A DNA stretch of 64,000 nt from Candidatus Deferrimicrobiaceae bacterium. GTDB taxonomy: Bacteria > Desulfobacterota > Deferrimicrobia > Deferrimicrobiales > Deferrimicrobiaceae. Under the pieces are notes generated by a model. It saw only the letters and a program-made list of their open reading frames with translations. It was not told the DNA's origin and made no database searches. Of the stretch, positions 1 to 64,000 are shown in pieces. The position numbers and the translations under genes are program-made. Location of the stretch: NCBI GenBank assembly GCA_963792415.1, contig CAWBVY010000006.1, positions 672,001 through 736,000 on the forward strand. Direction: 5' to 3'. The first letter of the stretch is position 1. Each line of letters starts with the position of its first letter.

Positions 1-275
1 TTGACCTCCCGCTCGAACTTCCGCTCGCCGTGCAGCGTCAGCACGCCGTTCTCGACCTCGACGCGGATCTGGTCCTTCGCAAGCCCCGGGACCTCGGCCT
101 TGACGATGATCTCGTCGGCGGTCTCGAAGATGTCCACGGCGGGAGACCACGTCCCGACCCCCGGCTGCTCGCCGCGGTACAGCGGCGACCCGAAGGTCTC
201 CTCGAACACCCGGTTCATCCGGTTCTGCAGCGACGACAACTCCTTCATCGGGTCCCAAAACCGTACGATCGCCAT
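1..275 (-). CDS. Hsp20/alpha-crystallin small heat-shock protein (3' end runs off window)
   Basis: Not in ORF track; manual translation [29 protein letters not shown]...[44 protein letters not shown]; AGGAGGA RBS upstream. Confidence 0.93.
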
Positions 276-340
276 GGTCCTCCTCCTCTCCCCCGCCGCC
301 GGATGGCCGCCGGGGCGGGCCTCGTTGGTATCATACCCGC

Positions 341-2248
<1,908 letters not shown>

Positions 2249-2329
2249 CTTCGTTGCTCCTTCCCCGTGTTTTTTCCAGTAAAGCGTTTTCCAACGTCAC
2301 GGCATTGCATCCCTTGTGACCTGAAATGA

Positions 2330-2346
2330 AACAAGTCCCGTGCCAA
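2330..2346 (-). promoter_or_regulatory. Putative sigma54 -24/-12 promoter for dnaK
   Basis: TTGGCACGGGACTTGTT vs consensus TGGCACG-N4-TTGC; -12 reads GT rather than GC. Confidence 0.6.
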
Positions 2347-2441
2347 CGGCCGCAACGCCGATGGATTCATTCAAGCACTTGTTCTTATAGGAGAAAAATT
2401 AGATGCGGTTCCCATCTCCCGTTGGAGCTGCAGCGGAGCCA

Positions 2442-2478
2442 GTGTCATTATGACACACATCCAATGCCGTGTTGGCAT
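2442..2478. promoter_or_regulatory. Two related palindromes, candidate enhancer sites for a sigma54 activator
   Basis: GTGTCAT-T-ATGACAC (2442-2456) and ATGCC-GTGTT-GGCAT (2464-2478), 22 bp apart, ~100-130 bp upstream of the sigma54 site. Confidence 0.55.
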
Positions 2479-2505
2479 ACCGGCGCAGGGAGGGGAGACG
2501 GTGCG

Positions 2506-3876
2506 CTAGTCGATCCCGAACTCCTTCACTTTGCGGTGGAGGGTGCGGAGGCCGATGCCGAGGAGCTTCGCCGCCAGGGTCTTGTTCCCCCCGGTCTGGA
2601 CGAGGGCGGCACGGACGGCGTCCCGCTCCATCTCGCCGAGGGTGCGGGAGGGGGGCAGAGGGATCGGTGCGGAAGCCGTCGGGGGGAGGACCGCCTGCGT
2701 CACCTCGGGGGGAAGGTCGCCCGGCCCGATCGCCTCCTCCTGTGCGACGAGGGTCGCGGTTTCCAGGGCGTTGCGCAGCTGGCGGACGTTCCCGGGCCAC
2801 CGGCAGGAGAGAAGGGCTTTGAGCGCCGCGGGGGACAGGCGCTTCGGGGGAAGCCCGTTTTCCATCCCGATCAGCGCGAGGAAGTGGTCGCACAGCTTCG
2901 GGATGTCCTCGCGCCGTTCCCGAAGCGGCGGGACGACGATGTTGAAGACGTTCAGCCGGTAGTAGAGGTCCTCGCGGAACGCCTTCGCCTCCACCCGTCC
3001 TTTCAGGTCCTGGTTCGTCGCCGCGATGATCCGGACGTCCGCGTGGATCACCTGCGATCCCCCGACCCGCATGACCTCCTTCTGCTCGATCGCGCGCAGG
3101 AGCTTCGACTGGATCGCCTGCGACACGTCCCCGACCTCGTCGAGGAAGAGCGTCCCCCCCTCGGCGTTCTCGAATTTCCCCGGCCGGGAGGCGGTCGCCC
3201 CCGTGAACGCCCCCTTCTCGTGTCCGAAGAGCTCGGACTCGAGGAGGGTCTCGGGGATCGCGGCGCAGTTCAACGGCAGGAACGGCTGGTCGGCGCGGGG
3301 ACTCAGTCCGTGGACCCCCCGCGCGACGAGTTCCTTCCCCGTGCCGCTTTCCCCGGTGATCAGGACGTTCATCCGGGTCGGAGCGACCAGGCGGATCTTT
3401 CGCAAAACCTCTTCCATCGCGCGGGAGGATCCGACGATCCCCTCGATCCCGAGCGCCCGGCCGGCCTCCTCGCGGAGTCGTTCGATCTCCCGACGCATCC
3501 CGCGCTCCTTGAGCGCCTTGAAGACGGCGGCCCGCAGACGGGGAATCTCCACGGGCTTGAGGAGGAAATCCGAGGCGCCGGCGCGCACCGCCTCGACCGC
3601 GCCCTCGACGGTGCCGTACGCCGTAAGGATGACCACCGGGACGTCCGGGATCTTCTTCGTGACGTGACGGAGCACTTCAAGGCCGGTCAGGCCGGGCATC
3701 CGCAGGTCGGTAACGACGACGTCGCCCCCTTCCGCTTCCACGCGCGCCAATCCCTCCCGCGGGTCGGCGAAGGGGAAGACGTCGATCCCGTCGCGGCGCA
3801 ACGCGGCGACGACGCTCCGGAGGCTGTCGGCGTCGTCGTCGAAGACGAAGACGCGCCCCTTCTCCTTCGAATTCAC
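2506..3876 (-). CDS. Sigma54-dependent response regulator (NtrC family: REC-AAA+-Fis HTH)
   Basis: Receiver (FDDD...TDLRMP...KP), GESGTGKE, GAFTGA, LFLDEV, WPGNVRQL, C-terminal HTH. Confidence 0.97.
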   Translation of the reverse strand: MNSKEKGRVFVFDDDADSLRSVVAALRRDGIDVFPFADPREGLARVEAEGGDVVVTDLRMPGLTGLEVLRHVTKKIPDVPVVILTAYGTVEGAVEAVRAGASDFLLKPVEIPRLRAAVFKALKERGMRREIERLREEAGRALGIEGIVGSSRAMEEVLRKIRLVAPTRMNVLITGESGTGKELVARGVHGLSPRADQPFLPLNCAAIPETLLESELFGHEKGAFTGATASRPGKFENAEGGTLFLDEVGDVSQAIQSKLLRAIEQKEVMRVGGSQVIHADVRIIAATNQDLKGRVEAKAFREDLYYRLNVFNIVVPPLRERREDIPKLCDHFLALIGMENGLPPKRLSPAALKALLSCRWPGNVRQLRNALETATLVAQEEAIGPGDLPPEVTQAVLPPTASAPIPLPPSRTLGEMERDAVRAALVQTGGNKTLAAKLLGIGLRTLHRKVKEFGID

Positions 3877-4640
3877 GAACGCCTCCCCTGCGGGAGCGCA
3901 AGCGGGAGGCGGCCGGGATACATCGCCCGGAACTGCTCCTCGAACAGGAGCACGACGGTCATCGTGGTCCCCTTCCCCTCCCTGCTGCGGACGTAGACCG
4001 CCCCGCCGTGCTGCCGCACGATCTGGCGGACGATCGGAAGGCCCAAACCGCTGCCGTTCTTCCGGGTGGTGAAGAAGAGGCGGAAGATGTGGCGGCGGTC
4101 GGAGGGCGGGATTCCCCGGCCGTTGTCGCGGATCCGCATGAATGGCCGCCCCGCGCGGACTCCGGTGGTCACGCGGATCACCTTCTCCTCCTTCTCCACC
4201 GCTTGCTGGGCGTTCAGCAGGAGGTTGAGCAGCGCCTGCTTCAACAGTTTCTCGTCGGCCAGGATCGGCAGGGGCGAGGGGTGGAGCTTCGTCTTGAGGG
4301 AAACCCCCCGGTACGCGAGTTCCGTCTCGAGGAACCGGAGCGTCTCCGACACGATCCGGTTGAGGTCGACCAGGGCAAGCTCCATCGCCGGGGGCCGGGC
4401 GAAGCGCAGGAAGCCCGAGAGCGTGTCGTTCAGCCGCTGGGTGACCTTGAGGTTGGCGCGGGCGAGGGAGAGGAGGTCCCCCTTCTGCGGAACGCCCTCC
4501 TCCGGAAGCTCGCAGAGCATCTCCTCGAGGAGCTGGCCGTTGATATAAAGGGAGTTCAGCGGGTTGCGGATCTCGTGGGCCAGGCCCGCCGCGACGGCGC
4601 CCAGGTCCGCGAGCTTATTGCGTGTTCTTGTCGCCGTCAC
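3873..4640 (-). CDS. Histidine kinase, HisKA + HATPase only (no sensor or TM domain)
   Basis: LAHEIRNPL H-box at residue ~22, NLLLNA, DNGRGI, FFTTR, GSGLGL; GTGA overlap with regulator. Confidence 0.93.
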   Translation of the reverse strand: MTATRTRNKLADLGAVAAGLAHEIRNPLNSLYINGQLLEEMLCELPEEGVPQKGDLLSLARANLKVTQRLNDTLSGFLRFARPPAMELALVDLNRIVSETLRFLETELAYRGVSLKTKLHPSPLPILADEKLLKQALLNLLLNAQQAVEKEEKVIRVTTGVRAGRPFMRIRDNGRGIPPSDRRHIFRLFFTTRKNGSGLGLPIVRQIVRQHGGAVYVRSREGKGTTMTVVLLFEEQFRAMYPGRLPLALPQGRRS

Positions 4641-4662
4641 GAGGACGATTCTATATCAAAGC

Positions 4663-5295
4663 CTACCGGTACTCCACGGTCAGCAGAGGCGCTCTGTCCG
4701 CCAGGTCGTCGTCGAACTCCACCAGCCCCGAGGCCCCGGGGACGAAATCCAGAAGGAAGCGGAGTTGCAGGTCGCTCAACCCGCGGGCCTGCGCTTCCGA
4801 CATCAGCGACGTAACGTCGATCCGGACGAATCGATTGATGTCCGAGCGGAGGACATCGAAAGGCGAGCGGGTAAGCAGCGGGGGCGAATTGTAATCCACG
4901 CTGGTCAGGCCCGTGATCGGAAACGGGACCAGATCGACAAGGGTCGGCACCGAGGAGGAGAAACTCACGTAGTTCACATAGACATCGATGTAGGCGGAAA
5001 CGATCGTGGCGCCGAGAGGAACCACCCCGCCCCCGGTGGAGCCGTCGAGAGGAAAATCGAGAAACGCCCTGAACTCGGTACCGCCGGAATCGATTCCGTA
5101 CAGGACGTTTTTCGTGGCATTGGCCTGGGAGACGGTGTACGTGCCCGGGGGGGTGAACCCGATGTCTCCGTCCGAGCTCTGGGCGCTCAGTGCCTGTATG
5201 AATACCGTGGTCGGGTCGCTGGACCCCCCCCCTCCGCAACCGGCGAGGAACAACGCAAGGCCGCCCACGATCGCCAGGATCCCGATTTTCCGCAT
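4663..5295 (-). CDS. Lipoprotein, possible DNRLRE-like domain
   Basis: MRKIGILAIVGGLALFLAG-C-GGGG lipobox; FRAFLDFPL...PLGATIVSAYIDVY resembles DNRLRE domains; RBS before ATG 5295. Confidence 0.7.
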   Translation of the reverse strand: MRKIGILAIVGGLALFLAGCGGGGSSDPTTVFIQALSAQSSDGDIGFTPPGTYTVSQANATKNVLYGIDSGGTEFRAFLDFPLDGSTGGGVVPLGATIVSAYIDVYVNYVSFSSSVPTLVDLVPFPITGLTSVDYNSPPLLTRSPFDVLRSDINRFVRIDVTSLMSEAQARGLSDLQLRFLLDFVPGASGLVEFDDDLADRAPLLTVEYR

Positions 5296-5400
5296 CGCCG
5301 TTCCTCCTGTGTCCGCCGCTTCGCGATCCATGTACATTCTACGCTACCCGGGGGGATGGAATTCAACCTGGGGGCCGGATGCCCCCCCTTTCCGCCGGCC

Positions 5401-5409
5401 TGCTATAAT
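5401..5409 (+). promoter_or_regulatory. Extended -10 promoter element for PBP1A gene
   Basis: TGCTATAAT ~40 nt upstream of start. Confidence 0.6.
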
Positions 5410-5450
5410 CGAGGCGAACATATCCATTCTCGTGCGAGAGAGGCGAACCG

Positions 5451-7475
5451 TTGTCCCGGAACCTCGATCCCGGTGAACCCGCGGGCTTCCCCTGGAAAAA
5501 AATTCTCCTGATCGTGTTCGTCACGGGGTTGTGCTTCGTCCTCGGGGTGGGGGCCGGGATCGTCCTGCTGGCGAAATTCGGGGATTTTCCGTCGATCGAG
5601 TCGGCGGCGGCGTACCGGCCCAGCGTCACCTCGAAGATCTTCGACCGGAACAACCGCATCGTCGGCGAAATCTACCTCGAGAAGCGGAACCTGGTCCCCT
5701 TCAAGGCCATCCCCCCGCACGTCGTCAACGCCTTCGTCGCGGCGGAGGACGCGAATTTCTTCCGGCACAAGGGAGTGGACTACATCGCCATCGCGAGGGC
5801 GATCGTCAAGGACGTCCTTTCCGGCGGGTACGCGCAGGGGGCGAGCACGATCACCCAGCAGACGGTCAAATCCCTCTTCCTGACCCCGGAAAAGACCGTC
5901 GCGCGCAAGTTGAAGGAGTTGATCCTCGCCTACCGGATCGAGAGGGTACTCTCCAAGGAGGAGATCCTCTACCTCTACCTGAACCAGATCTACCTCGGGG
6001 ATGGGGCCTACGGCGTGGAGGCGGCGGCGCAGACCTACTTCTCGAGGGGGGTCTCGACACTCACCGTCGCGGAAGGGGCGCTCCTCGCGGGGCTGGCCCA
6101 GGCGCCCACCCGCTACTCGCCGCGGGGCCACATCGACAAGGCGAGGGCAAGGCAACGGTACGTGCTTCGCCGGATGGCGGAGGTCGGGTTCCTCGACAAG
6201 GAAACGGCGGAGAGGGCGTACAATGCGCGCCTGGCGCTGGCGCCCCCCTCCACCTTCCGGCCGAAAGTCGCGTACTTCCTCGAGTACATCCGCACCTACC
6301 TCCAGGAGAAGTACGGCGTGGATGCGATGTACCGCAACGAGTTCAGGATCTACACGACGATCGACGAGCGGTTGCAGGAAGCGGCATACGACGCCGTGAC
6401 GCAGGGCGTCCGCCGGATAGAGGAAGCGAACGGGTACACGGGGCTCCAGGGCGCGCTTCTGTGCATGGACCCCGGCACGGGCGGGGTGCTGGCGATGGTG
6501 GGCGGGGTCGACTTCGGCGCGTCCCAGTTCAACCGGGCGCTCCAGGCGCGTCGGCAGCCGGGCTCCGCCTTCAAGCCGATCGTCTACGCCGCCGCCCTCG
6601 ACAAGGGGAAGACGCTGGTCTCCACCGTGGACGACTCTCCGATCGAGTTCGCGAGGAGCGAGACGGAGATGTGGAAGCCGAAAAATTACGATGAAACGTT
6701 CCTCGGCCCCATCCCGCTGCTCGAGGCGCTGGCCAAGTCCCGCAACCTGGCCACCGTCCGCCTGCTGAACGAGATCGGCGTGGACACCGTGATCGGGATG
6801 GCCCGCAGCCTCGGCATCCAGTCGCCCATCGAGCGGAACCTCTCGATCGCCCTCGGGTCGTCGGGCGTGACCCCTCTCGAGATGGCCACCGCGTACTCGA
6901 CCTTCGCCGCCGGCGGACGGCGGCCGACGCCGTTCTTCATCCGGGAAGTGCAGGACGGACAGGGGAGCGTGCTGGAGCGGACCGAACCGAAGGCCGCGGC
7001 GGCGATCGCCCCGGAGACCGCCTATCTCACCATCCGGCTGATGCAGGAGGTTCTTCGGACCGGCACCGGCGCCTCGGCGAAGAAGCTCTCGCCGAACCTC
7101 GCCGGGAAGACGGGGACGACGAACGAGAATACGGACGCCTGGTTCATCGGCGGATCGCCGGACCTGATCGCGGCGGTGTGGGTGGGATTCGACACCCCGA
7201 CGTCGCTTGGGAAGCGCCAGACGGCGGCCTCGGTGGCGCTGCCGATCTGGACGCACTTCTTCGGGAAGGCGCTGACATACGTCCCCGACCGCGAATTCTA
7301 CCCCCCCGCGGGAATCACCTTCGCCCCCGTGGACCCGTCGACCGGCAAGGCGTTGCCGCCGGGAAGCGGCGAGGGGATGGTGCTCCCCTTCAAATTGGGC
7401 ACGGTGCCGGAGACCGGCGGCCCCGCCGGGAAACCTTCCCCGCAACGGCGGGGGACGGGCGACGACCTGCTGTAG
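5451..7475 (+). CDS. mrcA: Penicillin-binding protein 1A family (transglycosylase/transpeptidase)
   Basis: N-terminal TM, EDANF, GASTITQQ, RKLKE; SAFK, SRN, KTG. Confidence 0.95.
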   Translation: MSRNLDPGEPAGFPWKKILLIVFVTGLCFVLGVGAGIVLLAKFGDFPSIESAAAYRPSVTSKIFDRNNRIVGEIYLEKRNLVPFKAIPPHVVNAFVAAEDANFFRHKGVDYIAIARAIVKDVLSGGYAQGASTITQQTVKSLFLTPEKTVARKLKELILAYRIERVLSKEEILYLYLNQIYLGDGAYGVEAAAQTYFSRGVSTLTVAEGALLAGLAQAPTRYSPRGHIDKARARQRYVLRRMAEVGFLDKETAERAYNARLALAPPSTFRPKVAYFLEYIRTYLQEKYGVDAMYRNEFRIYTTIDERLQEAAYDAVTQGVRRIEEANGYTGLQGALLCMDPGTGGVLAMVGGVDFGASQFNRALQARRQPGSAFKPIVYAAALDKGKTLVSTVDDSPIEFARSETEMWKPKNYDETFLGPIPLLEALAKSRNLATVRLLNEIGVDTVIGMARSLGIQSPIERNLSIALGSSGVTPLEMATAYSTFAAGGRRPTPFFIREVQDGQGSVLERTEPKAAAAIAPETAYLTIRLMQEVLRTGTGASAKKLSPNLAGKTGTTNENTDAWFIGGSPDLIAAVWVGFDTPTSLGKRQTAASVALPIWTHFFGKALTYVPDREFYPPAGITFAPVDPSTGKALPPGSGEGMVLPFKLGTVPETGGPAGKPSPQRRGTGDDLL

Positions 7476-7478
7476 ATC

Positions 7479-8216
7479 TTACGCCCCGTCCCGGAGCCGG
7501 TCCGCGAATTCCCGCGGCAGCCCCGCCTCGAGCACTTTCCGGCGCGCCGCTTCGACGTCGTACGGCACGCGGACCCAGGTCACCTTCCCGTCGTCGGTGT
7601 CGAACAGGAGGAAAGAGGCGTTCCTGTCGCGGTCCCTCGGCTGCCCGACGCTCCCAGGGTTGAGGAGCGCCCGCTCCCCCGGGAGGAGCCGGAACGCTCC
7701 CGCGGGGACGATCTCCACCCGGCCGTCCACCCGCCGGACGAACCCGCCCGCCGCGTGCGTGTGCCCGAAGAAGATCGGCCCCGTCGCAACGGACGCGAAG
7801 AGACTCGCAAGTTCCTGGGCGGCGTGGTCGACGGAATCGACGTACCGGCCCGGATCGCTGGGGGCTCCGTGGACGAGCAGCGCGCCGCCCTCGATGAAAC
7901 GCTGGACGGGAAGGTCCGCAAGGTAGTCCCGGGCCTCCGGGGAGATCCGCTCCCGCGACCAGAGGGCTGCCTTCCGCGCCGCGGCGTGGAAGTTCCGACC
8001 CGTTGCGCGGCCGCACGCCACGGCGTCGTGGTTCCCGGAAACGCCCGCCGCCGCGTTCGCCATCGCCCAGCGGACACACTCTTCCGGCTGGGCGTTGTAC
8101 CCGGCGAGGTCCCCGAGGTGGTAGACCCGGTCCGGCCGGCGGAGGACGAGCTCCGCCCCAACCGCCGAGAGGGCATCGAAGTTCGCGTGGATGTCCGAGA
8201 GGATGGCGACGTTCAA
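7479..8216 (-). CDS. Calcineurin-like metallophosphoesterase
   Basis: SDIHAN, LGDLAGY, GNHD, VHG, GHTH, NPGSVGQPRD; TTG start overlaps upstream TGA. Confidence 0.92.
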   Translation of the reverse strand: MNVAILSDIHANFDALSAVGAELVLRRPDRVYHLGDLAGYNAQPEECVRWAMANAAAGVSGNHDAVACGRATGRNFHAAARKAALWSRERISPEARDYLADLPVQRFIEGGALLVHGAPSDPGRYVDSVDHAAQELASLFASVATGPIFFGHTHAAGGFVRRVDGRVEIVPAGAFRLLPGERALLNPGSVGQPRDRDRNASFLLFDTDDGKVTWVRVPYDVEAARRKVLEAGLPREFADRLRDGA

Positions 8217-9505
8217 GCGCTGACCGCCACGGCCCTCCCCAGTCCGGGTGGAAGCGTCCGGACGGTCCGTTTCCTCGCCGAATATTCCCGGACGAGGTCC
8301 ATGAAGATGTCGAGCTCGTACCGGCGGTCGACCCGCGTCCCGTCGAAGTAGATGACCCGGACGGGAAGGCCGTCGCAATCGCGCGAGAGGCGCGGGTAGA
8401 TCGCCTCCGAGACGATCCCGTTCATGCAGGAGAACGGGTTGATGTCCAGCACCCCGTCGGCCCCCTTCCTGTGCAGGTAGACCGTCTTCGCCACCGAGAG
8501 GAGCATCTCGCCCAGCGTTCCTTCGGGAACGAGGTACGGACGCGCGAGGTCGAGCACGTCGCGGATGTCGTCGGCCTCCTCGTAGCCGCGGAAGTCGTCC
8601 CCGAAGACTTTATACAGTTCCCGCTCGTCCTTGTGCTGAAAGTGCCACTTCAGCCTTGCGCCGAACATCTCCATGGTCAGGTGCTTCCGGAAGCGCTTCA
8701 GCAGGTGGATGTGGGTGGCGTTGGTGTACCAGAGCCATTCGCTGACGTCGGAGATCCAGCACTCTCCCCCCGCCTCCTCGACCTTGCGCACGACGTCGTC
8801 GTTGCTGAACGCGTTGAGGCGGCAGAAGATCTCCCCCACGACGCCGATGAGCGGGCGGGGATCGGAGAAATCGGCCGGGACGTCGCGCAGCAATTTCCGT
8901 CCCCGGACGAGGGACTCCTTGAGGCGGGCCATCCGCTCCTTCGGGTTCTTCCCGCGCGATTCGACCGTGGCGCAGAGGTCGGACAGCGCCGCCTGGTGCG
9001 CCGCGTCGGACGCCCCCTTTTCCAGCTCGTAGGGACGGGTCCGGAGGAGAAGCTTCGTCAGCAGCTCGCCGCCGATCATCGCCCTCCACGCGGTGCGAAG
9101 CAGCTCGTCGGCATGCTCCCCGATCCCGTTGTACCCGTCCTCGCACGTCGGGGACAGGACCGTGACGCCGTCGAACCCCATCTCCTTCAGGACCCCCTTG
9201 ATGTAGGGGCCGTACTGGCCGAACCGGCACGGTCCGTCCGAGGTAGGCATGAAAAGCGCCATCCGGTCGGGGGGGACCTCGCCGTGAACGAGGATTTTCA
9301 GCGCGTCCCCCAGCGTCACCTTGAGGGGAAGGCACTCCTCGCCCGAGGAGTGGCGCCCCCCGAGGACCATCGTCTCCTCGTCGGAGGGAGCCATCGACTT
9401 CGCGTCGATCCCCACCGAGCGGAACGCGGAGGCGATGACGCGGACCCCCGCCTCCGACATCGCGGGGAAGTAAACCGTCTTCCCGGACAGCGGCGAACCG
9501 CTCAC
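8213..9505 (-). CDS. CoA-activase-associated protein (2-hydroxyacyl-CoA dehydratase component / DUF2229-like)
   Basis: C-terminal part of ORF 8213..11968: GEECLP, GPCRFGQY, IGVVGEIF, NPFSCM; GTGA overlap with upstream activase. Confidence 0.82.
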   Translation of the reverse strand: MSGSPLSGKTVYFPAMSEAGVRVIASAFRSVGIDAKSMAPSDEETMVLGGRHSSGEECLPLKVTLGDALKILVHGEVPPDRMALFMPTSDGPCRFGQYGPYIKGVLKEMGFDGVTVLSPTCEDGYNGIGEHADELLRTAWRAMIGGELLTKLLLRTRPYELEKGASDAAHQAALSDLCATVESRGKNPKERMARLKESLVRGRKLLRDVPADFSDPRPLIGVVGEIFCRLNAFSNDDVVRKVEEAGGECWISDVSEWLWYTNATHIHLLKRFRKHLTMEMFGARLKWHFQHKDERELYKVFGDDFRGYEEADDIRDVLDLARPYLVPEGTLGEMLLSVAKTVYLHRKGADGVLDINPFSCMNGIVSEAIYPRLSRDCDGLPVRVIYFDGTRVDRRYELDIFMDLVREYSARKRTVRTLPPGLGRAVAVSA

Positions 9506-12500
9506 TGCTGCGCCCATGGGCGGAGCACCCCCTTGCTGTCGAGATAGGCCTCGCACCGGGTCACGTACCCGGCGTCGTTGCCGTGGCCGTCGAACTGCAG
9601 CGTCAGGTACGGGGACCCGGACGCCTTCGTTATGAAGTGTCGCACGAAGGAGTCGGGGCCGCACTTGAAATTGGTGATGTAGATCATGTGGAATTTCGGC
9701 CGGTTCCTGCACCATTTCGCCGCGGCGATGATCTTGCGGCCGTAATTCCAGAACATGTTGTCGTTCACGTCGCGGATGTCGATGTCGTCCACGGGGAGAA
9801 AGTCGATCGGGATGACGTTGCCGCCATACTGGTCCCGAAGCTTCGCCGGGATGTTCAGGTTGACGTCCCGGTCGTACAGATTGTAGGGGCGCCCCAGCAG
9901 GACGATCGCGTCCGCCCCCGCCTTCTCGACCCGCTCGATCGCCTCCGCCCCCGCGACCTCGAGGAACCGGCCGAGCTTCGCCTGCTCTCGGTACCCGTCG
10001 CGGATCCCCTCCCGGATCTCCTTCCGGGAGACGCCCAGCGGCCCGAAGCAGTCGAACAGGTCCTCCACGATGTACTTCTCGCCGTCCCGGAACCGGACGG
10101 TGGGCGAGAGCAGCTTCTGCCGCAGCTCTTTCTCCCACTTGGGGACGGCGGCCACGACGAACGGCAGCGTCTGCCCCCAGGGACAGAACTGCGACGCCGT
10201 GTGCGTGTGGATCGTCTCCGAGTTGATCGGGTTCGGCAGGAAGAGGAAGTCGACGCCGGAGACCAGCAGCGCCCCGACGTGCCCGTGGGCCACCTGGATC
10301 GGGTAGCAAGGCTCGGCGACGGTCCGCTCGAACCCCTCCCGGGCGATCGCCTTGTCGGTGCGCGGCGACACCTTGATGCCGAACCCCATCCGCGTGAGCA
10401 CCCCCTTCCAGAAGGGGAACCGCTCGTGGAAATACATCGCCCTCGGGAACCCGACGGTCCCGCGCGGGCCGCTCGCAGGAGTCTCCGCGACGAGCCGGTC
10501 CATCCACTCGATCCTGCGCGCCACCAGGTCGTCGATCACCGGCTTCGTGCCGGTGCGGGCCGCCTTGCGGTACTTCTCGGAACACTTGTCGCCCCAGTAG
10601 GTTCGGCTTTCCCCGATCCGGATCTCCTGCATGTCGCAGTAGTTGCTGCACCCCTTGCAGACGAACTCCCGCCGACGGTAGTCTACCTTGGAGAGGTCGA
10701 ATCCGCGGAACGTCGTGGGCTCCTTCGTCGCCCGGACCTTGTCCCGGGCGAGCAGCGCCATCCCGATCGCCCCGATCACCCCGTTGTGGGGCGGAACGAT
10801 GATCTTGCGACCCAGCACCTGGGAGAATGCCGCGGCGACCGAGTCGTTGTACGCCGTCCCCCCCTGGAAGTAGATCGTCTCGCCGATCTTCCGTCCGCGC
10901 ACCACGCGGTTGAGGTAATTCATGACGACCGAGTACGCGAGGCCCGCGACGAGATCGTCCTTCCGGGCGCCCCGGTAGAGATAGTTGTTCAGATCCTGCT
11001 CCATGAAGACGGTGCACCGCTCCCCCATGCGGACGGGGGCGCTCGAGGAGAGGGCCATCTCGGCGAACTCTCCCTTGATCCGGATCCCGAGCCTCTCCGC
11101 CTGCTCCTCGAGGAACGACCCGGTCCCGGCGGCGCACGCGTCGTTCATCGCGAAATCGGTGACCACGCCGTTTTCGAGGCCGATGAACTTGGAGTCCTGC
11201 CCGCCGATCTCGAAGATCGTGTCGACCGACGCGTCGAAATAACGCCGGCTGATGAAGGTCGAGCCGGTCTTGTGAGCGGTGATCTCGTCCTGGACCGTGT
11301 CGGCCCCGACCAGCTCGCCGATCAGCTCCCGGCCGGACCCGGTGGTCCCGACGCCGCGGATCGAGATCGTGTCCCCGAACTCGTCCCGGAGCGCCTGCAG
11401 TCCGTCGGTCACCACCTGCACCGGACGCCCCTGCGTTCCTACGTAGATCTCCTTGAGGAGGTTCCCGTCCCAGTCCGTCACGGCGAAGTTGGTGGAGACC
11501 GAACCGATGTCGATGCCGAGGAAGACCTCGGGCCGTCCCTCGGGCTTCGGGGGCGCCTGGACGCGGTCGCGCAGGAAGACGACGTTCTCCGTCGTGAGGG
11601 GCGGCCACGAAGGGAACGCGCGCTCTTCCGGTTCCTCGACCGCCGGATCCCCCGCGATCACCGACGAGCCTGCTCCCGCGCGCTCCGAGGAGGCCGCCGC
11701 CGCGCCGAGGGCGCCCATGTGTGCGAACCCGCGCGGCACCACGACATCCTCCCCCGAAAAACCGAAAGCGTCGCGGATCGCGCGGACGACCCCCGAGTTC
11801 TCGAACAGACCGCCGACCAGGGCGATCGTCGGGACGGGGTCCTTCCCCTTGTTGATGCTGCTCTTGAAGTTGCGCGCGACCGCGTCGCACAGCCCCTTCA
11901 GGATCTCCTCCGGAGAGTACCCTTTCTGCTGGGCGTGGATCATGTCGCTCTTGGCGAATACGGAGCATCGGCCGGCGATCCTCGCCGCGCTCGCGGCGTG
12001 GGCGACCATCTCGCCGACCTGCTCCACCTGAAGCTTCATCCGGTGGGCCTGCTGGTCGATGAACGACCCCGTGCCCGCCGCGCAGTCGCCATTCGTGTCG
12101 TAATCCTTGACGGTGAGGAGACCCGCGTCGCCGGTCGCCTCAAGGCGGATGACCTTGGCGTTCTCCCCGCCCATCTCGAAGATCGTGCGGACCTCGGGAT
12201 GCGTGACCGTGATGGCCTTGACGAGGCAGCGGAAGTCGTTCTCGTACGTGGCCCCGATGAGCGGAGCGAGTTGACGACCGCTCCTCCCCGTGACCGCGAT
12301 TGCCCGCACGTTCCCCTCGCCGAGGACCGCGAGCCACCGGCGCAGCCTCTCCGGGACCTTCCTCACAGGATCACCAAGGAGACGGTCGTACGAAAGGATG
12401 TACCCCTTCCCGGCGCCGGGGAGCGCGATCGCCTCCGGATCCAGGAACATTCCGCGCAGATCCGCGGAGAGATCCGTCGAACCTTCCGGCAGAAACAGGG

Positions 12501-12579
12501 AAAACTTCATGCTGATCGAGCCAACGTCGATGCCAAGGAACAAGTCGTCTTTCCTCCCTCGGGAAATATGGGCGCGCAT
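9502..12579 (-). CDS. Acyl-CoA dehydratase activase-like protein (two BadF/BadG/BcrA/BcrD ATPase domains + DUF2229-like region)
   Basis: Two GID(V/I)GS, CAAGTGSF and RC(S/T)VF sets; CxxCxxxC linker; FKCGPD. Confidence 0.92.
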   Translation of the reverse strand: MRAHISRGRKDDLFLGIDVGSISMKFSLFLPEGSTDLSADLRGMFLDPEAIALPGAGKGYILSYDRLLGDPVRKVPERLRRWLAVLGEGNVRAIAVTGRSGRQLAPLIGATYENDFRCLVKAITVTHPEVRTIFEMGGENAKVIRLEATGDAGLLTVKDYDTNGDCAAGTGSFIDQQAHRMKLQVEQVGEMVAHAASAARIAGRCSVFAKSDMIHAQQKGYSPEEILKGLCDAVARNFKSSINKGKDPVPTIALVGGLFENSGVVRAIRDAFGFSGEDVVVPRGFAHMGALGAAAASSERAGAGSSVIAGDPAVEEPEERAFPSWPPLTTENVVFLRDRVQAPPKPEGRPEVFLGIDIGSVSTNFAVTDWDGNLLKEIYVGTQGRPVQVVTDGLQALRDEFGDTISIRGVGTTGSGRELIGELVGADTVQDEITAHKTGSTFISRRYFDASVDTIFEIGGQDSKFIGLENGVVTDFAMNDACAAGTGSFLEEQAERLGIRIKGEFAEMALSSSAPVRMGERCTVFMEQDLNNYLYRGARKDDLVAGLAYSVVMNYLNRVVRGRKIGETIYFQGGTAYNDSVAAAFSQVLGRKIIVPPHNGVIGAIGMALLARDKVRATKEPTTFRGFDLSKVDYRRREFVCKGCSNYCDMQEIRIGESRTYWGDKCSEKYRKAARTGTKPVIDDLVARRIEWMDRLVAETPASGPRGTVGFPRAMYFHERFPFWKGVLTRMGFGIKVSPRTDKAIAREGFERTVAEPCYPIQVAHGHVGALLVSGVDFLFLPNPINSETIHTHTASQFCPWGQTLPFVVAAVPKWEKELRQKLLSPTVRFRDGEKYIVEDLFDCFGPLGVSRKEIREGIRDGYREQAKLGRFLEVAGAEAIERVEKAGADAIVLLGRPYNLYDRDVNLNIPAKLRDQYGGNVIPIDFLPVDDIDIRDVNDNMFWNYGRKIIAAAKWCRNRPKFHMIYITNFKCGPDSFVRHFITKASGSPYLTLQFDGHGNDAGYVTRCEAYLDSKGVLRPWAQQ

Positions 12580-12788
12580 GCAGTTTGCATACAATGGTCG
12601 TGCCGGTGTCGCGACCGCTTGCAATTCGAAGGGTTACGAATGACCTGGCTCGGCGTCGCACCCCTGGTTCTGCCCGATCGGATAGCCGCTTGTCCAATCG
12701 GATAATTCGTGACCTCTCGCGGCCGTTCTTGGAATTCCTGGACAAGGCGGGGTATAGTGGAACTTCAAGAAAACCGAAGGGGGCGCGA

Positions 12789-13214
12789 ATGTTCGGCATC
12801 GGCTTCCAGGAGATGCTCATCATCCTGGTCGTGGTCCTGATCTTCTTCGGTCCGAAGCGGCTCCCGGACCTGGCCAAGAGTCTCGGCAAGGGGATCGCGG
12901 AGTTCAAGAAGGCGTCCGAAGAGGTCAGGAAAGGGATCGACGACGCAGTGAAGGAAGAGTCCGAGGCGGAGACGCCGAGGACGCCGGAGGATCTTTCCTC
13001 GTACGGGAAGGCACCGGGGAGCGCTCCCGCGCCCGAGGAGACCGCAAAGCCCGGATCCGCGCCACCGACCGAGGTTCCCGAGCCCGCAAGCGACACTGCT
13101 CCGGGCGTTCCCCCGAAGGAACCCGCTCCCCCGGGTGCTCCCGCCACCACGGAGGACGGGGCGCCGGGTACCGCCACCCGGGAGACACCCGGCACTTCCC
13201 CCCGGCAGGGGTGA
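12789..13214 (+). CDS. tatB: Twin-arginine translocase TatA/TatB family subunit with Pro/Ala-rich tail
   Basis: MFGIGFQEMLIILVVVLIFFGPKRLPDLAKSLGK; directly upstream of tatC (TatA vs TatB not certain). Confidence 0.8.
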   Translation: MFGIGFQEMLIILVVVLIFFGPKRLPDLAKSLGKGIAEFKKASEEVRKGIDDAVKEESEAETPRTPEDLSSYGKAPGSAPAPEETAKPGSAPPTEVPEPASDTAPGVPPKEPAPPGAPATTEDGAPGTATRETPGTSPRQG

Positions 13215-13220
13215 CGCCGG

Positions 13221-13979
13221 TTGTCGACGAACGCCGAGGAGATCCGCCAACCCCTCACCGAGCATCTCGACGAACTCCGGCGCCGCCTCATCAGGGCGCT
13301 CATCGCCCTCGGAATCGGCACCGCCCTCTGCTACAATTTCGCGGAGCGGATCTACAACGTGCTTCTTTCTCCCCTCACCGCCGCCCTCCCCGCGGATTCG
13401 CACATGATCTTCACCGAACTGACGGAGGCGTTCCTCACGTACTTCAAGATGTCCCTGTGGGGGGGGTTCGTGCTCGCGTCCCCGGTCATCTTCTACCAGG
13501 CGTGGCGGTTCGTGAGTCCGGGTCTGTACCTGAAGGAGCGAAAGCTTTTTCTCGTCTTCGCGGGATGGTCCACCTTCGGCTTCCTCTCGGGGATGGTGTT
13601 CGCATACTTCGTCGCGGTCCCGTCGATTCTCTCCTTCTTCCTCTCGTTCGGCCGGTCGGCCGTGGTCCCGATGCCGTCGATGCGGGATTCCCTCTCCATC
13701 GTCCTGCGCCTCCTGTTCATCTTCGGCGTCATGTTCGAGCTTCCCCTGGTCCTCTTTCTCGCGGGGCGCGGCGGGATCGTGACGCCGGTGCACCTGCGGA
13801 AATGGCGAAAGGGGGCCATCCTCGGGGCGTTCCTCCTGGCCGCCGTGCTGACCCCGCCGGACGCGGTGTCCCAGATCATGATCGCCTTCCCGCTGTACGC
13901 GCTGTTCGAAATCGGGATCGTGCTGTGCGCCCTCGGGGCGCGCCGGCGCGCCTCGACCCTCCCCGGATCCCCCGCTTGA
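13221..13979 (+). CDS. tatC: Twin-arginine translocase TatC
   Basis: LTEHLDELRRRL, W.FVSPGL, FELP, LTPPD. Confidence 0.97.
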   Translation: MSTNAEEIRQPLTEHLDELRRRLIRALIALGIGTALCYNFAERIYNVLLSPLTAALPADSHMIFTELTEAFLTYFKMSLWGGFVLASPVIFYQAWRFVSPGLYLKERKLFLVFAGWSTFGFLSGMVFAYFVAVPSILSFFLSFGRSAVVPMPSMRDSLSIVLRLLFIFGVMFELPLVLFLAGRGGIVTPVHLRKWRKGAILGAFLLAAVLTPPDAVSQIMIAFPLYALFEIGIVLCALGARRRASTLPGSPA

Positions 13980-14052
13980 GTCCCTCGAAGAAATTGCCTA
14001 TAGTTCGGGAAAAGGAACGATGCCGCACAACACCGTCTTCCGGAGGCTCGGG

Positions 14053-15534
14053 ATGATCATCGAGTGCCAGACCTGCCACACGCGGTTCCGCCTCGACGAA
14101 TCCAGGATCAAGGGACGGGGCGCGCGCGTGAAGTGCCGGAAATGCGGGGACAGCATCGTCGTCCTCAAGGACAGCCCTCCCCCTCCCCCGCCGCCGGGCG
14201 GGGACGGTTTCTTCGACCTCGGCTCCGCGATGCGGGATTCCGACGGCGAGAGTCCCCGGACTCCCCCCCCGGTCGGGAACCTGATCCCCTTCCCTCCTCC
14301 GGCCCGGCCGGTGGAGCCCTTCGCCGCGGATCCCTTCCCCCAGGCGCTGAACGCGACGGAGCCGGAAAAGGACGCGGTGGACCTGGCTTTCGACCGGGTC
14401 CTCTCGCCCGGCGCGGAGGCACCCTCCCCATCCATCGGGGAGAAGGACGCGGAGAGTCTCTCTTCCCCGGAGGCGGACGCGCCGGTGGAGCCTGAAACTC
14501 CCCCCGGCCCGGAGACCCGCCCGGAGCTGGACCTTGGCGCGTTGACCCTGGACCTCGGGCCGGAGGAAAAACTGGACCTTCCTCCCACCGCGGAGCTCGA
14601 GCCATCGATGGAACGCCTGTCCGCCGCCGAGCCGTCCGCGGAGTTCCGTGGCGAGGGGGGCTTCCTGATCAGCGATTCGGATGCCTTGGATTTCCTGCAG
14701 GAGAAATATCGCGACGCGGGGCCGGGGGCTCCCCCGGGAACCGGCGACATCTCCCTGGAGATCACGTCCACACCGGGCGATGGGGGGAGTTCCTTTCTGA
14801 GCGAACCCGACGCGTCCCCGACGCCGCACGGGGATTGGGCTTCTCCGGCCCCGGAGGAGATCTCCCTCGAGGGGAACGTCACCCCGGCGGCGGCGGCGCC
14901 GGTCGTCGATATCCCGCCGTACCGGGAGGCGGACCCCGTCCCCGCACCCCCCGCGGAACCCCCGGTGCTCCCTGGATTCCCGGCGCCGGAACCCGCACGC
15001 CCACGGTCATCCGCCGGGATCGCCGTGGCGGTAGTGGTGGCGGTCCTGCTCGCGGCCGGCGGCTATTTCGGCCTCACGCCATCGGGGAGGAAGACGCTCG
15101 AAAGGGCGATCCGCGGCGCAGCCGCACTCTGGGGGGGGAACCCGGCGGCGCCCACGGCGTCGAAGTACGACCTTCGGAGCGTGATCGGTTATTTCGAGAG
15201 CGGCAGCGCCTCCCCGAGGATCCTGGTGATCAAGGGTCAGGTGGCCAATCTCTCCAAGGTGGAGAAGAGCGGCATCCGGGTCCAGGCCACACTGTTGGAC
15301 AACACCGATACCATCCTGGCGCAGCAGACGGTTTACGCGGGAAACACGCTGTCCGGAGAAGTGATCCGGAAGGGGACCCGGGATACCGTGTCGAAAAAGT
15401 TGGGGAACCGGTTCGGGGAAGGGTTGGCGAACATGAACGTGGCACCCAACAAAATCATCCCGTTCATGGTGGTGTTCTTCGACGCGCCGGCGACCATGGA
15501 CAGCTACAGGCTGGAGGCGAAGGACAGCGAATAA
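14053..15534 (+). CDS. Zinc-ribbon (MJ0042-type) membrane protein with DUF3426-like C-terminal domain
   Basis: CQTC...VKCRKC finger, long Pro/acidic linker, TM helix, C-terminal PFMVVF; GGAGG before ATG 14053. Confidence 0.8.
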   Translation: MIIECQTCHTRFRLDESRIKGRGARVKCRKCGDSIVVLKDSPPPPPPPGGDGFFDLGSAMRDSDGESPRTPPPVGNLIPFPPPARPVEPFAADPFPQALNATEPEKDAVDLAFDRVLSPGAEAPSPSIGEKDAESLSSPEADAPVEPETPPGPETRPELDLGALTLDLGPEEKLDLPPTAELEPSMERLSAAEPSAEFRGEGGFLISDSDALDFLQEKYRDAGPGAPPGTGDISLEITSTPGDGGSSFLSEPDASPTPHGDWASPAPEEISLEGNVTPAAAAPVVDIPPYREADPVPAPPAEPPVLPGFPAPEPARPRSSAGIAVAVVVAVLLAAGGYFGLTPSGRKTLERAIRGAAALWGGNPAAPTASKYDLRSVIGYFESGSASPRILVIKGQVANLSKVEKSGIRVQATLLDNTDTILAQQTVYAGNTLSGEVIRKGTRDTVSKKLGNRFGEGLANMNVAPNKIIPFMVVFFDAPATMDSYRLEAKDSE

Positions 15535-15542
15535 TCGCCGGG

Positions 15543-15564
15543 CGGGGGCGGGAACCCGCCCCCG
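15543..15564. terminator. Hairpin between convergent genes
   Basis: CGGGGGCGGG-AA-CCCGCCCCCG perfect inverted repeat. Confidence 0.65.
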
Positions 15565-15570
15565 GCCGTG

Positions 15571-15756
15571 CTATTTCTTTTCGTCGTCTCCCTTGGTCGG
15601 GGTGACGTCCACCTCGCCCTTCTCTTTCATCGACTTTTTGAAGTTCCGAATCCCTTCCCCGATCCCGGATCCGATCTGCGGAAGCCGACCGGCCCCGAAC
15701 AGCAGGACCACGATCACGAGGATGATGAGAAGTTCCGGAAGACCGAGTCCGAACAT
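15571..15756 (-). CDS. tatA: Twin-arginine translocase TatA/E
   Basis: [43 protein letters not shown]. Confidence 0.95.
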
Positions 15757-15828
15757 GCCCCCTCCTTCGAAAAACACTCCTTGGATCCTACACGTTCCAG
15801 TGTACTCCGGATCGCCGCGGGTTGTCCG

Positions 15829-16830
15829 CTACTTTTCGCGGATCGTCTCCTCGACCGCTACCCCGAAGTGCCGACCCGCGCGCTCCTCCATGAGCAGCAC
15901 CTCGTCCCCTGCCGCGATCCGGGCGATCGACTTTGTTTCGCCCCCCGGCCCCACGAGACGGATCGTCTCGGCGTTCTGCAGCACGACCGAATGCTCGTTT
16001 CCGGAGGGGCCGACGGCCCGGACCAGGACCAGCGGTCGACGCTCCACCTTCGACCGGCCGACCCACGCCGCCTCCCCCCCCCCGGAGTCGTCGACGAGGA
16101 GCACCCCCGAACCGGCGACCAGCTCGGACAGATAGGCGGTGCGGCCTCCGGGGACGCGGCAGTAGGAGTGCACCGCGCCCGCGTTAACACGGAACGGACG
16201 CGGAAGGACATACGGGTTCGGGACGTTCTCGGCGCACACGAGGAACATCCCCGCGCTCCCGTTGCCGACCAGCATCCCCCGGCTCCCCTCGATCCAGGTG
16301 CACGTGTCCACGCATACACGGTCGCCCATCCCGAGAGGGACCACCTCGACCACCCGCGCGGGAACCAGCGAAACGTCCTCCGCCTTCGCGCGGGCGGCGG
16401 CGGCAAGCGTGCGCATCCCCGCGGGATCCCGATCATCGAGGACCAGCCCGTAGACTCCCTTTTCCAGGACACCCCGGTAGAGCGAGACGTCGGCGGGCGT
16501 CCGGGCCACGACCAGGATTCTGCGCCCCCACGCCACAAGGTTCTCGAGGGGGATGATCTCCCGGTCCCGCGGAAAGACGACCCATGCCGTGTCCGGCGGG
16601 GAGCCGGCGACCCGCGTTTCGTCCTCCTTCCCCTCCATCCGGGTAACCCGGAAGTCGGTCCCCTCGCGCAGGTCCCCTTCGGCGCACGCCGTCACGACGC
16701 GCCCAAGTTCCCGCGCGGACGAGGCGCGGCCGTCCGGCACCCAAAGCACCTCGACCCCGGATTCGATCGCGGCGACGGCCACTTCCTTGTCCCAAGGCAC
16801 GACCCGGGCGATGAGCCGGGGGAGGCTCAA
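15829..16830 (-). CDS. 3-dehydroquinate synthase II (archaeal-type AroB')
   Basis: [52 protein letters not shown]; TTGA overlap. Confidence 0.93.
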
Positions 16831-17627
16831 GGTTTCGCCTTGAGGATCCCGAGCGCTTCGCGGACGGTGGCGCCGCCGTGGACGATCGAGACGATGGCGC
16901 GCACCATGGACGCCGGGGAGCGGTGCTGGAACACGTTCCTCCCGATCGAGGCCCCCGCGCACCCCGCCGCCACCGCGTCGTGGACCATCCGGAGAACCTC
17001 CTCGTCGCTCGCCATCTTCTCCCCTCCCGCGATCACCACGGAGGAAGCGCACCCCTGCGTGACCTCGCTGAACGTCTCGGGGGATCCCGTGTAAGGGACC
17101 TTGACGATGTCCGCCCCCATTTCCGCCCCCACCCGCGCGGCGTGGCGGACGTATCTGACGTCGTACTCGTTCCGGATCTTGGGCCCGCGCGTGTAGATCA
17201 TCGCGAGGAGCGGCATCCCCCAGCGTTGACAGGCGCTCGATACGGTGCCGAGGTCGTGCAGCATCCGCGCCTCGTCCTCGGCCCCAAGATTCACGTGGAT
17301 GGAGACGGCGTCGGCCCCCATCTGCAGGGCGTCCTCGACGGTGGCCACCAGGACTTTCCGGTTGGAGTCGGGCGCGAGGGTGGTGCTGGCGGAGAGATGA
17401 AGGATGAGGCCGAGGTCTTTCCCGTAGCCGCGGTGGCCGAACATGGCGGCCCCGCGGTGCACGATCGCCGCGTTCGCCCCCCCCTCGGCGATGAGGTTCG
17501 CCGCCGGGGGGATCTGGATCAGTCCGGGGATCGGGCCGACGGTCACGCCGTGGTCCATGGGAACGAGCACGGTCCTGTGGGTGTTCCGGTCCATGATCCG
17601 CTCCAGGCGGATCTTCTTTCCGATCAT
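16827..17627 (-). CDS. 2-amino-3,7-dideoxy-D-threo-hept-6-ulosonate synthase (AroA', DhnA-type aldolase)
   Basis: [37 protein letters not shown]; coupled to DHQ synthase II. Confidence 0.9.
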
Positions 17628-17670
17628 CGGGCGTGCACCTCCGGCCCGGGGATCCCCGCGGGCGGCTCCC

Positions 17671-19236
17671 CTACTTGAACGCCCCCCGGACCTTGAGGAG
17701 TTCGTTCAGATAGGTCAGGTTGTCGGCGAATTTCACCGCCTCCTCGTACTTCACCTTCCCGGCCGCCACCATGTCCGCCAGCGTCCAGTCGATCGACACC
17801 AGTTCGTCGACGTTGGCCTGCATCATCCCCCGCAGCTGGTGCGCCTTCCCCTCCCGGATGGCGTTCCGGACCCGGAGGGAGGTCGCCATCTTTTCCCACG
17901 CGAGGACGCGCCCCGAACCGTTGGCGCGCTTGAGCAGGCGTTGGGAGAAGACGAGGAGCAGCGACTCGGCCAGCTGCGCGCGGACCTGGGGCTGCTGGTT
18001 CGCCGGGAAAGAGTCCACGACCCGGTCCACGGCTGCCGTGGCGTTCAGGGAGTGGAGCGTCCCCAGGACCAGGTGTCCCGTTTCCGCGGCGGTGAGGGCG
18101 ATGGAAATGCTGTCGTAATCCCGGAGTTCCCCGATTACGATGACGTCCGGATTCTGCCGGAAGATGTGCCGGAGACCGTCCGCGAAGGAGAGGGTGTCGG
18201 TCCCCACCTCCCGCTGGTTCACGTTGGAGTTCTTGTGCCGGTGGGTGAACTCGACGGGGTCCTCGATCGTGATGATGTTGGAACGCCGATCCCGGTTGAT
18301 CATGTCGACGAGCCACGCAAGGGTGGTCGACTTCCCGTGGCCGTTCGGTCCGGTGATGAGGATCAGCCCCTGGTTTTTCAGGCCGAATTCGCGCAGGAAG
18401 TCGGGAATGCCGAGTTCCGCCGCCGACGGGACGGTCTCGGACACGTGCCGCGCGGTGAAGGCGATCGAGTTGCGCTGCCGGTACAGGTTGCACCGGAAGC
18501 GGCCGACCCCGTGCAGGGAGAAGGCGAAGTCGAGTTCGAGGTTCTCCTGGAACGATCGGCGCTGCTCCGACGTAAGGATCGCGAAGATCATCTGCTCGAC
18601 CTCCGCGGGCTTGAGGACCGGGAGGTTCAGCCGGCGGACCTCGTTGTCGACGCGGATCGACGGGATCGCCCCCGCAGACAGGTGCAGGTCCTGCCCCTTC
18701 CACGAAAGAAGCAGGGTGAGCATCGAGGAGAGGGTGTTCTCCATCCGGACGTGTCGTGCCGCCTCTTTCTCGGCGTCGAACTTCAGCGTGACATCCCCGT
18801 ACCCGTGGGCCTGGAAGAATGCCTGGGCCTGCTCGAAATGCGAAGCGGACAGGATGACCGGCTTCGTGGCGTGCCCCGACTGGAACTCCACTTCGCTCAG
18901 GGCGGAGAGATCCGTGGGATCGACCATCCCGACCACGAGGCGTTTCCCCTCGAACCCGATGGGGAGGAGGCGGCGAAGGCGGACGGTTTCCATCTTGACC
19001 AGCCGCTGCACCGCGGCGGGAACTTCGACCTTGGTAAGACTGATGTGCTGCATCCCCAGTTGGTCGGAGAGGGCCGTCAGCAGTTCCTCCTCCGTGAGGG
19101 ATGCCAACCGGATGAGGTTCTCCCCCAGCGTCCCCCCGAGCTGGCTCTGGCTCCGGAGCGCGTCGGCCAACTGCTCCTCCTTGATGACCCCGGCGGCGAC
19201 GAGGATCTCGCCGATTTTCAACTTCTTTTCCACCAT
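17671..19236 (-). CDS. PilT/PilU-family ATPase with N-terminal MshEN/T2SSE_N region
   Basis: Tandem MshEN-like motifs; [56 protein letters not shown]. Confidence 0.9.
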
Positions 19237-19273
19237 GCTTCACCTCCCGGGCCCGGTCTTCGCGTCCTGATCA

Positions 19274-19302
19274 AATCTATCGCAGAGGGTGGGGGGGGGC
19301 AA
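19274..19302 (-). promoter_or_regulatory. Putative sigma70 promoter containing a C9 tract
   Basis: TTGCCC-17 nt-TAGATT upstream of the MshEN-PilT gene. Confidence 0.45.
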
Positions 19303-19310
19303 CCCCAATC

Positions 19311-20179
19311 TCACGCGCCGATCGGCTCACCGGCGTTCCGGAATCGAAGAGAACAGAGAGGCGCCACGGGACAACGACCGCAGACGCCGCGCCGGGAGCG
19401 GGTGCACGCCCCGAGGATGCCGAGACGGGTCAGAGGATAGTCGAACTTCACCGGGTCCTCCGGGCATACGAGGCGCAGGGAGTCGGTGATCTCCTCCGCC
19501 ATCCGCCAGTCCGGCGTCTTCCGCCGCGTGAGCCCGAGAGCGCCCCCCAACCGCGCCATGTGGGTGTCGAGGGGAACGATCAGGTCCCGTGGAGACACCG
19601 CGCGCCACAATCCGAGATCGACACCGTCCGGGCCACGGACGACCCACCGCAGGAACAGGTTGTGCCGCTTGCACGCCGACCCGCGTTCCGGGCGCGGGAA
19701 GAGGAAGTCGCGCTCGCGCCCCCGACCCTCCTCCCCCCATCGGCCGCGGAGCCCTCCCAGGAACCGCCCCAGGTCCCTCCGAAGATCGGGGGTGTCCCCC
19801 CCCTCCCGGCGATGTAGAGCCGCTCGAGCGACCCGTGCTCGAGGTACGCCGCGCGGACACAGCGGAGGAAACGGTACACCCCTTCGGAAGAGATGAACCG
19901 GTGGGAAAGACCGGCGACCGAACGTTGGCCGATCGGCCTCACGGCCGTCAAGGCGGCGTGCGGAGACGGGGAAAGGGCATCGAAGAGGCGCGACAGGAAG
20001 TTCCGGATCTGGAGGACGCCCCCGAAGGCGAACGACGCGGCGAGAAACGCCGAGGCCTCGGCGTCCCGGGGGTCGGCGTACCGGTGGGGGAACGCGACCG
20101 GGTCGGGGGAAAGCTCCGCTCCCCGCCCCTCCGCGAGCAGGCGGCCGAGGGGACCGGCGATCGACCGTAGACGGGTTAC
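19311..20179 (-). pseudogene. TIGR02757/DUF2400-like protein, frameshifted, no canonical start
   Basis: DPVAFPHRY...FAFG in one frame; GSACKRHNLFLRWVVR...DLGLW...PLDTH...DPVKFDY in another; switch at G8 run 19796-19803. Confidence 0.8.
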
Positions 20180-21063
20180 GGTATGACCTTGTTCAGCGGG
20201 TACTCGACGATCCCGGAGGCCCCCTCCTTCTTGAGGACGGGGATCAGGTCCCGGACGATTTTCTGGTCGACGATGACCTCGAGGGAGAACCACCCGGCCT
20301 CGCTCAAGGTCGAGATCGTCGGGTTCTGCATCGCCGGAAGCACCTTGAGGATCCGGTCGAGATCGCCGCGGCCGACGTTCATCTTGAGACCGACCTTCTC
20401 CTCCGCCCGGAGAGCGCCCTGGAGGAGCAGGGCGATGTTCCCGATCTTTTCCCGCTTCCACGGATTCTTCCATGCCTCCCGGTTCGCGATGAGGACGGTG
20501 GTCGACTCGAGGATCGTCTCCACAACGCGGAGGTTGTTCGCCCGAAGGCTGCTTCCCGTTTCGGTCAACTCGACGATCGCATCGGCCAGGCGCGGCGCCT
20601 TCACCTCGGTGGCCCCCCAGGAAAACTCGACCTGGGCCTCGACCCCCTTTTTCTTCAGGTAGCGCCGGGTGAACTGGACCAGTTCGGTCGCCACCCGCTT
20701 CCCCTGCAGATCCCGGATCCGCTGGATGGGGGAGTCGTTCGGGACCGCCACCACCCACCGGACGGGGCGCAAGCCCCCTCGTGCGTAGAGGAGGGGACAA
20801 ACCTCCTTCACCCTCGCGTTCTGCTCCAGCACCCAGTCCCGCCCGGTAAGACCCATGTCGAGGATGCCGTCCTGGACATAACGCGCCATCTCCTGGGCCC
20901 GTATCAGGAGACCGGAAAGTTCCGGGTCGTCGATGGTGGGGACGTAACTGCGCGAGCCGACGTTGATGTTGAAGCCGGCCTTTCGGAACAGGTGCAGGGT
21001 GGACTCCTGCAGGCTCCCCTTCGGCAGACCTATGTTCAGGACGTTCCGCTTCTTCTCTTTCAT
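20176..21063 (-). CDS. hisG: ATP phosphoribosyltransferase (long form)
   Basis: [36 protein letters not shown]-terminal regulatory domain. Confidence 0.97.
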
Positions 21064-21099
21064 GGCGCTCCTTTTCGGGTGGAAACGGTGAAGCCCGGA

Positions 21100-21128
21100 A
21101 TTATACACATCGGGGGTACGCCTGACAA
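21100..21128 (-). promoter_or_regulatory. sigma70 promoter of hisG
   Basis: TTGTCA-17 nt-TATAAT with TG extension. Confidence 0.75.
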
Positions 21129-21229
21129 GCAAGGGGGAGGTGAATTCCGACGGGATCGCGGCGGCGGCGGTTTTCGGTAGAATGGCGACAAACTGCGCGT
21201 TCGACGCGAACGGGAGGGGGGGCAAACCG

Positions 21230-21330
21230 CCCCACTTCCGGATGAAATGCGCTCCCTGGGGTACCCTCACCGTAGGAAGAACGGAGGGCACTCCCTGGGG
21301 TACCCTCGATAATGGAAAGGTGGACGGGCA
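21230..21330 (+). repeat. Dispersed ~61-bp repeat, pair 1 (one full unit + one 40-bp partial)
   Basis: CCCCACTTCCGGATG...CTCCCTGGGGTACCCTC...GGGCA then CTCCCTGGGGTACCCTCGATAATGGAAAGGTGGACGGGCA. Confidence 0.9.
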
Positions 21331-22056
21331 GTGGAGGACGCGGTCGTACTGATGGCGAAAGCGCCGGTCGCAGGCCGGGTCAAGACCCGCCTTTGCCCTC
21401 CGCTCGATCCGCGCGAGGCGGCGCGCCTGTACGCCTGCATGCTCGGAGACACCGCCGCCGAGATGTCCGCGTTGACCCGTGTCCGGCGGTACCTCTTCCT
21501 CGATCCGCCGGAATCCGTGGACTCCCTCCCGGGTCTCCCTTTCTCGGCGTTCGAGCCGTTTCCGCAGCGTGGCCGGAACCTCGGGGACCGGATGCGGGAC
21601 GGCGCGGCGACCGCATTCCGGCGGGGGGCACGGCGCGTGGTGATCGTGGGGGCGGACTGCCCGTCCCTCTCCGCGGGGACGGTCCGCCGTGCGTTCCGGG
21701 AGCTTTCCACAGGAGCGTCGGTCGTCTTCGGCCCTTCGGCGGACGGAGGATTCTACCTGGTCGGCCTCTCCTTGCAGGACGAACGGCTGTTCCGGGGATT
21801 CCGATGGAGCACAACGGAGGTGCTCCGGAACACCGCGGCGCGCTGCAGGATCCTCTCGGCGCCGTTTTCGTTCCTGCCTCCCGGGCGGGACGTGGACACC
21901 GGGGAGGACCTTCTCGCGCTGAGGGAGTGGACGAGGACGCACGCGTTGCCCAAGTGCCCCCGGACCCGCGGGTGGATCACCGGTTTCTTCGGGCGGGGAA
22001 GCGGAGGATTCCCCGGGTCGCCGGAACGAACACCCGGTCCCCCTCGAGGTTCATGA
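21331..22056 (+). CDS. TIGR04282/DUF2064-like glycosyltransferase-fold protein
   Basis: [51 protein letters not shown]. Confidence 0.9.
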
Positions 22057-22642
22057 TCTCGCCGCGGAGGGTTACCGACTTCACTCCCTTCGGCACCTCG
22101 ATCTCGAACGCTCCCGATTCCCCGCGAAAGAGCGCCCCTTCGCCGCGGAACGGGGCCTTCGGGAAAACGCGCTTCCGCTCCGTCCTCCCGTCGCCGTACT
22201 GGAACTCGGCGATCACCCCGATGGAGCGCAGGGAGAGATCGGGGACGTCTTCTCCCCGGTTGACGAGGGTTCCCGTCAGGAATACCCTCCCGTCCTCCTT
22301 CCGTTCGCGCTCCGCCTCGATCAGAAAGGTGTTGTCCGACGGAACGACGATCCTCACCCGCGTCAGGAATCCGATCGCCAGCCACAGGACGAGGATCGCG
22401 AGGAGGGCCGGGGCGACGACCTTCACCCACTTGCCGTGCTCCCGGTAAAATTTCCGGAGCCGCGGAAACCGTTCCGGGGGAACCAGCAGTTCGCGGATGT
22501 CCTTCGGCTTTCCGGAGGTACTGCCCGGCACGGGCTGCCGGCAATACGGGCAGTCGGGGACGTCGCGGGGAATCTGGAACGTGCAGTGCGGACAGTTGAT
22601 GTCGCTCCGCCCCTCCGGGTCGAGCGCCGGCATTTCCGTCAT
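21977..22642 (-). CDS. Hypothetical membrane protein with N-terminal zinc ribbon
   Basis: CPHC...CPYC, one TM helix, beta-rich C-terminus (LTGTLVNRG); GGAGG RBS. Confidence 0.7.
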
Positions 22643-22670
22643 CGCGATCCTCCCGGATCCCCGCCGTCAA

Positions 22671-22794
22671 TGCCCGTCCATTTTTCCATTATCGAGGGTA
22701 CCCCAGGGACTGTATCCCGTCCGGGAGTGGGGCGCCCGTCCATTTTTCCATTATCGAGGGTACCCAAGGGGGTGTATTTCATCCGGGAGCGGGG
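22671..22794 (-). repeat. Dispersed repeat, pair 2 (two 62-bp units, inverted relative to pair 1)
   Basis: Reverse complement CCCC(A/G)CTCCCGGA(C/T)G...CCCT(G/T)GGGTACCCTCGATAATGGAAAAATGGACGGGC x2. Confidence 0.9.
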
Positions 22795-24308
22795 CGCCCG
22801 TCCCGGGAGGAGAGGTACTCCACGAGGAGGCGGACCGGCGCGCCCGAGGGCCCCGGGGCGTACCCGCGCTTCTCCTTCTCCACCCAGGCGGTGCCGGCGA
22901 TGTCGAAGTGGACCCACGGGGTGCCGCCCACGAACTCCTGGAGGAAGCGGGCGGCGGTGATCGTCCCGGCCTCGCCGCCGCCGATGTTCTTCAACTCCCC
23001 GATCTCGCTCTTGATCTGCTCGAAATACTCCTCGTGCAGCGGCAGCTCCCACGCCTTCTCCCCCGAGGCCGCGGATGCCGCCTTCATCCGGGAGAGCATC
23101 CCCTCGTCGTTCCCCATCATGCCGATATTGACGCTCCCGAGCGCCACGATGCAGGCGCCCGTGAGGGTCGCCGCGTCCAGCATCTCCTTCGGCCGGTATT
23201 TACGGACGGCGTACGTCATCGCGTCCGCCAGGATGAGACGGCCCTCGGCGTCGGTCGAGAGGATCTCGACGGTCTTTCCCGACATCATCCGAAGGACGTC
23301 GCCGGGACGGTACGCGGTCCCGGACGGCATGTTCTCCACGCAGGGGACGACGGCGACGAGGTTCCGCCGGATCCCGAGGGCGGCGGCGGCCCGAAGGGTC
23401 GCCAGCATCCCGGCGCCCCCCGCCATGTCGTACTTCATCTTCTCCATCCCCTCCCACTTCTTGAGGGAGATGCCCCCGGTGTCGAAGGTGACCCCTTTCC
23501 CGACGAGGGCGGTCCAGGGGGATCCGGGGCTCCCGCCGCGGTACTCCGCGACGACCAGGCGCGGCGGCGCGGGGCTCCCCTTCGCCACGGCGAGGATCCC
23601 CCCGGCCTTCAGGGCGGAAAGTTCGGGGAGACCCAGGACGCGGACGCGCACCTTGCGCGCGGCAACGGCGCCGACCCCGCGGCCCACCCCCCGCGCGGCG
23701 CGGGCCAGATCGCTGGGCCGGAGTTCCGCCGGCGGGGTCGCCACGAGGGAGCGGCCCCAGTTGATCGCCTCGCCGACCCGGGCCCCCCGGGACACTCCCG
23801 CGCGTACGGCGCGGAACGCCTTCGCGTCCCGCTCGACAAAAAGAAACCGGGCGACGCGGTGCGCCTTCTCCTCCTTGTACCGGTCGAACGCGAAGGCCGA
23901 CAGGGCGGCGCCGAGGGCGCAGAAGCGCGCGGCGGTCCCGGGGTCGATCCCCCCCGCGCCCGCCCCGTGGACGACGGACGCAACGGTGGAAAGCTTGAGG
24001 CGCTTCGCCTCCTTCAGGACCGGCAGAACGGCCTGGCGCGCGTGGTCCGATGTGAATTTCTCCTTCTTCCCGAGGCCGACCACAAGGACCCGCGGGGAGG
24101 AGAGGCCCCGGGAGGGACGCAGGGAAAGGGTTTCCCCGAACTTCCCGGTGAAGTCGCCTCCACGGACCGCCGCCGCGATCGCCCCCCCGATCGCGGCATC
24201 GACCGCTGCGGCGGCCCCGCCGGGCCGCTTCGCCCCCTCGAACAGGTTCACCACCACCATGTCCGCCTTGACCGCGCGGATGTCTGCGGAAATGCAATCG
24301 ATGCGCAT
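22779..24308 (-). CDS. pepA: Leucyl aminopeptidase (M17)
   Basis: VGKGVTFDTGG, MKYDMAG, ENMPSG, STDAEGRL, ATLTGA, HFDIAGT. Confidence 0.97.
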   Translation of the reverse strand: MRIDCISADIRAVKADMVVVNLFEGAKRPGGAAAAVDAAIGGAIAAAVRGGDFTGKFGETLSLRPSRGLSSPRVLVVGLGKKEKFTSDHARQAVLPVLKEAKRLKLSTVASVVHGAGAGGIDPGTAARFCALGAALSAFAFDRYKEEKAHRVARFLFVERDAKAFRAVRAGVSRGARVGEAINWGRSLVATPPAELRPSDLARAARGVGRGVGAVAARKVRVRVLGLPELSALKAGGILAVAKGSPAPPRLVVAEYRGGSPGSPWTALVGKGVTFDTGGISLKKWEGMEKMKYDMAGGAGMLATLRAAAALGIRRNLVAVVPCVENMPSGTAYRPGDVLRMMSGKTVEILSTDAEGRLILADAMTYAVRKYRPKEMLDAATLTGACIVALGSVNIGMMGNDEGMLSRMKAASAASGEKAWELPLHEEYFEQIKSEIGELKNIGGGEAGTITAARFLQEFVGGTPWVHFDIAGTAWVEKEKRGYAPGPSGAPVRLLVEYLSSRDGRPAPG

Positions 24309-24344
24309 CGTTTCATCCCCTGTGGCGTATCTTGGCCGCTGATT

Positions 24345-24374
24345 ACATTACTGACGCCTTCACGGGATTGTCAA
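24345..24374 (-). promoter_or_regulatory. Putative sigma70 promoter of pepA
   Basis: TTGACA-18 nt-TAATGT. Confidence 0.5.
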
Positions 24375-24392
24375 GGCGGCGGGCGGAAGGAA

Positions 24393-24424
24393 ACGGCCCG
24401 GGAGGGTCTTTCCCACCGGGCCGT
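24393..24424 (-). terminator. Hairpin after liv operon
   Basis: ACGGCCCGG...CCGGGCCGT, followed by TTCCTT on minus strand. Confidence 0.6.
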
Positions 24425-24445
24425 AAAAAGGACAACCTCGTTTCC

Positions 24446-25150
24446 CTAAATCCCCAGGTACGCCTCTTTCACGTGGGGGTCGTTCATGAGGTTCTTTCCG
24501 GTCCCCTCCAGAACGACCCGCCCGTTCTCGAGCACGTAGGCGCGGTCGCACATGGCGAGGGTCTGGCGGACGTTCTGCTCCACCAGCATGACCGTGACCC
24601 CCTCCCTGTTGATCCGTTTCGCGATCTCGAAGACTTCCTGCACCAGGATGGGGGAGAGCCCGAGCGACGGCTCGTCGAACATCAGGACCTTCGGAAGGGC
24701 CATCAGCCCCCGCCCGATGGCGCACATCTGCTGCTCCCCGCCGCTCAACGTCCCGGCGGCCTGTTTCCGCCGCTCCTTCATCCGCGGGAAGAGCTCGTAG
24801 ACCCACTCCATCGTCTCGTACCGCTTCTTTCTCGCCTTTGGGGAGAGGGAACCCATGATGAGGTTCTCCTCGACGGACATCTCCCGGAACAGACGACGCG
24901 CTTCGGGGACGTGGACCACCCCCTGGCCAATCACCTTGTCGGGAGACATCGTGTCCATGCGGACGCCCTCGAACTCGATGGAACCCTTCCGGGGCTTCAG
25001 GAGGCCCGAGATCGTCTTGAGGGTGGTCGATTTCCCCGCCCCGTTGGCCCCCACCAGGACCAGGATCTCCTTCTCGCGCACCTCGAAGGAGACGTCCCAG
25101 AGGACCTGGAGGTCGCCGTAGAATACGTCGATGCCGGATACCTTAAGCAT
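24446..25150 (-). CDS. livF: Branched-chain amino acid ABC transporter ATPase
   Basis: GANGAGKST, LSGGEQQM, DEPSLGL, VEQN. Confidence 0.95.
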   Translation of the reverse strand: MLKVSGIDVFYGDLQVLWDVSFEVREKEILVLVGANGAGKSTTLKTISGLLKPRKGSIEFEGVRMDTMSPDKVIGQGVVHVPEARRLFREMSVEENLIMGSLSPKARKKRYETMEWVYELFPRMKERRKQAAGTLSGGEQQMCAIGRGLMALPKVLMFDEPSLGLSPILVQEVFEIAKRINREGVTVMLVEQNVRQTLAMCDRAYVLENGRVVLEGTGKNLMNDPHVKEAYLGI

Positions 25151-25862
25151 AGTCCGTCCCCAGGTACGCCTCGATGACCGCCTGGTTCGCCGCCACCTCC
25201 GACGGCGTCCCCTCGGCGATCGTCTGGCCGAAGTTGATCGCGTGGATCCGGTCGGAGATGGTCATGATCACGTGCATGATGTGCTCGATGATGATGATGG
25301 TGGTGCCGCTCGCCCGGATCTTCTGGATCAGGTCGATGGCCTCGACGAGCTCGGAGGGATTCAGTCCCGCCGCTGTCTCGTCGAGCAGCAGGAGTTCCGG
25401 CCGGGTGGCCATCGCGCGGGTGATCTCCAGCCGCTTGCGCCCGGCGATCGGCAGCGCCTTGGCCAGCACGTCCTTTACCGGCATGAGACCGCAGAAGTCG
25501 ATCGCCTTCAGCGCCTCCTCCCTCGCCTTTTGATAACCGTTCACCCGGGAGTACGCGGCGGCGATCACGTTGTCCAGGACGGTCATCCGCCCCAGGGGCT
25601 TGACGACCTGGAAGGTCCGCCCGATCCCCAGGTGGCAGATCTTGTGCGTCGGCAACCGGTGGATCTCCCTCCCCTGGAAGAGGACCTTCCCGGAGGTGGG
25701 CCGGTGGTACCCGCTGATCATGTTGAACGTCGTCGTCTTCCCGGAGCCGTTGGGGCCGATGAGCCCGAAGATCTCCCCCTGCGCCACCTCGAAGGAGACC
25801 CCGTCGACCGCGGCGAGCCCCCCGAAATATTTCACCAGACTGTCGACCTGGAAGTACGCCAT
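25143..25862 (-). CDS. livG: Branched-chain amino acid ABC transporter ATPase
   Basis: FGGLAAV, GPNGSGKTT, RTFQ, LLDE, IEH, VIEAYLG. Confidence 0.95.
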   Translation of the reverse strand: MAYFQVDSLVKYFGGLAAVDGVSFEVAQGEIFGLIGPNGSGKTTTFNMISGYHRPTSGKVLFQGREIHRLPTHKICHLGIGRTFQVVKPLGRMTVLDNVIAAAYSRVNGYQKAREEALKAIDFCGLMPVKDVLAKALPIAGRKRLEITRAMATRPELLLLDETAAGLNPSELVEAIDLIQKIRASGTTIIIIEHIMHVIMTISDRIHAINFGQTIAEGTPSEVAANQAVIEAYLGTDYA

Positions 25863-25872
25863 GCCCTGCTCC

Positions 25873-26877
25873 TCAGCTCCCGGCGCCGAGCCGGAACACG
25901 CGCTTGCGGATCTTCGGCCAGTCGCCGACGATCCCGTTGGGGAGGACGAGGATCACCACGACCACCAGGAGCCCGAACCCGAGGACGTGCGCCTGGGTCA
26001 GGACCTCCGCGACCTTGACCAGGCTGGCGGACCCGGAGACGGCGCCCAGCCACTTGAAGAGGCCGAAGAAGCCGGAGCGGAACAGCTCCTGCACGGCGAC
26101 CATCACGAAGGCGCCGACGGCGGGGCCGTAGACCGTCCCCACGCCGCCGACAATGCCGACGAGGATCGCCATGATGGAGATGTCGTGCAGGCTGAAGACG
26201 ACGTGGGGGTCGATGAACCCCATGTAGTTCATGTACAAGGCGCCGGCCATCCCGGTCCAGAAGGCCGCGTACGCAAGGGAGAGCATCTTGTAGAAGTGCG
26301 TGTCGATCCCGAGACTTTCCGCGGCGTCCTGGTCCTCCCGGATGGAGACGAAGTAGTACCCCGGCTTGGAGTGGACGACCCACTGGAGGCTGGCGAGGCT
26401 CGCCACCGCCATCGCCAGGGCGATGTAATAGTAGGGGACCTTCGACACGAAGGAAGGCATGATGAGGATGCCGACCATTCCGCCCGTGAACCCTTCCGCG
26501 ATGGTCGCGCCGTGCCGCAGGACCTCGTTCAGCGCCAGCGTCGCCAGCGCGAAGTAGGCGCCGCGCATCCGGAAGCAGATCCACCCGAACGGGAGACCCA
26601 CCGCGATGGCGGTGAACCCCCCGAAGGCCAGCCCCCACCAGGTGGAAACCCCCAGGTGCGTCGCCAGCAGGGCCGCGGTGTACGCGCCGCAGCCGAAGAA
26701 GGCCGCGTCCCCGAACGACACCTGCCCGGTGTACCCCGCGATGAGGTTCCACGCCGAGCCGATCACGACCCACATCAGGAAGAGGATCATCAGGTGCAGG
26801 TAGTAGTTGTCCTTCACCGCCAGCGGAAGGCCCGCGAGCAGGGCGACGAAAACGAGGGGGGGAAGGCTCTTCTTCAC
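25873..26877 (-). CDS. livM: Branched-chain amino acid ABC transporter permease
   Basis: WNLIAGYTGQVSFG, YFALATLA, IREDQDAA, GGVGTVYGP. Confidence 0.93.
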   Translation of the reverse strand: MKKSLPPLVFVALLAGLPLAVKDNYYLHLMILFLMWVVIGSAWNLIAGYTGQVSFGDAAFFGCGAYTAALLATHLGVSTWWGLAFGGFTAIAVGLPFGWICFRMRGAYFALATLALNEVLRHGATIAEGFTGGMVGILIMPSFVSKVPYYYIALAMAVASLASLQWVVHSKPGYYFVSIREDQDAAESLGIDTHFYKMLSLAYAAFWTGMAGALYMNYMGFIDPHVVFSLHDISIMAILVGIVGGVGTVYGPAVGAFVMVAVQELFRSGFFGLFKWLGAVSGSASLVKVAEVLTQAHVLGFGLLVVVVILVLPNGIVGDWPKIRKRVFRLGAGS

Positions 26878-26886
26878 GGCGCGCCC

Positions 26887-27759
26887 CTAAATTTTCGTCA
26901 GGCGCTTGAAGCCGCCCGGCAGGAAGAGGAGTACGAGCACGAAGATCGTCAGGCCGATGATGTCCTCGTACTCCATGCCGAAGTACGTCGCCCCCATGCT
27001 TTCGGCCAGCCCCAGGGTCACCCCCCCGAAGATGGCCCCCACCGTCGACCCCAGGCCGCCCAGGATGGTGATGATGAAGGCCTTCGCCGTGAACGGCCCC
27101 CCGAGGTCCGGGAAGATGTAGTACACCGGCGCGAGCAGGCACCCCGCGGCGGCCACCAGCCCGGAGCCCAGGCCGAAGGTGATCACCGTGATCCGCCCCG
27201 TGTTCACGCCCATGAGGGTCGCCGCGTCCTTGTCCTGGGCGGTCGCCCGGATGGAGCGCCCGAGGTCGGTCTTGACGAGGAAGAAGAACATGGCGACGGT
27301 GAAGGCGATGGCGATCCCGAACGCGATCGTCAGGGCGCTGCTGAAGGAGATATTCCCGAAGTAGAAGGTCTGGTTGGAATACGTTGTGGTGATGTACTTG
27401 TAGTCCGAGGAGAAGATGAACCGGACGACCTCGGTCAGAACCATTCCGATCCCCACCGTCATGAGCACCTGGTTCTCGGGGAGGATCGTGTCCGCCTTGA
27501 GGAGGGGGTTGAGCAGGAACTTCTGGATCGCCACGCCCAGCAGGAACAGGAGGGGCATGGCGATGAAGAGCGAGAAGTACGGGTCGACCCCCATCGTGTT
27601 GAGGACGAAGGTCACGTACATCGCCAGCATCATCAGCTGCCCGTGGGCCAGGTTGATGATCCCCATCACCCCCATGATCAGGGTCATCCCGATCCCGATC
27701 AGGGCGTACAGCCCGCCCTTGAGAACCCCCGCCACGAGGGTCTGCAGGAAAACGTCCAT
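26887..27759 (-). CDS. livH: Branched-chain amino acid ABC transporter permease
   Basis: GGLYAL, INLAHG, GRSIRA, ILGGLGS. Confidence 0.93.
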   Translation of the reverse strand: MDVFLQTLVAGVLKGGLYALIGIGMTLIMGVMGIINLAHGQLMMLAMYVTFVLNTMGVDPYFSLFIAMPLLFLLGVAIQKFLLNPLLKADTILPENQVLMTVGIGMVLTEVVRFIFSSDYKYITTTYSNQTFYFGNISFSSALTIAFGIAIAFTVAMFFFLVKTDLGRSIRATAQDKDAATLMGVNTGRITVITFGLGSGLVAAAGCLLAPVYYIFPDLGGPFTAKAFIITILGGLGSTVGAIFGGVTLGLAESMGATYFGMEYEDIIGLTIFVLVLLFLPGGFKRLTKI

Positions 27760-27833
27760 TCCTTCGCTCCCGCCTTGTCCGGCCGGGTCCACCCACCGGC
27801 GGACACGGTTGCATTCGAGCACCGACGAATACC

Positions 27834-27871
27834 GCCGCCGGGCGGACGGCAAGAATCTTCCGCCCGGCGGC
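27834..27871. terminator. Intra-operon stem-loop after the substrate-binding gene
   Basis: GCCGCCGGGCGGA-12 nt-TCCGCCCGGCGGC perfect 13-bp stem; attenuating or mRNA-stabilising role is inferred. Confidence 0.6.
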
Positions 27872-27899
27872 TACACGGAGGAAAGCCCTCCCGGAACGC

Positions 27900-29108
27900 T
27901 TACTTGCGGTTCTCCCAGTGCGGCGTCGGGTAGATGTACTTCTTCGTGGCCACGCTCGTCGGCCACACCGCCTCGAGCTCCCCCTTCTGCCACTGGACCA
28001 TGTACGTGTCGACCTGGTTCTGCTGGGTCTTCTTCCCGTAGGAGACGAACTTGACCGGCCCGAAGGCGGTCTTCAGGTCCGTCTTGGTCAGGGCGTCCCG
28101 GACGTCCTTGGGGGTGATGCTCTTCGCCCGCTTCAGGGCGTCCGCGACGACATATATCACCGCGTACGCCTCCGCGCCGTGGTATTCGGTCTCGTCGTTG
28201 TACTTCTTCTTGTAATTGTTGTAATACTCCCTGGCGCCAGGGAACGGCAACGTCTGGACCCAGAGCGTGGCGGAGTAAACGTAGTCCGCCGCATCGCCCG
28301 CGCTCTTGCCGAACTCGGGGAGGGTGAACCCGGCCCCGCCGCCGACGAACAGCTTGGGCGTGATCCGCAGCTCCTTCGACTGGCGCATCAGCAGGGAGGC
28401 GTCCATGACGTAGGAGACCATGTAGATCAGGTCGGGGTTCGCCGCCTTGACCTTGGTGAGGATCGGCTTGAAGTCGATCGCGCCCGCCTGGTACCCTTCC
28501 TTCACCACGATCTTCAGGCCGAGCTCCTCGGCGTCCTTTTCGAACGACTTCGAGCTGGACTGGCCGAACGAACTGTTTTCGTACAGGAGCGCGACGGTCT
28601 TCACGTCCTTCGCCACTCCCTGGAGGAAGGTCTTCACCGCGTTGGGGTATTCGCTGGCCGGGGGGTTGATGCGGAAGATGTAGTCGTACCCCTTCTCCGT
28701 GATGTCGTCCGCGGAACCCGTGCAGATGACGAACGGCACCTTGAACTGCTGGGCGACGGGGGCCGCGGCGGCGGTGACGGAGCTCGAGTAGCCGCCCGTG
28801 ATAATGGGGACGTTTTCCCGGGAGATCAGCTTCTCGACCCCCGAGCGCCCGACGTCCGGTTTCCCGGTGTCGTCCTCGAAGAGCAGTTCGATCTTCTTCC
28901 CGTTGACCCCGCCCTTCGCGTTGATCTCCTCGGTCGCCATCTCCATGGAGCGCTTCTCGATCTCGCCGAACTTCGCCTGCGAGCCGGTCAGGGGGAGCAG
29001 CACGCCCACCTTGATGGTTTCCGCCGCGAACCCGGTGGATGCGGCCACGACCAGCGACAGGATCGCCGCGACGACAACAAACGCCTTACCGACAATTCCC
29101 TTCATCAT
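27900..29108 (-). CDS. livK: Branched-chain amino acid ABC transporter substrate-binding protein
   Basis: Signal peptide, IKVGVLLPLTG, INAKGGVNGK, YIFR. Confidence 0.9.
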   Translation of the reverse strand: MMKGIVGKAFVVVAAILSLVVAASTGFAAETIKVGVLLPLTGSQAKFGEIEKRSMEMATEEINAKGGVNGKKIELLFEDDTGKPDVGRSGVEKLISRENVPIITGGYSSSVTAAAAPVAQQFKVPFVICTGSADDITEKGYDYIFRINPPASEYPNAVKTFLQGVAKDVKTVALLYENSSFGQSSSKSFEKDAEELGLKIVVKEGYQAGAIDFKPILTKVKAANPDLIYMVSYVMDASLLMRQSKELRITPKLFVGGGAGFTLPEFGKSAGDAADYVYSATLWVQTLPFPGAREYYNNYKKKYNDETEYHGAEAYAVIYVVADALKRAKSITPKDVRDALTKTDLKTAFGPVKFVSYGKKTQQNQVDTYMVQWQKGELEAVWPTSVATKKYIYPTPHWENRK

Positions 29109-29285
29109 TTCTTCCCTCCCTCGCATTTTCGCCGCCCTCCGGCCGAATATCTGCCGCGGACCCAGCGCTATCTGAATGAGGTTCACGGGCCAATCCCGCC
29201 GGGGAAGTATAGCAGGGAAAAGGGAGCAAGGTCATCGGGGGAATTTTTTTCCCCTGTGCGAGACCGCACGCCGGCCATGGCAGCA

Positions 29286-29314
29286 TTGACATTGCGGGAT
29301 GGGTATATTACGGT
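29286..29314 (+). promoter_or_regulatory. sigma70 promoter of bamD-like gene (probably leaderless transcript)
   Basis: TTGACA-17 nt-TACGGT ending 6 nt before ATG 29321; no SD. Confidence 0.55.
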
Positions 29315-29320
29315 TTCGAG

Positions 29321-30694
29321 ATGCGGAGAACGCGCTTTTTCCTCGCCGCCGGGGCGGCCCTGATGCTCCTTTTTTCCTCCGGATGTTCCGAAAAACTCTC
29401 CCGACAGACGGGGCTCACCGACGCCGATCTGTTCGCGCGCGGGCAGCAACAGGCGGAGCGGAAAAAGTACGGGGCCGCCGCGGAGGCCTTCCAGGTCCTC
29501 GTCGAGCGGTTCCCCTCCTCTCCCCTGGCGGCGCAGGCGCAGTTCGGTCTCGCTACGAACCGGATGGCCAACAAGGAAGAGATCGAGGCCGAGGTGGCGT
29601 TCGACGACTTCCTGCGCCTCTACCCCGCGGATCCGAAGGTCCCCGACGCCCTGTTCATGAAGGGCAACCTGCTCTCCCGGCAGGCCCTGGCGCCCGGAAG
29701 GGACCAGGGGAAGACGCGGGAGGCGATCAAGACGTACACGCTGTTCCTCGAGAAGGAGCCGGACACCCCCCGCGCCCGGGAAGTCTCCGGGAAGATCCTC
29801 GAGCTGCGAAGCCGGCTGGCCTTGCACGAGGCGACCGTGGTGCAACACTTCCTCACCAGGAAAATGTACGAAAGCGCCGAGGCACGGGCCCGTCGGGCGG
29901 TCGCGACGTACCACGACGTGCCGGTCGCCGCGACGCTCTACGCCCAGCTCGCACAGTCGCTCGAAAAACAGGGGAAGAAGGAGGACGCGGAGATTGTCCG
30001 GAAGACGCTGGCGGAAAACTACCCCGATGCGGCGGGGAAGAAGCCGGTTGCCGTATCGAGCCTCGCCAGAGAGTATAAAACGAGTTCGCCGCGCCGGGCC
30101 CGCCGGGGCCGGTACGAGGTCACCCTCCAGCCGCGCTACGTCGCTTCCAAGGAGATCGGAGCCGATGGAGGCTCGAAGCTCGAGCTCGACCCGGCACTCG
30201 GTTTCGGATTGGGATTCGGCTACAACTTCACCAACAAGCTCGCCCTGCACCTCGACGGGTCATGGACCCGGTCGGACTACAAGGCGAAGATCACCACGAC
30301 CGACAGCGGCGGGATTTCCACCGGCGCGACGACGGTCAGCGGGGTCCTGGACACCGCCACGGTCGCCCTCAACCTGAGCTACTACTTCCTGGACGGTCCG
30401 TTGACCCCCTTCGTCATCGGCGGGGTCGGCTGGGCGTTCGTGGACTCGAACATCCCCTCCGGGCCCCCCGAAGGCGTCTGCTGGTGGGACCCCTGGTACG
30501 GCTACGTCTGCGGTTACTACCAGAACACCTACACCAAGAATTATTTCTCGTACAATCTCGGGATCGGCGCCCGCTGGGACGTGGTCCCCGACTTCTTCCT
30601 GCGCGGCAGCGTGGGGGTGCAGTGGGTCGATCTCGGCCGGGCGGGAACCACGGACTTCTTGGGCGGGCGGCTGGACCTCGGCTACATGTTCTGA
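29321..30694 (+). CDS. bamD: BamD-like TPR lipoprotein fused to a C-terminal outer-membrane beta-barrel
   Basis: Lipobox FSSG-C; FP.SPLA, FLRLYP, RDQ.KTREA, LALHE, AEAR; then amphipathic strands (LGFGYNF, LNLSYYF, PFVIGGVG, LGIGARW) ending LDLGYMF. Confidence 0.85.
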   Translation: MRRTRFFLAAGAALMLLFSSGCSEKLSRQTGLTDADLFARGQQQAERKKYGAAAEAFQVLVERFPSSPLAAQAQFGLATNRMANKEEIEAEVAFDDFLRLYPADPKVPDALFMKGNLLSRQALAPGRDQGKTREAIKTYTLFLEKEPDTPRAREVSGKILELRSRLALHEATVVQHFLTRKMYESAEARARRAVATYHDVPVAATLYAQLAQSLEKQGKKEDAEIVRKTLAENYPDAAGKKPVAVSSLAREYKTSSPRRARRGRYEVTLQPRYVASKEIGADGGSKLELDPALGFGLGFGYNFTNKLALHLDGSWTRSDYKAKITTTDSGGISTGATTVSGVLDTATVALNLSYYFLDGPLTPFVIGGVGWAFVDSNIPSGPPEGVCWWDPWYGYVCGYYQNTYTKNYFSYNLGIGARWDVVPDFFLRGSVGVQWVDLGRAGTTDFLGGRLDLGYMF

Positions 30695-30728
30695 ACGGCC
30701 GGAGGACGTCGTAGGAATGGAGGACACC

Positions 30729-30779
30729 ATGCTTCGAACGAGGAATGTCGCCGTAGTCGTCGGTACCACGATGCGATGA
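30729..30779 (+). CDS. 16-aa small ORF MLRTRNVAVVVGTTMR, coupled to TPR gene
   Basis: GGAGGA RBS at 30719-30724; TGA overlaps next ATG (ATGA). Confidence 0.4.
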   Translation: MLRTRNVAVVVGTTMR

Positions 30780-31492
30780 GCCGGGAACTGGCCGGGCTGA
30801 TCCGGATGGGAAAGAACGCCTTCAGCGAGGCGGACTGCCTGCGGGCCGAGCGGCACCTGCTCGAGGCCCTCGAGGGCGGCGCGAAATACCCCGACATCCA
30901 TTACACGCTGGGCCTGATCGACCACCAGCGGGGGAATTACCGTCGGGCGGTCGAGCGGTTCGGGCAGGCGGTCTCCCTCCACCCCGACTACACCGAGGCG
31001 CTGCTGTCCCTCTCCATCACGCTGAACGACATGGGCCGGTACGACGAGGCGCGGCACGCCTACGACCGCGCCGCGGAGATCCTCTCCCGGGAGGGGGGAT
31101 CGCCCGGGAAGAACCTGTTCCGCGGGCGGATCGCGAACCTGCACAAGGAGCTCGGGGAACTCTACCTCGCGCTGGGCCAGCACGACGACGCGATCCGGGA
31201 ATACCGGCACGCCCTCTCCATCGCGCCGGAATACCCCGACCTTCGGGTTCGACTGGTGACGGCGCTCCGTGAAGCGGGGCGGACGGACGAGGCGCGCAAC
31301 GAGGTGGACGCGTTTCTCGCGGAGATCCCCGAAAACGCGGCGGCCCTCATCCAGAAGGGGATCCTGCACTACCTCGCCGGGGAGAAGGCGCAGGCGCGAC
31401 GCGCGTGGGAAGAGGCGCATTACAAGGAGCCGCTCAACAAGATCGTCCAGGTGTACCTGAACACCATCGACCGGGAAAACCCGCCCGGGTGA
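30776..31492 (+). CDS. Tetratricopeptide repeat protein
   Basis: Repeated TPR patterns (YPDIHYTLG...A...F..A...P; LGELYLALG...AIREY..AL...P). Confidence 0.88.
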   Translation: MSRELAGLIRMGKNAFSEADCLRAERHLLEALEGGAKYPDIHYTLGLIDHQRGNYRRAVERFGQAVSLHPDYTEALLSLSITLNDMGRYDEARHAYDRAAEILSREGGSPGKNLFRGRIANLHKELGELYLALGQHDDAIREYRHALSIAPEYPDLRVRLVTALREAGRTDEARNEVDAFLAEIPENAAALIQKGILHYLAGEKAQARRAWEEAHYKEPLNKIVQVYLNTIDRENPPG

Positions 31493-31531
31493 AAGCCGTG
31501 AACCCGCGCTGCGGCTAATGCCGCGTCCGGC

Positions 31532-34162
<2,631 letters not shown>

Positions 34163-34165
34163 GGA

Positions 34166-34684
34166 TCAGTCTCCTTGGGATGATTCGGTCCGCCCCTGTC
34201 CGACAGCGGCCCGGCAGGCGTCGGGCGGGAAGCCGCGCCCGGCCAGAAACCGGTACGCCTTCGCGGCCCCCTCCCGTCCCGGGGGAATTCCTTCCCGGAA
34301 CTTCCTCCGAAGCGCGATCGCCGCGGTCTCGGCGACCGCCCGGGGGGAAGCGACCTCCCGAAGCGCTTCCTCGACGAGGTCCCGGGAGAAGCGGCGCGAC
34401 GCGAGCTTCCTTGCGATCTTCGCGGGCCCGTACCGCCGATCCTCCTGGTACGAAAGCGCCAGCCGGCGGCACAACGTCGCGTCCTCGAGCAGGCCCAGCT
34501 CTCGCAGGCGCGAGAGGACCGCGGGGATCTCGCCTTCGGCGACCCCCTTGCGCGCGAGCCGCAGGGCCACCTCTCCCTCGCTCAAGGGCCGACGCGCCAC
34601 CATCCCGACGGCGAGCTCGATTCCCCCGCCCGGAGGCCGGCCGGCGCCCGCGCTAGGAGGGCTTCGGGGGACCGCCCTTTTCAA
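34166..34684 (-). CDS. recX: Regulatory protein RecX (start uncertain)
   Basis: RRPLSEGEV, L.ELGLLED, YGPAKI, FLAGRGF; lies between recA/pilT and alaS. Confidence 0.85.
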   Translation of the reverse strand: MKRAVPRSPPSAGAGRPPGGGIELAVGMVARRPLSEGEVALRLARKGVAEGEIPAVLSRLRELGLLEDATLCRRLALSYQEDRRYGPAKIARKLASRRFSRDLVEEALREVASPRAVAETAAIALRRKFREGIPPGREGAAKAYRFLAGRGFPPDACRAAVGQGRTESSQGD

Positions 34685-35780
34685 AATCGTCCCACGTGAG
34701 GTCCGAGGTCGAGGAGACCCCACGGACCCGCAAGGCGAAGTCGTCGGGGTTGCTGGCCTGCCGAAGGGCCTCGTCGAGGGTGACGAGCCCCTCCTTGAGG
34801 AGGGTCAGGAGGGACTGGTCGAAGGTCTGCATCCCGTAGCTCACGAACCCCTGCGCGATCGCCTCCCGGATCTTGCGGGTCTTGTCCTTGTCCTCGATGT
34901 ATTCCCGGATCCGGGCGGTGTTCAGGAGGATCTCCGCGGCGGGGACGCGCCCCTGGCCGTCCGCGCGGGGAAGCAGCCGCTGCGAGATTACCGCCTTGAG
35001 GACGGAGCCCAGCTGCAGGCGGATCTGTTTCTGCTGGAACGGGGGAAACGACGCCACGATCCGGTTGATCGTTTCGGCGGCGTCCATGGTGTGCAGCGTC
35101 GACAGGACGAGGTGCCCCGTTTCCGCGGCGACGATCGCCGTCTCGATCGTCTCGAGGTCGCGCATCTCCCCGACGAGGATCACGTCGGGATCCTGCCGGA
35201 GGGCGCTCTTCAGCGCGTCGGCATACGACGACGTGTCCACCCCGAGCTCCCGCTGGTTGATGATGCTCTTGCCGTCGCGCAGAAGGAACTCGATCGGATC
35301 CTCGATCGTCATGATGTGGCAGCTGCGATGGGTGTTGATGTACTGGACCACCGCCGCAAGCGTGGTGGACTTGCCGCACCCGGTCGTCCCGGTGCAGAGG
35401 ATGAGCCCCCGCTCCTCCAGGGCGATCTTTTCCATCACCTTCGGGAGGTGGAGATCCTCGAAGGTCCTGACCCCGACGGGAACGAGCCGCATCACGATGC
35501 CAGTCGTCCCTCGCTGCTGGAACACGTTGACGCGGAACCGGCCCAGTCCCGGGACGCCGTAGGCGCAGTCGATCTCGTGGCGCTGCTCGAACCGCTCCCT
35601 CTGGCCCCCCTGAAAGACGACCTCCGTCATCGCCGCCAGATCCACGGGCTTCAGCGGCTCGGGGACCTTGAGGGGCACGAGCTTCCCGTTGATCCGGAAG
35701 ACGGGGGGAAGTCCCACCTTGAGGTGCACGTCCGAGGCGCCGTGCTTCGCCGCCGCCTGGAGGATTTCGTTCAGGTCCAA
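34653..35780 (-). CDS. pilT: Type IV pilus twitching ATPase PilT/PilU family
   Basis: [63 protein letters not shown]. Confidence 0.93.
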
Positions 35781-35784
35781 GGGG

Positions 35785-36813
35785 TCACGCTCCTTCCGTC
35801 GCCGCCTCGCCGGCCCCCACGATCCCGCGCTTCGCGAGGATCTTCTTCGCCAGGTCGCCGGTCATCTCGGGGTGCTCCTTGAGGAACAGGCGGGCGTTCT
35901 CCCGTCCCTGCCCGATCCGCTCCCCGCCGACAGAGTACCACGCACCGCTCTTCTCGACGACGTCCTGCTCCACCCCGAGGTCGAGGATGTCGCCCTCCCG
36001 GGAGATCCCTTCCCCGTAGAGGATGTCGAACTCCGCCTCGCGGAAGGGCGGGGCGAGCTTGTTTTTCACTACCTTGACCCGCGTGCGGCCGCCGATCACG
36101 GAGTCGTCCTTCTTGATCTGGGCGATCCGGCGGATGTCCAGCCGGACGGTGGCGTAGAACTTGAGCGCGTTGCCCCCGGTGGTGGTCTCGGGATTGCCGA
36201 ACATGACCCCGATCTTCTGCCGGATCTGGTTGATGAAGATGATCGCGGTCCGGGACTTGCTGATCGTCCCGGTGAGCTTGCGCAGCGCCTGGGACATGAG
36301 GCGCGCCTGGAGCCCCATGTGGGCGTCCCCCATCTCCCCCTCGATCTCCGCCTTCGGGACCAGGGCGGCGACGGAGTCGACCACCAACACGTCGAGCGCG
36401 CCGCTGCGTACGAGCATCTCCGCGATCTCGAGGGCCTGCTCCCCCGTGTCGGGCTGGGAGATCAGGAGATCCTCCGTGGAGATCCCCAGCTTTCTCGCAT
36501 ACGAAAGATCGAGGGCGTGCTCCGCGTCGATGAACCCGGCGATCCCCCCGGTCCGTTGCGCCTCTGCGATGACGTGAAGGGCCAGCGTCGTCTTCCCGGA
36601 CGATTCCGGCCCAAAGATCTCCGTGACGCGTCCCCGCGGGATCCCGCCGATGCCGAGGGCGGCGTCGAGGGAGATCGCGCCGGTGGAGATGATGGGGACG
36701 ATCTCGACGGGGGCATCCGACCCCAGTCGCATGATCGATCCCTTGCCGTAATTCTTCTCGATCGCCGCGACGGCCATGTCGAGCGCCTTCCGGCGGCCTG
36801 TATCCTGGCTCAT
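35785..36813 (-). CDS. recA: Recombinase RecA
   Basis: [35 protein letters not shown]. Confidence 0.99.
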
Positions 36814-37406
36814 GTTTCCTTCTCCTCTCGTGTTTCCCGCTTCTCGGAGCCTTCGAGGCGAAAATCGCACAGCGGGGTATGGACCGCCCCCCCCGGCCCC
36901 AGGCGGCTTTCGTACAACGTAAAGGACGACACGGGAACGATGCCGAATCTTTTCCCGGAAAGCGCCTGGACAAACCGCTCTCCCCACGCTGGAGGGAGCG
37001 CCCCGCGGGTACGCCCGACCGTGATGTGCGGGTGGAACGGACGGTCCTCCCGGGGAAACCCGGCCCCCGCAAGGGCGTTCCCCATATTCTGTTGCAACTG
37101 CCTTACCAATTCAAGCGGTTCAAGGAACCCGACCCAAAAGATTCGCGGGTTTCTGGTGCCGGGAAAGGCTCCCCCCCCCTCCGCCGTCAGGGAGGACGGA
37201 CCGATTCCGTTCGCCACGACCCGCATCGACCGTTCGACGATCGCCACCCGCTCCGGTAAAATTTCACCCAGGAAATTCAAGGTGATGTGGAGGTTCTCCG
37301 GTGCCGTCCACGCGACGGGGGCATGGAGGCCACGGGCCTGCGCGATCGCCGACACGATGGCCTCGCGGGTAGCGGCGGGAAGACCGATGCCGAGGAACGC
37401 TCTCAT
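36810..37406 (-). CDS. thpR: RNA 2',3'-cyclic phosphodiesterase (2H family)
   Basis: HITL and HITV motifs, GAFP, LYES. Confidence 0.92.
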
Positions 37407-37912
37407 TCCCCCTCCGCGACGGCGGTTCGCAGAACGTCGATTGCGGCGCCCAGCGAGGCCCTGACGGTTTCCCGGCGGACCGCCTCGCGGCCTCCGGAAA
37501 ACCGGAACCGGTGCGCATACCGCACCCCGCCCGGGGCAACGACGGCCACCCAGACCGTCCCCACCGGCTTTCCGCGACTCCCGCCTCCGGGCCCCGCCAC
37601 GCCGGTGACCGCGATCGCAAGGTCCGACAGGAAGAGGGAGAGGGCCCCTTCCGCCATGGCAAGCGCCACCTCGCGGCTCACTGCGCCTCGCTCGGCGATC
37701 AGGCCGGGCGGAACGGCCAGCAGCGAGATCTTCGCGGAATTGCCGTACGCAAGGATGCCGCCGGAAAAATAGCGGGAACTCCCGGGGATCGAGGTGATCG
37801 CCCCCCCCAACAGCCCCCCCGTGCACGATTCCGCAACGGCAACGGTTTTTCCGGAGGCGGACAACGCCTCTCCAAGCAACCTCGCCGCCGAGGAGGTCAG
37901 CCGATCAGCCAA
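37403..37912 (-). CDS. pncC: CinA C-terminal domain / NMN deamidase
   Basis: AVAESCTGG, GSSRYF, GAVS, TGVAGP, KPVGTV. Confidence 0.9.
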   Translation of the reverse strand: MADRLTSSAARLLGEALSASGKTVAVAESCTGGLLGGAITSIPGSSRYFSGGILAYGNSAKISLLAVPPGLIAERGAVSREVALAMAEGALSLFLSDLAIAVTGVAGPGGGSRGKPVGTVWVAVVAPGGVRYAHRFRFSGGREAVRRETVRASLGAAIDVLRTAVAEGE

Positions 37913-38385
37913 GTGATCCCCCGGTACGCGAGTCCCGCGCACACCCCTGCCGCCAGGTCGTCCGCCACCACGTAGACGGCTCCCCTGCGGGCGTCGAGCC
38001 ACGCCGCGGGCCCGAATTTGAACACGTCGAAGACCCGGAACAGCAGGAAGAGCAGGAGGACGGGACGAACTCCCCAAGGGACGCCGGTGGCCGCAAGCAG
38101 CATCCCCGCGATCTCGTCGATGACCACGGATCCGGGGTCCGGACATCCCGTCGCGGCGATCTCCTCCCGGGCGGCGGGGATGGAAACGAGGAGCACCGCG
38201 CACAGGAGGAGAAGATGGCGCACCCCCCATCCGCCGGACCAGTACCAGAGGGGCAGGGCGACCAGGGTCCCCGCCGTCCCGGGGGCAACGGGAAACCGGC
38301 CCGCTCCGAACCCCGTGGCGACGGCGCGCAACCCTCCGCGAACCCACCGGTTTCCTCGAAAACGATTGACTTGTACAGCGCCCAT
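37897..38385 (-). CDS. pgpA: Phosphatidylglycerophosphatase A
   Basis: PVAPGTAGT, DPGSVVIDE, FRVFDVFK, DDLAAG. Confidence 0.93.
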   Translation of the reverse strand: MGAVQVNRFRGNRWVRGGLRAVATGFGAGRFPVAPGTAGTLVALPLWYWSGGWGVRHLLLLCAVLLVSIPAAREEIAATGCPDPGSVVIDEIAGMLLAATGVPWGVRPVLLLFLLFRVFDVFKFGPAAWLDARRGAVYVVADDLAAGVCAGLAYRGITWLIG

Positions 38386-38436
38386 GTCGGATATTTACTA
38401 CTGTATGTCAATAAAACCCCATTTTCCAACGATGGA

Positions 38437-40017
38437 ATGACCGAGCCTCCGGCAACTTCGGACGACCTTTTCCTGCAGCGGCTCGCGCAGGCAGTCACCG
38501 ATTTCGCCAAAGGGATCAAAAGCGCGAGCTTTTATCCCGCCGGCCATCCTGCCCTGCTGCAAGGCGTCGCGAAGATCATCCAGCTGTTCGAGGCGATCCC
38601 CCTGCCCGAAGAAGGCCTTTCGATCGACGTCACGAAGAACGCCCTCCTTTACCGGGACGTCCCGCTGCCCGCCGGGGGAAACAAGGCGCTCCTGGACCTC
38701 AACCGGGAGCTGTACCTGCGGCGCGCGGCGCGGATCATCTTTCTTCCCAACCTCCAGCCGGACGAGGTCGTTTCGTGTCTCAAGGCCATCACGCTGGATC
38801 CGGAGGAAATCCAGGACGCCGGTGGGCTCGAGCAGATCCTGCTGCGGGAGAAAGTGACGCGGATCTGGGCAAACCGGGTGGACTACGGCAAACTCACGCA
38901 ACTCCTGAAGGAGGAGGAATTCGAGGAGATCCGGCCCGAGGAAATCACCGATGACCTGCCCGTGGTCTCGGTTGACCCGATGCAGGACGATGCGCCGCCC
39001 GAGGAAATCGTGACGATCGAAACCTTGATCGCGCGGATCGCGAAGGAGACCGACCCCTCCGCCTACCGCGGGCACATCGTGGAGTTCTCGCGGTTCCTCC
39101 CGGCGGAACGCGCCGAGCGGAAGATCGAATTCTCGGCGCAGGCGATCGCGATCTTCGTCCGGCACATCAAGACTCCTCCCGGGGGAAACGCCGAGATCGC
39201 GGGACTCGCCCGCCTCGGGATCAAGGAGGTGGCCTCGGAAGAACTGGTGGAGCATTACATCGGCCTGCTCAAGAAGCGCGGAGCCCGTGGCCGCGGGGAG
39301 ACCGATGCGGTGCTCGTCGCGCTGGAGGAGCGCTCCGTCGGGCCCCTGCTCCAGGCCCTGGCCGAGGAGGAGGACCTGCTCGTCCGGAAGGCGATCGTCG
39401 AGATCGTGACGCGGATCGGAAGGATCGCCGTCCCCATGGTCCTGGAGAACCTGACCGACACCCGCTGGTACATGGTGCGAAACATGATCACCATCCTCGG
39501 CACCCTCGGGATGCCCGACCTCGCCCCGCACGTCGCCGCCACGCTTTCCCACCCCGACCTGCGGGTGAAGAAGGAGGCGATCAAGGCGCTCTCGAGGATC
39601 CCCCACCCTTCCGCCGTCACCGCCCTCTGCGATCTCTGCTTCTTCCCCGAGGAAACGGTGGCCCTCACCGCCACCGGCGCCCTGTCGTTGAAGAAGGAAA
39701 CGGAGGCGGTCGTCGCCCTGTACCGCCGGGCTACGGCCAAACGCATCCTCTACCCGAACTACAGACTGGCCCACGAGGCGATCGACTCTCTCCGGGCGAT
39801 CGGGACCGACGAGTCGGTCACCGCCCTCGAGGAGATTCTCGCCCTGCAGTCCCCGTGGTCCACAAATAAGTTCCGGGCGATGAAATTCCACGCTCTCCGG
39901 AGCATCTCAAAGATCAGGGGAGAGCGTTCGGAGGAGGTCCTGGAGCGGACCCGGCGTTCCGCCGACCGGTCGCTCCGAGACGAGGTCGAGCGTATACTCG
40001 CAAGACGCGTGACGTGA
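38437..40017 (+). CDS. HEAT-repeat protein with N-terminal YPxxHP region
   Basis: WYMVRN, HPDLRVKKEAIKAL and other HEAT-like repeats; N-terminal FYPAGHP. Confidence 0.85.
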   Translation: MTEPPATSDDLFLQRLAQAVTDFAKGIKSASFYPAGHPALLQGVAKIIQLFEAIPLPEEGLSIDVTKNALLYRDVPLPAGGNKALLDLNRELYLRRAARIIFLPNLQPDEVVSCLKAITLDPEEIQDAGGLEQILLREKVTRIWANRVDYGKLTQLLKEEEFEEIRPEEITDDLPVVSVDPMQDDAPPEEIVTIETLIARIAKETDPSAYRGHIVEFSRFLPAERAERKIEFSAQAIAIFVRHIKTPPGGNAEIAGLARLGIKEVASEELVEHYIGLLKKRGARGRGETDAVLVALEERSVGPLLQALAEEEDLLVRKAIVEIVTRIGRIAVPMVLENLTDTRWYMVRNMITILGTLGMPDLAPHVAATLSHPDLRVKKEAIKALSRIPHPSAVTALCDLCFFPEETVALTATGALSLKKETEAVVALYRRATAKRILYPNYRLAHEAIDSLRAIGTDESVTALEEILALQSPWSTNKFRAMKFHALRSISKIRGERSEEVLERTRRSADRSLRDEVERILARRVT

Positions 40018-40032
40018 GAGGGGGGGATTGAC

Positions 40033-41421
40033 GTGGATCGAAGACAGATGGAGACCGCCATCGCCGGGGTCGTCCGTTCCCTTGGGGCATCGCTGAAAAA
40101 TCTTGGGCTGTACCCGCCAACGCACCCACTGGTCCGAACGCCTGTGGAAAAGTGCCACGTGGAGCTCGCTCCGTTCTTCGCCGACCGGCAGGAGCTGGCC
40201 CTCACCGTCGCGGACGGAACCCTCGTCCTCGAGGGGGTCCCGATCTTCCAGTTGACCTCGTCCCTCGAACTCTTCATGGCGCGGCTCGGGGCCATCGGGC
40301 TTCCCGCCGTCATCTTCGAACGCGGCGTATCTGTCGCAGACATCGAGCTGTTCGTCCGGTTCCTGCACGAGACGAAGGAACAGGGGCTGCCGATCCCGGA
40401 GATCACGTCGCGCCTCGCCCTTTGGGGAGTCACCCACATCCGGGTCACCGCGACCGACGCAGAGGAGAAGGACGACTTCACCCTCGCCCGGGAGATTTAC
40501 GGAAATGCCTTGAATGTCGTGGTCCGGGCCCTGAAGGATGTGCGGAGCGGGAAAACACCGGACGGCGCGGAATCCGACCAGGCGGTCCGGGAGATGAGCG
40601 GAATGGTCTCGCGGAACCGCGACGCCATGCTGGCCCTGACACTGATCAAGAACTTCGACGAATACACCTACAACCATTCCGTGAACGTCTCCGTGCTCTC
40701 CCTGGCCATGGCCGAGACCCTCGGGCTGCCCGATACCGAACGGATCGGCGTCGGGGTCGCCGGCCTGCTCCACGACGTCGGAAAGACGCAACTCGCCCTC
40801 GACCTCATCCGGAAGCCCGGAACCTTGACGGTCCTAGAGTTCGAGGAAATCAAGAAGCATCCCGAGGAGGGGTTCGCCATCCTCGGAAAGATGACCCACA
40901 TCCAGGAAACGACGCGCGCCGTCGTGCGGGAACACCACATGCGGTTCGACCGCACCGGCTACCCGCGACCCGAGCCGGAGTACCGGATCAACCCGCACTC
41001 CCACGTCATCGCCGTCGCCGACTGCTACGACGCGCTGACGACCATGCGCACCTACCAGAAGGCGCGGTCACCCCGGCAGGCGCTTGAGATCATGAAGAAA
41101 CTTGCGGGAAAATCGCTCGATCCGGACCTTGTGGAACTGATGGAGCAATCCCTCGGGGTCTATCCCGTGGGAACCATGGTGCGGCTGAGCACGATGGAGG
41201 TCGGAGTCGTGACCGGAACCCCGGACGGGGGAAAGGGCGAGCCGAAGGTGGCGATCCTGTTCGACCGGTCGGGGAACCCGTTGGCCGCCCCGCAGGAGGT
41301 GGACCTGAAGGAGCCCGACCCGTCCTCGGCACGGCCCCGCCGGATGATCCTCGGGACCGTCAACCCGCTGATGCACCCGCCCGTGTCCACGAGCGGAATC
41401 CTGCAGGCCATCTCGGGGTAA
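40033..41421 (+). CDS. HD-GYP cyclic-dinucleotide phosphodiesterase
   Basis: YTYNHS, LLHDVGK, HP..G, HHMRFDRTGYP, ADCYDALTTMRTYQK. Confidence 0.93.
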   Translation: MDRRQMETAIAGVVRSLGASLKNLGLYPPTHPLVRTPVEKCHVELAPFFADRQELALTVADGTLVLEGVPIFQLTSSLELFMARLGAIGLPAVIFERGVSVADIELFVRFLHETKEQGLPIPEITSRLALWGVTHIRVTATDAEEKDDFTLAREIYGNALNVVVRALKDVRSGKTPDGAESDQAVREMSGMVSRNRDAMLALTLIKNFDEYTYNHSVNVSVLSLAMAETLGLPDTERIGVGVAGLLHDVGKTQLALDLIRKPGTLTVLEFEEIKKHPEEGFAILGKMTHIQETTRAVVREHHMRFDRTGYPRPEPEYRINPHSHVIAVADCYDALTTMRTYQKARSPRQALEIMKKLAGKSLDPDLVELMEQSLGVYPVGTMVRLSTMEVGVVTGTPDGGKGEPKVAILFDRSGNPLAAPQEVDLKEPDPSSARPRRMILGTVNPLMHPPVSTSGILQAISG

Positions 41422-41428
41422 CTACGGC

Positions 41429-42007
41429 TCAGGAGGGCAGGGACGCCGACCAACCCCCCAGTGCCTCCGCCACCGCGGCGCGAACGGTTTCGTTCGGGTC
41501 CCCGGCGCGCGACAGGATCTTTTCCCACCCCGGGCCGTCGCACAAGCGGGAGAACGCCTTGGTCGCCTTCGCCCGGACCTCCGGTTCGGGGTGGTCGAGG
41601 AACCTCTCGACGTGCGGGGCCAGTTCCCTCCGTCCGGAAGCTCCCAGCGTCTCGAGAAGATTGCCGAGAACCACTCCCCGCTCCCGCGGGAGCATCTCCC
41701 ACAGGGACTTGATCACGCCCGGCGAGGGGAACGAGGATAACGCCCGCACGGCCGCTCCCCGGATCTCCGTCTCCTTGTCCGAAAGTGCCTGAAGGAGAAG
41801 GGAAACCCCTTCCGATCCGCCCAAATCCTCGGCGGCATGGATCACGCGGAGTTTCTCCTCGACGGTGCCACCCTGGATCTTGGACCGGAACTCCTCCATC
41901 GATCGCTTCGCGAAGGTACGATCCATCGACCCGGACGCGGCTTCCCGCACCGCCGCGGAGGGGTCCGACAGCAGTTTGCCCAGCACCTCCTCGATCCGCT
42001 CCATCAT
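41429..42007 (-). CDS. HEAT-repeat protein
   Basis: LSDPSAAVREAA, LSDKETEIRGAA, LDHPEPEVRAKA, DPNETVRAAVA. Confidence 0.85.
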   Translation of the reverse strand: MMERIEEVLGKLLSDPSAAVREAASGSMDRTFAKRSMEEFRSKIQGGTVEEKLRVIHAAEDLGGSEGVSLLLQALSDKETEIRGAAVRALSSFPSPGVIKSLWEMLPRERGVVLGNLLETLGASGRRELAPHVERFLDHPEPEVRAKATKAFSRLCDGPGWEKILSRAGDPNETVRAAVAEALGGWSASLPS

Positions 42008-42111
42008 TTTCCGTTTCCCCCGCCTTCTCTCGGGCGCCGTCGGGACGACCGGCCCCGGATCCCGTAGCGAATAGTCTTACCGGAAGGGGATCGGTTCGTC
42101 AATCCGGCCGG

Positions 42112-42141
42112 TTGACGATGGCGGCGGCCCGAACGTACACT
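42112..42141 (+). promoter_or_regulatory. Putative sigma70 promoter of ruvX-mltG
   Basis: TTGACG-18 nt-TACACT. Confidence 0.6.
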
Positions 42142-42156
42142 CAAATCGGAGGGAGC

Positions 42157-42594
42157 ATGGGAGACAAGATCACCGGGGAGAGGATTCTCGGGCTGGATTA
42201 CGGAAGCCGCCGGATCGGGATGGCCGTGTCCGATCCCCTGGGGTTGACCGCACAACCCCTCCCCCCGATCCCGAGGGAGGGGGACAGGAAGGATATCGTC
42301 GTCCTCGCCCGCCTCGCGGCGGACATCGGGGTGACGTCGGTGGTGCTCGGCCTCCCCCTTCTCCTCAACGGCGACGAGGGACCCGCTGCGGTCCGGGCGA
42401 GGGCCTTCGGAGAACGATTACAGTCCGAAACCTCCCTGCCGGTGACGATGTGGGACGAGCGACTGACCTCGGTGCAGTCCGAACGGCACCTCATCGCTTC
42501 CGGCGTGCGGAGGGAGGACCGGAAGGGGATCCGGGACAGCCTCTCGGCCATGTTCCTGCTCCAGGCCGCCCTGGACTCCCGGCGCCGGAAATGA
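42157..42594 (+). CDS. ruvX: YqgF/RuvX RNase H-fold nuclease
   Basis: ILGLDYGSRRIGMAVSD, VLGLP, WDERLTS. Confidence 0.95.
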   Translation: MGDKITGERILGLDYGSRRIGMAVSDPLGLTAQPLPPIPREGDRKDIVVLARLAADIGVTSVVLGLPLLLNGDEGPAAVRARAFGERLQSETSLPVTMWDERLTSVQSERHLIASGVRREDRKGIRDSLSAMFLLQAALDSRRRK

Positions 42595-43613
42595 ACATCG
42601 CCGCCGACGGTCCCCGTCGCATCGGCCGGGGCGTGGCCCTCGCACTACTGGCGGTGGCGCTCGTTGCCGCCTTCTTCCTCTTCGATACGTACCCGACCGG
42701 AAACTGGGAGGGGAAACTGGTGCTCATTCCGAAGGGGAGCCGGCTTCCCGGGGTGATCGGAATCCTTCGGGAGAATGGGATCCTCCCCCACCCGGTGGCG
42801 TTCCGTGCGCTCGTGCTCCTGACGGGCTCCGGGCGGCAGATCCGCTACGGGGAGTACGTCTTCGCGACGCCCCCGTCGGCCTTCGACACGTGGCGGAGAC
42901 TGACCCGCGGGGACGTCATCAAACACGAGGTGACGGTGCCCCCGGGGGCGAACCTCTACGACATCGCGAAGTTGCTGGAGAAGGAAAAGCTGGTCCCGGC
43001 AGAGTTGTTCCTCGCCGCCGCCTCCTCGCCCGACGTTCTCCGGCGGCTGGGGATCCCGGGGGAGAGCGCGGAGGGGTATCTCTTCCCCGATCGATACTTC
43101 TTCGTGAAGCCCGTAACGCCGGAGGAGATCCTCGAGTTCATGGTGCGGCAGTTTCGCAGGAAAATCCCCCCGGATGCGGAAAAGCATGCGGGGGAGATGG
43201 ACCTTTCCCTGCACCAGATCGTGACGATTGCCTCCATCATCGAGAAGGAGACCGGGGTGGAGGGGGAGAAGCCGATCGTGTCGGCGGTCATCCGGAGACG
43301 CCTGGCCATCGGCATGCCGCTCCAGATGGACCCGACGGTGATCTACGGGGTGAAGCGGTTCGACGGGACGGTGACGCGAAAGGATCTGCGGACGGCGGGA
43401 CCGTACAACACCTACCTGAACCTGGGGCTGCCCCCGGGGCCGATCGCCAACCCGGGGCTCGCGTCGCTCGCCGCCGCGCTGAACCCGTCGAATACGGAGT
43501 ACCTTTACTTCGTGTCGAAAAACGACGGGTCCCACACGTTCTCACGTACGCTTGCGGAGCATAACCGCGCGGTGGAGCAGTTCCGGCGGGCCGTTCGGGA
43601 GGACGAGGAATAG
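42591..43613 (+). CDS. mltG: Endolytic transglycosylase MltG
   Basis: EGYLFPD, ASIIEKE, LQMDPTVIY, YNTY, GLPPGPIANPG, YLYFV. Confidence 0.96.
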   Translation: MNIAADGPRRIGRGVALALLAVALVAAFFLFDTYPTGNWEGKLVLIPKGSRLPGVIGILRENGILPHPVAFRALVLLTGSGRQIRYGEYVFATPPSAFDTWRRLTRGDVIKHEVTVPPGANLYDIAKLLEKEKLVPAELFLAAASSPDVLRRLGIPGESAEGYLFPDRYFFVKPVTPEEILEFMVRQFRRKIPPDAEKHAGEMDLSLHQIVTIASIIEKETGVEGEKPIVSAVIRRRLAIGMPLQMDPTVIYGVKRFDGTVTRKDLRTAGPYNTYLNLGLPPGPIANPGLASLAAALNPSNTEYLYFVSKNDGSHTFSRTLAEHNRAVEQFRRAVREDEE

Positions 43614-43621
43614 CCCCCCTC

Positions 43622-43743
43622 CCCCACTCCCGGACGAACGGCACTCCCTGGGGTACCCTCACAACGGAAAAGTCGTCGGGCACCCCACTCCCGGACGAAC
43701 GGCACTCCCTGGGGTACCCTCACAACGGAAAAGTGATCGGGCA
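43622..43743 (+). repeat. Dispersed repeat, pair 3 (two tandem 61-bp units) between convergent mltG and dksA
   Basis: CCCCACTCCCGGACGAACGGCACTCCCTGGGGTACCCTCACAACGGAAAAGT(CG/GA)TCGGGCA x2, 59/61 identical. Confidence 0.95.
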
Positions 43744-44142
43744 TTACTCCTCGACGTCCGCGACCGGGACCTTCCGGATCCCGTCCTCCGATTCCTCGCG
43801 GGTGTACTTCTCCTCCCTCTCGTTCTTCTCCTGACACTCCACGCAATTTTTCGCGAACGGCAGCACCTTGAGGCGCGCCCTCGGGATCTTGATGCCGCAC
43901 TCCTCGCAAAGCCCGTAGGTGTTCTCGTCGATCCGGTCGATCGCGTCGTCGATCTGGGCCAGCTTCCTCTTCTCCCGATCGGTCAGGATCAGGTCCAGTT
44001 CGCGGGTCCGCTCCTCGGACACCGAGTCGAGGATGTCGCCGATGTCCTGCACCGCGGATTCCGTGCTGGCCTTGGAGCGCCGGCCGATCTCCAGAACGAG
44101 TTCCTCCCGCTTCTTCACCAGCATCTCCCTGATCGCCTTCAT
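43744..44142 (-). CDS. dksA: DksA/TraR family C4 zinc-finger protein
   Basis: Coiled coil with DILD tip, YGLCEECG..I...RL...P....CVECQ. Confidence 0.88.
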   Translation of the reverse strand: MKAIREMLVKKREELVLEIGRRSKASTESAVQDIGDILDSVSEERTRELDLILTDREKRKLAQIDDAIDRIDENTYGLCEECGIKIPRARLKVLPFAKNCVECQEKNEREEKYTREESEDGIRKVPVADVEE

Positions 44143-44179
44143 GTCGGGGCCCGCCTCTGCCAGGAAATAAAATTGAATA

Positions 44180-44207
44180 AGTATACCCGGGGACCGACCG
44201 GAGTCAA
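44180..44207 (-). promoter_or_regulatory. sigma70 promoter of dksA-like gene
   Basis: TTGACT-16 nt-TATACT followed by AT-rich sequence. Confidence 0.65.
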
Positions 44208-45589
44208 CCGGATTCGGAACTCCCGGAGCGCACGACGACTCCGCGCAGATCCCACTCCCTCGCGCCCGTCACGCGGGCGCGGACGATGGAGCCCGGTTTC
44301 CCGTCGAACCCGGAGAGGACCATGCAGCCGTCGACTTCCGGCGCCTGCCCCCGGTGGCGGCCGACGGCCTTTCCGCGGGCGCCTGCTTTTTCCACGAGCA
44401 CATCGAGGGTTTGTCCGATCCGCGACGCGTTGCGCGCGGAGAGGAGGTCGGCCTGGGCATCGCGCACACGGCGCGCCCGCTCCTCCTTCGTCCGCTCCGG
44501 GACCTGGGACGGCATCCCGAACGCGGAGGTCCCCTCTTCCCGCGAGTAGGGGAAGACGCCCAGGTAATCCCACCGCGCTTCGTCGACGAAACGGAGCAGG
44601 CGATCGTAGGCGGCCCGCGTCTCCCCGGGGAACCCAACGATCAGGGACGTCCGCAGGAAGAGGCCGGGAATCCCGTTCCTGAGCCGGTCGAGCATCCGGT
44701 AAATTGCGTCGGGCCCATACGTCCGCCCCATCCGGCGGAGGATCCCCGGATCGATGTGCTGGACGGGAACGTCAAGGTAGCGGCAAACCTTCTCCTCCGA
44801 TCGCAGAAGATCGACGATTCCGTCGTCGACGCGGGAGGGATAAAGATAGAGGAGGCGGATCCAGCGGACTCCCCGGACGGCGCAGAGGGCGCGCACCAGG
44901 GAGACGAGGCCCCCCTTCTCCCCACGGTCCAGGCCGTACGCGGTAATGTCCTGCCCGATGAGGTTCAGTTCCCGGGCGCCCCGGCGCACCAGAAGCCTCG
45001 CCTCCGCGAGAAGCGAATCCCGGTCCCGGCTCCGCAGGGGGCCCCGGATCGCCGGAATCGCGCAGTAGGCGCACCGGTTGTCGCACCCCTCCAGGATTTT
45101 CAGGAACGCCGACCCGGTGCCGACCTCGGGGAGGCGATGGCCGTACGCTTCATCGGGAAGCGCCCCGCCGCCCGACAGCGAGCGCGGCGCCGAACCGCCC
45201 GGCGACGATACGACCGTAGACAGGATCGAAGCGAGGCGGCCCGGAAGTTCCGGGATGTCGCCGGGACCGAGGAACAGGTCGACTTCAGGAAGAAGTTCCG
45301 GAAGTTCGTCCCGATACCGCTGTGCCATGCAGCCGGCGACGACCAGGCGCCGGATCCGCCCCCGCCGCTTCTCCACCGCCAGGGAGAGGATCGCCTCGAT
45401 CGACTCTTCCTTTGCCGCCCGAACGAACCCGCACGTGTTCAGGATCGCCGCGTCGGCCCGGCCGCGGGGCACCACGAGGAACCCTCCTTCCGACAGGAGG
45501 CCCGCCATGACCTCGGCATCCACGGCGTTCTTTCCGCACCCGAGGTTGTGGATGCGCACCGTCGGCGCCTTCGGCCCCGCCCGCGTCAC
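44204..45589 (-). CDS. rimO: Ribosomal protein S12 methylthiotransferase
   Basis: LGCGKN.VD.E, NTCGF, GCMAQRY, CDNRCAYC, YLYP, APEVDG, TRAM domain. Confidence 0.95.
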   Translation of the reverse strand: MTRAGPKAPTVRIHNLGCGKNAVDAEVMAGLLSEGGFLVVPRGRADAAILNTCGFVRAAKEESIEAILSLAVEKRRGRIRRLVVAGCMAQRYRDELPELLPEVDLFLGPGDIPELPGRLASILSTVVSSPGGSAPRSLSGGGALPDEAYGHRLPEVGTGSAFLKILEGCDNRCAYCAIPAIRGPLRSRDRDSLLAEARLLVRRGARELNLIGQDITAYGLDRGEKGGLVSLVRALCAVRGVRWIRLLYLYPSRVDDGIVDLLRSEEKVCRYLDVPVQHIDPGILRRMGRTYGPDAIYRMLDRLRNGIPGLFLRTSLIVGFPGETRAAYDRLLRFVDEARWDYLGVFPYSREEGTSAFGMPSQVPERTKEERARRVRDAQADLLSARNASRIGQTLDVLVEKAGARGKAVGRHRGQAPEVDGCMVLSGFDGKPGSIVRARVTGAREWDLRGVVVRSGSSESG

Positions 45590-46269
45590 CCGTCCACCAC
45601 GGAGACCCCGGCCGGCTTCCGGAACCGGAAAAGGTCGGCGGGCAGGGAAGGATCGACCGTCACGTCGGTGAGGTACAGGTGGTTCTCCCCGCCGAGCCGG
45701 TCGAAGACGTGAATCTCCCGGATGAGGGCATCCTCCGTTCCGACGACCAGATCGATCCGACGAACCTCGGGAGCTCCGTCGCCCAGGGGAGAGAGGCGCA
45801 GGACCGTCTCCTCGCCGCTTTTGCGCAGGTCGGCGGCGTCCACGCGGAAGAGGCTGGTGATCTCCCCCTTGCCGAACAGCAGCAGCAGCGGGATCTTCCC
45901 GCCAAGTCCCTTCTCGTCGATGCCGCGGCGGACCACCTGCGACGATCCCGCCGGGCGGAAGTAGAAGTACCGGCCGTCGGCGAGGAACAGCTGCGCCTCG
46001 GGGCCCTTGTAGTCCCACCGCATTTTGAGCGGCCGGCCGAAGTACACGGTCCCGGACGCCTTCCGGACGATCCCGACGTTCTGGAGCGGGATCTCCTGGC
46101 GGAACTTCGCGGACAGAGCGTGCGCGGCGGCGTACCGCTCGCCGACCCGCCGCAGGAGCGCCTCGCCGGCGTTTTCCGCACCCCCCGCACCGCCCACCGT
46201 AAGCGGCAACAGGAGAAGCGCGCAGGCGAGGAGGAGAGCACGCGGATTACGGCATGGGTGAAACATCAT
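45586..46269 (-). CDS. lolA: Outer-membrane lipoprotein carrier LolA
   Basis: Signal peptide, F.Q, RPLKMRWDY, DG, LFRF..P; downstream of ftsK. Confidence 0.88.
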   Translation of the reverse strand: MMFHPCRNPRALLLACALLLLPLTVGGAGGAENAGEALLRRVGERYAAAHALSAKFRQEIPLQNVGIVRKASGTVYFGRPLKMRWDYKGPEAQLFLADGRYFYFRPAGSSQVVRRGIDEKGLGGKIPLLLLFGKGEITSLFRVDAADLRKSGEETVLRLSPLGDGAPEVRRIDLVVGTEDALIREIHVFDRLGGENHLYLTDVTVDPSLPADLFRFRKPAGVSVVDG

Positions 46270-46341
46270 GTTTGCCTCAGGTTTGTGGGTTGTGGGCGAT
46301 TCTTTGGACGCCCGTTGGGTGGTCGCACCGAAGCGGAGGGG

Positions 46342-48501
46342 TCATTCTTCTTTCCGCTTCACGTAGACCTCGCGCTGTTTTCCACCCTCGGCAGGTCCGA
46401 CGATCCCCTGGCGCTCCATCTCCTCGACGATCCGCGCGGCGCGGTTGAACCCGATCTTGAGGCGGCGCTGGAGGAAGGAGACGGAGGCGCGGCCGGCGCG
46501 GACGACTTCCTCGACGGCGGCGTCGAACATCTCGTCGCGCGACGGGTCGGGATCCTCCATGGACGGGGGGGCCGTGATCGCGGAGTCGTAGACCGGCGGT
46601 CCCTGAGCCTTCAAATGGCCCACGACGCGCTGGATCTCGCCCTCCCCCACGTAGGGGCAGTGCACCCGAACGATCCCGCCTACGCCGGGCTGGAGGAAGA
46701 GCATGTCCCCGAACCCGAGGAGCGTCTCCGCCCCCGATTGATCGAGGATCGTCCGGGAGTCGAACTGGGAGATCACCTTGAAGGAGACGCGGGACGGGAA
46801 GTTCGCCTTGATCACGCCCGTCAGCACGTCGACGGAGGGTCGCTGGGTGGCGAAGATCAAGTGGATCCCCGCCGCCCGCGCCATCTGGGTGAGCTGGGTG
46901 ATGGAATCCTCCACCTCCCGCCGGGACGCGGAGGTCATCATCAGGTCCGCCAGTTCGTCGATGAGGATGACGATGTAGGGGAGCTTCACGAGGTCGTCGG
47001 CTTCCCCTTCCCCCTTCGGCCTGCCTGCCGAGCGGAGCCGTTTCTCGACGAACTGGTTGAAGGCGTCGATGTGGCGGACGCCGTTTTCCATCATCAGCTG
47101 ATACCGACCGCGCATCTCCCCCACCGCCCACTTCAGAACCTGGGCCGCGTCGCGCGGCTGGGTCACGACCGGGTGATACAGGTGCGGGATCCCATCGTAG
47201 AGCGACAGCTCGAGCATCTTCGGGTCGACGAGAATGAGCCGGACCTCGTCGGGCGTCGCGCGGAAGAGGATCGACAGGATCATGGTGTGGAGCGCCACGC
47301 TCTTCCCCGACCCGGTGGCGCCGGCGATCAGGAGGTGGGGCATCTTCCCGAGGTCCCTGACCACCGGATCGCCGAAGATGTCCTTCCCCATCGCCAGCGA
47401 CAGCGCGGGGACGGAGGAGGCGTAGGCGGGGCACCCGAGCAGTTCCCTCAGGACAATCGGGGCCCTGCGGCCGTTGGGGATCTCGAATCCCATGACCCCC
47501 TTTCCGGGGATGTTGGGGACCACGCGCACAGACTCGCACCGCATCGCCAGCGCCAGGTCGTCCGCCATCGCCGAGACCCGGTTCGCCTTGATCCCCGGCG
47601 CGGGTCGGAACTCGTACATGGTGACCAGGGGGCCGGTCCGAATCTCGGTGATCTGGCCGTCGATGCCGTGCTCCGCAAGCTTGGACAGCAGCGCATGGGC
47701 GTTCTCCCGCAACGTCTCCTCATCGACCCCCTCCTCGACGCCCGTGGAGGGTTCGAGCAGATCGAGCGGCGGCAGGACGAACGCCTTCCCGGCGGTCCGG
47801 GGGGGCGCGGTTTCCTCGGGGACGGGCCTTCGCGCGACGACCCGTGGGGGGGCGGCTTCTTCCGGGACTTCCGGCGCCGGGGGCTCCTCCTCCCACGTCT
47901 CGCGCGGGACCAACTTCTCCTTGATCCTCTCGCGGACCTTTTCCGGCGACGATTCCTTGCGGAAGAGCGCAGGCAGGCCGCTCAAGGGAAGACCGGTGAC
48001 CATCATCAGGGAGAACAGGAGGAGGGCGACCAGCAGGACGAGCCCGCCCGCGGTACCCGCTACCCTCCCGAGGAAATGGACCCCGAGCAGGTCACCGACG
48101 ACCCCCGGCAGGAAGACGTCCTGCCCCATGACGGAGACGTGTCCCGTGAAGAAACTGAGGATCCCGAGGACGGAGCAGACTGCCAGGAGTCCCCCCGCGG
48201 CACGCCCCCATTTCCCGAGGATCTCTTCGCCCCGGTACGTCCAGTAGGCGAGAAGAATGCACAGGAGGGGGAATCCGGCGGCGCCGACGCCGAACAGTTG
48301 AAGGAGCAGATCCGAAAGGATCGCCCCGCCCCAGCCGGCCCAGTTCCGCACCTCGGCACCCGGGGAGCCCGCGGTGGAGGTGGAGAGGGAGGGGTCCATC
48401 TGGTGAAACGACACCAGCGCGACGGAGAGGACGACCCCCGCGGCGAGGAAAAGGACCGCCACGGTTTCCCGACGGATCTTTCCGATATCGGCCAAGGTCA
48501 A
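46342..48501 (-). CDS. ftsK: DNA translocase FtsK
   Basis: N-terminal TMs, PHLLIAGATGSGKS, DPKMLE, IDELAD, ATQRPS, LQRRLKIGFNRA. Confidence 0.98.
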   Translation of the reverse strand: MTLADIGKIRRETVAVLFLAAGVVLSVALVSFHQMDPSLSTSTAGSPGAEVRNWAGWGGAILSDLLLQLFGVGAAGFPLLCILLAYWTYRGEEILGKWGRAAGGLLAVCSVLGILSFFTGHVSVMGQDVFLPGVVGDLLGVHFLGRVAGTAGGLVLLVALLLFSLMMVTGLPLSGLPALFRKESSPEKVRERIKEKLVPRETWEEEPPAPEVPEEAAPPRVVARRPVPEETAPPRTAGKAFVLPPLDLLEPSTGVEEGVDEETLRENAHALLSKLAEHGIDGQITEIRTGPLVTMYEFRPAPGIKANRVSAMADDLALAMRCESVRVVPNIPGKGVMGFEIPNGRRAPIVLRELLGCPAYASSVPALSLAMGKDIFGDPVVRDLGKMPHLLIAGATGSGKSVALHTMILSILFRATPDEVRLILVDPKMLELSLYDGIPHLYHPVVTQPRDAAQVLKWAVGEMRGRYQLMMENGVRHIDAFNQFVEKRLRSAGRPKGEGEADDLVKLPYIVILIDELADLMMTSASRREVEDSITQLTQMARAAGIHLIFATQRPSVDVLTGVIKANFPSRVSFKVISQFDSRTILDQSGAETLLGFGDMLFLQPGVGGIVRVHCPYVGEGEIQRVVGHLKAQGPPVYDSAITAPPSMEDPDPSRDEMFDAAVEEVVRAGRASVSFLQRRLKIGFNRAARIVEEMERQGIVGPAEGGKQREVYVKRKEE

Positions 48502-50147
48502 AGCTCCAGGAGAACGGGAACGATCATCGGTTTCCGATCGATTCGCTTGTTGAAGAAGCGGCGCACCACCCTCCGGATCACGGTCTGCATCTCCGCCGTG
48601 TCGGTCCGCGCGTCGGCCCCGATCTCCCCGATCGCGCGGAGAACCTCGTCCCGCGCCCCCTCGACGAACTCCTCGGAGCCACTTTCCGTCACGACGCCGC
48701 GGGTGACGATATCGGGACCGTAGAGGAGTTCGCCCGTGGTCGAGGAGAAGGCGAGAACGACCATCACCAGCCCGACCTGGGAGAGGTGGATCCGATCCTT
48801 GAGAACGAGACTTTCGACGTCGCCGATCCCCTTTCCGTCGACGAAGCGGCGCCCGACCTCGATCCGCCCGGCGAGCGACATCTTCCCCCCCGAGAAGGCG
48901 AGCACGTCGCCGTTCCGCAGCATCGCGACGCGCGGCACCCCCAGCTCCCGCGCCAGGTTCCGGTGCCGGACGAGGAGCCTCGGCTCCCCGTGGACGGGGA
49001 CGAAATTCGCCGGCCGGACCGCAGCGATCATCGTCCGGAGCTCCTCGACGCTTGCGTGCCCGGACACGTGGATCTCCGATATCTTCTCATAGAGAACATC
49101 CGCCCCCGCGAGAAAAAAACGGTTGATGAGGCCCGCGATCGCCCGCTCGTTGCCGGGGATGAATTTCGAGGAGAGGACGATCGTGTCCCCCGGCCTCACC
49201 TTCAGATGCTTGTGCTCTCCGAGGGCCATCAGCGATAGCGCCGACCTCGGCTCCCCCTGGCTTCCGGTGGTGAGCACCGCCACGGCACGGTCCGGCAGCG
49301 AAACCGCCTCCTCGACGGGGATCAGGATGTCCGGCGACGGAAGCGCGAGGTAACCGAGGTCGATCGCCGTCGCCACGTTCCGCACCATGCTCCTTCCGCA
49401 CAGGGCCACCCGCCGGCCGCAGTTGCCGGCCGCCTTGATCACCTCCTGGATCCGGTGGAGGTTCGAGGAGAACATGCCCACCACGACCCTCCCCGTGGCC
49501 TGTCCGAAGATCTCCGAGAGGGCCTCTCCGACGAACTTTTCCGGCGGGCTCACCCCCTCCCGCTCCACGTTCGTGGAATCGGAGAAGAGCGCGGTGACCC
49601 CTTCCGCGGAGATTTCCCGGAGCCGTTCGATCCCGGTCGGCACGCCGTCGAGTGGATACGGGTCGATCTTGAAATCCCCCGTGTGGACGAAGAGTCCCTC
49701 GGGGCAGCGCAGCACGTATCCCACGGCGTCGGGGATGCTGTGGGAGACGGGGAACGCCTCCACGTCGAAGTTCCCGACGCGGAACCGGTCGTCCCGCGCG
49801 ATCGGGAAAAGCCGCGCGGACGCCTCGAGCCCCTGCTCGGCGAGGCGGTGGCGCAGCAGGCCCAGCGTCAGGCGGGTCCCGTAGACCGGTATGTCGAATT
49901 CGCGGAGCAGGAAGGGGACGGCGCCGATGTGATCCTCGTGCCCGTGGGTGAGCAGGAGCGCGCCGAGGTGGGGCGCCGTTTCTCGCAGGACGGAAAAGTC
50001 GGGGACGACGTAGTCGACCCCCAGCATCGTGTCGTCGGGGAACAGGAGACCAGCGTCGATGAGCAGCGCGGAGCCGCCGTCGTCGAACAGCATGCAGTTG
50101 AGGCCGATCTCGCCCAGCCCTCCCATCGGGATCACTCGCAGCGTCAT
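48498..50147 (-). CDS. rnj: Ribonuclease J
   Basis: GGLGEIG, THGHEDH, HTGDFK, DSTN, TGSQGEP, HVSGH, PVHGE. Confidence 0.97.
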   Translation of the reverse strand: MTLRVIPMGGLGEIGLNCMLFDDGGSALLIDAGLLFPDDTMLGVDYVVPDFSVLRETAPHLGALLLTHGHEDHIGAVPFLLREFDIPVYGTRLTLGLLRHRLAEQGLEASARLFPIARDDRFRVGNFDVEAFPVSHSIPDAVGYVLRCPEGLFVHTGDFKIDPYPLDGVPTGIERLREISAEGVTALFSDSTNVEREGVSPPEKFVGEALSEIFGQATGRVVVGMFSSNLHRIQEVIKAAGNCGRRVALCGRSMVRNVATAIDLGYLALPSPDILIPVEEAVSLPDRAVAVLTTGSQGEPRSALSLMALGEHKHLKVRPGDTIVLSSKFIPGNERAIAGLINRFFLAGADVLYEKISEIHVSGHASVEELRTMIAAVRPANFVPVHGEPRLLVRHRNLARELGVPRVAMLRNGDVLAFSGGKMSLAGRIEVGRRFVDGKGIGDVESLVLKDRIHLSQVGLVMVVLAFSSTTGELLYGPDIVTRGVVTESGSEEFVEGARDEVLRAIGEIGADARTDTAEMQTVIRRVVRRFFNKRIDRKPMIVPVLLEL

Positions 50148-50165
50148 CTCATGCCTTCCTGAAGT

Positions 50166-50879
50166 TCAAGTTATCGCGCGCTCGCTTGCGCGGGCCGCGA
50201 GGATCCGCGCCCGCACAGACTCGGCGATCCGTTCTTTCGATCCCCCCGCCCTTTCACCCGGTGAAAGCGGGGGAAGCACGCGGACGAGGAGATCGGCGGG
50301 CCGCACGCGAAAGCCCCCCTTGGGGATCGCCCGGCACCCGCCGTCGACGTAGACCGGGACGACGGGCGCCCCGGACTTCTGCGCGAGGTAGAAGGCACCC
50401 GGCCGGAATTCCCCGATCGACCCGTCCCCGCTTCGGGTCCCTTCCGGAAAAACGACCACGAGCCCTCCGTCGAGAAGCCGCGCCCCGACATCCCGCATCA
50501 TCCGGACCGCGTCTCTCGGGTCCTCCCGGTCGACGAAGAGGTTCCCCGCCGCCGCCATCGCCTTCCCGAACAGGGGGATCTCCCCCAGTTCCCGCTTGGC
50601 GAGAAACCGCACCGGCCGCGGGAACGCGGACAGGAGCATCGGGATGTCGACGATGCTCTGATGGTTCGCGACCAGAACGGCCCCGCCGGACGGGAGGTTC
50701 TCCATCCCCTCGACCCGCAGGTTCCACCCGCCCAGACGAACGAAGGAGCGTCCCCACCACCCCATGACGCCGCCGGCCCGGTCCTCGCGTGGAAACAGCC
50801 AACCCGCCAGGACCGATGCGAGAGAGGACCCGACGGTGAGGAGGAAGAGGAACAAGGACCGAAGTGCGCCCGGCATCAC
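50166..50879 (-). CDS. plsC: 1-acyl-sn-glycerol-3-phosphate acyltransferase
   Basis: NHQSIVD, FLAK, FVDR, FPEGTRS. Confidence 0.92.
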   Translation of the reverse strand: MMPGALRSLFLFLLTVGSSLASVLAGWLFPREDRAGGVMGWWGRSFVRLGGWNLRVEGMENLPSGGAVLVANHQSIVDIPMLLSAFPRPVRFLAKRELGEIPLFGKAMAAAGNLFVDREDPRDAVRMMRDVGARLLDGGLVVVFPEGTRSGDGSIGEFRPGAFYLAQKSGAPVVPVYVDGGCRAIPKGGFRVRPADLLVRVLPPLSPGERAGGSKERIAESVRARILAARASERAIT

Positions 50880-51454
50880 CAGTCCCCCTCTTCCCGGAAG
50901 CTGAAGAACGCGCCGTCCCCGAGGATAACATGGTCGACCACCGGGATCCCGAGGATCCCTCCCGCGGACCGGAGCCTCCGCGTCACCTCCCGGTCCTGTC
51001 CGCTGGGGGCGGGATCGCCGCTCGGGTGGTTGTGCAGGAGAAGAACCGCCGCGGCGCGCTCCCGGACCGCCGCGGCGAAGACCTCTCTCGGGTGGATGAG
51101 GCTGCCGTCGAGGATCCCCGCCGACACGCGCTCCTCCCGCAGGGGACGGTGCTTCACGTCGAGGAGCACCACGACGAACACCTCAACGGGCGAATCGGAG
51201 AGCAGGAACCTGTACCGCTCGAACACGTCCCCCGCGGAACGGAACGGCTCGGGGCGTCGACGCGGAATCGCGAGCGCCCTGCGCGCAAGCTCGAGAACCG
51301 CCTCCCACCTTCGATGCCTTCCCGCGTCCGCCGGCCCGCTTCCCGAAGCGGCTAGGCGCATCCCCTCCCCGTCGTCCGGGAACGCCCTCCGGAACAGCTC
51401 CGTCTCTTCCACACCTTCCAGGGGCCGCGCATCGCGGCCGGTGACGCCCGGCAT
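50876..51454 (-). CDS. radC: RadC/JAB-domain protein (short N-terminus)
   Basis: IHPREVF, HNHPSGDPAPSGQD, VDHVILG. Confidence 0.88.
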   Translation of the reverse strand: MPGVTGRDARPLEGVEETELFRRAFPDDGEGMRLAASGSGPADAGRHRRWEAVLELARRALAIPRRRPEPFRSAGDVFERYRFLLSDSPVEVFVVVLLDVKHRPLREERVSAGILDGSLIHPREVFAAAVRERAAAVLLLHNHPSGDPAPSGQDREVTRRLRSAGGILGIPVVDHVILGDGAFFSFREEGDW

Positions 51455-51545
51455 CCCGTCTCCCGAGGGGAAATGCCGGGGACCTATTCAAATACCATTC
51501 CGGATTTTTGTCAAAGCGCCGTCCCGGTGCGAGATAATGTTTGCC

Positions 51546-52484
51546 ATGGAAGGGAAACCGCTCACCGAACTGCTGTCGTCGTTCCGCGCGAACGTCGAAA
51601 CCGTTCTCCTCGGGAAACGGGAGTCGGTGGACCTGGCGATCGCCTCCTTCATCGCAGGAGGCCACGTTCTCCTCGAGGACGTCCCGGGCACCGGCAAGAC
51701 GACGCTGGCGCGGGCTCTCTCCTCGGGAATCTCGGGGACCTTCCGCCGGATCCAGTTCACGAGCGACCTGCTTCCCCAGGACATCATCGGCATGCACATC
51801 CTCGACGCGGACCGGAAATCGTTCGTCTTCTCGCCCGGGCCGCTGTTCGCGAACGTCGTCCTCGCAGACGAGATCAACCGGAGCAACCCCAGGGCCCAGA
51901 GCGCCCTGCTCGAAGCGATGAGCGAGCGGCAGGTGACGGTGGACAACCGGACCTACCCTCTTCCCGAGCCTTTCCTCGTCATCGCGACGCAGAACCCGTA
52001 CGAGCAGCACGGGACGTACCCTCTCCCGGAATCCCAGCTCGACCGTTTCAACCTCCGTCTGCGCCTCTCCTACCCGGACCGCGATTCGGAACGGCAGCTC
52101 ATCCGCGAGAACAATCTCCTCACGATGCGGGACGGAATCCCGGCGTCGATGCGGCCGGAGCAGATGCGGGCGCTCCGGGCGGAAGTCGACCGGGTGACCG
52201 TCCACGACGCGGTCATCGACTACATACAGCGGCTCGCGGCGGCGACCCGGGCCCACCCCGCCGTCCGCCTGGGCGCCTCCCCCCGCGGGGCGATCGGATT
52301 GAAGAGCACCTCGCAGGCGCTGGCCCTCCTCTCGGGACGTGACCACGTGATCCCCGGAGACGTCCGCAGAGCGGCGGTTCCGGTCCTCTGCCACCGCGTC
52401 TTCCCGAAAGGGGAAGCCGCCGGGTCGGAAGCCGCCCAGACGATCCTCGAGGAGGTCCTCTCGGTGGTGCCGTCGCCGCTGTGA
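51546..52484 (+). CDS. moxR: MoxR-family AAA+ ATPase
   Basis: HVLLEDVPGTGKT, RIQFTSDLLP, LADEINR, ATQNP, GTYPLPESQLDRF, GASPR. Confidence 0.95.
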   Translation: MEGKPLTELLSSFRANVETVLLGKRESVDLAIASFIAGGHVLLEDVPGTGKTTLARALSSGISGTFRRIQFTSDLLPQDIIGMHILDADRKSFVFSPGPLFANVVLADEINRSNPRAQSALLEAMSERQVTVDNRTYPLPEPFLVIATQNPYEQHGTYPLPESQLDRFNLRLRLSYPDRDSERQLIRENNLLTMRDGIPASMRPEQMRALRAEVDRVTVHDAVIDYIQRLAAATRAHPAVRLGASPRGAIGLKSTSQALALLSGRDHVIPGDVRRAAVPVLCHRVFPKGEAAGSEAAQTILEEVLSVVPSPL

Positions 52485-53434
52485 AGCCCGTCGCGCGCCG
52501 GTTTCGCCTTCCCCGTCATCTCCGGGTCCCCTTCGCGGGGAAGGTGTTCCTCCTCGTCACCCTCGGGGTCGGCGTCGCCGCCGTCAACACGGGGAACAAC
52601 CTCCTCTATCTCGCCTTGAGCCTCAACCTCTCGTTGATCCTCCTGTCGGGCGTCCTGTCCGAGGGAACGCTGCGGCACGTCACGCTGAAGGCCCGGCTCG
52701 CCTCGGAGGCGTTCGCGGGGGGGGAGGCGTTCCTCGCCGTCACCTGTTCGACGGAGGGGAAACGGTTTCCCGGGATCTCACTCGTCGCGATCCTTCGGAC
52801 CGGAGAAGATCCTGCGACGGTCCGGTTCCCGGACATCGCCCCCGGGACGACCGTCACCCGCGTAGTCCCGTTCCGACCTTCGCACAGGGGAGAGCTCGAT
52901 TCGATCCACGCCTCGCTCTCGACGCGCTTCCCGTTCTCCCTGTTCGAGAAATCGGTCGCGCTTGCCGTTCCCGCGGGCGTCATCGTGTATCCCCGGCCTT
53001 CCCCTCCCGAGGCGCGGTGCGAAGATCTCCCGGTCGCGGCGCCGTCGGGGCGCCCGTTCCTGTCCGGGCGGGTCGGCGCCTTCCCGCGGGGAGTGCGGGA
53101 GCACCTCCCCGCGGACCCCGCGAGGGACATCCACTGGAAGACGACGGCGCGGACGGGACGCTGGATGGTCAAGGAGCGGGAAGGGGAAGCCACGCCGTGG
53201 ATCGACCTTCGCGTGGAAGAAGGCGGAACGCCCGAGGCCTTCGAAGCCCGGCTCTCGGAAGCGTGCGGCGCCGTACTCGATCTCGAGCGGCGGACCGTCC
53301 CCTTCCGAATCCGGATCGGAGACCGCCTTTGCGCCGAAGCGCACGATCCGGACCGCAGATCGAAGGCCCTCGAGGCCCTGGCGAAGGCGCGGTTCCATCC
53401 CGCCCCCCCGGCACCGGCGGTGACGCCGTCATGA
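52481..53434 (+). CDS. DUF58 domain protein
   Basis: AAVNTGNNLLYL, FPFSLF, VREHLPADPARDIHWK. Confidence 0.9.
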   Translation: MKPVARRFRLPRHLRVPFAGKVFLLVTLGVGVAAVNTGNNLLYLALSLNLSLILLSGVLSEGTLRHVTLKARLASEAFAGGEAFLAVTCSTEGKRFPGISLVAILRTGEDPATVRFPDIAPGTTVTRVVPFRPSHRGELDSIHASLSTRFPFSLFEKSVALAVPAGVIVYPRPSPPEARCEDLPVAAPSGRPFLSGRVGAFPRGVREHLPADPARDIHWKTTARTGRWMVKEREGEATPWIDLRVEEGGTPEAFEARLSEACGAVLDLERRTVPFRIRIGDRLCAEAHDPDRRSKALEALAKARFHPAPPAPAVTPS

Positions 53435-55479
53435 CCCGCCGCCCCCCTGTCCGGGAGTTTCTCTGGTGGTCCCTGCGCGCCCAGTGGGGGCTCGCGCTCG
53501 CCCTCCTCGCCCTCTTCACCGACGCGGCGCAATGGGCCCTCCTGCTCGCCGCCGGCGCGTGGGTCTCCGGCGTGGCGATGGACCGGGCGGACACGCCGCG
53601 TGCCGTCCTCTCCCGGTTCGGATCGCCGTTCGTGGCGCTCTTCCTTGCCGCCGCCGCGGCCGACCTCCTGTTCGGAAGCCGGGACCTCGTCGCCTCCCTT
53701 TCGCTGCTCATCCTCGGGGTGCAATCGGTGAAGTTCCTCCTCCCGAAGGGAAGCAGGGACGGATGGCAGCTGTGCGCCGTCGCCCTCCTCGAATTTCTCG
53801 CCGCCGCCGCCGGAACCGACGCGCTGGCCTTCGCCCTCTTCGCGTTCCTATTTTTCGTCGCCTCCGCCGCCGCGATGGGGGCCCTTCACGACCAGGAGGC
53901 GGAGGAGGCGGGGCGTCCGTCGGGAGGATACGCCGTCCCGGCGCGGGCGGCGGCGGGGGTGCTCCTTGCCGCGGGGGTCGGCGGGTTTCTCGCCTCGGCG
54001 GTCCTGTTCGCGGTCATTCCGCGTCTCGAGTTCCGCCAGATCCTCGAGCGGTTCGGACGACCCAGGGGCGTCGTCGGTTTCTCCGAGACGATGACCCTCC
54101 GCGAGGTGACCGGCATAAAATCGGACACGCGGGTGGTGGCGAGGGTCGAATTCCCGGAATTGCGCCCCGGGCTCCTCCCGGCGAACCTCTACCTTCGGGG
54201 CGCAGTGTATTCGCGGTATCGGGAGGGGGTTTGGCGCCAGGGCGCAGCGACTCCCCTCCCCGTTCCAAGGGCCGGATTCCTCCACTTCGTTGGAGATGCG
54301 GCCGTCCCGGATTCCACGGCGGACATCACCCTCGAGGCGGCGAACCACCCCGCCCTCTTCACCTACGGGCATCCGACGCAGATCGAGGGCGCGTTCCTCC
54401 CCGTTCTCTCGGACGGGGAGGGGAACCTCTCCCTTGCGCGCTCGGGGCACCCGACGCTCCGATACCGGGTCCGCTTCGCGGCGGACCTCCCCCGGCGATC
54501 CCGGAACGAGCGCCGGACGAATCCGGAGGATCTCGCTTTCCCCGAGGGGCACGAGGACGTGCGGGCCCTCGCGCGGAAGATCGCCGGCGGCACGGGGACC
54601 GTCGACGAACGCGCGAAACGGATCGTGGGCTTCTTCCTGTCCGGATTCCGCTACACCCTCTCCGATCCCGCCTCGTCGATCCGGGAGTTCCTGTTCCGGA
54701 AGCGGGCCGGCTACTGCGAGCATTTCGCCGCGGGACTGTCGCTGCTGCTGCGCGGCGCGGGGATTCCTTCCCGCGTCGCCGCCGGCTATCTCGGCGGCGA
54801 ATGGAACGGGGTCGGGAAGTACCTGATCGTCCGCCAATCGGATGCGCACGCGTGGGTCGAGGCCTGGATCGACGGGCGCTGGGTGACGCTCGACGCGACC
54901 CCGCCCTCCGGGGCCTCCTCTCCCTTCAGGACGCGAACGGGGACGATCGGGCTCTACGCGGACTGGCTCCGGCAGCGCTGGGACAAATACGTGGTCAACT
55001 ACTCGATGCGGATGCAGGCCGACGCGGTGAAGGAAGGCGTGCGCGCGGTCCGCCGGACCGGCGCGGCCTTCCGTTTCCGGGGATGGGCCGGGATCGGCGG
55101 CGCCGCGCGGGACGCCGCGGGCTGGGGACTTCTCGCCGCGACCGCGATCTTTCTGCTCTACCGGCATCTGCGGAAGCGGCGGATTTCCGCGGGAGATCGA
55201 TTCCCGCCCGGACGCTCGCCGCTCCCCGGCCCGTACGCCCGCCTCGTCCGGCGCCTCGATCGGAACCGGTTCCGGCGTCACCCGGGGGAGACCCTCGAAG
55301 AGACGCTGGCCGCCGCGGTGCGGTCGCGTCCCGACCTTGTGGAGGACGCCTCCCTCTTCCTCGACCTGTATCACCGGGACCGCTTCGGCCCGGCGCCGCT
55401 TCCTCCAAAAGCGCGGGAGGAGGCATTCCGCCTGGCGAAGCGGCTCGGGCACGGAATATCCGACACCGCGGCAACGTAG
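53431..55479 (+). CDS. Membrane transglutaminase-like protein (DUF3488/TgpA-like)
   Basis: Multiple TMs; GYCEHFA, HAWVE, LDATP (Cys-His-Asp triad). Confidence 0.9.
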   Translation: MTRRPPVREFLWWSLRAQWGLALALLALFTDAAQWALLLAAGAWVSGVAMDRADTPRAVLSRFGSPFVALFLAAAAADLLFGSRDLVASLSLLILGVQSVKFLLPKGSRDGWQLCAVALLEFLAAAAGTDALAFALFAFLFFVASAAAMGALHDQEAEEAGRPSGGYAVPARAAAGVLLAAGVGGFLASAVLFAVIPRLEFRQILERFGRPRGVVGFSETMTLREVTGIKSDTRVVARVEFPELRPGLLPANLYLRGAVYSRYREGVWRQGAATPLPVPRAGFLHFVGDAAVPDSTADITLEAANHPALFTYGHPTQIEGAFLPVLSDGEGNLSLARSGHPTLRYRVRFAADLPRRSRNERRTNPEDLAFPEGHEDVRALARKIAGGTGTVDERAKRIVGFFLSGFRYTLSDPASSIREFLFRKRAGYCEHFAAGLSLLLRGAGIPSRVAAGYLGGEWNGVGKYLIVRQSDAHAWVEAWIDGRWVTLDATPPSGASSPFRTRTGTIGLYADWLRQRWDKYVVNYSMRMQADAVKEGVRAVRRTGAAFRFRGWAGIGGAARDAAGWGLLAATAIFLLYRHLRKRRISAGDRFPPGRSPLPGPYARLVRRLDRNRFRRHPGETLEETLAAAVRSRPDLVEDASLFLDLYHRDRFGPAPLPPKAREEAFRLAKRLGHGISDTAAT

Positions 55480-55555
55480 CGCACGCCAGCCTCCCCCGGC
55501 ACACCGGTTGCTTTCTTCCAGGCAGGATTCCACACCGCCCAGGAGGTCCTCTCCC

Positions 55556-57094
55556 TTGCTCGTTCGCGCCCTGTCCTTCGCCGTTCTCGGGATCGACGCG
55601 GTTCCCGTGGAAGTGGAGGCCGACATCACCCACGGCCTCCCCTCCTACACCGTCGTCGGGCTCCCCGGGGGAGCGGTCCGGGAAAGCGACGACCGGATCC
55701 GGGCCGCCGTACGCAACTCCGGACTCCCCTTCCCGGGCCGGAAGGTCACCGTCAACCTGGCGCCGGCCGATCTGCGGAAGGACGGTTCGCTCCTCGACCT
55801 GCCGATCGCCCTGTCGGTTCTCTCCGCAGAGGGTGTCCTTCCGGGAGAAGCGCTGGCCGGGTGGATGATCGCGGGGGAACTCTCCCTCGACGGCACGGTC
55901 CGTCCGATCCGCGGGGCCCTCGCCCAGGCGATCCTCGCGCGGAAGCTTCGGATTCCGGGGGTCATCACTCCCTTCGACAACGGGGACGAGGCGCGACTGG
56001 TCCCGGGGATCCGGGTGGCCGCGGTCCGGTCCCTCCGCGAGGCGGCGGCCGTCCTCACGGGCGAGGAGCCTCCCGCCAATGGAACCGACGCCGATCCCCG
56101 GGGCGCCAATCCGAAGGACACCGGCGCTCCCGCTCCGGAGCGCGTCCCCGATCTCTCCGACGTGGTCGGCCAACCGATGGCGCGCCGGGCCCTGGAGATC
56201 GCGGCGGCGGGGTGCCACGCGATGCTCTTCGTCGGACCGCCGGGGTGCGGAAAGACGATGCTGGCGGAACGCCTTCCCGGAATCCTCCCCGACCTGTCGG
56301 CGTCGGAAGCCCTCGACGCAACGCGCATCTACGGAGCGTCCGGGGAACCGCCGTGGCCCCGCCCTCTCCTCCAGCGTCCGTTCCGGGCGCCGAACCCGTC
56401 GATCACCGCCGCCGGTCTTCTGGGCGGTGGAAACCCGCCCCGGCCGGGCGAGATCTCCTTCGCCCACTGCGGCGTGCTGTTCCTCGACGAATTCTCCGAA
56501 TTCCACGCCGAGGTCCGGGAGGCGCTGCGGCAGCCGGTCGAATCGGGAGAGGTCCGGATCTCGCGATCCGGTCACCGGTACCGGTTCCCGTGCCGGTTCC
56601 TGCTGCTGGCGGCGACCAACCCGTGCCCGTGCGGCAACGCGGGCCACCCCAGGAAAGTCTGCCGGTGCTCCCCGCCGCTCCTCGACCGTTTCTCGAGAAA
56701 ATTCTCGGGGCCCCTCCTCGACCGGATCGACCTCGCGGTTTCCGTGCAACCGGTCGCGGTCGAGGCGTGGTCCGGCGAGGCGCGCGGCGAATCGTCCGCG
56801 GCGGTCCGGCGTCGGGTTGAGGCGTGCAGGACGGTTCAGGAAGCGCGGTACGCGGGACGGGCATCCCGGACGAACGGGACCGTCCGCTCCGGGACGGCGG
56901 AGCTGCTGCGGGAGCTCACCCCGGAGGCGGCCGCGTTCCTCACGCGGGCCGCGGAACGGCTCTCCCTCTCGGGGAGGGCGATCGGGAAGGCATGCCGCGT
57001 GGCGCGGACGATCGCCGATCTCGCCGGCGAGCGCCGGGCGGGACTCCCCCACGCCGCCGAAGCCCTCCAGTACCGCCTGTCGGGATTCGGGTGA
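55556..57094 (+). CDS. comM: YifB/ComM Mg-chelatase-like AAA+ ATPase
   Basis: VGLP, NLAPADLRKDG, GELSLDG, GPPGCGKTM, LFLDE, NPCPCG, SGPLLDRID, ARTIADL; AGGAGG before TTG 55556. Confidence 0.94.
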   Translation: MLVRALSFAVLGIDAVPVEVEADITHGLPSYTVVGLPGGAVRESDDRIRAAVRNSGLPFPGRKVTVNLAPADLRKDGSLLDLPIALSVLSAEGVLPGEALAGWMIAGELSLDGTVRPIRGALAQAILARKLRIPGVITPFDNGDEARLVPGIRVAAVRSLREAAAVLTGEEPPANGTDADPRGANPKDTGAPAPERVPDLSDVVGQPMARRALEIAAAGCHAMLFVGPPGCGKTMLAERLPGILPDLSASEALDATRIYGASGEPPWPRPLLQRPFRAPNPSITAAGLLGGGNPPRPGEISFAHCGVLFLDEFSEFHAEVREALRQPVESGEVRISRSGHRYRFPCRFLLLAATNPCPCGNAGHPRKVCRCSPPLLDRFSRKFSGPLLDRIDLAVSVQPVAVEAWSGEARGESSAAVRRRVEACRTVQEARYAGRASRTNGTVRSGTAELLRELTPEAAAFLTRAAERLSLSGRAIGKACRVARTIADLAGERRAGLPHAAEALQYRLSGFG

Positions 57095-57096
57095 GC

Positions 57097-58116
57097 TTAC
57101 AGCCGGTCGGCGATGTCCCAGAACACCTTTTCGACGTAGTTGCGGAAGCCGTGGATGAAGGCGCAGCGGGTGTGGAACATCGCGAGCGATCCGCAGAAGT
57201 AGAGGCCCGGGACGCTCGACTCCCCGACCGTGGAGATGCGGGGATACCCCTTCTCCCCGACGTCGACCGGGCCGCCCTCGACAGGGATCCAGCGGGGGCG
57301 ATACCCCGTGGCGCAGACGATCCAGTCGAACGACTCCCGCGCACCGGAGGCGAATGCCGCCGTCCCGTCCGAAAGGGAGACGACCGGGTCCGCCTCGCGC
57401 AGGGAGAGGATCCCGAAGCGGAACAGCTCCTTCAGGACGCTCTCCGACGTGCCGCGGATATCATGCAGATCCCCGGACTCGCTGAAGTAGCGCAGCGGAG
57501 CGCGGGTGCACATCGTCGTAAGCGCGGTCCCGGCGAGCTCGATGCACAGTTCCGCGGCGGAGTTCCCGCCGCCGATCACGAGCACCCGCTTCCGGTCGTA
57601 CGCCATGCAGTTGAGGAAGTCTCCCGAATGGAGCACCCGCGGGTTCCCGTCGATCCCCGGGATCTCCGGATAGCGGGGCACCGAGGCGCTTCCCGTGGCG
57701 ATCACGAGGAACCGGCAGGGGATCTCGGGGCCGCCGCCCACGGAAACGGCGAACCCCTCCGGCGTCCGCCGGGCGCCGACGACCTCGGTGCGCTCGGCGA
57801 CCTCGACGCCCAGATCGCGCGCGAAGGCCTCCACGTAGCAAAGAAAATCCTCCCGGGTCGGGAAGGGGCGCCGCACGCCGGGGAAGGACCAGATGGGACG
57901 ATCCAGGGTCAGGGAGGTCCAGTCGGTGCCGGGAACCCCCGGGGAGAGAAGAACCATTCCGGGGCGCATGTCGCGCCACGACTGTACGATCTTCCCCCGC
58001 TCGAGGACCTTGTGACGAATCCCGTGCTCCCGGAAGTGGTGGGCCAGGAGGATCCCGGCCGGCCCACCCCCGACGATGACGACGTCTGTCACGTTGCCCG
58101 CCTCTCCCTTCGACAT
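57097..58116 (-). CDS. NAD(P)/FAD-dependent oxidoreductase (FMO/TrxB-like)
   Basis: GGGPAG, IATG, LHS, GGGNSA, CATGY, FIHGFR. Confidence 0.85.
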   Translation of the reverse strand: MSKGEAGNVTDVVIVGGGPAGILLAHHFREHGIRHKVLERGKIVQSWRDMRPGMVLLSPGVPGTDWTSLTLDRPIWSFPGVRRPFPTREDFLCYVEAFARDLGVEVAERTEVVGARRTPEGFAVSVGGGPEIPCRFLVIATGSASVPRYPEIPGIDGNPRVLHSGDFLNCMAYDRKRVLVIGGGNSAAELCIELAGTALTTMCTRAPLRYFSESGDLHDIRGTSESVLKELFRFGILSLREADPVVSLSDGTAAFASGARESFDWIVCATGYRPRWIPVEGGPVDVGEKGYPRISTVGESSVPGLYFCGSLAMFHTRCAFIHGFRNYVEKVFWDIADRL

Positions 58117-58204
58117 TCCCCAGCGTCCTGATCCGATGTAGTATATAGGTTCCGACTTCCGGTTGTTCCACGACGCGATCGGTTTCCCGGGGAGGTTTTC
58201 GAAG

Positions 58205-58233
58205 TTGACAGGGGAAACCTCTTTCCCTATAGT
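58205..58233 (+). promoter_or_regulatory. sigma70 promoter of rplU operon
   Basis: TTGACA-17 nt-TATAGT. Confidence 0.85.
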
Positions 58234-58271
58234 GGTTTGTTCTTATCGAACCGCATGGAGGGCACGATCCT

Positions 58272-58586
58272 ATGTACGCAGTTGTCCGCACAGGGGGGAA
58301 GCAGCTCCGCGTCTCCCCGGGCGATGTCGTCAACGTCGAGAAACTTTCGGTCGAGCCCGGCGCGACCGTCGAACTCACGGACGTGCTGATGGTGTCGACC
58401 GAGCAGGGAACCACCGTGGGGACTCCCACCGTCGAGGGCGCCTCCGTGATCTGCACGGCGGTCAGGGACGGCAAGGGGAAGAAGATCACCATCTACAAGT
58501 ACAAGAGGCGGAAGGGCTTCTCGAAGAAACAGGGGCACCGCCAGCCGTTCACCACGCTTTCCGTGACCGAAATCCGGGTCGGTTGA
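58272..58586 (+). CDS. rplU: 50S ribosomal protein L21
   Basis: [11 protein letters not shown]...GHRQ. Confidence 0.98.
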
Positions 58587-58611
58587 CCCGCGGGGAAGGG
58601 GCCAGGACACC

Positions 58612-58869
58612 ATGGCGCATAAAAAAGGCGTCGGCAGTTCGAGAAACGGGCGGGACAGCCAGAGCAAGCGTCTCGGCGTGAAGCGGTTCGGCGGCGAGTC
58701 CGTTTCCGCCGGGAGCATCATCATCCGCCAGCGGGGTACCGCGATCCACCCGGGAGACAACGTCGGGATCGGGAAGGATCACACCCTCTTCGCGCTGATC
58801 GACGGCGTGGTCCAGTTCGCCCGCATGGGAAAAGATCGCAAGAGGGTTTCCGTCCTCTCCGCCTCGTAG
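58612..58869 (+). CDS. rpmA: 50S ribosomal protein L27
   Basis: [16 protein letters not shown]...RQRGT. Confidence 0.99.
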
Positions 58870-58881
58870 CGCCCCCCGTTC

Positions 58882-59889
58882 ATGCACTTCATCGATGAAG
58901 CCACGATCACCGTCCGGTCCGGGGACGGTGGTCGGGGCTGCGTCAGTTTTCGCCGGGAAAAATTCGTTCCCCGCGGCGGCCCCGACGGCGGCGACGGGGG
59001 GAACGGCGGGAGCGTCCTCGTCGAAGTGAGCCCGAACCTCTCCACCCTGCTCGACTTCCGGTACCGGAACCTGTTCAAGGCGGCGCGCGGCCAGCACGGC
59101 ATGGGAAAGAACATGCACGGGAAGGGGGCGCCCGACCGACGGATCGCCGTGCCCCCAGGGACGATCGTCACCGACGCGGATACCGGCGAGATCCTCGCGG
59201 ATCTCACGCGAACCGGGGAAACGGTCCTGGTCGCGAAGGGGGGGCGCGGGGGCCGGGGCAATTCGGCGTTCACCTCCTCCGTGAACCAGGCCCCGGACCA
59301 GGCGGAACCCGGGCGCCCCGGGCGGGAGCGGCGCCTGCGGCTCGAACTCAAGCTGATCGCGGAGATCGGGCTCATCGGCCTCCCGAACGCCGGGAAATCG
59401 ACCCTTCTTTCGCGGATCTCCCGGGCACACCCGAAGATCGCGGATTACCCGTTCACGACCCTCTCCCCCGTCCTCGGAGTGGTTTCCCACCGGGACGAGG
59501 AGATCGTCGTCGCGGACCTGCCGGGCCTGATCGAGGGCGCGCACCGTGGCGTGGGGCTGGGGCACCGGTTCCTGCGGCACGCCGAGCGGACGGAGGGGCT
59601 CATCCACCTGCTCGACGCGTCGCAGGATCCCGACGGGATCGTCGTGGCCTACCGCACCATCCGCGACGAAATGGAGAAGTTCGGTCCCGAACTCGCGGCA
59701 CGTCCCACCCTGCTCGCCTTCACCAAGATGGACCTGACGGGGGCCCGGGAAAACGCCGAGCGCGCCCTGGATTCGATCCGCCACCCCGCGGGGGGGATCC
59801 ATTTCATCTCCGCGGCCACCGGGGAGGGGATCGCGCCCCTGCTCGACGGGATGCTGGCCTTGAGAAAGAGGGAGACCGATGTCGCCTGA
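58882..59889 (+). CDS. obgE: GTPase ObgE
   Basis: FRREKFVPRGGPDGGDGG, GLPNAGKST, YPFTT, DLPG, TKMD. Confidence 0.98.
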   Translation: MHFIDEATITVRSGDGGRGCVSFRREKFVPRGGPDGGDGGNGGSVLVEVSPNLSTLLDFRYRNLFKAARGQHGMGKNMHGKGAPDRRIAVPPGTIVTDADTGEILADLTRTGETVLVAKGGRGGRGNSAFTSSVNQAPDQAEPGRPGRERRLRLELKLIAEIGLIGLPNAGKSTLLSRISRAHPKIADYPFTTLSPVLGVVSHRDEEIVVADLPGLIEGAHRGVGLGHRFLRHAERTEGLIHLLDASQDPDGIVVAYRTIRDEMEKFGPELAARPTLLAFTKMDLTGARENAERALDSIRHPAGGIHFISAATGEGIAPLLDGMLALRKRETDVA

Positions 59890-61102
59890 GGGGACGGCCG
59901 CGAAACGCGGGAAGGCCGGTTCCCGACTTCCCGGGATCCGGCGGGTCGTGGTCAAGCTGGGAAGCGGCACGGTCACCGATCCGGGGAAGGGGTTGCGGGA
60001 GCCGACGATCCGCGCACTCGCGGCACAACTCTCCTCCGCCTGGACGGAGTTCGGCGTTTCCTTCGTCGTGGTCACCTCCGGGGCGATCGCCGCGGGGAGG
60101 AAGAAGCTGGGGATGGTCGAGCGCCCCCGGACGGTGGCGCTCAAGCAGGCAGCGGCAGCCGTCGGGCAGACGTCCCTGATGCGCGCCTATGAGCGTGCGT
60201 TCGAGAAGCGCGGTCGCCACGTGGCGCAACTGCTCCTCACCCACGAGGATTTCGAGGATCGGAAGCGGTACGTGAACGCGAGGAACACGCTTTTCACCCT
60301 GCTCTCCCGTGGGATCGTCCCGATCATCAACGAGAACGACACGGTGGCGACCGAGGAGATCCGTCTGGAAGGGGACGGGGGGGGGGCGAACGACCACCTG
60401 GCGACGCTGGTGACCCAGATGATCGGTGCGGACCTGCTGATCCTGCTCACCGACAGCGACGGGCTCTTCACGAAGGATCCCCACCGGCACCCCGACGCCC
60501 GCCGCATCCCGGTCGTGCGGGACATCGACGACGAGTCGGTCCTTGCAGCCGTCGGCCGGCGCATCTCCGCGGAAGGAACCGGGGGGATGGCGTCGAAGAT
60601 CCAGGCGGCCAGGATCCTTTCGGCGTCCGGGGTCCCGGTCGTAATCGCCTCGGGGCTCTCCCGGCGATCGGTCCTCGACGCGTTGGCGGGGAAGGACGCG
60701 GGGACGCTCATCCTGCCGCGGGCCGCCGGGAAGCTTTCGAGCCGCAAGATGTGGATCGCGTACGCCCGCCACTCCCAGGGGACCGTTCTCGTGGACGACG
60801 GCGCGCGGAAGGTGCTCCTGGAGGGAGGGAAGAGCCTCCTGCCCGCGGGAGTGATCGGGACGCAGGGGCGGTTCCTTCCGGGGGACATGGTCTCCATCGC
60901 CGATCCCCGGGGGCGGGTCTTCGCGCGGGGGATCGCCCGGTGGGGCAGCGAACAGGTGGACCTGGGGAAGGGAAAACGCAGCACGGAGGTCCGCATTCTC
61001 CTCGGGCCGGAGACCCCGTCCGAGGTCGTCCACCGCGACGACCTGACGATCCTGCCGCACTCCGGCACTTCCGAATCGAGGAAGGGAGCCGCACCCAGAT
61101 GA
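59879..61102 (+). CDS. proB: Glutamate 5-kinase with PUA domain
   Basis: [42 protein letters not shown]. Confidence 0.96.
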
Positions 61103-62367
61103 TCGCGAACGAGACGACCGAGGCGGTGGTGGAGCGGATCTGCAAGGCGGCGAAGACGGCGGCGCCTCCGCTGGCCCGGGCGGGAACGGCGGCCCGAAAC
61201 GACGCCCTTCGTGCCATGGCGCGGGGGATACGAGACCGGGCGGAGTTCCTGAAGGTGGAGAATGCCGGGGATGTGGCGGCCGGAGAGGCCCGGGGTCTTT
61301 CGGCCGCGATGATCGACCGCCTGCGCCTGACCGACAGGGTGATCGCGCAGATGGCGGACGGGATCGACGAGGTGGCGGCGCTCCCGGATCCCCTCGGCGG
61401 GATCGAGCGGCTTTCGCCCCGCCCGAACGGCCTTCTGGTCGGACGGATGCGGATCCCCCTCGGAGTGATCGCGATCATCTACGAGTCGCGCCCCAACGTC
61501 ACCGCGGACGCCGCGGCCCTGTGCGTCAAGTCCGGGAACGCCGTGATCCTGCGCGGGGGGTCGGAGGCGATCCGCTCGAACGTTGCGATCGCGGGGATCC
61601 TTCGGGAAGCGCTTGCCGGGGCCGGACTGCCGGAGGACGCCGTTTCCCTCGTGCCGAGAACCGACCGGGCCGCGATCGACGTCCTGCTTACGAAGGAGGA
61701 GTACATCGACCTGGTCATCCCGCGGGGGGGCGAGGGGCTCATCCGGAGCGTGGCGGAAAAGTCCCGCATCCCGGTGATCAAGCATTACAAGGGGGTCTGC
61801 CACGTCTACGTGGACGAGGGGGCCGAGATCCCGCTCGCGGTGCGGGTCTGCGTGAACGCGAAGGCGCAGCGCCCCGGAGTCTGCAACGCCATGGAAACCC
61901 TCCTCGTGCACGAGGGGATCGCGTCCGAGTTTCTTCCCGAGGCGGCGAGGGCGCTTTCCGCCGCGGGCGTCGCGATCCGCGGCTGCCCGGAGACGGTGCG
62001 ACTCGTCCCGGCCGCCGTCCCCGCCCAGGAAAAGGACTGGGGGACCGAATACCTCGACCTCATCCTCGCCGTGCGCGTGGTCCCGTCGATCGACGCGGCG
62101 ATGGAGCACATCCGGATGCACGGGTCCCTGCACACCGAGGCGATCCTCACCCGCGACCACGGCCGCGCGATGCGCTTCCTGCGCGAGGTCGACTCGTCGC
62201 TCGTGCTGGTGAACGCCTCGACCCGCTTCAACGACGGCTACCAGCTCGGGCTGGGGGCGGAGATCGGCATCAGCACGACGAAGATCCACGCCTTCGGGCC
62301 GATGGGGCTGTCCGAGCTCACCACGACAAAATTCGTCGCCTTCGGCGACGGTCAGGTGCGGCAGTAG
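61099..62367 (+). CDS. proA: Gamma-glutamyl phosphate reductase
   Basis: [41 protein letters not shown]. Confidence 0.98.
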
Positions 62368-63041
62368 TGGAAGGAAGGAGTCCCCGGATCGCCATCTTCG
62401 GCGGCACCTTCGACCCGTTCCACAACGGCCACCTTCGGATGGCCGTGGAGGTAATGGAAGGGCTCCCGCTGACCGCCCTCTTCCTGGTCCCGTCGGCCCG
62501 CCCCCCCCACAAGCCTTCCCGGCCGATGGCCCCCGCGGAGGATCGCCTCGCGATGGCGTCCGCCGCCGTCGCCGGGATCGAGGGGATCTCCGTCCTGGAC
62601 CTCGAACTTCGCCGCGAAGGCCCTTCGTACTCCCTTCTCACGGTCCGGGAAGTGTCCGAAGGGAACCCGGGAGCCGACCTCCTGTTCCTGATCGGCGCCG
62701 ATGCGTTCGCGGAGATCTCCACATGGCACCGGTACCGCGATCTCCTCGCAGCGTGTGATTTCCTGCTCCTCCCCCGGCCGGGGATTTCTCCCGAGGCGTC
62801 GTTCCCTCCCGGGATCCTCATTGAACCCGATGGGAACCGTTGCTATAATCTTCCCGGGTGTTCCTACCGTCTCCCCGGCGGGCGCCGGCTGCATTGCCCG
62901 GTTCTTCCGGTCCTGGAAATTTCGTCGCGTTCCATCCGGGAAAAGGTTCGGCGGGGGAGATCGCTCCGGGGGCTGGTGCCTCCCGAGGTCGAGCGGCACA
63001 TCACGGAACACGGCCTGTACCGTGGGAAAGAAAGAGGGTAG
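62367..63041 (+). CDS. nadD: Nicotinate-nucleotide adenylyltransferase
   Basis: FGGTFDPFHNGH, PPHK, IGAD, ISSRSIR, HGLY. Confidence 0.96.
   Translation: MEGRSPRIAIFGGTFDPFHNGHLRMAVEVMEGLPLTALFLVPSARPPHKPSRPMAPAEDRLAMASAAVAGIEGISVLDLELRREGPSYSLLTVREVSEGNPGADLLFLIGADAFAEISTWHRYRDLLAACDFLLLPRPGISPEASFPPGILIEPDGNRCYNLPGCSYRLPGGRRLHCPVLPVLEISSRSIREKVRRGRSLRGLVPPEVERHITEHGLYRGKERG
62821..62849 (+). promoter_or_regulatory. Internal sigma70 promoter within nadD
   Basis: TTGAAC-17 nt-TATAAT with TG extension. Confidence 0.65.
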
Positions 63042-63047
63042 CCGGTC

Positions 63048-63398
63048 ATCACCACGCGGGACATACTGCTTCGATGCGCCGGCCTCGCGCGGGAGAAAAA
63101 GGGGTTCGACATCCTCGCCCTCGACGTCCGGGAGCACGCCGGCTTCACCGACTACTTTCTCCTCTGCTCGGGGAGTTCCGACCGGCAGGTCCAGGCCCTG
63201 TCGAATCACATCGCGGAAACGCTGAAAAAGGAGCAGGGGGTCAAGCCCCTCGGCACCGAAGGGCTTCGCGAAGGGCGTTGGGTGCTCCTCGACTACGGTG
63301 ATTTCGTGGTGCACGTGTTCCAGGACAGCGTGCGTGAGTTCTACAACTTCGACCAGTTGTGGGGGGCGGCGCCCGAGGTGCCGGTTCCACAGGAATAG
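63048..63398 (+). CDS. rsfS: Ribosome silencing factor RsfS (non-canonical start, probably ATC)
   Basis: Not in ORF track; manual translation ITTRDILLRCAGLAREKKGFDILALDV...FTDYFLLCSGSSDRQV...EG...WVLLDYGDFVVHVF...REFYNFDQLWG. Confidence 0.92.
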   Translation: MTTRDILLRCAGLAREKKGFDILALDVREHAGFTDYFLLCSGSSDRQVQALSNHIAETLKKEQGVKPLGTEGLREGRWVLLDYGDFVVHVFQDSVREFYNFDQLWGAAPEVPVPQE

Positions 63399-63418
63399 GC
63401 CCGGAGGGCACGGCGCCG

Positions 63419-64000
63419 ATGGCGGTTCGCCTTCTTTTTCTCCTCTTTGTCGTCATCCTCGTCGCGTTCTCCTACATTTCCCTGCTGAACGGCCAGCATG
63501 TGCCGTTCTACTACTCCGCCACACGGCAGTTGGACGTCTCCGTCAGCGAGCTGGCGATCCTCGCCTTCTCCCTCGGGGCGGCGATGGTCATCCTGGGGAC
63601 GCTGGTCAAGGACGTGACCGCGGCGTCACAAAACTGGCGGGAGCGCCGGGAGAAGCAGCGCCGGGATTCCGCGCGGGCACGTGCGGCAAGGGCGGGAGAG
63701 ATGGTCCAGCGGGGAATGCTGACCGAGGCGGTCAAGGAGTTGACGCGCAGCCTTGCCGTCAATCCGGACGACCGGGAGGCGCTGGATCTCCTCGCTACCG
63801 CGCAGGCGGAGCTCGGAAATTCCCTCGAGGCGGTGAAAGCCATCACCCGGATGAAGCAGATCGATCCGTCGGACCTCTCGGTGTACTTCCGGCTGGCGCG
63901 CCTCTACCGGGAGATGAACGACCCGGAAGCCGCGCTGGCGACACTCAAAGCCGTCGAGGCGACGGAAGAGGAGAATCCCCGCGCCTGGGAGGCGATCCGG
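63419..64000 (+). CDS. LapA(DUF1049)-like membrane domain fused to TPR repeats (3' end runs off window)
   Basis: Manual translation: two TMs around LLNGQHVPFYY, then TPR-like repeats (L.VNPDDREAL..LA, IDPSDLSVYFRLARLY); GGAGG RBS. Confidence 0.78.
   Translation, partial: MAVRLLFLLFVVILVAFSYISLLNGQHVPFYYSATRQLDVSVSELAILAFSLGAAMVILGTLVKDVTAASQNWRERREKQRRDSARARAARAGEMVQRGMLTEAVKELTRSLAVNPDDREALDLLATAQAELGNSLEAVKAITRMKQIDPSDLSVYFRLARLYREMNDPEAALATLKAVEATEEENPRAWEAIR

What the first reader, a model, noticed from the sequence alone, without database searches (positions are those of the whole stretch)
29321..30694. BamD fused in frame to an outer-membrane beta-barrel
Seen: one uninterrupted 457-aa ORF comprising lipoprotein signal, full BamD-like TPR body (~240 aa), a basic linker with atypical A/T-ending codons (~30030-30110), and a small barrel with a CWWDPWYGYVC loop and C-terminal beta-signal (LDLGYMF). 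The barrel has no start or signal peptide of its own. Known: BamD recognises beta-signals of BAM substrates. Inference: either a doubly anchored BamD carrying its own substrate-like barrel, or a recent chimera from insertion or deletion.
Basis: partly seen in the sequence, partly recalled or inferred. Interest (0 to 1): 0.75.

Follow-up and report, generated by a model that had tools for sequence, protein, structure and literature searches.

The report
BamD lipoprotein fused to membrane barrel
This is a real, conserved gene in which the essential outer-membrane assembly factor BamD carries a small membrane barrel on its tail, a design that arose at least twice in unrelated bacteria and hints at an unrecognised membrane-embedded partner of the assembly machine.

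Summary
Window 29321..30694 (+) is one uninterrupted 457-aa ORF: lipoprotein signal with Cys22, a BamD body above its curated cut-off, a ~30-residue linker of low predicted order, and an 8-stranded OmpA/OmpW-like barrel ending in an aromatic beta-signal. It is the only bamD above cut-off in the genome.

It is not an assembly artefact. The same architecture occurs in 7 of 70 genomes of the bacterial family (3 of 14 genera) and in 54 of 70 related metagenome protein clusters. A DNA contig of another strain bridges the junction without gaps.

Origin: about 730 bp carrying a stand-alone OMP gene without its signal peptide lies in frame between the last bamD codons and the downstream TPR gene. Relatives without it keep a bamD stop overlapping that gene's start.

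The junction is shared and the fused barrels form one clade, but the BamD parts do not (AU p 7e-6). So one cassette spread or was lost repeatedly.

A separate Gammaproteobacteria clade fused BamD to the same OMP family independently (23 uninterrupted loci). Other members carry a BamC-like BamD-binding lasso.

Best reading: a doubly anchored BamD whose barrel is an integral-membrane BAM accessory. This function is inferred, not shown. New variant of a known kind; interest 0.7.

The parts
29321..29386 (+). Lipoprotein signal peptide and lipobox (residues 1-22, ...LLFSSG-C22)
   Evidence: Translation; Cys22 invariant in 20 aligned relatives. The lipobox rule itself is recalled; no predictor was run.
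29420..30019 (+). BamD TPR body (helices from residue 34 to 233)
   Evidence: TIGR03302 151.7 bits over cut-off 81.4. PF13525 100.2 bits. AF2 helices 34-233 with pLDDT 92-98. Foldseek top hits are BamD structures 3qky, 3q5m, 5d0o_D and 3tgo_B, E 1e-14 to 1e-11.
30044..30112 (+). Fusion point (after G-K-K241) and linker to residue 264. It includes a possible relic of the end of the donor's signal peptide (VAVSSLA, 30047-30067) and the basic stretch.
   Evidence: Unfused relatives stop right after GGKK(R). pLDDT 57-65. Linker dN/dS 0.8-4.9 on 24 codons, with length conserved. Secure homology to the stand-alone OMP starts at fused codon ~257-263; the signal-peptide likeness upstream is short and only suggestive. 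GC3 0.60 over codons 241-255.
30113..30691 (+). Eight-stranded outer-membrane beta-barrel (residues 265-457)
   Evidence: PF13505 36.0 bits over cut-off 28.7. AF2 strands 265-280, 286-302, 307-327, 333-355, 361-379, 403-422, 425-436, 444-456 with pLDDT mostly 88-98. Foldseek matches OmpA TM domain, Ail, OmpX, OprG, OmpW. 425 clusters of mostly stand-alone 215-240-aa relatives.
30470..30520 (+). Beta-hairpin in the loop between strands 5 and 6 (residues 384-400) closed by Cys387-Cys397. This is the family signature.
   Evidence: AF2 strands 384-390 and 394-400. C387 0.99, C397 1.00, G394 0.95, P391 0.92 of 145 rows; the most conserved 10-residue block of the barrel. Extracellular position is inferred from the standard topology of 8-stranded barrels with a periplasmic N-terminus.
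30671..30694 (+). C-terminal beta-signal-like end (LDLGYMF) and stop codon
   Evidence: Translation; kept in the fused relatives. The definition of the beta-signal is recalled.
30695..30775 (+). 81-nt spacer brought in with the insertion. It ends in ...gcgATGA, the old bamD-stop/next-gene-start overlap.
   Evidence: Comparison of 7 fused and 13 unfused loci. No terminator-like site on the + strand in the spacer.
30776..31492 (+). Downstream 238-aa TPR gene, the conserved neighbour of bamD
   Evidence: Follows bamD in 30 of 30 loci examined. Start overlaps the bamD stop (ATGA) in unfused loci. Pfam TPR repeats only.

Best explanation
The gene encodes the cell's only BamD. It is an outer-membrane lipoprotein whose TPR body is joined through a flexible ~30-residue linker to an 8-stranded beta-barrel.

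Shown: the fusion arose when a stand-alone OMP gene, lacking most or all of its signal peptide, came to lie in frame at the last codons of bamD. The fused allele has one origin (same junction; fused barrels form one clade). It now sits on three phylogenetically separate bamD backgrounds. The barrel is under purifying selection.

Inferred: the precursor is exported by Sec and lipidated at Cys22. The barrel is folded into the outer membrane by BAM through its own C-terminal beta-signal. The mature protein is then held in the membrane at both ends: lipid at the N-terminus, barrel at the C-terminus. The barrel acts as an integral-membrane anchor or accessory module that sits beside BamA.

Two further observations suggest a functional tie between this barrel family and BamD. 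The same OMP family was fused to BamD independently in Gammaproteobacteria. Other members carry a BamC-like BamD-binding lasso.
For: Architecture:
- One ORF with both domains over curated cut-offs.
- AF2 mean pLDDT 91.7, with a BamD fold plus an 8-stranded barrel.

Only bamD:
- 1 of 7 matches in the genome exceeds the cut-off; the next best scores 46.4 bits against a cut-off of 81.4.
- BamA is present at 599.7 bits.

Conservation:
- 54 of 70 related clusters carry PF13525 and PF13505 together.
- 53 of 53 long relatives of the barrel are BamD fusions.
- 7 of 70 family genomes are fused.
- A DNA contig of another strain (346 nt, 13 differences, no gap) spans 29804-30149, and no indels are listed.

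Origin:
- The order livK / bamD / TPR gene / alaS is kept in 30 of 30 loci, with the barrel between bamD and the TPR gene only in the 7 fused ones.
- The junction lies at the same residue in all of them.
- Stand-alone 230-aa paralogues with a Sec signal are present in G002 and G021. They are sister to the fused barrels with support 100.

Selection:
- dN/dS is 0.31-0.59 for the barrel, 0.22-0.37 for BamD and about 1 or more for the linker.

Spread:
- The BamD tree needs 3 changes of the fused label, and the AU test rejects one clade of the fused BamD parts, p 7e-6.
- The flank tree needs at least 3 changes.
- Between genera, dS is 0.25-0.33 for the barrel against 0.77-0.92 for BamD in the same ORF.

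Recurrence:
- 25 of 80 gammaproteobacterial bamD loci have the barrel directly behind bamD; 23 of these 25 are in one frame without stops.
- The AU test rejects a single clade of the two fused groups, p 7e-95, on a reduced set of 60 rows.

Lasso forms:
- hhalign to E. coli BamC residues 9-71 gives probability 36%, E 3.7e-4.
- NCBIfam BamC gives E 1.3e-5 on a Povalibacter lipoprotein with the same motif.
- Complex prediction of that motif with its own BamD scores 0.73; the best of 3 controls scores 0.02. That mark was reached by 58 of 80 solved complexes and 2 of 110 mismatched pairs. Partner pLDDT is 75 and the runs agree in at least 95% of contacts. A like complex (BamCD, 3tgo) is solved, so the pass may reflect likeness.

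Precedent: BamG is a transmembrane OMP subunit of the Bacteroidota BAM (PMC12611786, passages).
Against: - No data show the full-length protein, its location, or any contact of the barrel with BamA.
- RNA-library contigs do not bridge the junction. One (X20) stops at 30062 with an 18-letter overhang that I read as a relative's linker. Such libraries can also hold DNA.
- Most relatives do without the barrel: 56 of 63 family genomes with a match are unfused, including 23 of 27 in the same genus. The barrel is therefore dispensable for BamD function.
- One of the 7 genome copies (G021) is out of frame from about codon 413. Two metagenome clusters (P0055, P0060) look frameshifted in the barrel part.
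- The barrel's dN/dS is higher than BamD's.
- The low barrel dS is matched by one flank: livK has 0.25-0.46.
- All BamC-lasso matches are below curated cut-offs. Only 1 of 7 lasso-barrel proteins hits Pfam BamC. A PDB profile search found no BamC.
- 72,000 bases of the genome are withheld and could hide another copy.
Confidence: 0.6

Rival explanations
1. Incidental fusion. The barrel keeps the unknown function of its stand-alone family, for example a small channel or surface protein like OmpW/OprG. It merely uses BamD's signal peptide for export after losing its own. The tie to BamD has no role in BAM.
For: The barrel family is overwhelmingly stand-alone: of the 150 best of 425 clusters, only 6 are 279 aa or longer. 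The fused allele is patchy and most relatives lack it. The barrel's dN/dS of 0.31-0.59 is looser than BamD's. The linker is unconstrained in sequence.
Against: The same OMP family was fused to BamD twice independently. All 53 long relatives found are BamD fusions; no other N-terminal partner turned up. Other members carry a motif predicted to bind BamD. G000 has no stand-alone copy at E <= 1e-5, so here the barrel exists only as part of BamD.
Confidence: 0.25
2. The two halves are separated after export, for example by cleavage in the linker near the relic of the donor's signal-peptidase site. The cell would then have a normal BamD and a free barrel.
For: The linker is predicted disordered (pLDDT 57-65) and basic. 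It holds a short stretch resembling the end of the donor's signal peptide.
Against: The relic lacks the hydrophobic core that signal peptidase substrates need (read; the requirement is recalled). The linker sequence is not conserved while its length is, which suits a tether better than a specific cleavage site.
Confidence: 0.08
3. Assembly artefact or decaying pseudogene with no full-length product.
For: G021's copy is out of frame near the 3' end. P0055 and P0060 look frameshifted.
Against: The frame is intact in 6 of 7 genomes, in 53 metagenome clusters of 443-459 aa from several sources, and in 23 gammaproteobacterial loci. A contig from another strain bridges the junction without gaps. dN/dS is below 1. 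It is the only bamD in a genome rated 100% complete.
Confidence: 0.03
4. Autotransporter- or Slam-like device in which the barrel moves the TPR part, or a client, to the cell surface.
For: N-terminal passenger plus C-terminal barrel resembles type V secretion. There is a weak TPR_Slam hit, E 0.0099, 16.7 bits against a cut-off of 35.2.
Against: The barrel has 8 strands and matches OmpA/OmpX/OmpW, not the 12-strand autotransporter or the Slam barrel. The TPR part is a bona fide BamD and the only one in the genome.
Confidence: 0.02

Closest known systems
BamD (YfiO) of the beta-barrel assembly machine (E. coli, Rhodothermus marinus, Neisseria structures)
   Same: Lipoprotein signal, five-TPR body of about 210-240 residues, HMM score above the curated cut-off, best structural matches, sole copy in the genome.
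   Different: Carries a C-terminal 8-stranded outer-membrane barrel on a ~30-residue linker. Canonical BamD ends after the TPR body, as do 56 of 63 relatives with a match in the same family.
Small 8-stranded OMPs (OmpA TM domain, OmpX/Ail, OmpW/OprG); Pfam PF13505 OMP_b-brl
   Same: Fold, size, aromatic C-terminal residue, and stand-alone relatives with Sec signal peptides. A profile of related lasso forms hits OprG (2n6l, E 2e-5).
   Different: No signal peptide of its own here. The family has a nearly invariant disulfide-closed hairpin (C-WWDPWYGY-x-C) between strands 5 and 6. No Pfam or NCBIfam model describes it specifically; only generic or sub-threshold hits were found.
BamG, the transmembrane OMP subunit of the Bacteroidota BAM complex (PMC12611786; abstract and passages read)
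   Same: An integral outer-membrane barrel as a standing part of BAM. This is the only precedent I found.
   Different: BamG is a separate FadL-like protein bound to the rear of BamA, and it is essential. Here the barrel is small, unrelated, covalently joined to BamD and dispensable in close relatives. Association with BamA is not shown.
BamC N-terminal lasso that coils around BamD (PMC13067283, section 3.2 passage; PDB 3tgo)
   Same: Some members of the same barrel family (P0123, P0160, P0178) are lipoproteins. Their first ~90 residues align with BamC residues 9-71. They share a motif with Povalibacter and Steroidobacter lipoproteins, and that motif is predicted to bind their BamD.
   Different: Those proteins attach non-covalently, if at all. 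The window's protein is a direct fusion and has no lasso. All lasso matches are below family cut-offs.
TPR-plus-barrel and lipoprotein-plus-barrel proteins (Slam, PgaA, BcsC, PelB; NalP, TamL): recalled, except BcsC, which appeared as a weak fold match (9b8a), and TamL, seen only as a title in a search listing (PMC4494059)
   Same: A periplasmic TPR or lipidated N-terminal part followed by a C-terminal outer-membrane barrel in one chain.
   Different: Different barrels (12-16 or more strands), different TPR families, and export or secretion roles. None involves BamD.

Membership tests
BamD (TIGR03302 / PF13525) | HMM score above the curated cut-off over the whole TPR body | tested here: met
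   TIGR03302 151.7 bits against 81.4, residues 8-237 on profile positions 3-236 of 239. PF13525 100.2 bits against 25.
BamD (TIGR03302 / PF13525) | Outer-membrane lipoprotein: signal peptide with lipobox Cys | tested here: met
   ...LLFSSG-C22 in the translation. Cys invariant in 20 relatives. No dedicated predictor was run; the lipobox rule is recalled.
BamD (TIGR03302 / PF13525) | All-helical TPR fold matching solved BamD structures | tested here: met
   AF2 helices 34-233. Foldseek hits include 3q5m (TM 0.87 on the target) and 3tgo_B (0.88).
BamD (TIGR03302 / PF13525) | Binds BamA POTRA5 and is needed for OMP assembly | not tested
BamA is present in the genome, and this is the only bamD above cut-off.
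Small OMP beta-barrel (PF13505, OmpA/OmpW-like) | HMM above the gathering score | tested here: met
   36.0 bits against 28.7, residues 285-438. Relatives score 41-67 bits.
Small OMP beta-barrel (PF13505, OmpA/OmpW-like) | Closed antiparallel barrel of 8 strands with a C-terminal aromatic beta-signal | tested here: met
   AF2 gives 8 long strands plus a loop hairpin, pLDDT mostly 88-98. Foldseek matches 1bxw, 1qj9, 2f1v, 2x27. The protein ends ...GYMF.
Small OMP beta-barrel (PF13505, OmpA/OmpW-like) | Own Sec signal peptide | tested here: not met
   Absent in the fused form. Present in the stand-alone paralogues of G002 and G021. Export must rely on BamD's signal.
Surface lipoprotein assembly modulator (Slam) | TPR_Slam domain above cut-off plus a Slam-type barrel | tested here: not met
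   PF24575 16.7 bits against 35.2. No Slam barrel family was hit, and the barrel has 8 strands.
Type V autotransporter | 12-stranded translocator barrel (PF03797) with a passenger | tested here: not met
   No PF03797 hit for the window's protein at E <= 1. 8 strands.
BamC-like lasso proteins (for the related lasso-barrel forms, not the window's protein) | N-terminal lipoprotein segment homologous to the BamD-binding lasso of BamC | tested here: inconclusive
   hhalign probability 36%, E 3.7e-4. PF06804 E 0.005-0.011 and NF008674 E 1.3e-5, all far below cut-offs. Only 1 of 7 lasso-barrel proteins hits PF06804. Complex prediction 0.73 against a best control of 0.02 for a Povalibacter protein with the motif; this may reflect likeness to the solved BamCD complex.

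The most novel reading that the evidence does not exclude
The disulfide-hairpin 8-stranded OMP family is an unrecognised, widespread integral-membrane partner of BamD and so of the BAM machine. Evolution has tied it to BamD at least three ways: covalent fusion in a Deferrimicrobiaceae-like lineage, an independent covalent fusion in Steroidobacteraceae-like Gammaproteobacteria, and a BamC-type lasso grafted onto the barrel in other bacteria. If so, the stand-alone members may also work at BAM, and a transmembrane BAM subunit would not be a peculiarity of the Bacteroidota.
Probability: 0.3. Interest if true: 0.85.

Novelty: new variant of a known kind. Interest (0 to 1): 0.7.

Why it matters
BamD is one of the two essential, universally conserved parts of the machine that builds the Gram-negative outer membrane, and it is a drug target. 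It is known only as a peripheral lipoprotein.

A BamD that is itself an integral membrane protein is a natural experiment on two questions. The first is how BamD must be placed relative to the membrane and BamA. The second is whether a protein can be a client of both the lipoprotein and the barrel pathways.

The recurrence of the fusion, and the lasso-bearing relatives, give a testable 'Rosetta stone' prediction: a common, unnamed family of small OMPs works together with BamD. Cultured Steroidobacter and Povalibacter strains carry the separate parts, so pull-downs are feasible.

The clean contrast between fused and unfused alleles among close relatives also offers a tractable case of domain gain spreading by recombination.

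Tried and rejected
1. Second bamD: none above cut-off. 72 kb of the genome is withheld.
2. Stand-alone barrel in the window's genome: not found at E <= 1e-5 with the whole protein.
3. A specific curated family for the barrel: NCBIfam gives only sub-threshold generic hits, such as TIGR04565 at 18.7 bits against 60. Atlas clusters are generic 'porin/outer membrane protein'.
4. PDB profile search with the lasso-barrel alignment found OprG and other barrels but no BamC at E <= 10.
5. Expression across the junction: the RNA-library contigs laid (X19, X20) leave 29871-30070 or 30071 onward uncovered. Nothing can be concluded from this.
6. Complementarity between the fusion and the lasso-NTF2 lipoprotein in Gammaproteobacteria: the lipoprotein is present in 3 of 3 unfused and 1 of 2 fused genomes, so there is no clean pattern.
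7. Terminator or promoter in the 81-nt spacer: none on the + strand.
8. Signal-peptide relic in the linker: DNA homology to the stand-alone gene is secure only from fused codon ~257-263, with one pair from codon 249. The protein-level likeness of AVSSLAGA to AVSISAGA is too short to count as shown.
9. Foreign origin by composition: barrel GC3 is 0.91, like the neighbouring genes at 0.89-0.92, so there is no signal.
10. Literature: four searches, plus passages of PMC3359395, PMC12611786 and PMC13067283, gave no description of a natural BamD-barrel fusion. Supplements were not open and subscription journals are not covered.
12. Three script calls got no answer. The AU test on the barrels was then run on a reduced set.
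13. The single complex job went to the lasso question.
Full report
**What is there.** Window 29321..30694 on the + strand is a single ATG-started ORF of 457 codons without an internal stop.
- Residues 1-22 are a signal peptide ending in ...LLFSSG-C.
- Residues 8-237 match NCBIfam TIGR03302 (BamD) at 151.7 bits against a cut-off of 81.4.
- Residues 34-223 match Pfam PF13525 at 100.2 bits.
- Residues 285-438 match Pfam PF13505 (OMP_b-brl) at 36.0 bits against 28.7.

An AlphaFold2 model was built on a 95-row alignment (A3). Its mean pLDDT is 91.7 and its pTM is 0.61. It shows:
- TPR helices from residue 34 to 233;
- a short helix at 245-254;
- a low-confidence stretch around 240-264 (pLDDT 57-65);
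- eight long strands at 265-280, 286-302, 307-327, 333-355, 361-379, 403-422, 425-436 and 444-456;
- an extra hairpin (384-390 and 394-400) in the loop between strands 5 and 6.

The pTM says the relative position of the two domains is not fixed by the model. Foldseek against the PDB puts BamD structures first (3qky, 3q5m, 5d0o_D, 3tgo_B; E 1e-14 to 1e-11). For the second half it finds 8-stranded barrels: OmpA TM domain (9fzc, 1bxw), Ail, OmpX, OprG and OmpW. The 'atypical codons' are only a mild local dip: GC3 is 0.60 over codons 241-255 against 0.88 for the gene. The barrel itself (0.91) is like its neighbours (0.89-0.92).

**It is the cell's BamD.** In the genome that holds the window (2.84 Mb, 11 contigs, completeness 100), seven places match TIGR03302 at E <= 0.001. 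Only this ORF passes the cut-off; the next best scores 46.4 bits. BamA is present (599.7 bits), as is a second Omp85 paralogue. Caveat: 72,000 bases of the genome are withheld.

**It is not an artefact.** A search of 5.8 billion clustered proteins gave 70 relatives.
- 53 are 443-459 aa long, 64-96% identical, and carry both PF13525 and PF13505.
- One more (P0069, 484 aa, 31% identical) has the same two domains.
- 16 lack the barrel.

A search with the barrel alone among long proteins returned 53 hits, and all 53 are these BamD fusions. Logan contigs of public runs were laid on the gene. In DNA run X2 a 346-nt contig with 13 differences and no gap spans 29804-30149, that is, the end of BamD, the fusion point, the linker and the start of the barrel. 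An 860-nt contig continues to 30800. No insertions or deletions were listed in any of the four runs. RNA-library contigs cover both halves but do not bridge the junction, so transcription of a single message is not shown.

**How it arose.** I searched 70 genomes (14 genera) of the same family. 63 have a match. In 7 the match runs through both domains: G000, G002, G014 and G021 (4 of 28 in the window's genus), G069 and G070 (2 of 2 in another genus), and G084 (1 of 6 in a third). In G021 the last ~45 codons are in another frame.

In 30 of 30 loci examined, bamD is followed by the same 238-aa TPR gene. livK and alaS flank the pair wherever the stored stretch reaches them. In the unfused loci that I translated (13), bamD ends ...GGKK(R)-stop, and the stop overlaps the ATG of the TPR gene (ATGA). 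In all 7 fused loci the protein continues after G-K-K into linker and barrel. An 81-nt spacer then restores ...ATGA. The junction is at the same residue and the linkers have the same length, so the fusion happened once.

The donor is a stand-alone OMP. G002 and G021 also encode 230-aa paralogues (65-68% identical to the barrel) with an ordinary Sec signal peptide. These are sister to the fused barrels (support 100; the fused barrels are a clade at 98). Homology is secure from about the fourth residue of the mature stand-alone protein (fused codon ~257-263). The likeness of the linker's AVSSLA(G) to the end of the donor's signal peptide is suggestive only.

**How it spread.** On a tree of the BamD parts the fused label needs three changes. 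An AU test rejects the tree in which the seven fused BamD parts are held together (delta lnL 96.5, p 7e-6). The downstream TPR gene also forces at least three changes.

Because the unfused state with the ATGA overlap is also that of the outgroup genera, precise repeated loss is awkward. Movement of the cassette by homologous recombination through the conserved flanks is the simpler account.

Rough Nei-Gojobori estimates fit this. Between genera the barrel has dS 0.25-0.33, while the BamD part of the same ORF has 0.77-0.92. For comparison, the TPR gene has 0.52-0.75 and alaS 0.81-0.85. livK is also low at 0.25-0.46, so this argument is suggestive, not decisive.

**Selection.** dN/dS is 0.22-0.37 for BamD, 0.31-0.59 for the barrel, and 0.8-4.9 for the 24-codon linker. 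This is the pattern of two constrained domains joined by a tether whose length, not sequence, is kept.

**The barrel family.** A full HMMER scan of 1.84 billion representatives with the barrel alone found 425 clusters at E <= 0.001 and 278 at E <= 1e-10. Of the 150 best, nearly all are 215-240-aa stand-alone proteins. Sources name them only 'opacity protein-like surface antigen' or 'outer membrane beta-barrel protein'. Pfam and NCBIfam offer nothing more specific.

The hallmark is the hairpin between strands 5 and 6. Across 145 rows, C387 is kept in 99%, C397 in 100%, G394 in 95% and P391 in 92%. Residues 383-392 are the most conserved block. With a periplasmic N-terminus, which is forced here by the link to BamD, standard topology puts this hairpin on the cell-surface side. 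That is an inference.

**A second, independent fusion.** P0069 and P0126 (484-486 aa) are canonical BamD (PF13525 at 219-221 bits) plus the same barrel family. A scan of one genome per species found 80 related bamD loci in Steroidobacteraceae/Nevskiaceae-like Gammaproteobacteria.
- 25 of the 80 have the barrel directly behind bamD.
- 23 of those 25 are in one frame without stops.
- Cultured Steroidobacter, Peristeroidobacter and Povalibacter are unfused.

On the barrel tree these fusions lie in a separate clade (support 100), among stand-alone proteins and far from the window's clade. An AU test on a reduced set rejects one clade for both fused groups, with delta lnL 253 and p 7e-95. The set had 60 rows: 7 window-type fused, 11 of 23 gammaproteobacterial fused, 36 of 109 stand-alone, and 6 others. 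The group was named after the tree was seen, which weakens the p-value but hardly the conclusion.

**A third kind of tie.** Three clusters of 308-316 aa (P0123, P0160, P0178) are lipoproteins with a ~100-residue N-terminal extension before the barrel. They sit at three places in the barrel tree, one of them next to the gammaproteobacterial fusions. The evidence on the extension is as follows.
- It aligns with residues 9-71 of E. coli BamC (hhalign probability 36%, E 3.7e-4). This is the region a review calls the lasso that coils around BamD (PMC13067283, passage read).
- Steroidobacter gossypii and Povalibacter uvarum encode 209-aa lipoproteins with the same motif followed by an NTF2-like domain.
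- These hit NCBIfam BamC at E 1.3e-5 and Pfam PF06804 at E 0.005-0.011, far below the cut-offs.
- A complex prediction of the Povalibacter motif (residues 29-100) with its own BamD scored 0.73, against 0.02 for the best of three controls. Partner pLDDT was 75 and the runs agreed in at least 95% of contacts. In the tool's calibration that mark was reached by 58 of 80 solved complexes and 2 of 110 mismatched pairs. Because the BamCD complex is solved (3tgo), the pass may show likeness rather than binding.

Results against this reading: only 1 of 7 lasso-barrel proteins hits PF06804, a PDB profile search found no BamC, and I could not test a lasso-barrel protein against its own BamD.

**Mechanism proposed.**
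- Shown: the gene structure, its origin, its conservation and its recurrence.
- Inferred from established knowledge of Sec, Lol and BAM: export through BamD's signal peptide, lipidation at Cys22, and BAM-dependent insertion of the barrel through its own aromatic C-terminus. The mature protein would have a lipid anchor at one end and a barrel at the other, with the TPR body in the periplasm under BamA.
- Speculative: the barrel acts as an integral-membrane accessory of BAM rather than as a passenger with a job of its own.

In favour of an accessory role: two independent fusions to BamD, no other N-terminal partner among the long relatives found, the lasso forms, and the precedent of BamG, a transmembrane OMP subunit of the Bacteroidota BAM (PMC12611786, abstract and passages).

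Against it: most close relatives live without the barrel, some copies are broken, and nothing here shows contact with BamA. Anwari et al. found no BamB, BamC or BamE in delta-proteobacteria (PMC3359395, passage). If that holds for this lineage, BamA and BamD may be the whole machine here, which would make any added part more notable. I did not test this for this genome.

**Novelty.** Databases label these proteins simply as BamD, although their precomputed Pfam strings show both domains. Four literature searches and passages of three papers gave no description of a natural BamD-barrel fusion. Supplements were closed and subscription journals are not covered.

I rate it a new variant of a known kind, with interest 0.7. 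It should surprise specialists in outer-membrane biogenesis, and it comes with a concrete, testable prediction about a large unnamed OMP family.

Noticed in passing
window 30692-30779 and 30776-31492: In unfused relatives the bamD stop overlaps the start of a conserved 238-aa TPR gene (ATGA), which suggests translational coupling. The barrel insertion moved the two 81 nt apart. The TPR protein shows only generic TPR hits and, by eye, no signal peptide.
   Followed up: partly
L011 (G021:C2:334397-338647), about codon 413 of the fused gene: The fused gene of G021 changes frame near its 3' end, so the last two strands and the beta-signal are lost as written. G021 also has an intact stand-alone paralogue. 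This is either a sequencing error or decay. Metagenome clusters P0055 and P0060 look similarly shifted.
   Followed up: partly
G000:C6:459427-462039 (outside the window): A second Omp85-family gene (324 bits to the BamA model, plus a 76-bit N-terminal piece in the same 935-aa open frame) sits beside the main bamA at G000:C5:58405-60594.
   Followed up: no
L125:1174-1800 (-) and L126:1441-2067 (+): Steroidobacter gossypii and Povalibacter uvarum encode 209-aa lipoproteins with a BamC-like N-terminal lasso motif and an NTF2-like C-terminal domain. They may be BamC analogues of that order. The motif is predicted to bind their BamD (0.73 against a best control of 0.02).
   Followed up: partly
window 30478-30511: In all four runs laid, contigs match only this ~33-nt stretch (the codons of the Cys-hairpin) and run on unlike the window on both sides. 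Other organisms' barrels seem to share this stretch even at the DNA level.
   Followed up: no
window 30694-30773: One contig of RNA-library run X19 joins 30694 to 30773, skipping 78 nt of the spacer. This is probably a relative with a shorter spacer (G070 has one), not processing.
   Followed up: no
L023:1312-5135 and L024:642-5192: The stand-alone barrel paralogues of G021 and G002 lie between a ~520-aa lipoprotein with two HKD-like motifs (phospholipase D-like, by eye) and a ~470-aa multi-pass transporter. No family search was run on either neighbour.
   Followed up: no
protein P0035: A 70%-identical fused homologue is labelled 'Verrucomicrobiota bacterium' by its source. Others are labelled Deferrimicrobiaceae or Desulfobacteria. 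This is probably a binning or naming error.
   Followed up: no
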